IMG/VR virus record: IMGVR_UViG_3300008120_000036
Origin: an uncultured virus (IMG/VR IMGVR_UViG_3300008120_000036)
Taxonomy: Duplodnaviria > Heunggongvirae > Uroviricota > Caudoviricetes
DNA length: 20,000 bases
Direction: 5' to 3' (one strand)
Shown here: piece by piece, positions 1 through 20,000 of the stretch
Layout of the letters: every line of letters starts with the position of its first letter
Position numbering within the stretch: position 1 is the first letter of the stretch
Made by a program: the position numbers and the translations under genes
Notes under the pieces: model-generated
Told to the model about the DNA's origin: nothing
Databases searched by the model: none
Seen by the model: only the letters and a program-made list of their open reading frames with translations

Positions 1-49
1 CAAGTCTTTCATCAAGAATTGACTGTTGCGCCTTTGTCCTCCGTGACAT
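1..49 (-). CDS. 5' end of a CDS running off the window (MSRRTKAQQSILDERL...)
   Basis: ATG at 49, just after the upstream stop (56-58); frame open to the window edge. Confidence 0.4.
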   Translation of the reverse strand, partial: MSRRTKAQQSILDERL

Positions 50-55
50 TATTTT

Positions 56-268
56 TTACAACGCCCATTTCCATAACCAAACGAGTACAGGAATTGTTGT
101 TAAGAAAATAGAAAGTCCAATAATTCTAAGCAATCCTGATTTTGCTCTGTACAAATCAGACTGGGCTAAACTAGCATTGACAAGAGATTGATAACCGTCT
201 TGTCCTAGTGTTGCTTCAACATGACCGTATGCTTTAGCGATTTCTTCAAACCTATCGTCTTTATCCAT
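56..268 (-). CDS. Hypothetical membrane protein
   Basis: 70-aa ORF, GGGAGAG RBS, C-terminal hydrophobic segment IIGLSIFLTTIPVLVWLW. Confidence 0.7.
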   Translation of the reverse strand: MDKDDRFEEIAKAYGHVEATLGQDGYQSLVNASLAQSDLYRAKSGLLRIIGLSIFLTTIPVLVWLWKWAL

Positions 269-289
269 TTTAATATCTCTCCCTAGTTA

Positions 290-754
290 TTAATCGTGAT
301 GGATTCTATTACGAGATTCCCTACCATGCAGTGCCATCTCAAATTGTAGTTGCTCTTCTGTCAACCGCCTACTACCTAATTCAGATGCCCTACGAGCCAT
401 TTCCATAAATGTCCTTAGTTCACCTGTTCTGAATTTATAGTGTGCAGACCCTTTGGTAATAGTGCCTTCACGCTCTGCCTTCTGCAATAGCATAGTCATT
501 TCTGAGGCTCTTGCAAAGTAGGCATCCGCTACTTCCATTAAAGTTAGATGACCAGCATCAATTGGAGGCTGGATACGCCCCATAAGTACATCTGTCATAT
601 CTTGAATTTCTTCAAGCATTACTGGGATAGACGGTACTCCTCTACCGATAGGTACTGCTCTTAGGAATCCTGTTGAGGATTGCTTATCATTTGTTGCACT
701 TGAAGATATGACTGGGCTTGTACGCACACGCCCTGATTCCCTGCGAACGGACAT
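290..754 (-). CDS. Hypothetical phage protein (start uncertain; frame open to 901)
   Basis: C-terminal helical, protein-like region; AGGAG precedes ATG 754 (and ATG 892); overlaps the upstream nuclease gene. Confidence 0.7.
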   Translation of the reverse strand: MSVRRESGRVRTSPVISSSATNDKQSSTGFLRAVPIGRGVPSIPVMLEEIQDMTDVLMGRIQPPIDAGHLTLMEVADAYFARASEMTMLLQKAEREGTITKGSAHYKFRTGELRTFMEMARRASELGSRRLTEEQLQFEMALHGRESRNRIHHD

Positions 755-1494
755 TGTTTCCACTCCTGACTGGTTCGTTTTTGGCATCCTTGTAACATTG
801 ATGGAAGAGTTTCTGTTTCCACCGCTTGATTTAATCTTTGTAGTTCCTCTTCTTGCTGTTTTAACCTTTTTGGTTCTGGTGTCACTACCCATTCTGTCCA
901 CTCCTGATTGTCTTTGTTTTCATATACCACTACGAATAAATCAAATCCACCGACTAGAAAATATCTGTGTATCTGATTAAGGTGTTCCTCTTTCAATCCA
1001 TCTTCAATGGCTTTGCGATAGACGAAAGAATTAGTTCCCTTTAATTCAAATCCAAATTCCAGACCACGCCAATCTGTACGAGGATGGTCTTCGGGTACTG
1101 TGCCAACACCATCCATAGTTCCACGACTGCGCTTTGCATCCCACTTTAGAGGTACTTCAATATCGTCAAGAATTTTTGCTTGTAATAAAGTTGCCTGCCA
1201 GCGTAAGTGCCTCCAAGTTCCATCATAGAAAATTTGTTGCAACTGTGGATTATTAACTGTTCCTGAATCAATTCCAATATAGTTAAAAATCTGCCTACGC
1301 TCACACATTCCTGCTGCGGATGACGAAAATGAACCTGAACGCTTACGAGGTTTTTTCTTTAGTTCAGTGTGAATCATATCCGTAACTTTTTTATCTAAAA
1401 TTAGATTAGGGTTTCTCATTAAGAATAACTGTAATCTAGGAGTTATTACCAAGTCAGAATTTTTAACTGCACGCAATAATTTATTTAGGCTCAC
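661..1494 (-). CDS. Cas4-like / PD-(D/E)XK exonuclease
   Basis: S-x4-C-x-R at the N-terminus, GTWRH, GTMDG...FELKG, QIHRY (QxxxY), three C-terminal Cys (possible Fe-S cluster); GTG start overlaps the upstream stop. Confidence 0.8.
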   Translation of the reverse strand: MSLNKLLRAVKNSDLVITPRLQLFLMRNPNLILDKKVTDMIHTELKKKPRKRSGSFSSSAAGMCERRQIFNYIGIDSGTVNNPQLQQIFYDGTWRHLRWQATLLQAKILDDIEVPLKWDAKRSRGTMDGVGTVPEDHPRTDWRGLEFGFELKGTNSFVYRKAIEDGLKEEHLNQIHRYFLVGGFDLFVVVYENKDNQEWTEWVVTPEPKRLKQQEEELQRLNQAVETETLPSMLQGCQKRTSQEWKQCPFAGNQGVCVQAQSYLQVQQMISNPQQDS

Positions 1495-1892
1495 TTAGGT
1501 CTTCTCCTTATGATGCATTCCACTGTTAATTCAGGGAATTGAATTAATAAGACTGCATCTTTGCTTTGTTTAATCGCATTTACATATATGCCATTGAGGT
1601 AACTAGCATTCATAGTGAATGATTTATTGGCATCTTTCACTTCAACCACCGCATCCTCATTACTTCCATCAAATTTAATCTTGCCAGCACCACTGTTAGG
1701 GTGTTGCCTTATTCCGAGTCTTTTGAGGATTTTCTTTTCACTTTTACGCCCTTTGATTTGAGGGGTGTCTGCTCTCCAAGGGAGTGCAATTCCATCACTC
1801 TGGTTTTCAGTGCTTCCATTAGTGTCGGGTCTTCCATCACTTTCTTCTTGAAATTCTCCCGACCCACTACTTTCGTGTCCTCGTATATCCAT
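1491..1892 (-). CDS. Putative Holliday junction resolvase (PD-(D/E)XK fold)
   Basis: G-x2-SE...NSGAG-x2-K-x-D...VEVK pattern typical of phage/archaeal-type resolvases; next to recA. Confidence 0.7.
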   Translation of the reverse strand: MDIRGHESSGSGEFQEESDGRPDTNGSTENQSDGIALPWRADTPQIKGRKSEKKILKRLGIRQHPNSGAGKIKFDGSNEDAVVEVKDANKSFTMNASYLNGIYVNAIKQSKDAVLLIQFPELTVECIIRRRPK

Positions 1893-2782
1893 GATTTACC
1901 TTCCTGTGTGATGAAACCTTCTTCTAATCCCATAGCAATGAGGAATCCTGCTTCATCTAATCCACCAGTTGTAAAATCCCAAGTGAAATAAATATCGCGG
2001 AATGGCTTACTGAGTTTTGACTTCTCTACTATTGCTTTGAATTTCTGTCCTACCTGTTCTTTGGATGCAACCCATTTTTCACCATCCCAAGATTGAGTAT
2101 CGTTAGTTACTTTGCCAACTTTCTTCATGTTGATTCGGTATGAGGCGTAGTAAGGCATTGCTTTACCACCTGGAATTGCCTCTGGATTACCGAAAGTAAT
2201 TCCCACATTTAATCTTGTTTGATTTATCCACATCATTGCTGTGCGTGAATTTGCTGCTGTGAGTTTACGCATTGCTTGTGACATAAGGCTTGCTAATCTT
2301 GCAGGTTGCATTGATTCATCATGCATACGCTTATTGCGCTCTGCTTGCGGTAATGATGCTGCAATTGAATCAAATATGATGAGGTCGCAATTGCCACGAA
2401 TTAATGCTTCTGCTGTATCCATAGCAAGTTCACCAGTTTCAGGATGCTGAACAATTAACTCATCAAGATTTACGCCAATTGATTTTGCCCATGATGGGTC
2501 AAATGAATGCTCCGTATCAATGATGGCGCATACGCCACCCTTCTTTTGTGTATTAGCAATTGCACTTAAACCTACATAAGATTTTAGTGTTGAGTAATCA
2601 CCATAGATTTCTATGAATCTTCCCCTAGGTAATCCACCTTGTAAAAGAATATCAATCGGTAAAACACCAGTCGGGAGATATTCCACTACTAGTGAATCAT
2701 CACTAGCCAGTTTTAATACATCACCCTTTAGTAAAGAGTTGATTTCTGCCATTAGATTTTTTGCTACTGATGTTGCGCTCAC
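1709..2782 (-). CDS. recA: RecA-family recombinase
   Basis: [25 protein letters not shown] (Walker B), ARL-x2-[19 protein letters not shown]-x2-YYAS; Walker A is atypical (GDYSTLKS). Confidence 0.93.
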
Positions 2783-3747
2783 TTGCTCTCCTTTGTTAGT
2801 GACTTTAATATTCTGCGCTTTGCAAGTTCTGTATATTCAGGATTTAATTCAATGCCTATAAATTTTCTGCCATGCCGTAACGCTACTACTCCAGTAGTTC
2901 CACTACCTGCGAATGGGTCTAATACTGTATCGCCAACCTCAGAACCTGCAAGGATGCAGGGTTCAGCAACACCTTCAGGCATGACTGCAAAATGTGCTCC
3001 TTTGAATGGTTTAGTTGTAATACTCCAAACTGAACGCTTGTTTTTCTTTTCATAAGATTTAGTTAGTCCAGTATGCGGTGATAGTCCAGTGCCTTTATTG
3101 TGATACTTACCGTTAGTTCTATCCCTAGTTCCCCAATCTTGTGCAGGCTCTTTTATTGCTTCATTGTCATAAAAATATCTATCATTCTTTGCAAGTAAAA
3201 AGATATATTCATGAGATTTAGTGCATCTATCCCGAACAGATTCGGGCATTGGATTTGGCTTATGCCAAATTATGTCTTGTCGGAGATACCAACCATCTTG
3301 CTGTAATGCGAACGCTACTCGCCAAGGAATACCAACCAAGTCTTTATGTTTAATATTAGCCTGCTTTAATATTGCAGGATTTCTATTAGATGCACTCGGT
3401 ACTGCTGTTCCTTTATTTCCATTTCTTAAAGTATCGGGTACGGCTTTACTATCACGCATTGATGCATATGAATCGCCAAGATTTAACCAAACAGTTCCAT
3501 CATCAGCAAGTACTCGTTTTATTTCACGAAATACTTCTACGATAGATGTTACATAGTCATCAGGAGATTGTTCTAAACCAATTTGTGTTTCAATACCATA
3601 ATCCCTTAAACCCCAGTATGGAGGAGATGTAATGCAAGTTCTAATTGAACCTGCTGGCATTTGACTTAGTATTTTGCGACAGTCACCAGTATGTAAATTA
3701 AAATTTGAGTTGCGTTTTAATTTAACGGTGATTAGTCGTTTAGTCAT
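2779..3747 (-). CDS. Orphan DNA methyltransferase, beta class (N4-C/N6-A)
   Basis: TSPPY (motif IV) precedes [11 protein letters not shown] (motif I); [25 protein letters not shown]. Confidence 0.92.
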
Positions 3748-4018
3748 TCTTAATAATACCTAGCCTTTTCGCTTCGTTGGGATTTGCATAAGCATTGCCA
3801 ACACTGAAACCAAACAATAGTGCCTGTCTGAGTACCATGTCAAATAGTTCCAAATTGAGCATTTCTGCGACTGAATCACCCTGTGTAAATTGATGCACTT
3901 TGTCTGAGTATCGTATTGTGTGGTCTTGCGCCCACATAATCAATTCAATATCCCTAACCACTGGATGAGTTCCCGACAATACGGCTTTTGTAACATCTTC
4001 TAATTTAGCGATATCCAT
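3740..4018 (-). CDS. Hypothetical protein
   Basis: 92-aa ORF filling the gap between dnaE and the methyltransferase. Confidence 0.7.
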
Positions 4019-4022
4019 GTTG

Positions 4023-6716
4023 TTATTTACTTTCTATTAGAGATTTGAATGCGCCAGCACCATCTAACTTTGCCAGCACACCATTGAGTTTTTTATCTTT
4101 TAGATATGTCTTTCCACCAGTAACAGCGCGTGGGTCACATTTTGTAATCAAGTCTGCAATGGAATCGTATGGAGCATTTGATGCAATTGAATCTGCTGCG
4201 GATACTCCAACACCCTTGATTGAAACTAGACCACGCCTAATCGCTTTGTATTTACGGTCAAGTGTCCATGATGCTCCACTAATGTTTACATCAGGTGGCA
4301 ATATGCGTATTCCCATTCTTCGGGCTTCTCTCACATATAACGCTTCCTTATCTGAACCAGCCCATGACTGCAATAACGCTGTCATAAACTCCAGTGGATA
4401 GTGTGCTTTCAAATATGCACACCGATATGAACGCAATCCATAACCAGTAGCATGAGCACGATTGAATCCGTATGAAACGAATCCTGCTGTTGAATCCCAT
4501 GCTTTCTGAATATCTTTACTAGCAATACCAGCACTTAAACAGAGTTCACCAAATTCTTTACGAACTTTTAGTAAACGCTTTTCATTTGCATCAACTGCTC
4601 CTGCACCCGAAGATTTAACAATCTTGAAGAATATATTTACGCCATCAATACCCATTCCAAGACCTCTCATAATATTGATAACTTGTTCTTGGAATATAAC
4701 TGCGCCATAAGTATCCTTCAACGCTTTTTCAAATGCATCATGGATATATTTCACTCTTGCACGCGCATCAGGATTTCTACGGCGTTCAAGATATAACTCA
4801 GTTTGTCCAGTGTTCATTGCACCTGGCATAAAGAGTCCAGTTGCTAACACTGCATCCTTTGTTGTTTTAATTCCCATGCTTTTTCCACCTTTGGCTTTTG
4901 TATAACCTTCAAAATGGAATATGCCATTATCAGTTCTGCCCTCTCTAAGAATCTTGCACGCTGCTGCATCATCTTCAGGAATCCAAGAAAAGTCTGTTGG
5001 GTTTTCTCTCCCAATCATGGCTTGGCAATTACGCATTACTGTTAATGTTGTTTGACCTAAGATATCCAGTTTTAGATATCCCAACTTCTCCACATCATCC
5101 ATATCAAATTGACTTACTTCAGTATTAGAAGATGCAACGAGCATTTTTGGTACATAGGATTCAATCTTTTGTTCACTGCCACTAATCAAGACACCACCAG
5201 CATGAACACCATATGAGCGCAATACACCACCCATTTCTGCAATGCGAACTAATCCTTTGTAATCTTTTGGATTAAGTTTTTTCACATCCTCAATGGTTTG
5301 AATATTGGCATACATCTTGGCGCGTTCATCTTTGTCGGTGACTTGCTTACTTAGATAAGACTTGTAAGAAACCATGACAGAGCCTTTACCATCTTCACGC
5401 GAACCTAACTTTGCCCATGTGCCGATACGAAGAGTGTCAAATGTTCTTTCAAGATATCCCACTAATCGTTCACGCGATATATCTTCAATATCCATATCAA
5501 TATCAGGCGGTGTAACTCTGTCGCGTGATAAGAAACGGTCAAATAACAATCCCCATCTAACAGGGTCAACCTGAGTAATACCTAGCAAGTAGCAGACTAG
5601 TGAACCATTCGCTGAACCACGCGCTTCAATACATATCTGCTTTTCATTACACCACTGCACATAGTTATAGACGAGCATAAAATAGCCAGCCATTCCTAAG
5701 TCGCGGATGATATCTAATTCATATGAAAGGCGTTCTTCATATTGATTACGATTACGAACTTGCATATCGGCGAGCGCATCAAGACATAACTGCTCAACTT
5801 CTTTTTGTGGATTCTTTACCAATGCAGGAATTTGAGCCTTGTACTTATCTAATGCAGGTATGGATAACTTATTTAGATTTAATAAATGTAATGCGCCTTC
5901 TTCTGCACGATTCCATACTGCATCTTCATAATGGTCTGCAACCCACTCAGTTGTCGCAACATGAAATGAATCTCCTGGAAATTCATCCTCTGCACCACCA
6001 TAAACCATACGCTTCATCAATGCATGAGCGTGTTTATCTGATTCATGTAAGTAATGGCTATCTTGCGTAACCATAATCGGCAGACCTGTTGTATCCGCAA
6101 TTGATACTAGAGCATTCACAATGTCATCATCAGTTTGTGGATGCGCTTCATTATCTTGGTCATGACATATTGAGTGATTCTGTATTTCTACGAATGTGTG
6201 TGGAAACCATTTGGCATACATCTTTACGAGATTTTCTGCCTTCTTGATTCCATCAGTAACTAAACCTTGTTGCACTAGACCGAAATAGCAACCAGTAAGG
6301 AGTGCTATGTCATCACCTGCCAAATCAGATAATTCTGCTAAGTCAGTTAATTGCAACCTAGGGAATCGGTTAAACCTCGGTCTAGTGTGGCTTGTACTTA
6401 CGGCTTTAATCAACGCTTGATATCCATTGAAGTTAAGAGCGTGTAATCCAACATGGTAACGCTTTGCATTCTTATCTTCTAGATTTGCGCGTGGGTCAAG
6501 AATGTATGCCTCCACACCAGTAAACGGAACTATCCCATGCTTCTTTGCATTTAGATATAACTGCACTGCACTTGCCATATTGCCATGTTCAGTTAATCCG
6601 AGTGCTGGCTGTCCTTCCTTGGCAACTTTTTCAACCATATCTGCAACAGGTGACATTCCATCTAGCACTGAGAATGCTGAGTGTGTATGTGCTGACCACC
6701 AATTTGATTTCTTCAT
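4023..6716 (-). CDS. dnaE: DNA polymerase III alpha subunit (phage DnaE)
   Basis: PHP motifs HTHS-x-FS-x-LDG, TEHGNM, DSHY; RGSA, FDRFL, PDIDMD, HAGGV, KLDILG, FQEQV, YGFNRAHA, YLKAHYP; HhH GLVSIKGVG. Confidence 0.96.
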   Translation of the reverse strand: MKKSNWWSAHTHSAFSVLDGMSPVADMVEKVAKEGQPALGLTEHGNMASAVQLYLNAKKHGIVPFTGVEAYILDPRANLEDKNAKRYHVGLHALNFNGYQALIKAVSTSHTRPRFNRFPRLQLTDLAELSDLAGDDIALLTGCYFGLVQQGLVTDGIKKAENLVKMYAKWFPHTFVEIQNHSICHDQDNEAHPQTDDDIVNALVSIADTTGLPIMVTQDSHYLHESDKHAHALMKRMVYGGAEDEFPGDSFHVATTEWVADHYEDAVWNRAEEGALHLLNLNKLSIPALDKYKAQIPALVKNPQKEVEQLCLDALADMQVRNRNQYEERLSYELDIIRDLGMAGYFMLVYNYVQWCNEKQICIEARGSANGSLVCYLLGITQVDPVRWGLLFDRFLSRDRVTPPDIDMDIEDISRERLVGYLERTFDTLRIGTWAKLGSREDGKGSVMVSYKSYLSKQVTDKDERAKMYANIQTIEDVKKLNPKDYKGLVRIAEMGGVLRSYGVHAGGVLISGSEQKIESYVPKMLVASSNTEVSQFDMDDVEKLGYLKLDILGQTTLTVMRNCQAMIGRENPTDFSWIPEDDAAACKILREGRTDNGIFHFEGYTKAKGGKSMGIKTTKDAVLATGLFMPGAMNTGQTELYLERRRNPDARARVKYIHDAFEKALKDTYGAVIFQEQVINIMRGLGMGIDGVNIFFKIVKSSGAGAVDANEKRLLKVRKEFGELCLSAGIASKDIQKAWDSTAGFVSYGFNRAHATGYGLRSYRCAYLKAHYPLEFMTALLQSWAGSDKEALYVREARRMGIRILPPDVNISGASWTLDRKYKAIRRGLVSIKGVGVSAADSIASNAPYDSIADLITKCDPRAVTGGKTYLKDKKLNGVLAKLDGAGAFKSLIESK

Positions 6717-7153
6717 TTCACCACCTCATCTTCTTCATAAGGTCTTTGTACTGCACCAACATAATCGGCAACACTATCAACCTTCCTACCTTCTTTCCAA
6801 GTAAATGGAGTGCTCTGTCCTTCAGGCAATATCCATAAGTGATATTGATTAGCACCATCAACTAGTGAACTTTCAGGAGGAAAGATTTCTAAACCTTCTC
6901 TTTCCGCACCTGCTAATTCATTTTTGATTCTTTGAAAGTGTCGCCAATCTCTAATTGCTTTCCTGTCATTACGGCGAATTGATAACCATAATGCGCCAGT
7001 GAGTCCAACATCAGGTTGCAGTACTTTGAGTAACACATGAAACAATCCATTTGCATAAAGTGTTTCATTTTCATCAAGTGGCTGTTCTTCACCAGTTACG
7101 GAGTTGAACGCCTCTTTTGTTTCAGTCCACTTTGTCCATTGTGGGTTTGGCAT
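6713..7153 (-). CDS. Conserved hypothetical phage protein
   Basis: WLSIRR-x-D...DWRHFQRIKNEL...E-x-FP-x-ES-x-LVD-x-ANQYHLW, a pattern I recall from phage proteins; strong RBS AAGGAGG. Confidence 0.8.
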   Translation of the reverse strand: MPNPQWTKWTETKEAFNSVTGEEQPLDENETLYANGLFHVLLKVLQPDVGLTGALWLSIRRNDRKAIRDWRHFQRIKNELAGAEREGLEIFPPESSLVDGANQYHLWILPEGQSTPFTWKEGRKVDSVADYVGAVQRPYEEDEVVK

Positions 7154-7179
7154 ATATAACCTCCTTGGTTATTTGTTGA

Positions 7180-8040
7180 TTATGGTTTTGTATATGAAAC
7201 GGTGCATCCAAGATTCCTGCTTGTCTGCGTTCCTCCGTTATATGTGTATTCAGTTCTGCATAATGCATCACCCGAAATACTTTCAACAACATAGTTCCAA
7301 CTCTTACCGCCGACACATCCTGCATCAGCATCACCTACACCACCTGCAACTACTCCACCATCTGTAGGACAAGCACTACCTCTTGCACTTGGTGCTGTTA
7401 TCTGTGGCGCAATAACTTGTGGCACAAAAACAGGCTCAGGTGTCGGTGTTGGAGTAGGTGTCGGTGTAGGCGTTGGGGTCGGTTCAGGGGTCGGGGTACT
7501 GGTCGGGGCAGGGGTTGGGCTAGATTCAGCCTGCCCATTTAAGGGGCTGGNNNNNNNNNNNNNNNNNNNNNNNNNNNNNNNNNNNNNNNNNNNNNNNNNN
7601 NNNNNNNNNNNNNNNNNNNNNNNNNNNNNNNNNNNNGGGCTATTAGACGGACTTTCAGGGGTGGGGGTAGGTGTAGGGGTGGGGTCAAGCGTGGGGCTAG
7701 GGGTCGCTGTAGGGGTAGGGGTAGGGGTCGGTTCAGTCTGAGTACTTGCAGTTGAAGTATCTGATTCAGTCACGCTAGTTGAAGTATCACTCAGTGATGC
7801 TGTCACTGTACTTGTATCTGATGTTGTGAGTAGCGTTGAAGTTTGACTTTCAAATATCAATACGCGGTCTTCAACAAATGGTTCTTCCTCTAACATTGTT
7901 TCTTCAACTGGAATTGGTTCACCAAAAATATCTGTGTCAGCAAATATTCCTGTTGAGTACATGATGATTGATTGTGCTGGTGTTGGCGCGATAAATAAAA
8001 GTACTACAAACGCTAACACGAATTTAACTTTTCGTTTCAT
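7180..8040 (-). CDS. Secreted/surface Ser-Thr-Pro-rich protein with PT repeats and a small Cys-containing C-terminal domain
   Basis: Signal peptide MKRKVKFVLAFVVLLFIAPTPAQS; GGAG RBS before ATG 8040; frame across the N gap (7551-7636) unverified. Confidence 0.7.
   Translation of the reverse strand: MKRKVKFVLAFVVLLFIAPTPAQSIIMYSTGIFADTDIFGEPIPVEETMLEEEPFVEDRVLIFESQTSTLLTTSDTSTVTASLSDTSTSVTESDTSTASTQTEPTPTPTPTATPSPTLDPTPTPTPTPESPSNSXXXXXXXXXXXXXXXXXXXXXXXXXXXXXXSPLNGQAESSPTPAPTSTPTPEPTPTPTPTPTPTPTPEPVFVPQVIAPQITAPSARGSACPTDGGVVAGGVGDADAGCVGGKSWNYVVESISGDALCRTEYTYNGGTQTSRNLGCTVSYTKP
7434..7740 (-). repeat. Pro-Thr coding tandem repeats flanking an assembly gap
   Basis: Degenerate 6-nt repeats (ggggta/ggtgtc) on both sides of an 86-N gap. 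Confidence 0.8.
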
Positions 8041-8149
8041 TATTATCTCCATCTTCTTGTGGGTCTTGTGATTCTTCATATATCTTTATTAAGTCATCAA
8101 GCATTGGCTTAGGTGTTTCAAATGGCAATTCATCTTGTATCACCATCAT
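8024..8149 (-). CDS. Small acidic hypothetical protein (41 aa, not in ORF track)
   Basis: ATG overlaps the upstream TGA; MMVIQDELPFETPKPMLDDLIKIYEESQDPQEDGDNNETKS. Confidence 0.5.
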   Translation of the reverse strand: MMVIQDELPFETPKPMLDDLIKIYEESQDPQEDGDNNETKS

Positions 8150-8367
8150 GATGCACGCACCGAGCATTCAAGGCAGGTATATCCGTAAAGATTGTTTGCA
8201 TACAACTGTACGAACATATCTGTTCTGTTATAGAGGTATCCGCATTCATGACAGAACTTTTGATTATGATTCTGTAAATAGGAAGTTATTTGCGAGCGCG
8301 AAAGTGAATCTACATGAACACGCTTTTTTGTTTTGATTACATTCCATATATTAATTTCTTCATCCAT
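8146..8367 (-). CDS. Small zinc-finger-like protein
   Basis: CHEC...CLEC; AAGGAG RBS. Confidence 0.7.
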   Translation of the reverse strand: MDEEINIWNVIKTKKRVHVDSLSRSQITSYLQNHNQKFCHECGYLYNRTDMFVQLYANNLYGYTCLECSVRAS

Positions 8368-8402
8368 GATTGCTCCTTAATTTATATTTATGTTATTAAA
8401 GT

Positions 8403-8454
8403 GAACAGTTCCGCACTAGACCAAGGAGGTGTATTTACTAGTACGGAACTGCTC
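8403..8454 (-). ncRNA. 17-bp hairpin with an anti-Shine-Dalgarno loop (candidate antisense sRNA domain)
   Basis: GAGCAGUUCCGUACUAG / CUAGUGCGGAACUGUUC; both non-WC pairs are G-U on the minus strand; loop UAAAUACACCUCCUUGGU. Confidence 0.6.
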
Positions 8455-8459
8455 TATAT

Positions 8460-8688
8460 ACCGTGTTCGCAGTTGGCGGTAAAACCCAACTAAGAAGTGA
8501 CACAGCCCCAATACTCCATATCGTCTTTTTTACTATATGAACAGGAAGGGATTGAACCATCCACATAGCAATGGAGTAGTTGTGTCCTGCGAAGTGATGA
8601 ATGACTACTGGCTACAACACAATGGGGTTTGTGGAGCGAACTTGTAGTCCTCACCACACTTAACCTAACCATGACGGATAGTTAGGTG
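8460..8688 (-). ncRNA. Candidate multi-helix structured RNA with a T-loop and possible pseudoknot
   Basis: Nested helices found by eye (see findings); no credible ORF. Confidence 0.55.
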
Positions 8689-8690
8689 TC

Positions 8691-9734
8691 CTAGAACGGT
8701 GCTTCCTCTTCATCCTCTTCGTCAACAGATGCCACATCAAGAATCATTTCAATAATGTCATCTTTAGATGCGCCAGCCTTAACTTTGAGTTCATAGTCAG
8801 CAGCGATTTCTTTGATTTCTTTCATAGACATTTTGCGTAGTTCGTCTTCATCAAGGACAACAGTTTCATACTCGCCATCCTCAGAATCAGAATCGTCTTC
8901 CTCAGACTCATCATCCTCATCATCATCAGAACTACTACCAGTTGCAAGCACCTCGTCATCCTCATCATCATCTTCAGCATCACCGAGAATCAGATTGATA
9001 AGGTCATCACTATCTAGACCTTTTGTTGTATGACCAAGTTCGCGTGCAATAACTTTCAGTTCAGCGAGTGACTTCTCTTCCAAGTCATCACGGCTGTATT
9101 CTGCATCAGAATCAGAGTCGTCATCCTCGTCTTCGTCTTCGTCATCATCCACTTTTGATTTTGGTGTTGACTTAATTGACTTACGAGCCACTGGCTTTTC
9201 GTCTTCCTCGTCTTCGTCATCATCATCAGAATTGACTGGCACATCTTCCAATTGAGATTCTAGTAATCCCATAAGGTCTAGCAAGTCATAGCGTTCCAAG
9301 TTCATCTTGGTTGGAGGTTCAGGTGTTACATCATATTCAGTATCAAGTCCTGCTCCTGAACGCGATAATTCATAATCACGGTCTAGCAAGGTTGCATACT
9401 TGTCATACTTCTTTAACAGAGATGCAGCAACAGACTTTGGCATTACTAATGGAACAACCCTGCTTTCCGCAACATCTAATGCGTTAGCGAGATATCTTGC
9501 AGCAGGTCTTTCTTGTGTTTGCACGCCCTCTACAGAGGGAAAGAAACGCTTTTGTTCTGCATCATAATATTCAAAGTAAGCAATCCATTCAGTTGGTTCA
9601 GTAAGAAAACGAACGGTCAGTGAGCCGTCAGATGGAATTCTTGTTAGATAACTTCCACTGCCACCGCCTTTCTTTACAGATGACCTTAGTGAATTAATGC
9701 TTGTTACTTTTCCACCTCGGATTTGTTTTGGCAC
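8691..9734 (-). CDS. Probable single-stranded DNA-binding protein (gp32-like) with an acidic C-terminal half
   Basis: LTVRFL and G-x-GLDTEYDV motifs typical of phage SSBs; two Rho-N-like helical repeats; acidic tail ending EEAPF. Confidence 0.72.
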   Translation of the reverse strand: MPKQIRGGKVTSINSLRSSVKKGGGSGSYLTRIPSDGSLTVRFLTEPTEWIAYFEYYDAEQKRFFPSVEGVQTQERPAARYLANALDVAESRVVPLVMPKSVAASLLKKYDKYATLLDRDYELSRSGAGLDTEYDVTPEPPTKMNLERYDLLDLMGLLESQLEDVPVNSDDDDEDEEDEKPVARKSIKSTPKSKVDDDEDEDEDDDSDSDAEYSRDDLEEKSLAELKVIARELGHTTKGLDSDDLINLILGDAEDDDEDDEVLATGSSSDDDEDDESEEDDSDSEDGEYETVVLDEDELRKMSMKEIKEIAADYELKVKAGASKDDIIEMILDVASVDEEDEEEAPF

Positions 9735-9824
9735 GATTAACCACCTTCTTGTTGATATAGCATTAAGGGATTTCCTTAATTACTAGATGAGAACTCATAG
9801 TTTGAATTTCACCTTGGTGTTATT

Positions 9825-9853
9825 AACCTATTACATGATTTTTTAAGGTGCAA
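9825..9853 (-). promoter_or_regulatory. Putative promoter TTGCAC-N17-TAGGTT
   Basis: Same CTTGCACC -35 context as the promoter at 19964-19992; lies just downstream of a terminator. Confidence 0.5.
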
Positions 9854-9868
9854 GTTCCTTTACATATC

Positions 9869-9927
9869 TGCATAGGTGTAATTATTAATTTGCATAGGTG
9901 CATATTTAATTTATTTATGCACTGGTG
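9869..9927. repeat. Direct repeats TGCATAGGTG x2 plus TGCACTGGTG in AT-rich DNA
   Basis: Copies at 9869-9878, 9891-9900 and 9918-9927. Confidence 0.6.
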
Positions 9928-9935
9928 AATAAATG

Positions 9936-9981
9936 AAAAAGTGACAGTAATGTTTGTCGCGGAAACACTACTGCCACTCTT
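9936..9981 (-). terminator. Intrinsic terminator
   Basis: AGUGGCAGUAGUGUUU-CCGCGAC-AAACAUUACUGUCACU followed by a U-run, just after the stop at 9997. Confidence 0.75.
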
Positions 9982-9996
9982 CCCTATATTCAGTTT

Positions 9997-10596
9997 TTAA
10001 TTATCCACCTTGTAATCAGATGGATACTTTTTGAGCCACTTGTAAAACGCAGGCTCGTTTACTCCGCCATTGTACGCCTCAGAACCAATATCCCAAGACG
10101 ACCAATCACTTCCCCCATTTGTCATGTGGAAAACAATCTCGGCGTTAGTTACTGGGTCAAACAATTGCTTATTTGAATCCAGTCCGAATTTGGCTCGCCT
10201 ATCTTCACCTAATGTTCCAATCATGTTGATTTGGAATATGCCATAGGAGTTATCTCCAGTGTTTATATTGTCATTATGTGCCAATGGGCGACCATTTGAT
10301 TCACGCTTTACAACTGCCCATGCAGTCTTCAGAGATTTACCCTGAAAACCTACCGAATGTAGTAAATCTACCAATTCAGTATCAGTGAGTTGTTCTTTAG
10401 CGTTACGGAATTCTGCGACTGTAGGTTTATCTGTTGCAAACAGATAGTTAACTGTTTTAGCAGGTAACTCTACGGTGAACTCCTTAATCGTTGGTGCTTC
10501 TGCTCTCGCAACCGTACCAACGCTTGTTGCTAGTACTGTGACTAGCGAATAGGTGACAACTATGGCTTTTGTCAACCTTTGGGGATTACTTAACAT
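9997..10596 (-). CDS. Secreted lysozyme-like / lytic transglycosylase (SLT-type) protein
   Basis: N-terminal signal peptide (ARA cleavage), AWAVVKRES (catalytic Glu), DNSYGIFQIN, LFDPVTNA, W-x2-W. Confidence 0.82.
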   Translation of the reverse strand: MLSNPQRLTKAIVVTYSLVTVLATSVGTVARAEAPTIKEFTVELPAKTVNYLFATDKPTVAEFRNAKEQLTDTELVDLLHSVGFQGKSLKTAWAVVKRESNGRPLAHNDNINTGDNSYGIFQINMIGTLGEDRRAKFGLDSNKQLFDPVTNAEIVFHMTNGGSDWSSWDIGSEAYNGGVNEPAFYKWLKKYPSDYKVDN

Positions 10597-10607
10597 CAGT
10601 GCTCCTT

Positions 10608-10835
10608 CTAGGGTTCAAGTGAGTTGTCACAGTCAGGGTTATTGCAACCATAACTAAAACAACGCACACAGCGTTCGTTGCTCCTTTCTTCTTCTAGTAG
10701 GGATACGCAGGCTTGAATGTGTTTTATGTCGGTGAAGAGCCGACCATCCTTTGCTTTCCGTATCGGTAACTGCTTCTTGCACAGTGGACAAGAAACACTT
10801 CTTAGACTCAATGTATTAGAGCCTGCATTTATCAT
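10608..10835 (-). CDS. Small Cys-rich (zinc-binding) protein
   Basis: CPLC, H-x3-C, CVRC-x4-C-x4-C; AGGAGG RBS. Confidence 0.7.
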   Translation of the reverse strand: MINAGSNTLSLRSVSCPLCKKQLPIRKAKDGRLFTDIKHIQACVSLLEEERSNERCVRCFSYGCNNPDCDNSLEP

Positions 10836-10858
10836 AGCAACCTCCTATACATAGTTGT

Positions 10859-11410
10859 CTAGTTCAGAACATCACTTGGTGGATAGAATTTCTTCCAAAA
10901 CTCCAAGCGTGAACGAACATCCATTAGTATGATTCCTAACCAATTTTGACCTTTTCGTGTCATTGGTCTATTAGGTTTATCGCTTTCATATAAATCAACT
11001 CCCCAAACAGTGTCATTCCAAAATGTACCTTCTTGTAGATACGCATTATTTGTACCTAGTAATAATTTACCCAATTCAGAATTAGAGGTAAATTTAGTTA
11101 ACACAATTGAATGCATTGTTTTGTATTTGATTGCTTCCCAGTCAGAGCGTACTGCGATACTACGACCAAGATATTTTGCTTCATCAGGTGAACGCGCATC
11201 ACGAATCATATTGAAGTCAGAGGTGTTTCTAGCCTTCATTGCTTGATATGCGTGTTCACTTGTCTGCCAAGTATCACTGCCCCATGTAAATGGAGAGCCT
11301 TCATAGAAGTTAGATAAAAACGCATATGGATTATATCCAGCGAAATCATCAAACCAATCTATGAGTATTTCAGGATTCTCTTGCAGTTTTATCCCATCTA
11401 TTTCAAACAT
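10859..11410 (-). CDS. NADAR (YbiA-like) family protein
   Basis: FLSNFY, TSEHAYQAMK, AKYLGR, RSDWE, KF...LLLGT, WND-x2-WG, GQNWLG-x-ILM-x-VR. Confidence 0.9.
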   Translation of the reverse strand: MFEIDGIKLQENPEILIDWFDDFAGYNPYAFLSNFYEGSPFTWGSDTWQTSEHAYQAMKARNTSDFNMIRDARSPDEAKYLGRSIAVRSDWEAIKYKTMHSIVLTKFTSNSELGKLLLGTNNAYLQEGTFWNDTVWGVDLYESDKPNRPMTRKGQNWLGIILMDVRSRLEFWKKFYPPSDVLN

Positions 11411-11421
11411 ATAATCACCAC

Positions 11422-11550
11422 CTATTCTGAGTATTGCTTTTTATATTTTGTTTTTCTTGTGTATTTCTTTTTGTTACGGATTGCTGTAGCAGAATTACTA
11501 CGGCGGAGTTCCAGTAACCGCCGTAGTTCTTCTTTTGTCTTCTTAAACAT
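11422..11550 (-). CDS. Small basic peptide (42 aa, not in ORF track)
   Basis: MFKKTKEELRRLLELRRSNSATAIRNKKKYTRKTKYKKQYSE; ATG 1 nt after the upstream stop. Confidence 0.65.
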   Translation of the reverse strand: MFKKTKEELRRLLELRRSNSATAIRNKKKYTRKTKYKKQYSE

Positions 11551-11551
11551 A

Positions 11552-11686
11552 TTAATCTTTAGTAAATTCAATCTTTAAGTTATCTACCATGTAAGGTAGA
11601 AAACTTTCAAGAATTTTCTTAATATCTTTATTGACAGAATCATTATTAGAGTCAATAAAGTATTTAATGTTAATTGATATGTTCAT
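11552..11686 (-). CDS. Small hypothetical protein (44 aa, not in ORF track)
   Basis: AAGGTGA RBS; MNISINIKYFIDSNNDS...; fills the gap exactly. Confidence 0.55.
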   Translation of the reverse strand: MNISINIKYFIDSNNDSVNKDIKKILESFLPYMVDNLKIEFTKD

Positions 11687-11698
11687 GAGTTACTCACC

Positions 11699-11998
11699 TT
11701 ATTCTTCGCCGTAGATTTCTATACTGGCATCTAGCGTTACCAATTTAAGTATCGCTGGTTTAGACCGAGAGGCATTTACTACATCTTCTACTGTAGAAAA
11801 TACCCAAGGGTCTTCAGTTAAGTTTTCAGGAGTTACAACTTCCCAAAATACTTTTCCTGCAACACGGCATTCGTATGCAGTCCAATGCTCCATAGCATTC
11901 TCTGCACGCTTTGCTTCTGCTTCTTCCTCTTCAATACGATTAAACAAGTCAGCCATTGTCCACTTGCTTCGTATTGATACAACATTGTTTTCACTCAT
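11699..11998 (-). CDS. Hypothetical protein
   Basis: Likely start MSENN at 11998, overlapping the upstream stop. Confidence 0.7.
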   Translation of the reverse strand: MSENNVVSIRSKWTMADLFNRIEEEEAEAKRAENAMEHWTAYECRVAGKVFWEVVTPENLTEDPWVFSTVEDVVNASRSKPAILKLVTLDASIEIYGEE

Positions 11999-12329
11999 GT
12001 AACACCGCCACTGGCTCTTTTCCATTTTCCACTGGAAGGAATCTTTCAACAGGAAATAATTTTTGATAAGAGTCATGTGCTATATCAAGATAGAATTCCA
12101 CTGGTTCTGTTTTGTAATTTAATTTTGCGAGTATCTTACAACGGTGATGTTGAATACCTGCAAAATCCATATTATGAAATGCAAGCATTATTGTGATGAG
12201 GCTGATGCCGTTTGGGTCAAGGTTTGTCTTTAGCCAACCAGTATCAACTGTGCGGTTGAACTTATTTCTTGATGACTCATAAGCAATGTATAACAAGTCA
12301 TCTGCATGAACTGCTTTCATATTATCCAC
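11991..12329 (-). CDS. Hypothetical protein (alternative start 12383)
   Basis: AAGGAG 7 nt before GTG 12329. Confidence 0.7.
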   Translation of the reverse strand: MDNMKAVHADDLLYIAYESSRNKFNRTVDTGWLKTNLDPNGISLITIMLAFHNMDFAGIQHHRCKILAKLNYKTEPVEFYLDIAHDSYQKLFPVERFLPVENGKEPVAVLHE

Positions 12330-12379
12330 TTTGATTCTCCTTATTGTTTTTATTGTTGTTGTTTCTGTAATTGTGATAG

Positions 12380-12574
12380 TCATATGCCTATCCTTTCATG
12401 TGCATAATCCCAAGCCCTAAACTGGACTCTTCGCCAAGCATCTTCATGATTGTTGATACGCATGACTACTTTTCCATCAACTTCTAGATAGGCATATCTC
12501 CCATCTTTGGTTGTATAACCTTCTACACCATCTGCGAAAGTGGTCATTACATATTCTCTTTTACCGAGCAACAT
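12380..12574 (-). CDS. Hypothetical protein (start may be 12547)
   Basis: ORF tiles between neighbours. Confidence 0.6.
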   Translation of the reverse strand: MLLGKREYVMTTFADGVEGYTTKDGRYAYLEVDGKVVMRINNHEDAWRRVQFRAWDYAHERIGI

Positions 12575-12725
12575 GGAACACCCCTAAGCAGAATCTGCAA
12601 CTACTTGTATGCAGTGACATATCTGCACCGAATACACCCGAAGTTATAGATACTCCACAACTACGGAATAACAGACAAGCGAATTCACTATCTGTTAATT
12701 CTTCTTTGGTTTCATCAATCGCCAT
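12561..12725 (-). CDS. Small Cys/His-containing hypothetical protein
   Basis: GGAGGA before ATG 12725; C...C...H-x3-CRFC. Confidence 0.6.
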   Translation of the reverse strand: MAIDETKEELTDSEFACLLFRSCGVSITSGVFGADMSLHTSSCRFCLGVFHVAR

Positions 12726-13008
12726 TTCTATCCTCCAATACATTTGGGTGATGTGCTTTTAGATGAGTTGATATGCGCTCGCGTGTTGACTTAGAAAGTT
12801 TTGCCATTGCATTACTTTCAGTACGGCGTATATATAGGCGTTCTGTTGAGAATATGTCAGCGACCTCTGTAAGATTTTTTGGTCTGCTAACCAATCCAAA
12901 ACGCAACGCGACTATAGCGAGTTCATGTTCATTTAATTCATTAGCAATCATATGAAATGCGCTATCAGCAACTAACTTATTTATTAAGTCTTGCGCTAAG
13001 TAATTCAT
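12715..13008 (-). CDS. Stand-alone sigma-70 region 4-like HTH protein
   Basis: LNEHE-x2-IVALRFGL...LTEVADIF...ERLYIRRTESNAMAKL matches the region-4 pattern; GGGAGG RBS, TAATG coupling. Confidence 0.75.
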   Translation of the reverse strand: MNYLAQDLINKLVADSAFHMIANELNEHELAIVALRFGLVSRPKNLTEVADIFSTERLYIRRTESNAMAKLSKSTRERISTHLKAHHPNVLEDRNGD

Positions 13009-13430
13009 TATTCCTCCCAAATGTAAGGTAGTGAATCGGGTACATTAGGAAAGAACTTACGATAATGCTGAGGTAATTTCCTAACTAGGTTTGACTGGTG
13101 ACTTATATGGAAAGCAGAGTTACCAAGTAAGGTCGGTGTGCTGTTTTGACCTTTGAAATACTTAGCAAGCGATATTGTCTTGCCGAGTACTGTGTCGTTG
13201 TATCCGCGACTAATCCATTCTTCACAGATAGCAATGTTGTAGTTAATGAGTTCTAGACCGTGACCACGCCACATCTTTACGGCTGGATGATTAGACCATC
13301 CAGTACCGTTACTGATGCCAGCCAAGTTACGAAGTATTTGATAAGACTCAACGCGTTGCTTACCAAGCCTTTTCATATCTAGAACTTTTGCCGACTTTGA
13401 ATAATCGGCATATGGCAGAAATGTTTGCAT
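13008..13430 (-). CDS. Pyrimidine-dimer DNA glycosylase-like protein (MSMEG_6728-type)
   Basis: MQTFLPY...LD-x-KRLGKQRVE-x2-Q, HPAVKMWRG, EW-x2-RGY-x-D, SHQSNLVRK, Y-x-W. Confidence 0.85.
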   Translation of the reverse strand: MQTFLPYADYSKSAKVLDMKRLGKQRVESYQILRNLAGISNGTGWSNHPAVKMWRGHGLELINYNIAICEEWISRGYNDTVLGKTISLAKYFKGQNSTPTLLGNSAFHISHQSNLVRKLPQHYRKFFPNVPDSLPYIWEE

Positions 13431-13450
13431 AGATATCCCTTTCTATTTTG

Positions 13451-13687
13451 TTATTCACTCATTATTACTACATCAGTCTTGCGACCATTAAAGTCACGAA
13501 TACCTTCTTCAATATCTGATATCCATGACATAAATACAGACCGAGAGAAGTTAAAGTTCACCCGACTAGCGACTAAGCAAAATATATCTATGGCTTGATA
13601 TATTGCTTTGACTTTATCAGCATCATTCTCGTCACGAAGTAATTTTCCAAATTCATTCGCAGCGATAATGAAATGTTTCTTAGTCAC
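13451..13687 (-). CDS. Hypothetical protein
   Basis: AAGGAGG RBS, GTGA overlap; MTKKHF...N-x-NF-x-R-x2-F. Confidence 0.75.
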   Translation of the reverse strand: MTKKHFIIAANEFGKLLRDENDADKVKAIYQAIDIFCLVASRVNFNFSRSVFMSWISDIEEGIRDFNGRKTDVVIMSE

Positions 13688-13941
13688 TTGACCTCCTTAC
13701 TTTTTCTTCCTGGTTTTTGAGTCCGTGCAAGTTCAAGTAATTTCTGTATGTCCTCTTCTGAGTAAAGCCACACATCTAACTTGCCGACTTTCATCTTTCC
13801 CGAAGGTACACATAATCCGAGTCTGTGCCAACGCTTCAAGGTATCTACAGAACGCTGTACTTTCTGTGATGCCTTTGAACGCGTTAACCATTGTTCAGGA
13901 GTAATGTGTCCGATACCGTTTCCTGTGTTGTTTGTTTTCAC
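13684..13941 (-). CDS. MerR-like HTH DNA-binding protein
   Basis: SVDTLKRWHRLG...WLYSEEDIQKL; C-terminal KPGRK. Confidence 0.75.
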   Translation of the reverse strand: MKTNNTGNGIGHITPEQWLTRSKASQKVQRSVDTLKRWHRLGLCVPSGKMKVGKLDVWLYSEEDIQKLLELARTQKPGRKSKEVK

Positions 13942-13945
13942 ACCG

Positions 13946-14500
13946 CTATCCCTTCTTCCTCTTCAGTGTTACTTTGCGTGCCATATCTTCTGCCTTCTTA
14001 TTTAACACAGACATATCAATATTTTCAATATCTTCAATTGACATACCTGCCTCATCACCTTGGCGTGGTGATACTGGTGGGATATATGTAACGGTTGTAG
14101 CAGTAGGTGTTTTGACAGTACTCTTGACAGTTGGCTTCTGTCTGACTGTAGGTTTAACACCTTTGTATAGTTCACTTGTTGTAATCATTGGCTCACCAAG
14201 TTTTTCATGGCGTGCTTTGTAATAGAAATAAGTGACACTACGAGGTTGCACCATTCCGTTTTTGCATTCGCAAATCTTGAAGTAATTTGCACATTGCGAG
14301 CAAGTATCCCAAGCAATATGCCATCCATCTTCTAGAATTGTCACCATGCACTTAACTTCTAGTGTGTCATTATCAACACGATAGTAAGTGTTAGGTAGCG
14401 GTGATGAGAAAGTGATGTTGCCACGAACCTCATCTTCTACTGGATACAGTGTGTAATCGGGAAAGTCTTTATCCACGATACTTCTTGATTTTGTTTTCAT
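13946..14500 (-). CDS. Hypothetical protein with Cys cluster
   Basis: 184-aa ORF; CSQC-x6-CEC. Confidence 0.75.
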   Translation of the reverse strand: MKTKSRSIVDKDFPDYTLYPVEDEVRGNITFSSPLPNTYYRVDNDTLEVKCMVTILEDGWHIAWDTCSQCANYFKICECKNGMVQPRSVTYFYYKARHEKLGEPMITTSELYKGVKPTVRQKPTVKSTVKTPTATTVTYIPPVSPRQGDEAGMSIEDIENIDMSVLNKKAEDMARKVTLKRKKG

Positions 14501-14665
14501 CTATTGCCCCTTTTCAATAGTGACATGAACTCCATATGTAGATAGTTCAGTCTTTGCCAACAAGCGAGCCATTGTCTTTTTAACAATGTCTAGTGCTTCA
14601 TCTTCTGTAGCAGAAGGATGAACATAAACTGGTACTTCCATCTTTACAAGATATTTACCACTCAT
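14501..14665 (-). CDS. Small hypothetical protein (54 aa, not in ORF track)
   Basis: GGGGAG RBS; MSGKYLVKMEVPVYVHPSATEDEALDIV...; stop abuts the next ATG. Confidence 0.65.
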   Translation of the reverse strand: MSGKYLVKMEVPVYVHPSATEDEALDIVKKTMARLLAKTELSTYGVHVTIEKGQ

Positions 14666-14674
14666 GTTTCTCCC

Positions 14675-15070
14675 CTACGCAGTAATCCGAATGTAGGGCT
14701 TACCCTCATTCTCAGTACTGCACTTAGCAACTGCTGTTGCACTAACCTCACCCGAAGCAATAAATGCTTCTAGTTTCTTCTTGTCAAGAACACGGCTGGA
14801 TACCTTGTTCCATAGAGTTTCGCCAAGTGATTTCTTTAATCCAGTTTCATCTATCACAGTGCGATTGCTTTGTGAACGAGTCGCCTTGATACTACGACCA
14901 CCTTTCACTTCTACTTCATGTGTCTTCACTTCCAGTGAATCAAGTGTCGCCACAATGCGCTGTTGAAGAGCATCAATAGTGTCTTCAAGTTCATCCTTCT
15001 GTCGGCGCAGTTCATCAAGAGCGATAATGTCTTCATTTAACTGCATTTGAATTGCTTTCATTTTAGCCAT
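14675..15070 (-). CDS. Hypothetical coiled-coil phage protein
   Basis: AAGGAG RBS; N-terminal coiled coil, IDETGLKK. Confidence 0.8.
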   Translation of the reverse strand: MAKMKAIQMQLNEDIIALDELRRQKDELEDTIDALQQRIVATLDSLEVKTHEVEVKGGRSIKATRSQSNRTVIDETGLKKSLGETLWNKVSSRVLDKKKLEAFIASGEVSATAVAKCSTENEGKPYIRITA

Positions 15071-15088
15071 TTTATATTTCTCCTTGGG

Positions 15089-15739
15089 TTATTGTTCTAG
15101 TAGATGGGCGATATAACTTAGTGGCAAAAATACTGCCGTACCTTGCAAGTAGCAATTGTGGAATCTAGTTCCCACCTTTGGCTCACTTGTAAGTTTTACT
15201 TTTAATCTTTTGTTACCTACACCTGTAACGATATAAGTAACGCCAGTCATGTACTTAGGATTAACGGTATAAGGCATTGCAAACTCCTTACCCTTGAATG
15301 CATCCTTTGGATAGTACTTACCCCGATAGACAAAATGATTAGTGTCACTTGTCAACAGAGATGCAGATACTGGTTGCACTTTGTTATCTGCGGTAGGCAC
15401 TGGCGAATTGTTAGCCGATACATTGCCAGCAGGCTCATCACTAGCGAAAGGTGCATTAGGGTCATAGAACCCTTTCTTCTTTGGCGTGAATTGAGGTGGT
15501 GTCTGTTTAGTACCGCCCTGTGGTAATTGCATTGGAGTTGGTGTTGGTGCTTTTGGTGGATTACCCAATAGCACATCACGCCTATTAAATAGTGCGCGAC
15601 CAATCTCCTTGATATATGAATCTAGATATCCTTTATCAAGAACATCAATAATCCACTGACTGAATTCAGTGGCATCCATAGTTAGCAGAGCATCATTCAA
15701 TGCTTGACTAGTACTGAATGGTTGTTGTGTCTGTGTCAT
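15089..15739 (-). CDS. Hypothetical protein
   Basis: 216-aa ORF, AAGGGAG RBS, Pro-rich linker. Confidence 0.8.
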   Translation of the reverse strand: MTQTQQPFSTSQALNDALLTMDATEFSQWIIDVLDKGYLDSYIKEIGRALFNRRDVLLGNPPKAPTPTPMQLPQGGTKQTPPQFTPKKKGFYDPNAPFASDEPAGNVSANNSPVPTADNKVQPVSASLLTSDTNHFVYRGKYYPKDAFKGKEFAMPYTVNPKYMTGVTYIVTGVGNKRLKVKLTSEPKVGTRFHNCYLQGTAVFLPLSYIAHLLEQ

Positions 15740-15753
15740 TTTTACACTCCCTT

Positions 15754-17679
15754 CTAGTGTTCTGTGAATGACAAGTTAGCAATGACTCGCGCTAAGTCAA
15801 CTAACTGGCGTGTATCGTAGATGCGCTTTGCGAATTGGCAATTGTGCCTTTTGTGTTCAGGCAAATCTTCTGCCTCATCATTAAGGTTTTGTGAATAGTG
15901 TGGATAGTCAAGAAATGCCAGTGCTGTAAGTACACCTGCATTATTCATTGACTGAATCAATTCATCATTACCTTCAACACCGTAATCACCATCCCACTCA
16001 CCATCAGTAACGAAGAAGCAAATCTTGTTACCGCGCTGTGTGGCATCAAACACTTTGAGTGCTTGACGGATTGCATTGTTGGGCTGTGTGTTGTTATCTG
16101 AACCGAATACACGGAACTTAGATGAATCAGCCAAATCATCTTTGTCATATAGCAAGTGAGTAGAATCATTGAATGCAAGAACAGTTACATTTGCATTGAT
16201 TGACTCTAGTGCAGACTTGATAACCCACATTGCCTTAGATGCTTCATGCATTCTGTAAGACATAGATGAACTGATATCAAGAAGAATCACTGCCTCAACT
16301 TCAGTACTGTCAATTTGACCTTCGCGGAATGAGTCAAAGATTTCAGTGAAATCATCCCCACGCATTGCACGGTCAATATTTACACGACCTGCTGAGTTAC
16401 GCGATTCCCAATATGGGTCAGCATCAGTACGCAACTTTTTCAACTCGTAAGCAAATTCATCTACTAACAAGTTGTCTTCTGTATCAACTGGATGCTCAAC
16501 ATAACGGCGACTACTTAGATTGATAGTGACTTCACCATCACCAGCAGTAATAGCCTCCTGCTTGTTCTTTGCATCAGCAATAACATCAGCAGACTGCATA
16601 ACCTTATCTTTGATAACACTAAGAAGTTTCATAACCTCTTCATAGTTATCAGGTAGGTCAGTAGATACATCAGTATCGCCACCACTAACACCACCGTCAG
16701 ATGGAGCAGAAGAATCTGAATCTGAATCATCTTCATCTGAATCATCCGCATCAGAACCAGCACCACCTTCTGAATCAGACTCTTCATCAGCATCTTCATC
16801 AGTATCAGCATTGCCACTTCCGTTACCTTCTACAGAATCATCAGCATCAGACTCTTCATCAGTGTCTGTATCTGAATCATCATCAAGGTCTTCTGCATCA
16901 CGCTCTTCCAACTCCTCATCAAGATAGTCAACAGCATCTTGTGTATCTTGCTGCTCGCCAACTGGCGCAGAACTACCTACAGATATGAGTGGTCGTTGAC
17001 CACAGATATGACCAAATGGGTCTTTTGGCTTAACTAGATTTGTAGTTAAGAGGATGCGGTGGAATTTTTCCACTAACACAATTGCACGGTCATTATCAGT
17101 TGGGAAAACTAACTTACGATACTCGTCAATTATTTTCTCAATCTGCTTGACATACTTTTGGTGTGCAAACTGTCTGCGGAACTCATTACGCATTGCAATC
17201 GGCAAGTAACGGCGACCATGCATGATAATGAAATTAGCCTTCCAATCTTCAGGGCTATTTGTACAGTAACGAGTAAAAGTAGCAATGAAGTAAGGAATAG
17301 TCGCAGGATAGATAGCAGTAAGCATGGACTCAATACGCTGGTCTTCCAAGATATTGAATGCATCATTCCATCCATTAGCCAAGACCTCAGTAACAATCTT
17401 GGTGTTCTTGCGAGGTGTGTACAAGACATGACTCAACTCATGATAGTTGAACCCAGTGACTTGCACGATATCTTCAATCGTACCGATATTGTAAATACGG
17501 CTCGCATTGAATGTAATGTGGCGACCATCAGACCATGCTGGTGCAGAGTTGTAATGGTCATCAACCACTGAACAAGATACTTCTTCCGCACTAAGAATTC
17601 TGTTAGCGCGTGCAAAGACACGACTCATTGCTTCAAGTCGTGCAATGTGTTCATCACTTGACGGCATTAATGTAGTCAT
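15754..17679 (-). CDS. VWA (MIDAS) domain protein with N-terminal HExxH domain and acidic linker (CobT-like)
   Basis: HELSH, NILEDQRIE, D/E/S-rich linker, LLDISSSM (DxSxS), NNTQP, VTDG. Confidence 0.88.
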   Translation of the reverse strand: MTTLMPSSDEHIARLEAMSRVFARANRILSAEEVSCSVVDDHYNSAPAWSDGRHITFNASRIYNIGTIEDIVQVTGFNYHELSHVLYTPRKNTKIVTEVLANGWNDAFNILEDQRIESMLTAIYPATIPYFIATFTRYCTNSPEDWKANFIIMHGRRYLPIAMRNEFRRQFAHQKYVKQIEKIIDEYRKLVFPTDNDRAIVLVEKFHRILLTTNLVKPKDPFGHICGQRPLISVGSSAPVGEQQDTQDAVDYLDEELEERDAEDLDDDSDTDTDEESDADDSVEGNGSGNADTDEDADEESDSEGGAGSDADDSDEDDSDSDSSAPSDGGVSGGDTDVSTDLPDNYEEVMKLLSVIKDKVMQSADVIADAKNKQEAITAGDGEVTINLSSRRYVEHPVDTEDNLLVDEFAYELKKLRTDADPYWESRNSAGRVNIDRAMRGDDFTEIFDSFREGQIDSTEVEAVILLDISSSMSYRMHEASKAMWVIKSALESINANVTVLAFNDSTHLLYDKDDLADSSKFRVFGSDNNTQPNNAIRQALKVFDATQRGNKICFFVTDGEWDGDYGVEGNDELIQSMNNAGVLTALAFLDYPHYSQNLNDEAEDLPEHKRHNCQFAKRIYDTRQLVDLARVIANLSFTEH

Positions 17680-17691
17680 GTGCTTACCTCC

Positions 17692-18717
17692 TTATTTCTC
17701 TTCTTCGTAGAACCAGTCAACGCCTTGCTCACCAAGTTCGGAAAGGTCTGCATCTGCATCAACCTCTACGACTTCGTATTCGTCATCAACTGATGATTTT
17801 GATTTCTTTGTAGATGCCTTCTTAGGCTTGTTAACCAACTCTGTTTCAATGTTGACTAACCATGTATCGCAAACAACCTTAACTGCACCGCGTTCACGGC
17901 GAGCATTGAAGTGATTGACAAAAGACATAATTGCTGAATTGATACCAAGTTCTTTGGTAATCTCTTCAAACTCCATCAACATATTTGTACTAAGTGGAGT
18001 CTTGATTGTGCCTTTACCAATTTCTTCACGAATCTGACCTGCCATATCAAGCAACGACTTAGAAGTAATAAGTTGTGCCTCAATAACTGGGTCATAGTCA
18101 TACTGCAATTGAACAGCGAAGCGATTACGCAGTGCTTTGTTGAGGTCACGCGTTCCTTCATAGTTAGGATTTTGTGTAGCGATAACAATGAAGTTATCGG
18201 GTGCAATGATGACCTCTGATTTGTGGTCGGTCAATGTAATAGAACGGCGTTTATCTAAGATTTCGTGAATCTCAAATAACTGGCGTTCAGATGCTGAATT
18301 TAATTCGTCAAGGATAACTAAGCCTCCATGACGGACAACATCAGTAAGAGCACCATCTTGCCAAGCAAAGTGACCATCCTCAGTAGGAATCATCTTGCCA
18401 AACAATGTGGACTTTTCAGTACCGACTGAAAATGAAATAACAATGGCTGGAATACCTCTTGATTCTGCCCAAGCCAATGCACCAGTTGTTTTACCACAAC
18501 CAGTAGGAGATTCAATTAGAACATTACGCTTGTTACGCAATGCGTAATCAAACCACTCAAAGTCTAACTTCTCGCCGACTTTGCGATTGATGTACTTGTC
18601 TTCATAGCCACTAGGTACACTGGCTATCTCATTCTTATAGGTTGATTTACCCACTTTGTTTTTCCCTTCAGTAGTTGTTGACTTACTGCGCTTTACTTTG
18701 TACTGGACTTTACTCAC
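17692..18717 (-). CDS. MoxR/CbbQ-like AAA+ ATPase
   Basis: SPTGCGKT, WQDGAL, ILDELN, IATQNP, ALRNRF; GTG 18717 follows AAGGAGG. Confidence 0.9.
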   Translation of the reverse strand: MSKVQYKVKRSKSTTTEGKNKVGKSTYKNEIASVPSGYEDKYINRKVGEKLDFEWFDYALRNKRNVLIESPTGCGKTTGALAWAESRGIPAIVISFSVGTEKSTLFGKMIPTEDGHFAWQDGALTDVVRHGGLVILDELNSASERQLFEIHEILDKRRSITLTDHKSEVIIAPDNFIVIATQNPNYEGTRDLNKALRNRFAVQLQYDYDPVIEAQLITSKSLLDMAGQIREEIGKGTIKTPLSTNMLMEFEEITKELGINSAIMSFVNHFNARRERGAVKVVCDTWLVNIETELVNKPKKASTKKSKSSVDDEYEVVEVDADADLSELGEQGVDWFYEEEK

Positions 18718-19031
18718 TTGTTTACCTCCTTGGTAGTGATGCATTCAAACTGGATTGAAACTTCACCAGTCTTTTCATTTATTAATTCCATGCCACCGTT
18801 GAATACTTCAATGGCACGATATGCTCTATCAATTTCATTCTGCTTCTTGGCAGCATGAAGATTGTCTATTAGAACATTTGCTTGCTCATGTGTTACACAA
18901 ACTGGTTGATAGTTAGGTGTATTAGGAAAGAGCCAACTTAGTAACACGATTATTAAGATTGCAGGAAAGAATGTAAATACAAACTTACCTCTTGGGGTTA
19001 ACACTGACCAAAAGTTTTCTAAGCGATTCAC
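18714..19031 (-). CDS. Hypothetical membrane protein
   Basis: LTPRG followed by a hydrophobic helix; coupled to both neighbours. Confidence 0.75.
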   Translation of the reverse strand: MNRLENFWSVLTPRGKFVFTFFPAILIIVLLSWLFPNTPNYQPVCVTHEQANVLIDNLHAAKKQNEIDRAYRAIEVFNGGMELINEKTGEVSIQFECITTKEVNK

Positions 19032-19171
19032 TTATTGCTCCCTTCTAGTAGTTTCCAATCAGATACGAATTCAGCATTATCAAGAAAATCTCTTGTTTGC
19101 TTGATTGCATCTTCGTATGATTCAGCCTCTCCAGTGAATGTGACTTCAACTGTTATGTCGTATTGCGCCAT
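19028..19171 (-). CDS. Small hypothetical protein (47 aa, not in ORF track)
   Basis: AAGGAGG RBS; MAQYDITVEVTFTGEAESYEDAIKQ...; TGA overlaps the next GTG. Confidence 0.7.
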   Translation of the reverse strand: MAQYDITVEVTFTGEAESYEDAIKQTRDFLDNAEFVSDWKLLEGSNK

Positions 19172-19200
19172 GATTACCTCCTTGGTAATTGGTGTTTGGT

Positions 19201-19257
19201 CTAAACACCATAGAAGGACATAGACCTCATAAATCTATGTCCAACTAAAGAATTTAG
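19201..19257 (-). promoter_or_regulatory. Long imperfect hairpin in the leader (possible processing or stability element)
   Basis: GGACAUAGAUUU-AUG-AGGUCUAUGUCC (19216-19242), extendable by CUAAAU/GUUUAG. Confidence 0.55.
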
Positions 19258-19299
19258 AATTCTTGCTAGGTACATTCTCCGCAATGCTTGTCAACTTAG

Positions 19300-19957
19300 T
19301 ATTTGGTTATCTGTGAGTTCTACTAACTAATCCATATCTATTAGGTGACTACACTCGCTTCGTCTGCTACCTACAGTTTGTGTTATACGCTCCGCTTAGA
19401 ACATTTCGTTACAACCTTGGCAGAATTATCGGCTCGCACCGACCAAGTGATTGTTGGTTTGTATAGACTCGCTGTAAGCAACTGCTTGTGCTAGATATGC
19501 TTTCCTCACCCTTAGCAAACTTTGGGTTGGTAGTTCATTGAGTACTTGGTTTTGTGCCGACTGAATCGGTCTTGCTGTAACTCCACACCAAGTCGCATGG
19601 ACTGTTACAGGCTCAACAGTTGGGGTACTTGACTACGCTCTCGGTCTTTCCCTCAGCCCCAGTTCCCAAATGTCACTCCGTCTGTCACTACGGTTTGGTT
19701 ATCGCACCCTAATCGGTTATGGTCGTTTTTCGCTCCTAGATGCCTGTTGTGTAGAAGGCTATCGGTCTGAATCACACTCGCAAGTGAATCCGCATTCACA
19801 AGTAACAAACTTGATGTAGTCGGATTGTTCTGACTCTTAGGCAGTAACCGCGTTGGGCTGTTGAACTGCTGTTCTTTCACTCTATGTAGTTGTCAATGTC
19901 TTGCCTCGTATGCGACCCTAGCCTTTGCTCCCCTGTCGGGGGGGGCTAACCGTGCAT
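19300..19957 (-). ncRNA. Candidate large structured non-coding RNA (boundaries approximate)
   Basis: Downstream of a good promoter; many nested and long-range helices with G-U pairs favouring the minus strand; no credible ORF. Confidence 0.6.
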
Positions 19958-19963
19958 GGGTCA

Positions 19964-19992
19964 ATTATGCCTTATATATACATATGGTGCAA
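19964..19992 (-). promoter_or_regulatory. Housekeeping-sigma promoter TTGCAC-N17-CATAAT
   Basis: -35 at 19987-19992, -10 at 19964-19969, 17-bp spacer. Confidence 0.7.
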
Positions 19993-20000
19993 GCATCTTC

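Follow-up and report, generated by a model that had tools for sequence, protein, structure and literature searches.

Downstream of the SSB gene of an uncultured freshwater phage, a hairpin at positions 8403 to 8454 (minus strand) carries in its loop the complement of RBSs that stand elsewhere in the same phage, raising the question of whether the tail of the SSB message could act on the translation of other phage genes, as had been proposed in an initial annotation. The locus was analyzed within a window of 20,000 nt, meaning the whole stretch of DNA, which was almost identical to the IMG/VR record G001 (44.66 kb, rated 52% complete) except for four length differences. Every convincing gene of the window lies on the minus strand, in a replication and early-gene module encoding a Cas4-like nuclease, a resolvase, a UvsX-like recombinase, a DNA methyltransferase, a DnaE-type polymerase (4023 to 6716), a DUF7694 protein (6713 to 7153) and SSB, together with lysozyme-like, NADAR, pyrimidine-dimer glycosylase, sigma-70 region-4, vWA and MoxR-type AAA ATPase proteins. 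The SSB gene (8691 to 9734, minus strand) encodes 347 aa with an acidic tail ending in APF and contains the element in its 3' UTR. The next gene, p73 (8146 to 8367, minus strand), encodes 73 aa with CxxC motifs and has its SD, UUAAGGAGC, about 35 nt past the hairpin.

The hairpin folds on the minus strand and does not resemble a terminator

By repeat search and folding, the hairpin was resolved into a 5' arm (8454 to 8438), a loop (8437 to 8420) and a 3' arm (8419 to 8403). The inverted-repeat arms, 8403 to 8419 and 8438 to 8454, are 17 nt each and complementary at 15 of 17 positions across an 18-nt spacer, and the two positions outside Watson-Crick pairing read as G.U on the minus strand but as A.C on the plus strand. 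The RNA fold of the minus-strand hairpin reached -30.4 kcal/mol (z -5.68), a stability attained by none of 200 shuffles. The hairpin in the window is real, and its earlier description as a 17-bp stem whose two non-Watson-Crick pairs are G-U on the minus strand only agreed with both the sequence and the fold.

The loop, UAAAUACACCUCCUUGGU, includes the 11-mer ACCUCCUUGGU (8420 to 8430, minus strand), which is the exact complement of ACCAAGGAGGU. In the folded ensemble, the ACC and GGU of the loop were mutually paired (about 95%; unpaired probability about 0.05), so that the apex of the hairpin is a UCCUU pentaloop, itself part of the 11-mer, on a 3-bp ACC:GGU helix beside a 7-nt bulge, UAAAUAC. 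Only 5 of the 11 nt of the anti-RBS 11-mer are therefore free unless these 3 bp, which form a weak closure, open.

An intrinsic (Rho-independent) terminator, taken as a G+C-rich stem with a loop of 3 to 8 nt followed by a U-run, was considered and rejected, since the loop is 18 nt long and the tail ACUUUAAUAAC has only 3 consecutive U; nor was the hairpin among the 4 terminator-like sites found in a scan of 7000 to 10700. Other long intergenic hairpins of the phage were seen at 9936 to 9982, 11491 to 11533, 11619 to 11667 and 19200 to 19258. The fold of the region 19190 to 19990 was not significant (z -1.6 and -0.3).

The loop is exactly complementary to three phage RBSs

A count of ACCAAGGAGGT allowing at most one mismatch gave four matches in the window, all of them exact, compared with a shuffle mean of 0.24; none of 200 shuffles reached four. 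The single plus-strand copy is the hairpin loop itself (8420 to 8430), and the three minus-strand copies each lie 5 to 6 nt upstream of a start codon. One (19176 to 19186) precedes ATG 19171 of a 45-aa ORF that comes first after a long non-coding region; another (18724 to 18734) precedes GTG 18717 of the MoxR-type AAA ATPase; the last (7159 to 7169) precedes ATG 7153 of the DUF7694 protein, whose stop overlaps the DnaE start. The initial annotation had claimed that the loop is the exact complement of the RBSs at 19171, 18717 and 7153, and had called for a count of the 11-mer with its position relative to start codons; the count bears this out, with three copies before starts and the fourth being the loop. 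The same four copies, and no further ones, were found in the 44.66-kb record G001. The exact-match RBSs lie 1.2 to 10.8 kb from the hairpin, and the 45-aa, MoxR ATPase and DUF7694 genes have no evident shared logic.

The shorter motif AAGGAGGT occurs in five minus-strand copies and one plus-strand copy in the 20 kb, the plus-strand copy again being the hairpin loop. The partial matches noted earlier were present as well, CCAAGGAG upstream of 15070 and AAGGAGGT upstream of 17679 and 13687. Distant inverted 11-mers are common in general, with 243 in a 45-kb composite.

Between the loop and each of the three RBSs, 11 of 11 Watson-Crick pairs are possible, and the predicted duplex energies were -19.7 to -19.8 kcal/mol. 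Duplexes with the partial-match RBSs ranged from -13.6 to -14.6 kcal/mol, and the next-best start after the three targets, among eight starts computed with the exact loop, stood at -14.6 kcal/mol. The SSB RBS gave -12.7 kcal/mol with an internal mismatch, and the adjacent p73 RBS gave -10.1 kcal/mol. Over 30 starts, computed with a loop string that was one base off, the median was -9.7, SSB ranked 7th and p73 fell outside the best 10.

The match extends past the SD core into an ACC prefix

The conserved 3' tail of 16S rRNA is given as GAUCACCUCCUU(U/A) in the cited part of PMC6847405. The loop segment CACCUCCUU (8432 to 8424, minus strand) is identical to 9 of the 12 nt of this conserved tail. 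The target RBSs have 8 nt in common with the complement of the 16S tail and 11 nt with the complement of the loop. The ACC prefix of the targets cannot pair with the conserved tail as stated in that part of PMC6847405, so the loop makes 11 pairs and 16S rRNA makes 8. The annotated extension beyond the core SD and the likeness to the 16S 3' end thus took a definite form, an ACC/GGU extension next to 9 identical nt.

The ACC prefix is no general RBS feature of this phage, as, of 44 aligned RBSs, 9 have C at -3 and 12 have C at -4; it is present in three of the five AAGGAGGT sites. The RBS profile and the conserved tail together ruled out the host 16S tail as the source of the prefix. An ACC that has no 16S partner calls for a partner with ...CCUCCUUGGU, and the hairpin loop is such a partner.

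The hairpin ends a structured non-coding stretch

From the SSB stop to the start of the next gene, the minus strand holds a non-coding structured stretch (8368 to 8690) of about 320 nt, which is the SSB 3' UTR and a candidate stable RNA. About five stem-loops were predicted on this strand, the anti-RBS hairpin being the last. The first (8663 to 8687), with 10 bp and a 5-nt loop, lies immediately 3' of the SSB stop codon; the second (8594 to 8657) is long and irregular; the third (8509 to 8582) is also long, with an 11-nt A-rich bulge and a T-loop-like GGUUCAAUCC; and the fourth occupies 8460 to 8506.

The minus-strand fold of 8340 to 8700 reached -116.2 kcal/mol (z -5.11; 0 of 100 shuffles as stable), and the plus-strand fold of the same interval was not significant (-89.0, z -0.74, 25 of 100 shuffles). 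For a 277-nt core the values were -97.8 and z -5.34, with G.U making up 16 of 90 predicted pairs. When DNA parameters were used, the stretch gave z -2.99 for the minus and -1.68 for the plus strand, a strand bias much weaker than as RNA. The lowest minus-strand energy of the whole window was located here, at -71.1 against a mean of -46.2 and an sd of 9.0 (200-nt windows in 100-nt steps). Structure specific to the minus strand is what would be expected of an RNA.

No known RNA family or coding function was recognized. A search with all 4227 Rfam families, including C4 antisense RNA, RsaE, Y RNA-like and tmRNA, gave no match at gathering score in the window, and a search of 8100 to 10100 with the E limit relaxed to 10 left 8368 to 8690 unmatched as well. 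ARAGORN found no tRNA or tmRNA; a tRNA- or tmRNA-like reading of the GGUUCAAUCC motif was rejected on this negative result and because no complementary acceptor strand was found by eye. The only ORF in the stretch (8490 to 8672, 60 aa) has no SD, no PHROG or Pfam match and no homologue among proteins of 33 to 105 aa, and its reading as a genuine leaderless gene is unsupported for want of SD, domain and homologue. The minus strand of 8368 to 8700 showed no sigma-70-like promoter. Two further candidates were set aside: a 13-nt complement between 8591 to 8603 and a site near base 1440 of G001, which lies within a coding frame and looks like chance, and a Y RNA with Ro60, since a TROVE domain is missing from the 641-aa vWA protein. 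As a structured RNA the 320-nt stretch may be new, a candidate family that so far counts a single sequence.

Contigs from RNA libraries of three studies fall within the stretch

A search of sequencing runs returned 20 rows from 17 studies with all or part of the stretch, labeled freshwater, lake or river; 14 DNA runs (X1 to X14) were among them. The six RNA runs contained only 12 to 17% of the words of 8100 to 9100 (12 to 14% for the runs X18 to X20). Contigs of three RNA runs (X15 to X17) and one DNA run (X13) were aligned to 7900 to 9300. The X15 contig (8411 to 8647, 237 nt) covers the loop and the stem except for its last 8 nt; the X16 contig (8445 to 8650, 206 nt) and the X17 contig (8461 to 8670, 210 nt) end short of the loop; and all three have 0 differences. 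They come from three studies, each lies wholly within the non-coding stretch, and one of the three covers the loop. Such contigs carry no information on strand, ends or level, RNA libraries may hold DNA, and the runs had been selected with this very stretch; within these terms, RNA libraries of three studies contain the stretch.

On the flanks formed by SSB and p73 (7900 to 8410 and 8671 to 9300), these three RNA runs gave no phage-like cover, and missing cover was not counted as evidence; other flank pieces were acidic-repeat look-alikes, with 3 to 6 differences over 31 to 42 nt. The DNA run gave sparse cover and no variant letters. In X17, 21 nt of what we take to be an Illumina adapter abut 8461, so that a short library fragment ended there. 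This point falls in the 8460 to 8506 interval of the fourth stem-loop, at the single-stranded linker GG/UAUAUA and 6 nt short of the stem of the anti-RBS hairpin. The junction would presumably be the 3' end of a minus-strand RNA, if the library was of the usual stranded kind, and could mark a stable species ending just upstream of the hairpin.

Related phages carry hairpins at the same place with other loops

Relatives were sought at several levels. GenBank phages gave no match, near or distant, and IMG/VR scans with SSB, p299, p73 and DnaE gave only relatives at no more than 56% DnaE identity. Scans of metagenome contigs gave acidic-peptide matches and then one weak hit, with no homologue of the RNA, and neither blastn nor nhmmer gave a hit when the stretch was compared with the remaining retrieved loci of relatives. 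G001, the sole near relative, is identical at the hairpin; the others share about 40 to 56% protein identity and have no RNA homology.

In two low-GC lineages (32 to 34% GC; SSB 40 to 43% and UvsX 52 to 53% identical), the SSB stop is directly followed by a hairpin with a long stem and a large loop. In G003, this hairpin folds at -22.7 kcal/mol (z -4.35), and 18 nt of its interior are exactly complementary to the first-start-codon region of an 84-aa ORF at a distance of 29 kb. Beyond a small gap another six pairs can form, for a predicted duplex of -33.7 kcal/mol, in which an 8-nt unpaired run of the hairpin, AUAUCCAU, stands opposite AUGGAUAU. Only two distant inverted matches of at least 18 nt exist in the 57-kb G003 record, this pair included. 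The 84-aa ORF matches phrog_26427, looks hydrophobic, has no SD and is the first gene after a promoter-like gap.

The post-SSB hairpin of G002 and G014 is a plain U-tract terminator, with a 19-nt loop that has no complement anywhere in their own records. Around SSB, G002 and G003 are 73% identical, and G002 also has the 84-aa gene (69% identity), yet its loop has no target; the pairing seen in G003 is thus not shared by its close relative. Two of the three low-GC lineages, this phage and G003, thus have a loop aimed at a translation start, and G002/G014 has none. GC-rich relatives (G004 to G009, 57 to 64% GC) have clusters of long hairpins in the gap just before DnaE, and no convincing match of a loop to a start site was found among them. 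As to loop conservation, a check raised by the initial annotation, the anti-SD loop is absent from the same-position hairpins of the only other lineages found, though these hairpins are unrelated in sequence and so not clearly homologous.

A possible anti-RBS function and its alternatives

We tentatively favor, at somewhat less than an even chance, a reading in which the hairpin caps an SSB-tail RNA and acts in addition as an anti-RBS antisense loop. The hairpin would be the last stem-loop of a folded non-coding RNA of roughly 290 to 320 nt, forming the tail of the SSB message. Its structural job would be to cap the RNA end with the 17-bp stem and shield it from exonucleases, and the tail would in consequence be able to persist as a discrete, stable minus-strand RNA. 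Its regulatory job would lie in the hairpin top, which would display a CU-rich copy of the ribosomal anti-Shine-Dalgarno tail extended by GGU. In cells, the loop would form 11 consecutive Watson-Crick pairs with ACCAAGGAGGU of the three genes, three pairs beyond those open to 16S rRNA, and as the SSB-tail RNA accumulated it would compete with 30S subunits at the three RBSs and lower their translation; any timing of repression would follow from this accumulation.

The trans-acting anti-RBS RNA of the initial annotation stood in part. The minus-strand-specific structure, the three RBSs as the best loop duplexes, the ACC extension, the RNA-library contigs and the parallel in G003 all point its way. 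Its origin from the SSB promoter gained no support, loop-loop pairing is not indicated, and the anti-SD loop is not kept in the same-position hairpins of the other lineages found.

An ordinary mRNA processing or stability hairpin, guarding the 3' end of the SSB message with a loop that has no function in trans, is a possible though doubtful explanation. In one variant, a cut in the UAUAUA linker at 8460/8461 would leave the hairpin to guard the 5' end of a p73-p299-DUF7694-DnaE message. The phage has other long intergenic hairpins, its relatives have hairpins after SSB and before DnaE, and the hairpin at the same place in G002/G014 has a large loop without a target, all as such a role would have it; the library fragment end 6 nt before the stem fits a processing site, and inverted 11-mers are common genome-wide. 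The anti-SD sequence may in this case be what remains of an inverted RBS fragment, or a CU-rich loop may have arrived at it by chance. Against chance, the motif whose exact 11-nt complement sits in the loop of the strongest local hairpin is confined to three RBSs, which is far from a random outcome; the loop is the sole plus-strand AAGGAGGT in 20 kb; and its extension past the SD core fits the unusual ACC prefix that 16S rRNA cannot pair. Control in cis was weighed as well, in which the loop would pair with the p73 SD about 50 nt downstream (CUCCUUGG with UUAAGGAG) and mask that RBS in a pseudoknot-like manner, or would pair with SSB's own SD as in icaR. The p73 SD does follow closely on the same transcript, a 9-pair duplex with its leader was predicted at -10.1 kcal/mol and one with the SSB leader at -12.7, and the icaR 3' UTR is a precedent in the cited part of PMC3868564. 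We nevertheless regard cis control as unlikely, because these duplexes are much weaker than those of the three distant RBSs (-19.7 to -19.8), because neither start ranks high among the 30 compared with the one-base-off loop string (7th, and outside the best 10), and because the loop's extra GGU has no partner in either leader.

Imitation of the 16S tail could also matter in itself, if an abundant CACCUCCUU RNA titrated strong SDs generally, as in host shut-off, or bound or decoyed a protein that recognizes or cuts the 16S tail. Nine loop nt are identical to the conserved tail GAUCACCUCCUU(U/A) as given in the cited part of PMC6847405, the loop pairs with other strong phage SDs at -13.6 to -14.6 kcal/mol, and the stretch occurs in RNA libraries of three studies. 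The GGU extension, however, points to three specific sites and not to SDs at large, no protein partner is indicated, and the ACC:GGU pairing hides part of the mimic, making this explanation quite unlikely. A DNA-level role is very unlikely indeed: an inverted repeat between the SSB and polymerase genes could be a protein-binding site or part of a replication origin, in keeping with its place in the replication module and with a single-stranded-DNA fold that still reaches z -2.99 on the minus strand, but both mismatches become G.U only in minus-strand RNA, RNA parameters give a far greater strand asymmetry than DNA parameters, RNA libraries contain the stretch, and no adjacent iterons or AT-rich unwinding repeats are present.

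Taken one step beyond the favored anti-RBS function, the SSB-message tail of this freshwater phage group may be a re-targetable antisense device, an idea that we hold to be conceivable but rather doubtful. Each lineage's loop would be aimed at different starts, and the abundant SSB transcript would also keep time, switching off chosen genes in the course of replication. Here, a 16S-tail mimic with GGU would out-pair the ribosome at three identical RBSs; in G003, the device would cover the start codon of a small membrane-type gene with 18+6 nt of antisense. In a bolder version, the mimic would also titrate host Shine-Dalgarno sites.

Significance and comparison with known systems

Little has been mapped of how lytic phages regulate by RNA, and uncultured freshwater phages come without genetics. 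If the favored reading is true, the message of an abundant replication protein would have a built-in antisense loop that beats the ribosome at chosen starts by copying and extending its anti-Shine-Dalgarno tail. Genes would be timed in a simple and portable way, and programmable translational repressors could be built on the same natural design. Whatever its function, the 320-nt stretch is a candidate for a new structured RNA, being without an Rfam family and turning up in RNA libraries from several freshwater studies. A literature search for a phage RNA with a loop mimicking the 16S tail or the anti-SD found none described in the papers searched.

Several known systems share parts of this arrangement. 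3'-UTR-derived sRNAs and RNase-processed protective hairpins of phage mRNAs, such as the T7 RNase III sites, resemble it in that a highly expressed gene ends in stable, structured RNA, and the long stem here is possibly a processing or protection site; processing is hinted at only by the one adapter junction at 8461, and no copy of the 16S tail is known from the loops of such hairpins and sRNAs. In Firmicutes, sRNAs with C-rich loops (the RNAIII hairpins, RsaE/RoxS) bind the G-rich SD of several mRNAs through UCCC- or CCUCC-like loops, and the 3'-terminal hairpin of RNAIII takes part in SD binding. These RNAs are bacterial and independently transcribed, with cores of 4 to 6 nt and often several loops, whereas the element here has one loop with an 11-nt perfect match, lies in a phage 3' UTR and has no Rfam match.

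The c4 RNA is a small phage RNA cut from a longer transcript, whose two loops pair with the RBS region of one downstream operon and block its expression. The element here is likewise a candidate phage RNA with a loop complementary to the RBS region of phage genes, but there is no Rfam match, the phage is a lytic-looking freshwater phage, and one anti-SD loop faces three dispersed targets. The role of the c4 antisense RNA of phages P1 and P7 (Rfam family C4) is described in the cited part of PMC8198154.

In the icaR mRNA of Staphylococcus aureus, the anti-SD motif UCCCCUG in the 3' UTR pairs with the SD of the same mRNA and blocks initiation, as set out in the cited part of PMC3868564. The predicted SD pairing of a C/U-rich anti-SD motif in a long 3' UTR is shared with that system, so far as the cited part of PMC3868564 describes it. 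Unlike the own SD in control of the icaR type, the SSB leader is not the loop's best partner, at -12.7 kcal/mol compared with -19.7 to -19.8 for the three other genes. The SD of the own mRNA is targeted in icaR according to the same part of PMC3868564, whereas the SSB SD is a poor partner here and the best matches are in three other genes; moreover, the motif here is carried by a hairpin loop above a 17-bp stem and reproduces 9 nt of the 16S tail. Since the element has no Rfam match, its own SD is not its best partner and the hairpin is not a canonical terminator, it is a member of none of the families compared. By analogy, the hairpin would work most like the icaR 3' UTR anti-SD motif, but aimed at other genes.

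A recurrent ACACCTA motif on the minus strand

The motif ACACCTA was found seven times in the window and always on the minus strand (7/7), against 2.1 copies expected, and a count of seven was reached in 0 of 200 shuffles. The sites include 8683–8689, 8110–8116 and 9873–9879, with four more besides. Three copies are intergenic, located directly after the SSB stop, before the gene encoding a 299-aa protein and before SSB. The longer sequence CACCTATGCA was observed twice, at 9869–9878 and 9891–9900. ACACCTA may serve the phage as a promoter or operator element. A near-variant, ACACCTC, is present inside the loop of the hairpin at 8403–8454.

Hairpins and inverted repeats in related genomes

In the low-GC relative G003, a hydrophobic ORF of 84 aa (locus L093, 711–965) has a start codon to which the hairpin following SSB (locus L025, 5398–5480) is antisense, the complementarity comprising 18 exact nucleotides and 6 further pairs. 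The next ORF encodes 64 aa with a hydrophobic segment at the C-terminal end, and the two ORFs may form a lysis cassette. An exact 23-nt inverted pair with a spacing of about 2.9 kb was also detected in G003 (sense 40754 and 43681) and in a second low-GC relative, G002 (15789 and 18740), and its sequence is nearly the same in both genomes. Such an arrangement could mark the ends of an insert or could reflect long-range RNA pairing.

GC-rich relatives carry gaps of 300–450 nt immediately 5′ of DnaE that are packed with long hairpins (loci L010, 6669–6990; L005, 4545–4996; and L011, 6599–6998), among which are several C-rich loops such as UCCCCC and GCCCCCAC. No sequence similarity was found between these gaps and the non-coding stretch of the window (8368–8690, minus strand). 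Within the third stem-loop of the latter, a T-loop-like GGUUCAAUCC is located at 8548–8557 on the minus strand; no tRNA-like acceptor stem accompanying it was found.

Natural variation and the region upstream of gene 19171

The near-identical record G001 (44.66 kb) lacks four stretches of the window (7551–7636, 9888–10000, 15597–15893 and 17800–17920) and is 99.8–100% identical to it elsewhere. The stretch 9888–10000 contains a 20-bp terminator-like hairpin (9936–9982) upstream of SSB, and natural variants therefore differ in this hairpin.

Upstream of the first ACC-RBS gene, starting at 19171, about 800 nt of the minus strand (19190–20000) are devoid of a convincing ORF, the sole candidate being a 75-aa ORF with a GTG start (19653–19880). 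An Rfam search of this region returned no match, and its folding was not significant on either strand (z = −1.6, minus; −0.3, plus). Immediately 5′ of the RBS of gene 19171 lies a 25-nt imperfect hairpin (19200–19258), overlapped by a 7-bp alternative hairpin that likewise immediately precedes the RBS.

Domain organization of SSB

The SSB protein (8691–9734) contains a Rho_N-like domain at residues ~274–333 (Pfam PF07498, E = 2e-7), positioned between a long acidic stretch and an acidic C-terminal tail. The same domain is also matched by a PHROG annotated as 'endonuclease VII'.

What the first reader, a model, noticed from the sequence alone, without database searches (positions are those of the whole stretch)
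8460..8688. About 230-nt structured RNA with a tRNA-like T-loop and potential pseudoknot after the SSB gene
Seen on the minus strand: hairpin ACCUAACUAU/AUGGUUAGGU (8663-8687); GACUAC/GUAGUC enclosing CACAA-ACCCCA-UUGUG; UUCGCAG/CUGCGAA (8587-93 with 8466-72) closing a long arm of GACACA/UGUGUC, UACUCCAU/AUGGAGUA and UGCUAUGUG/CAUAUAGUA, capped by GG-UUCAAUC-CC (T-loop consensus, 8550-56). The CCCCA loop is complementary to an unpaired UGGGG (8506-10) in that arm. Alternative pairings exist (CUACAA/UUGUAG, GUUCGC/GCGAAC). It is not a cloverleaf and matches no riboswitch I recognise. Inference: a novel ncRNA, ribozyme or switch, possibly releasing or controlling the adjacent anti-SD hairpin.
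Basis: partly seen in the sequence, partly recalled or inferred. Interest (0 to 1): 0.72.

Follow-up and report, generated by a model that had tools for sequence, protein, structure and literature searches.

The report
New pseudoknotted phage RNA family
The flagged stretch is a real, expressed, highly folded RNA of a freshwater phage, and its core belongs to a so far uncatalogued family of pseudoknotted RNA elements found once per genome in many uncultured phages, whose job is still unknown.

Summary
The 323-nt intergenic region (8368-8690) folds far better than shuffles (z -6.9; plus strand of the finding -1.3).

The core, 8459-8593, belongs to an RNA family I assembled here. It has a three-way junction (P1, variable P2, P3) plus an H-type pseudoknot, between the P3 loop and the sequence 2 nt after P1.

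A 21-base signature taken from the window found 38 viral contigs. A model built without the window hits it once (43.5 bits, E 1.8e-9). On 32 distinct sequences, 92.9% of cells pair (slid controls 36-45%), and the pseudoknot's three free pairs covary.

No Rfam 15 family, tRNA or tmRNA matches. The 60-aa ORF is not conserved. The T-loop is not supported by the one relative available. CCCCA/UGGGG is conserved but does not covary.

All four RNA libraries laid hold one exact 204-237-nt contig inside this region.

Function is unknown. My best guess (0.4) is a self-contained, nuclease-resistant leader or intercistronic domain tied to expression of the next gene. Rivals are a trans-acting sRNA, a riboswitch and a ribozyme.

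The parts
8663..8687 (-). H1: 10-bp hairpin (ACCUAACUAU / AUGGUUAGGU, loop CCGUC) starting 3 nt after the SSB stop codon
   Evidence: In L006 it is kept through one-sided changes (C-G to U-G, U-G to C-G) that fit only this strand as RNA.
8594..8657 (-). H2: long irregular hairpin with apical CACAA-ACCCCA-UUGUG (loop 8623-8628). It holds an inner UUCGC (8636-8640) followed by a small hairpin, which looks like a second 5' half of the family motif.
   Evidence: Against L006 the outer stem shows two double-sided changes (A-U to U-A, C-G to A-U), read by eye from alignment A1 and the L006 fold. It is covered by the RNA-library contigs.
8459..8593 (-). Core = member of the new family (model R1). Parts: P1 5' UUCGC 8589-8593; unpaired A 8588; long P2 arm 8499-8587 (apical loop 8545-8556, UUGGGG 8506-8511); J2/3 8492-8498; P3 5' 8486-8491; P3 loop 8477-8485; P3 3' 8471-8476; P1 3' GCGAA 8466-8470; CA 8464-8465; pseudoknot 3' strand CGGUA 8459-8463, pairing with UACCG 8477-8481.
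   Evidence: R1 was built without the window. Its only hit in the 20-kb window is 8451-8599 on the minus strand: 43.5 bits, E 1.8e-9, model positions 1-76 of 76, with a 77-nt insertion in the P2 loop.
8406..8451 (-). H5: 14-bp hairpin whose 18-nt loop carries ACCUCCUU (8423-8430). This is the exact complement of the AAGGAGGU SD used by this phage's genes. It lies between the core and the next gene's ribosome-binding site.
   Evidence: It is kept in L006 with U-G to C-G, A-U to U-G and G-C to A-U changes. The X15 RNA contig reaches into its loop, to 8411.
8365..8378 (-). SD AAGGAG (8373-8378) and ATG (8365-8367) of the 73-aa Cys-rich gene (8146-8367)
   Evidence: The protein has a relative in L006 (77 aa) and in L004. 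It has no Pfam or PHROG family.
8691..9734 (-). Upstream gene: SSB-like protein (347 aa) with a Rho_N domain and an acidic tail ending EEAPF
   Evidence: phrog_1607 single-strand DNA-binding protein, E 4.5e-12. Pfam Rho_N, E 2.2e-7.

Best explanation
The finding is the main part of a roughly 300-nt structured intergenic RNA. It is transcribed with the minus-strand replication genes of an uncultured freshwater phage.

Its core (8459-8593) is a member of a previously uncatalogued family of phage RNA elements.
- A 5-bp P1 (UUCGC/GCGAA) is followed by an invariant unpaired A.
- P2 is a hypervariable arm, 17 to about 110 nt long.
- P3 is 6 bp, and its 3' strand runs straight into the P1 3' strand.
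- An H-type pseudoknot joins six bases of the 9-nt P3 loop to the sequence starting 2 nt (CA) after P1.

Shown: the fold, its conservation, one locus per phage genome, and presence of the RNA in RNA libraries.

Inferred mechanism: the domain folds on its own into a compact, closed, nuclease-resistant knot at the head of the next cistron. In most family members the SD begins 11-16 nt after the pseudoknot, behind an A/C-rich unstructured spacer. There the knot would act in cis on the stability and translation of the neighbouring message. It could do this as a physical block to exonucleases, as the docking site of a trans factor (protein or small ligand), or as both.

In this window's lineage it is embedded in a larger leader. 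An extra 5' hairpin (H2) may touch the P2 arm (CCCCA-UGGGG). A 3' hairpin (H5) has an anti-SD loop that can pair with the SD of the 73-aa gene.

I put about 0.95 on 'real, new, structured RNA family' and about 0.4 on this cis-acting stability/translation mechanism.
For: Structure
- Fold z-scores are -6.94 and -3.73 on the minus strand, against -1.28 on the plus strand.
- The relative L006 (about 80% identical in this region) has z -5.98 sense and -3.47 antisense.
- L006 keeps every helix. GACACA/UGUGUC becomes AACACA/UGUGUU. The inner arm helix is replaced by an unrelated complementary pair, AUUGGAG/CUCCAAU.

Family
- The pattern TGGGTTNNNCCGCNANCNGCGNACACGG gave 38 viral contigs.
- All 38 also carry a P1 5' strand and a pseudoknot 3' strand, both lying outside the pattern.
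- On 29 distinct sequences without the window, 92.1% of cells pair, against 82.6% in shuffles (0 of 500) and 35-46% when slid.
- On 32 distinct sequences with the revised structure, 92.9% pair, against 79.3% shuffled and 36-45% slid. P3 pairs in 98.4% of cells and the pseudoknot in 99.0%.
- The three pattern-free pseudoknot pairs show 9, 11 and 18 double-sided changes. Pair 140-160 is AU17/GC4/GU4/UA4.
- G-U alternates with G-C at 144-156 (18 against 14). This fits only the gene-sense strand as RNA.
- The window is a full-length model hit.

Distribution
- There is one locus, single or tandem, in each of 5 of 5 whole phage records of 41-127 kb and in G001. L006 and five loci carry two tandem copies.

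Position
- An SD plus start codon opening 30 or more codons lies within 45 nt after the pseudoknot in 28 of 38 loci. The SD begins 11-16 nt after it.
- The genes downstream differ: 140-142-, 73-, 330-, 145-, 87- and 67-codon ORFs.
- Sigma-70-like promoters end 5-7 nt before P1 in L077 and L086.

RNA
- Each of 4 of 4 metatranscriptome runs, from 4 studies, holds one zero-mismatch contig lying wholly inside the region: 8411-8647, 8445-8650, 8461-8670 and 8444-8647.

Precedents
- Flaviviral xrRNAs combine a three-way junction with an L3-S4 pseudoknot and block bacterial RNase J1 in vitro (PMC5760640, passages read).
- T4 gp32 represses its own mRNA through a leader pseudoknot, as stated in PMC10690425 section 2.6.
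Against: - No assay of stability, binding or translation exists; the mechanism is inferred from anatomy and position.
- The family was collected with an exact pattern fixing 21 bases. Invariance of GGGUU, CCGC, GCG and ACACGG is therefore partly by construction, and more divergent members were not sampled.
- Contexts are mixed. In 4 of 38 loci (L070, L075, L090, L091) the pseudoknot 3' strand is followed by a U-run. In L075 this is followed by a strong promoter. There the element cannot be the leader of the next gene.
- In the window the SD lies 80 nt after the pseudoknot, with H5 in between.
- The RNA contigs begin 54-77 nt upstream of P1. They are not seen to continue into the downstream gene. 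This does not look like simple protection of a downstream message, although uncovered parts are not evidence.
- Contigs give no strand, no ends and no level.
- The 2-nt pairing between the 5' flank and the junction that flaviviral xrRNAs need is not seen. The best candidate pairs in 62.5% of 32 sequences.
- Only one independent relative (L005 = L006) covers H1, H2, the long P2 arm and H5.
Confidence: 0.4

Rival explanations
1. An autonomous small stable RNA 'gene'. The domain would be excised or terminated from whatever transcript carries it, much as a phage tRNA is. It would then act in trans, for example as a decoy or partner of a host or phage protein. The variable P2 arm, here with the conserved C/U-rich loop AUCCCUUCC, would be a lineage-specific add-on.
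For: - One locus per genome in 5 of 5 whole records and in G001.
- It occurs in three transcript contexts: after a promoter (L077, L086), between genes, and before a U-run followed by a new promoter (L070, L075, L090, L091).
- The neighbouring genes are unrelated: transglycosylase, PD-(D/E)XK exonuclease, SNase, DUF932, SSB.
- It is patchy across phages. It is absent at E <= 0.1 from 5 of 5 records of SSB relatives, three of them complete.
- The only exact contigs in 4 of 4 RNA runs are 204-237 nt long and lie inside the intergenic region.
Against: - The spacing to the next SD is tight and constant (11-16 nt) in 28 of 38 loci, across several different downstream genes.
- No target or partner is identifiable. 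GGAAGGGAU-like complements of the P2 loop are at chance level in the window, 5 found against 2.8 expected.
- No promoter or terminator is predicted for it in the window.
- Contigs cannot show ends or abundance.
Confidence: 0.25
2. A riboswitch. The junction and pseudoknot would form an aptamer for a small molecule, and ligand binding would set transcription termination or translation of the downstream gene.
For: - The architecture is aptamer-like: a three-way junction, a pseudoknot, a hypervariable peripheral stem and tandem copies.
- It sits in a 5'-leader position in most loci.
- In L070-type loci the pseudoknot helix plus a U-run could serve as a ligand-stabilised terminator.
Against: - The downstream genes are unrelated and mostly of unknown function.
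- The SD is not part of any alternative pairing that I could see, and it lies 11-16 nt beyond the fold.
- In L075 a strong promoter follows the element.
- No Rfam riboswitch class matches, even at E <= 10.
Confidence: 0.1
3. A new self-cleaving ribozyme or an RNase processing site that cuts the early polycistronic transcript between genes.
For: - It is a small pseudoknotted fold with a variable peripheral stem, in phage intergenic regions of varied context and sometimes in tandem.
- One RNA contig (X17) ends at 8461, inside CACGG|UA, directly abutted by Illumina adapter sequence. This hints at many fragments ending there.
- Contigs of two studies stop at 8647, and one at 8650.
Against: - No known ribozyme family matches.
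- The contigs of X15, X16 and X18 run uninterrupted through the whole core and past 8461.
- A cut inside a pseudoknot helix would be unusual. This point rests on general knowledge, not on a test here.
- Contig ends in de Bruijn assemblies are weak evidence of RNA ends.
Confidence: 0.08
4. One reading: a tRNA-like, Y-RNA-like or T-loop RNA whose GG-UUCAAUC-CC cap and CCCCA-UGGGG pseudoknot are the functional heart.
For: - The window's loop matches the T-loop consensus letter for letter (the consensus itself is recalled).
- U at loop position 1, A at position 5 and a closing G-C are also present in L006.
- CCCCA and UGGGG are both unchanged in L006.
Against: - ARAGORN finds no tRNA or tmRNA. Rfam finds no Y RNA, tRNA or tmRNA.
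- The stem needed under the T-loop (GGAUGG/CCUUCC) is not kept in L006. There the loop is 16 nt on a different stem.
- The whole P2 arm is dispensable in the family, reduced to a 5-bp hairpin in most members.
Confidence: 0.03
5. Not an RNA element at all: either the 60-aa ORF 8490-8672 is a gene, or the hairpins act at the DNA level, as a replication origin or as single-stranded DNA structure within the replication module.
For: - An ORF of 60 codons is open on the minus strand.
- The region lies between the SSB and DNA polymerase III alpha genes.
Against: - Against L006 the ORF span carries indels of 2, 1, 1, 26 and 29 nt, none a multiple of three.
- Substitutions fall 23/60, 32/61 and 20/61 on codon positions 1, 2 and 3, with no third-position excess.
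- The ORF has no Pfam or PHROG match.
- Folding is strand-asymmetric.
- G-U pairs alternate with G-C in the family.
- RNA libraries hold the region.
Confidence: 0.03

Closest known systems
Flaviviral exoribonuclease-resistant RNAs (xrRNA, mosquito-borne flavivirus type)
   Same: - The order of elements is the same: P1 5' strand, P2 hairpin, P3 hairpin, P1 3' strand, short linker, then a downstream strand that pairs with the P3 loop (the L3-S4 pseudoknot).
- P1 is short.
- Tandem copies occur.
- The P3 3' strand, P1 3' strand and 2-nt linker, closed by the pseudoknot, make a ring of about 14 nt (my geometric inference).
- xrRNAs stop bacterial RNase J1 in vitro (PMC5760640, passages read).
   Different: - There is no sequence similarity and no Rfam hit.
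- The 5'-end-to-junction pairing that the xrRNA fold needs is not supported.
- In two lineages transcription appears to start at P1 itself, so nothing would be left to thread through a ring.
- The RNA contigs start well upstream of P1.
- Resistance to any nuclease is untested.
T4 gene 32 mRNA translational operator (leader pseudoknot plus unstructured tract up to the RBS, bound by the phage SSB)
   Same: - A pseudoknot is followed by an unstructured A/C-rich tract and then the SD, in 28 of 38 family loci.
- It is a phage replication-module element.
- In the window it is adjacent to an SSB-like gene.
- The precedent is stated in PMC10690425 section 2.6.
   Different: - Here the element lies downstream of the SSB gene, not in its leader.
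- The neighbours are mostly not SSB genes.
- The fold is a three-way junction plus pseudoknot, not a simple 5' H-type pseudoknot (the latter is recalled).
- Protein binding is untested.
Orphan candidate structured RNAs of phages from comparative genomics (for example the 10,006 csRNAs of Fremin et al. 2023, PMC10690425; Rfam orphan motifs)
   Same: - It is a covariation-supported intergenic motif of uncultured phages with no known function.
- It often lies within about 25 nt of a start codon.
- It was discovered in IMG/VR-type contigs.
   Different: - I could not place it in that catalogue.
- The motif string is absent from the supplementary files that could be read.
- The alignment archives (mmc4, mmc5) and three other files were unreadable, so prior listing under an anonymous number cannot be excluded.
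- It is not in Rfam 15.
Processive antitermination RNAs (HK022 put, Bacillus EAR); comparison recalled, not tested
   Same: - A cis-acting structured RNA, with a pseudoknot in EAR.
- One or two copies in an operon.
- It lies between co-oriented genes and upstream of terminators.
   Different: - No sequence or Rfam similarity.
- In L070-type loci the element itself ends in the terminator-like U-run.

Membership tests
   Window 8451-8599 minus: 43.5 bits, E 1.8e-9, model positions 1-76 of 76. It is the only hit in 20 kb on both strands at E <= 10. The near-identical record G001 scores 30.9 bits.
   Window: UUCGC 8589-8593 with GCGAA 8466-8470; A at 8588; AGUUGG 8486-8491 with CCAACU 8471-8476. 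In the family, P3 pairs in 98.4% of cells and 4 of its 6 pairs change on both sides.
   Window: UACCG 8477-8481 with CGGUA 8459-8463, 5 bp; the sixth position is U-U. In the family, 99.0% of cells pair and the three free pairs covary.
Flaviviral-type xrRNA | Three-way junction plus long-range L3-S4 pseudoknot | tested here: met
   The features are as described in PMC5760640.
Flaviviral-type xrRNA | Base pairing between the 5' end and the three-way junction | tested here: inconclusive
   The best 2-bp candidate (alignment columns 4-5 with 134-133) pairs in 62.5% of 32 distinct sequences and shows no covariation signal.
Flaviviral-type xrRNA | Blocks a 5'-3' exoribonuclease | not testable with these tools
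   This needs an RNase J or Xrn1 challenge of in vitro transcripts.
tRNA / tmRNA / tRNA-like (T-loop) RNA, Y RNA (YrlA) | Cloverleaf or tRNA-like domain detectable by ARAGORN or Rfam; a conserved T-arm | tested here: not met
   ARAGORN finds 0 genes in the window. Rfam finds 0 at gathering score and only four chance-level non-tRNA matches at E <= 10. The T-arm stem is not kept in L006.
Any curated riboswitch or self-cleaving ribozyme class (Rfam 15) | Match to the family covariance model | tested here: not met
   No hit at gathering score in the window or in 13 family loci. At E <= 10 there are only miRNA, snoRNA and antisense-RNA noise matches.
T4 gp32-type translational operator | Leader pseudoknot, then an unstructured tract reaching the RBS of the regulated gene | tested here: inconclusive
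   Met for 28 of 38 family loci, where the SD begins 11-16 nt after the pseudoknot behind an A/C-rich spacer. Not met in the window, where the structured hairpin H5 lies between them. SSB binding is not testable here.
Intrinsic (rho-independent) terminator | GC-rich hairpin followed directly by a U-run | tested here: not met
   No terminator-like site falls in 8368-8690 on the minus strand. Among family loci a U-run follows the pseudoknot in 4 of 38 only.
Protein-coding gene (60-aa ORF 8490-8672) | Frame and codon-position pattern conserved in relatives; family match | tested here: not met
   Indels of 2, 1, 1, 26 and 29 nt against L006. Substitutions fall 23/60, 32/61 and 20/61 by codon position. 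No Pfam or PHROG hit.

The most novel reading that the evidence does not exclude
The family is a new functional RNA class of phages: a bacterial-world counterpart of viral xrRNAs. The pseudoknot-closed ring would mechanically stall a host exoribonuclease such as RNase J. That would yield a stable subgenomic RNA and shield, or time, the adjacent early message. An equally novel alternative is a new ribozyme or ligand-sensing aptamer class carried as a single mobile module by unrelated freshwater phages.
Probability: 0.2. Interest if true: 0.85.

Novelty: new variant of a known kind. Interest (0 to 1): 0.68.

Why it matters
Structured phage RNAs with strong covariation and a pseudoknot are the pool from which new riboswitch, ribozyme and nuclease-resistant RNA classes have come.

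This one has several features that make it worth bench work.
- It is small, with a core of about 76 nt.
- It is sharply defined.
- It sits at exactly one locus per genome, in phages of very different size and gene content.
- It is missing from this phage's nearer relatives, so it behaves like a mobile RNA module.
- It can be recovered from environmental RNA libraries of four studies.

Its fold has the same strand order as flaviviral xrRNAs. If it also blocks bacterial exonucleases, it would be, to my knowledge, the first natural phage or bacterial example of that mechanism, and a compact tool for stabilising RNAs in bacteria.

Even if it is 'only' a leader or operator, it marks a regulatory point in the early replication module of abundant uncultured freshwater phages.

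Tried and rejected
Searches that found no relative or no match
- Rfam at gathering score on the window and on 13 family loci, and in E-value mode on 8300-8760 and L061 1250-1600: noise only.
- ARAGORN: nothing.
- blastn 'distant' against 50,697 deposited phage records. The window region and L061 gave no match. L075 gave one 27-nt chance match in a Klebsiella phage tail-fibre gene.
- Exact 19-mer of the P2 loop in viral contigs: 0 hits.
- DNA polymerase III alpha N-terminus and the SSB N-terminus as single proteins in viral contigs: no relatives.
- blastn and nhmmer of the region against the distant SSB loci: nothing.
- Pattern ATCCCTTCC...TTGGGG..TGTGT: 6 hits (3 pairs of near-identical loci) with no other shared feature, judged to be chance.

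Distribution checks
- R1 on 52 SSB-relative loci: no hit apart from L006.
- R1 on 5 whole records of SSB relatives: 0 of 5.
- R1 on 3 prokaryote genomes: 0 of 3.
- R1 on 151 Actinomycetota genomes: 0 of 151, with stricter filters and on a sample only.
- A relaxed pattern on 401 Actinomycetota genomes: 1 hit against 1 hit of the reversed control, so chance level.
- No host could be named.

Other checks
- Targets for the conserved P2 loop AUCCCUUCC in the window: 5 near-complements against 2.8 expected, which is not significant.
- Promoter and terminator scan of 8000-10000: nothing on the minus strand inside the region.
- In L075 the upstream TTGACA-18-TACTTT that I saw by eye did not pass the tool's criteria.
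- The 142-aa gene downstream of most family members has no PHROG or Pfam family. The protein atlas returns only unnamed viral clusters.
- Earlier notes of this scan, by place and by sequence: nothing.

Parts of 7700-9900 without cover in the RNA runs
- The SSB gene and the 73-aa gene carry no exact contig in X15-X18.
- The tool warns that this is not evidence, so I do not use it as proof that the flanks are unexpressed.
- The short pieces at 8892-8928 and 9113-9162, with 3-7 mismatches, are low-complexity acidic-repeat matches from other organisms.

Literature
- Three full-text searches found no description of this motif.
- For PMC10690425 I read the abstract, outline and sections 2.4 and 2.6, and searched the supplements that could be read. 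Its alignment archives could not be read.
Full report
Context

The window is a phage replication module, and every gene examined reads on the minus strand.
- The genes are a Cas4-like exonuclease, a resolvase, a UvsX-like recombinase, a DNA methyltransferase and DNA polymerase III alpha (4023-6716).
- They continue with a DUF7694 protein, a Thr/Pro-rich protein, a 73-aa Cys-rich protein (8146-8367), an SSB-like protein (8691-9734; phrog_1607, Rho_N) and an SLT-type lysozyme.
- The finding lies in the 323-nt gap between the SSB-like gene and the 73-aa gene.
- The window's own assembly is not held. A 44.7-kb viral record (G001) carries the region at 100% identity.
- Twenty of the 24 listed public runs hold the stretch or part of it. 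Fourteen are DNA metagenomes holding 0.40-0.81 of its words, and 13 of those are labelled freshwater, lake water or aquatic. Six are RNA runs holding 0.17-0.24. The runs come from 16 studies.

The observation

- The whole intergenic region folds to -110.5 kcal/mol, against -78.0 +/- 4.7 for dinucleotide shuffles (z -6.94, 0 of 100 as good).
- The finding's own span gives z -3.73 on the minus strand and -1.28 on the plus strand.

The region resolves into five units.
- H1: 8663-8687.
- H2: 8594-8657, with apical loop ACCCCA.
- A multi-branched domain: 8459-8593.
- H5: 8406-8451, whose loop carries ACCUCCUU.
- The SD and ATG of the next gene: 8365-8378.

ACCTCCTT occurs six times in the window against 0.47 expected. 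Five copies are on the plus strand, where on the gene strand they read as perfect AAGGAGGU SD sequences. The single minus-strand copy is the H5 loop.

The close relative

- Searching metagenome contigs with the SSB N-terminal domain gave six loci. L005 and L006 (93% protein identity) are identical to each other in this region and about 80% identical to the window.
- L006 folds as strongly: z -5.98 sense and -3.47 antisense.
- L006 keeps every unit. H1 is kept through C-G to U-G and U-G to C-G changes.
- The H2 outer stem changes A-U to U-A and C-G to A-U.
- GACACA/UGUGUC becomes AACACA/UGUGUU.
- The inner arm helix ACUCCAU/AUGGAGU is replaced by the unrelated pair AUUGGAG/CUCCAAU.
- H5 changes U-G to C-G, A-U to U-G and G-C to A-U. 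These readings come from A1 and the two folds.
- Kept unchanged in single-stranded places are CCCCA, UUGGGG, the loop motif AUCCCUUCC, CUUCUUAG and ACCUCCUUGG.
UUCAAUC becomes UUACAUC, and the stem beneath it is not kept.

The 60-aa ORF fails as a gene.
- Against L006 its span carries indels of 2, 1, 1, 26 and 29 nt.
- Substitutions fall 23/60, 32/61 and 20/61 on codon positions 1, 2 and 3.
- It has no Pfam or PHROG family.

The family

- L006 carries the module 'UGGGUU NNN CCGC.A.C.GCG.ACACGG' twice, and the window carries it once.
- Used as an exact degenerate pattern with 21 fixed bases, it found 38 viral contigs with GC 0.38-0.50.
- A differently built pattern of similar stringency had returned only six chance hits with no further shared features.
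- The 38 hits all share features lying outside the pattern. One is an upstream strand complementary to GCGAA (mostly UUCGCA). Another is a hairpin of variable length. The third is a 3' tail complementary to the three free loop bases.
- Seven loop/tail combinations fully complementary by standard pairs occur: GUUCCG/CGGAAC, GUCCCG/CGGGAC, GCUCCG/CGGAGC, AUACCG/CGGUAU, UCCCCG/CGGGGA, GCCCCG/CGGGGC and AGUCCG/CGGAUU. An eighth pairs through one G-U.

Pair counts by the tool
- On 29 distinct sequences that exclude the window, 92.1% of cells pair. Shuffles give 82.6% (0 of 500 reach the observed value), and slid partners give 35-46%.
- Mutual-information scanning then showed that the base before P3 pairs with the first base after P3 (AU17, GC4, GU4, UA4). 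P3 is therefore 6 bp, P1 is 5 bp, and the A after UUCGC is an invariant unpaired junction base.
- With that structure on 32 distinct sequences, 92.9% of cells pair, against 79.3% shuffled and 36-45% slid. P3 pairs in 98.4% of cells and the pseudoknot in 99.0%.
- The three pattern-free pseudoknot pairs show 9, 11 and 18 double-sided changes.
- The alternation of G-U (18) with G-C (14) at one P3 pair fits only the gene-sense strand as RNA.

Caveat: because the members were collected with an exact pattern, the invariance of GGGUU, CCGC, GCG and ACACGG is partly by construction. The covariation cited above comes only from positions the pattern left free or did not cover.

The window is a member

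- A covariance model of P1, P2 and P3 (R1; 76 positions) was built without the window. It finds one place in the 20-kb window: 8451-8599 on the minus strand, at 43.5 bits and E 1.8e-9. The match is full length, with a 77-nt insertion in the P2 loop.
- L006 has two tandem copies, at 31.6 and 56.2 bits. Five other loci also have an upstream second copy with a different P3, GAGUGC/GCACUC.
- H2 contains an inner UUCGC followed by a 5-bp hairpin.

Distribution and context

- In five whole phage records of 41-127 kb, two of them at least 95% complete, the model finds exactly one locus each, one of them a tandem pair.
- The phages closest to this one by SSB lack it. There is no hit in the 51 other SSB-relative loci (L002-L053 without L005 and L006). 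There is also no hit in 5 of 5 whole records, three of them complete.
- It was not found in 151 sampled Actinomycetota genomes, and it is at control level with a relaxed pattern in 401.
- It was not found in 50,697 deposited phage records at blastn sensitivity.
- The element is always intergenic and co-oriented with the flanking ORFs.
- Its neighbours are unrelated. The commonest upstream gene is a 139-aa transglycosylase and the commonest downstream gene is an unknown 142-aa gene. Others are a PD-(D/E)XK exonuclease, an SNase-type nuclease, DUF932 proteins, a 50-aa Cys-rich protein and, here, the SSB.
- In 28 of 38 loci an SD plus a start codon opening at least 30 codons lies within 45 nt after the pseudoknot. 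The SD begins 11-16 nt after it, behind an A/C-rich spacer.
- In 4 of 38 loci the pseudoknot 3' strand is followed by CUUUUUUAUU. In L075 a TTGACA-17-TATACT promoter then follows.
- In L077 and L086 a sigma-70-like promoter (10 of 12 matches) ends 5-7 nt before P1.

Expression

I laid the Logan contigs of four metatranscriptome runs, from four studies, on 7700-9900. Each run holds exactly one zero-mismatch contig, and each of those lies wholly inside the intergenic region.
- X15: 8411-8647, 237 nt.
- X16: 8445-8650, 206 nt.
- X17: 8461-8670, followed by 21 nt of Illumina adapter abutting 8461.
- X18: 8444-8647, 204 nt.
- All other laid pieces are 30-40-nt matches to the acidic low-complexity part of the SSB gene, with 3-7 mismatches.

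Contigs show presence only. They give no strand, no ends and no level, and uncovered parts are not evidence. What they do show is that RNA libraries hold H2 plus the family core as a contiguous molecule. Contigs of two studies stop at 8647 and a third at 8650, which is a weak hint of a 5' boundary near the base of H2.

What it is not

- No Rfam 15 family reaches its threshold in the window or in 13 family loci. At E <= 10 only miRNA, snoRNA and antisense-RNA noise appears.
- ARAGORN finds no tRNA or tmRNA.
- It is not a terminator in the window.
- It is not coding.

How it may work

Several points are established. The domain is autonomous, compact and pseudoknotted, with one locus per genome. 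It is carried by unrelated phages and present in environmental RNA.

The strand order is P1 5', P2 hairpin, P3 hairpin, P1 3', a 2-nt linker, then a strand pairing with the P3 loop. This is the order described for flaviviral xrRNAs, which have a three-way junction plus an L3-S4 pseudoknot and which stop bacterial RNase J1 in vitro (PMC5760640, passages read).

The linker is only 2 nt long. P1 and P3 therefore cannot stack end to end while the pseudoknot is formed. The P3 3' strand, the P1 3' strand and CA must instead close into a ring of about 14 nt. This is my own geometric inference.

The additional pairing between the 5' end and the junction, which xrRNAs need, is not supported here. Two lineages seem to start transcription at P1 itself. 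I therefore claim a resemblance, not membership.

A second precedent is the T4 gene 32 operator: a pseudoknot, then an unstructured tract, then the RBS, bound by the phage SSB (as stated in PMC10690425 section 2.6). The pseudoknot, A/C-rich spacer and SD layout of 28 of 38 loci fits this. So does the SSB-like neighbour here. The gene order and most of the other neighbours do not.

I commit, at about 0.4, to a cis-acting role. In this reading, a nuclease-resistant folded domain, possibly bound by a factor, sits at the head of the next cistron and sets the stability or translation of the adjacent message. In this lineage H5 is added, and its anti-SD loop can pair with AAGGAG of the 73-aa gene.

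The main rival (0.25) is an autonomous trans-acting small RNA. It explains the mixed contexts more naturally: after a promoter, between genes, and before a U-run plus a new promoter. Riboswitch (0.1) and ribozyme (0.08) cannot be excluded without experiments.

Novelty

Three full-text searches found no description of this motif. The large catalogue of anonymous phage csRNAs (PMC10690425) may contain it. The motif string is absent from the supplementary files that could be read. The alignment archives were unreadable, so prior anonymous listing is not excluded. It is not in Rfam 15. I rate it as a new RNA family of a known general kind, the orphan structured phage RNA, with a real chance of being a new functional class.

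Noticed in passing
window 8406-8451 (minus); L008 about 5090-5160; L013 about 1850-1890; L023 about 6745-6790: Long hairpins whose loops carry the 16S-tail-like ACCUCCUU(CC) recur just before ribosome-binding sites, after SSB-module genes, in three otherwise diverged phages. In L023 the loop is instead a CCCUUCCCUUCC run. In each case the loop complements the downstream SD (AAGGAG, GGAAGG, GGGAGG). This may be a cis anti-SD translational control in its own right.
   Followed up: partly
L061 about 1405-1465; L065, L069, L082 and L097 upstream of the motif; L081: A second recurrent structured module abuts the family motif in many loci. It is a hairpin with an internal loop built from CCAGCGUAA and AGAUGCAGG (or GCAGCGUAG) strands, and the two strands appear in either order in different lineages. 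By eye it looks like a loop-E or bulged-G type motif. It is absent from the window.
   Followed up: no
window 8636-8640 within H2: H2 contains UUCGC followed by a 5-bp hairpin (CACAA..UUGUG). This looks like a spare 5' half of the family motif, and the sequence is kept in L006. It could be a relic of a tandem copy or an alternative P1 partner for GCGAA(C) at 8465-8470.
   Followed up: partly
window about 7560-7650: A run of N (about 30 X in the translation) interrupts the Thr/Pro-rich 299-aa ORF 7180-8079. This is an assembly gap or masked stretch inside a low-complexity gene.
   Followed up: no
window 9936-9982 (minus): A strong terminator-like hairpin (20 pairs, followed by a T-run) lies between the SLT-type lysozyme gene and the SSB-like gene. 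A transcription unit may therefore end just upstream of the SSB gene.
   Followed up: no
window 8691-9734: The SSB-like protein has three parts: an N-terminal domain matching phrog_1607, long acidic low-complexity linkers with a Rho_N-like helix-hairpin, and a tail ending EEAPF. In relatives L002, L009 and L015 the corresponding region is split into two ORFs.
   Followed up: no
window, plus-strand ACCTCCTT at 7159, 13691, 17686, 18724, 19176: Five perfect AAGGAGGU Shine-Dalgarno sequences occur on the gene strand within 20 kb, against 0.47 expected 8-mers. The host evidently reads very strong SDs.
   Followed up: no
L085 about 1531-1628 in the motif's reading direction (record coordinates differ; the motif lies on the minus strand at 338-413): In this locus an extra hairpin-forming stretch of about 70 nt sits between the motif and the usual MARGNGRT gene. 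This shows that the spacer can accept insertions.
   Followed up: no

Follow-up and report, generated by a model that had tools for sequence, protein, structure and literature searches.

To our knowledge, very few bacterial or phage RNA classes exceed 500 nt in length, and none of those from phages has been assigned a function. Among the closest described systems, the GOLLD RNAs are phage-encoded, non-coding transcripts of several hundred nucleotides that occur in aquatic metagenomes and have no known function. Many of their members are longer than 800 nt, their 3' region is conserved, and they are frequently, if not obligatorily, found near tRNA islands. The ROOL (Rumen-Originating, Ornate, Large) RNAs, also of unknown function, are encoded by phages and prophages of another habitat and adopt a pseudoknot-rich fold that has been defined by covariation. 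An excerpt of a preprint on these RNAs describes GOLLD as abundant in the lytic cycle and cites a ROOL example of 659 nt (Kretsch et al., bioRxiv 10.1101/2024.12.08.627333); ROOL RNAs can reach the abundance of 16S rRNA. A third system, known to us from part of its description, is the non-coding RNA of non-RepA cluster A mycobacteriophages, a transcript of a few hundred nucleotides that is expressed in the prophage beside parABS and required for prophage replication from an RNA-based origin in the context of plasmid-like maintenance (Wetzel et al. 2020, PMC7157519).

The window analyzed here, a stretch of 20,000 nucleotides from an uncultured tailed phage, consists of one long minus-strand gene train, in which genes are packed from position 56 to position 19171 and code for a DnaE-like polymerase, a RecA/UvsX-like recombinase, a Cas4-like exonuclease, a DNA methyltransferase, an SSB protein and a CobS-like AAA ATPase with its CobT-like partner. 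Based on the polymerase and the ATPase (41-52% identity), its closest cultured relatives are the Gordonia phages GMA6, the Chidiebere group and DalanDe as well as the Brevibacterium phage Cantare. ARAGORN identified no tRNA or tmRNA genes in the 20-kb window, and parABS, integrase and repressor genes were not found among the 20 ORFs scanned in it. The first gene of the operon encodes a 47-aa protein without a match to any PHROG or Pfam family. Upstream of this gene, the gene-free interval proposed in the initial annotation proved to be just that, since positions 19172-20000 contain no credible ORF. The longest frame is a 75-aa GTG frame that has neither a ribosome-binding site nor a PHROG or Pfam match and would be frameshifted by a 1-nt deletion at position 19681 seen among natural variants, which carry 1-nt indels within the RNA interval. 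The interval 19245-19957 is thus non-coding. The G+C content rises to 0.487 in positions 19601-20000, compared with about 0.40 for the window.

Sequence collections from the environment show that this interval is expressed. The segment 18700-20000 is present in 20 of the 24 public runs listed, all of them aquatic except for one labelled as a fungus metagenome, and six of the 24 listed runs are metatranscriptomes, each of which contains 19-27% of the sampled words of this segment. We mapped assembled contigs (Logan), which convey neither strand nor true ends nor level and whose depth is no true measure of abundance, from three of the metatranscriptomes (X15, X16 and X18, from three river and lake studies) and from one DNA run (X10). 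X15 yielded a single contig of 676 nt (19269-19945), so that the locus combines a length of more than 500 nt with the lack of coding capacity typical of large ornate RNAs. Similarly, X18 contained two contigs, spanning 19266-19471 and 19500-19941, and X16 contained two contigs, spanning 19263-19543 and 19504-19881. There were no contigs on 18500-19262 or 19946-20000 in X16 and X18, and X15 provided one divergent contig of lower depth in this part of the genome (18926-19196, with 21 differences). In the DNA run X10, by comparison, all 30 bins were covered, and contigs continued past position 20000. The borders common to the RNA contigs of the three studies, at about 19263-19945, agree well with the size and position (650-700 nt, 19260-19960) that had been proposed from the sequence. 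Since uniform DNA carry-over would cover the flanks evenly, their absence from X16 and X18 argues against this explanation. High abundance as a discrete species, a trait of large RNAs, is likewise apparent, with RNA assembled in all three metatranscriptomes and, barring the divergent X15 contig, no flanks. Most simply, these data reflect a ~0.7-kb RNA that is either much longer-lived or much more numerous than the message next to it. Over 676 nt, the expressed haplotype deviates from the window by 14 letters and 4 gaps; expression thus holds for a ~97% relative rather than for this exact genome. A 22-mer that is invariant among the listed variants had no match in 185,579 species genomes, giving no sign that the RNA originates from a host gene. 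Collectively, we conclude that positions 19263-19945 yield a real, discrete and abundant non-coding RNA of an undescribed class, whose structure, strand and function we infer as outlined below. The coordinates of its predicted features are given in Table 1.

Table 1. Positions of the RNA and of the elements assigned to it and to the operon start (MFE, minimum-free-energy fold).
Feature	Position	Strand	Sequence elements	Basis
Non-coding RNA, about 690-710 nt	19245..19957; directly observed 19263-19945; ends +/-10-20 nt	minus (predicted)		RNA contigs, no ORF, no Rfam match
Putative sigma-70-type promoter	19992-19964	minus	-35 TTGCAC 19992-19987, 17-nt spacer, -10 CATAAT 19969-19964	by eye
Proposed 5' domain	19611..19866	minus	closed by GUUCAACAG (19866-19858) with CUGUUGAGC (19619-19611)	initial annotation
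Covariation-supported hairpin	19666..19698	minus	outer helix CCAAA (19698-19694)/UUUGG (19670-19666)	covariation
Inner helix of this hairpin		minus	CCGU 19693-19690/ACGG 19681-19678	
Apical loop of this hairpin	19689-19682	minus	AGUGACAG	
Internal loop of this hairpin	19677-19671	minus	second AGUGACA	
Predicted stacked hairpin	19575..19610	minus	CUGUAAC/GUUACAG stacked on UCCAUGC/GUGUGGA	sequence, MFE and centroid folds
Predicted tetraloop hairpin	19429..19442	minus	UCGG/CCGA, GCGA (GNRA-type) tetraloop closed by U19438-G19433	sequence
Predicted weak A-U hairpin	19264-19248	minus	AAGAAUU-CUA-AAUUCUU, then UUU	read from sequence
Predicted 9-bp hairpin	19242-19211	minus	GGACAUAGA-9 nt-UCUAUGUCC, then UUCUAU	sequence
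Predicted hairpin	19209-19191	minus	GGUGUUU/AAACACC	read from sequence
Shine-Dalgarno sequence of the 47-aa gene	19183-19177	minus	AAGGAGG	read from sequence
First operon gene, 47 aa	19028..19171, ATG at 19171	minus		ORF list and sequence

The promoter suggested in the initial annotation is recognizable by eye, but it is missing from the sites listed by a consensus promoter scan, and its -35 element matches the consensus at only three of six positions, so that we treat it as putative. The same 17-nt spacing is found in front of syntenic blocks in the cultured relatives, with the elements TTGACA/CATAAT in GMA6 and TTGACT/TATTAT in ChisanaKitsune. The predicted start site near position 19957 is located 12 nt outside the RNA contigs. 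A gap of this size corresponds to the usual shortfall at RNA ends. At the opposite border, the RNA contigs end at 19263-19269, which coincides with the 5' foot of the first of three predicted hairpins (19264-19191) that separate the RNA from the first ribosome-binding site and include the inverted repeat I1. These hairpins are possible terminator or attenuator elements; no terminator was listed by a terminator scan. The 3' end of the RNA may thus lie within 19269-19245 and result from weak termination or processing. Several observations favour transcription in the minus-strand orientation, including the putative promoter, the G-U pairs in several of the proposed helices, which would turn into A-C mismatches on the plus strand, and the exchange C19530>U opposite G19504, which preserves pairing on the minus strand only. 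In addition, the look-alike GUGACAG hairpins of other phages discussed below are oriented along the operon strand.

The 14 helices listed in the initial annotation are all present at the positions given there, with complementarity at 78 of 78 pairs, four of them G-U. The fold as a whole fared less well, because the folding energy was no better than that of shuffled sequence, an outcome that had been named in advance as speaking against a structured RNA. The z-score of the 731-nt stretch was -0.02 for the minus strand and +0.40 for the plus strand, that of the 281-nt 5' domain was -0.21, and those of twelve 150-nt sub-windows on the minus strand ranged from -1.06 to +1.29, whereas ten coding control windows averaged -1.78. 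Folding energies beyond those of shuffles were thus found neither for the whole RNA nor for the 5' domain or any 150-nt sub-window, on either strand. The helix predicted to close the 5' domain is complementary and part of the MFE fold, with a pair probability of about 0.75; covariation provides no support for it, and the exchange U19864>C in X10 breaks one of its pairs. The stacked hairpin at 19575-19610 contains two G-U pairs, A-C mismatches if the plus strand were read, and is free of variants among those listed. In the tetraloop hairpin, U19438>C converts the closing U-G pair to C-G in the haplotype of the RNA runs, a one-sided compatible change, and a further change at 19565, together with an inserted A, falls into a hairpin loop.

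Natural variation provides independent support for one of these elements. All three compensatory double changes identified are located in the hairpin 19698-19666. In the haplotype of the RNA runs, A19696-U19668 is replaced by G-C and G19691-C19680 by A-U, and in the X10 haplotype, A19694-U19670 is replaced by U-A, with pairing maintained in each case. We evaluated these exchanges against the 78 pairs of the initial annotation, which had been stated before the variants were seen, by placing the same number of substitutions at random. At least two preserved double changes, as seen in the RNA-run haplotype, arose with a simulated P of 4e-5, and at least one, as seen in X10, with a simulated P of 0.028. 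The RNA-run haplotype contained no broken pairs, compared with 2.4 expected (P = 0.064). In X10, three pairs (at 19690, 19812 and 19864) were broken among the variants listed, compared with 2.9 expected, including U19690-A19681 in the inner helix of the hairpin itself; the variants listed for X10 leave out six rows and comprise nine of the 17 differences of contig 6, so that partner changes may be hidden. Across the three haplotypes available, the nine pairs of the hairpin thus include three compensatory ones, whereas two of the other 69 pairs are broken in one haplotype. An unbiased search for compensatory pairs, considering all variant pairs in 4-bp contexts, had no power (null mean 1.5-2.2). 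The compensatory changes demonstrate that the hairpin 19698-19666 is under selection for pairing. One helix system is therefore firmly supported, while the ornate architecture envisaged in the initial annotation is borne out for this hairpin and otherwise faces chance-level folding energy and the three broken pairs listed for X10.

The DNA run also contains related strains that illustrate how the locus diverges. A second strain in X10 is at least 88% alike over positions 19586-20000 and shares the 30-mer 19229-19258 with the window; further into the RNA, the resemblance is still visible but falls below 88%. Contig ends in X10 lie at 19229 and 19258, and none of the contigs from non-window strains is at least 88% alike over the 3' half of the RNA or the 47-aa gene. 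The 5' half of the RNA therefore seems to be better conserved among strains.

Searches for known families and homologues consistently yielded negative results. Rfam 15 models, including those of GOLLD and ROOL, produced no match in the whole window when cmscan was run at the gathering score, and a permissive search of 19000-20000 (E up to 10) returned only two chance-level matches, to a microRNA and a flavivirus element. At the gathering score, Rfam 15 detected only tRNAs among the Cantare and GMA6 loci and 10 kin loci. Similarly, a permissive Rfam search of the ChisanaKitsune gap gave chance-level matches only. Blastn comparison of the RNA with 50,697 phage records gave no match. In IMG/VR, the pattern AGTGACAG-N3-5-AGTGACAT occurred at 36 loci, none of which was similar by blastn, and an 18-mer from 19790-19773 had no match. 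Protein-anchored retrieval recovered two viral and four metagenome loci, none of them through the vWA protein. Two loci with a 76%-identical ATPase (L006 and L007) end short of the RNA position, and in L007 the 105-aa gene is preceded by a different gene. None of 48 IMG/VR loci retrieved by ATPase alignment showed a blastn match to the RNA. Among the records searched, all of them at some distance from the window, there is thus no alignable homologue, which limits covariation to the three haplotypes; close strains may exist. In the literature on GOLLD, ROOL and the structured RNAs of Gordonia phages and freshwater, we found no description of this RNA, and a 2023 catalogue of viral candidate structured RNAs, as far as its excerpt goes, holds models of 29-151 nt only (PMC10690425).

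Like GOLLD, the RNA described here is phage-encoded, non-coding, several hundred nucleotides long and found in aquatic metagenomes. However, it is about 690 nt long, its genome segment contains no tRNA gene in 20 kb, and it is the 5' rather than the 3' region that seems to be conserved. It resembles ROOL in its phage origin and size, but differs from it in that its phage is a freshwater virus whose closest cultured relatives are actinobacteriophages, in its lack of a tRNA neighbour and in showing covariation in a single hairpin. Judged by the lack of model matches, the absence of a tRNA neighbourhood and the different pattern of conservation, the RNA belongs to neither GOLLD nor ROOL. The initial annotation had left it open whether the RNA was a member of such a class or a new one; the second option fits the Rfam results, with the reservation that the ornate fold typical of these classes is visible in one hairpin only.

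The cultured Gordonia phages offer possible counterparts. GMA6 and ChisanaKitsune contain gene-free gaps of 1055 and 1163 bp, respectively, at the syntenic place, between leftward primase/DnaB-helicase genes and the rightward ATPase operon. In the eight phages of the Chidiebere group (ChisanaKitsune, Schomber, Gray, Kabocha, Chidiebere, ScarletRaider, UBSmoodge and FlyingTortilla), the right-hand 750 nt of this gap, which follow the TTGACT-17-TATTAT element, are far better conserved than the left part. RNAalifold assigned 216 pairs to this block, eight of them with double changes, and its folding z-score was -2.13. In GMA6, the TTGACA-17-CATAAT element is followed by about 600 nt with a folding z-score of -3.27. 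Both blocks continue without a break up to the operon's first ribosome-binding site and have no Rfam match. A conserved gene-free block of 0.6-1.1 kb without an annotated feature is thus present in the nine Gordonia records examined. The longest collinear chain of 7-mers shared by GMA6 and ScarletRaider comprised 14 elements, compared with a null maximum of 11 (0 of 200 shuffles), and that shared by GMA6 and ChisanaKitsune comprised 10, which was matched in 17 of 200 shuffles. By this measure of collinearity, the GMA6 and Chidiebere-group blocks are homologous to each other. Two other relatives were considered as carriers of the block and rejected. Cantare has a 662-nt gap without a GUGACAG hairpin, and its only good promoter is located 30 nt before the gene; DalanDe has kept the operon, but the place of the block is taken by a protein gene and a gap of 404 nt.

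The Gordonia blocks share several properties with the RNA of the window, as they are located upstream of a CobS-like ATPase/CobT-like operon, follow a predicted sigma-70-type promoter with a 17-nt spacer and are gene-free over 600-750 nt. However, they are G+C-rich and fold better than shuffled sequences, whereas the window RNA does not. Sequence comparison did not connect the two groups. A Chidiebere-group profile found no nhmmer match in the window, GMA6 or seven other loci, local alignments between the RNA and the Gordonia blocks gave z-scores between -0.6 and 2.1, with collinear 7-mer chains at chance, and a MAFFT alignment of the two groups left the one element they share, the loop described next, unaligned.

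This element is a hairpin whose stems are unrelated in sequence but whose loop reads (A)GUGACAG. Upstream of the ATPase gene, it is located on the operon strand, behind a predicted promoter and in a long gene-free stretch, of the window (ccgu-AGUGACAG-acgg), GMA6 (gauacg-AGUGACAGA-cguauc), ChisanaKitsune (cgccg-AGUGACAG-cggcg), ScarletRaider (gccga-GUGACAG-ucggc) and L057 (uuuaguaa-GUGACAG-uuauuaaa), an IMG/VR phage whose ATPase is 45% identical. A variant loop, UGGUGACAGC, is present at a further locus (L067), and the loop registers vary between lineages. In L057, the hairpin lies in a 485-nt gene-free stretch (z = -3.78) that is flanked by two ORFs of one strand and precedes the ATPase gene by 1.6 kb rather than standing at the operon head; in comparisons involving this locus, neither local alignment nor 7-mer chains exceeded chance. 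In total, 31 GTGACA hairpins were counted on both strands of 54 sequences, among which GMA6 appears twice (as L005 and L056). The rough probability of the coincidence between the window and the Gordonia phages is about 0.01, allowing for ~15 candidate loops, and that for L057 is about 0.07, given 48 loci searched. Pattern searches did not extend the group: the pattern GTACTGCGA-N8-36-CACGCGAGCT retrieved three loci from IMG/VR, namely GMA6 itself and two coding-like ones, and 89 loci from species genomes, which is near chance, none of them with GTGACAG within 200 nt downstream. A 16-mer from L057 occurred at 52 loci, with a match extending beyond 19 nt only in its own contig. The connection between the window and the Gordonia blocks, based on one 8-nt loop, thus constitutes a lead rather than proof. 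We consider it doubtful, albeit conceivable, that the RNA is the first expressed member of an undescribed family of large RNAs that is shared by freshwater and Gordonia phages (GMA6 and the Chidiebere group), resides at the operon head and has the GUGACAG loop as its hallmark.

The loop itself invites speculation as to its role. In two lineages, GUGACAG forms a 7-nt loop, which is closed by 5 bp in ScarletRaider and by 8 bp in L057. We presume that this arrangement resembles an anticodon arm, with a U at loop position 2, GAC as the anticodon and an A after it. In a shared family of this kind, the GUGACAG hairpins might act as contact points, serving either as a decoy for a host factor that recognizes tRNA-like loops or as joints between molecules in an assembly of the GOLLD/ROOL type.

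On balance, we lean towards the view that positions 19957-19245 of the minus strand represent a gene for a free, stable, trans-acting RNA of ~690 nt that forms a new class and acts through its loops. The putative sigma-70-type promoter at the head of the 19-kb replication operon would drive transcription from right to left, and termination or processing near 19265-19245 would free the RNA from the downstream message, enabling it to accumulate far above the message of the operon. By analogy with GOLLD and ROOL, it would then act in trans, with the two copies of the AGUGACA loop possibly providing contact sites for a protein or another RNA. Predicted elements of this scheme are the strand, promoter and exact ends of the RNA, its overall fold and its role in trans.

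With a lower, though still appreciable, probability, the RNA could instead be an exceptionally long 5' leader that acts in cis on the replication operon and mediates attenuation at 19264-19191 or processive antitermination. The 0.7-kb species would then be the terminated or cleaved leader, whose co-transcriptional fold governs read-through or translation. The segment that leads from the RNA to the first gene has no evident promoter of its own and contains the three hairpins, one of them with a UUCUAU tail, and the Gordonia blocks lead directly into the first ribosome-binding site of their operons. Moreover, an excess of leader RNA over the genes is what attenuation would be expected to produce. 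However, known attenuators and antitermination elements need far less than about 690 nt, so that the size of the RNA would be left unexplained. The DalanDe operon works without the block, the L057 look-alike is not located at an operon head, and the scan gave no terminator. That DalanDe has kept the operon and lacks the block fits better with an accessory RNA than with an essential cis-regulator or an origin.

It is improbable that the RNA is linked to the replication origin, which it would prime or open by means of a primer or an R-loop in a manner comparable to ColE1 RNA II. The location of the kin blocks in a divergent gap between primase/DnaB-helicase genes and the replication operon would suit such a role, as would the short direct repeats in the other half of the ChisanaKitsune gap. 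However, repeats in 19100-20000 are limited to short two-copy matches, with neither iterons nor an A+T-rich unwinding stretch, and the region is G+C-richer than the genome; the DalanDe genome, moreover, has no such block. In addition, primer or R-loop RNA would be unlikely to pile up as a free, full-length species. There is precedent for an RNA-based origin in actinobacteriophages, as far as the excerpted account goes (PMC7157519). The RNA of cluster A phages resembles the window RNA, by description only, in being an actinobacteriophage transcript of a few hundred nucleotides beside replication or partition functions, but differs from it in its expression by the prophage next to parABS. Finally, the very improbable notion that the RNA has no dedicated function and represents a nuclease-resistant decay fragment of the leader, an antisense RNA from the plus strand or an effect of assembly or sampling where strains are mixed would agree with its chance-level thermodynamic stability, with contigs that give neither strand nor ends and with the tendency of strain mixtures to break assemblies near the 3' border, as for the X10 contigs, but is difficult to reconcile with borders that recur in three studies, with RNA contigs that stop 5-11 nt before the strain-shared 30-mer rather than inside it, with the selection on pairing evident from the compensatory changes and with a 5' half that is at least 88% alike among X10 strains when the 3' half and the 47-aa gene are below this value.

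Our findings thus identify a candidate large phage RNA for which there are both environmental expression data and evidence of selection on at least one helix. Its possible counterparts in cultured and harmless Gordonia phages, whose host strains are on record, open the way to bench work. If the link across lineages were true, it would also account for the unannotated, gene-free block that the nine Gordonia genomes have conserved.

The heptamer AGTGACA, which occurs twice in the hairpin of the candidate non-coding RNA at the operon head, is over-represented across the window, with 10 copies observed vs an expected 4.0 +/- 1.9, a count reached in none of 200 shuffles. At five of these 10 sites, the operon sense strand reads UGUCACU and is complementary to the loops of the RNA. 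G001 (44.7 kb) contains 12 heptamer sites, compared with 2 for the reversed control. No shared pattern was found in the surroundings of the heptamer sites. Among the five complementary sites, the one at 9940 falls within the intergenic gap of 262 nt that precedes the SSB gene. The first half of a 347-aa ORF (window 8691-9734, minus strand) matches a single-strand DNA-binding protein family, and its C-terminus matches an endonuclease VII family. This ORF is a possible SSB/endonuclease VII fusion.

The small genes directly below the RNA (window 19028-19171; positions 1-244 in L007, a metagenome contig with a 76% identical ATPase) are a mosaic between strains. One strain in X10, a public DNA run with contigs over 18500-20000, departs from the window before 19169, where X10 has a loose end, and in L007 the 47-aa gene is replaced by a different, cysteine-rich ORF.

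In L057, the locus of an uncultured phage that shares the GUGACAG-loop hairpin, the gene-free stretch contains a domain of ~300 nt that is closed by a helix of 12-14 bp (GGGAAUGGGGAGU / ACUCCCCAUUCC) and includes this hairpin. A tRNA gene is located 1 kb downstream of the stretch.

Coordinates of gene-free regions and heptamer sites
Feature	Location	Strand	Remark
Conserved gene-free block, ChisanaKitsune	L010 6845-7640		same block in L047-L053
Conserved gene-free block, GMA6	L005 2442-3040		
Left part of ChisanaKitsune gap	L010 6499-6840		short direct repeats and inverted repeats
Gene-free stretch, uncultured phage	L057 4412-4860		folding z = -3.78
Gene-free gap, 262 nt	window 9735-9996		upstream of SSB gene; window's only other sizeable gap
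AGTGACA sites	window 880, 7801, 15343, 19671, 19683	-	heptamer count
AGTGACA sites	window 8496, 9940, 12613, 14231, 14519	+	heptamer count

The gap in the Gordonia phage ChisanaKitsune is much less conserved in its left than in its right part. The direct repeats on the left (AATAGGCCCCTGA, three copies; TTTGGTAATCCCC and ACCTTAGGGTT, two copies each) are accompanied by inverted repeats, and this part may contain operators or origin iterons. The conserved blocks of the Gordonia phages (L010, L047-L053 and L005), all from cultured phages, span 600-750 nt without genes downstream of a good promoter, and they carry no annotated feature, save a short hypothetical ORF in two records. An Rfam search of these blocks returned no match. 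Within them, a module (GUACUGCGA ... CACGCGAGCUAYGAACGG) is duplicated. Considered by themselves, the Gordonia phage blocks resemble a large RNA that has not been described.
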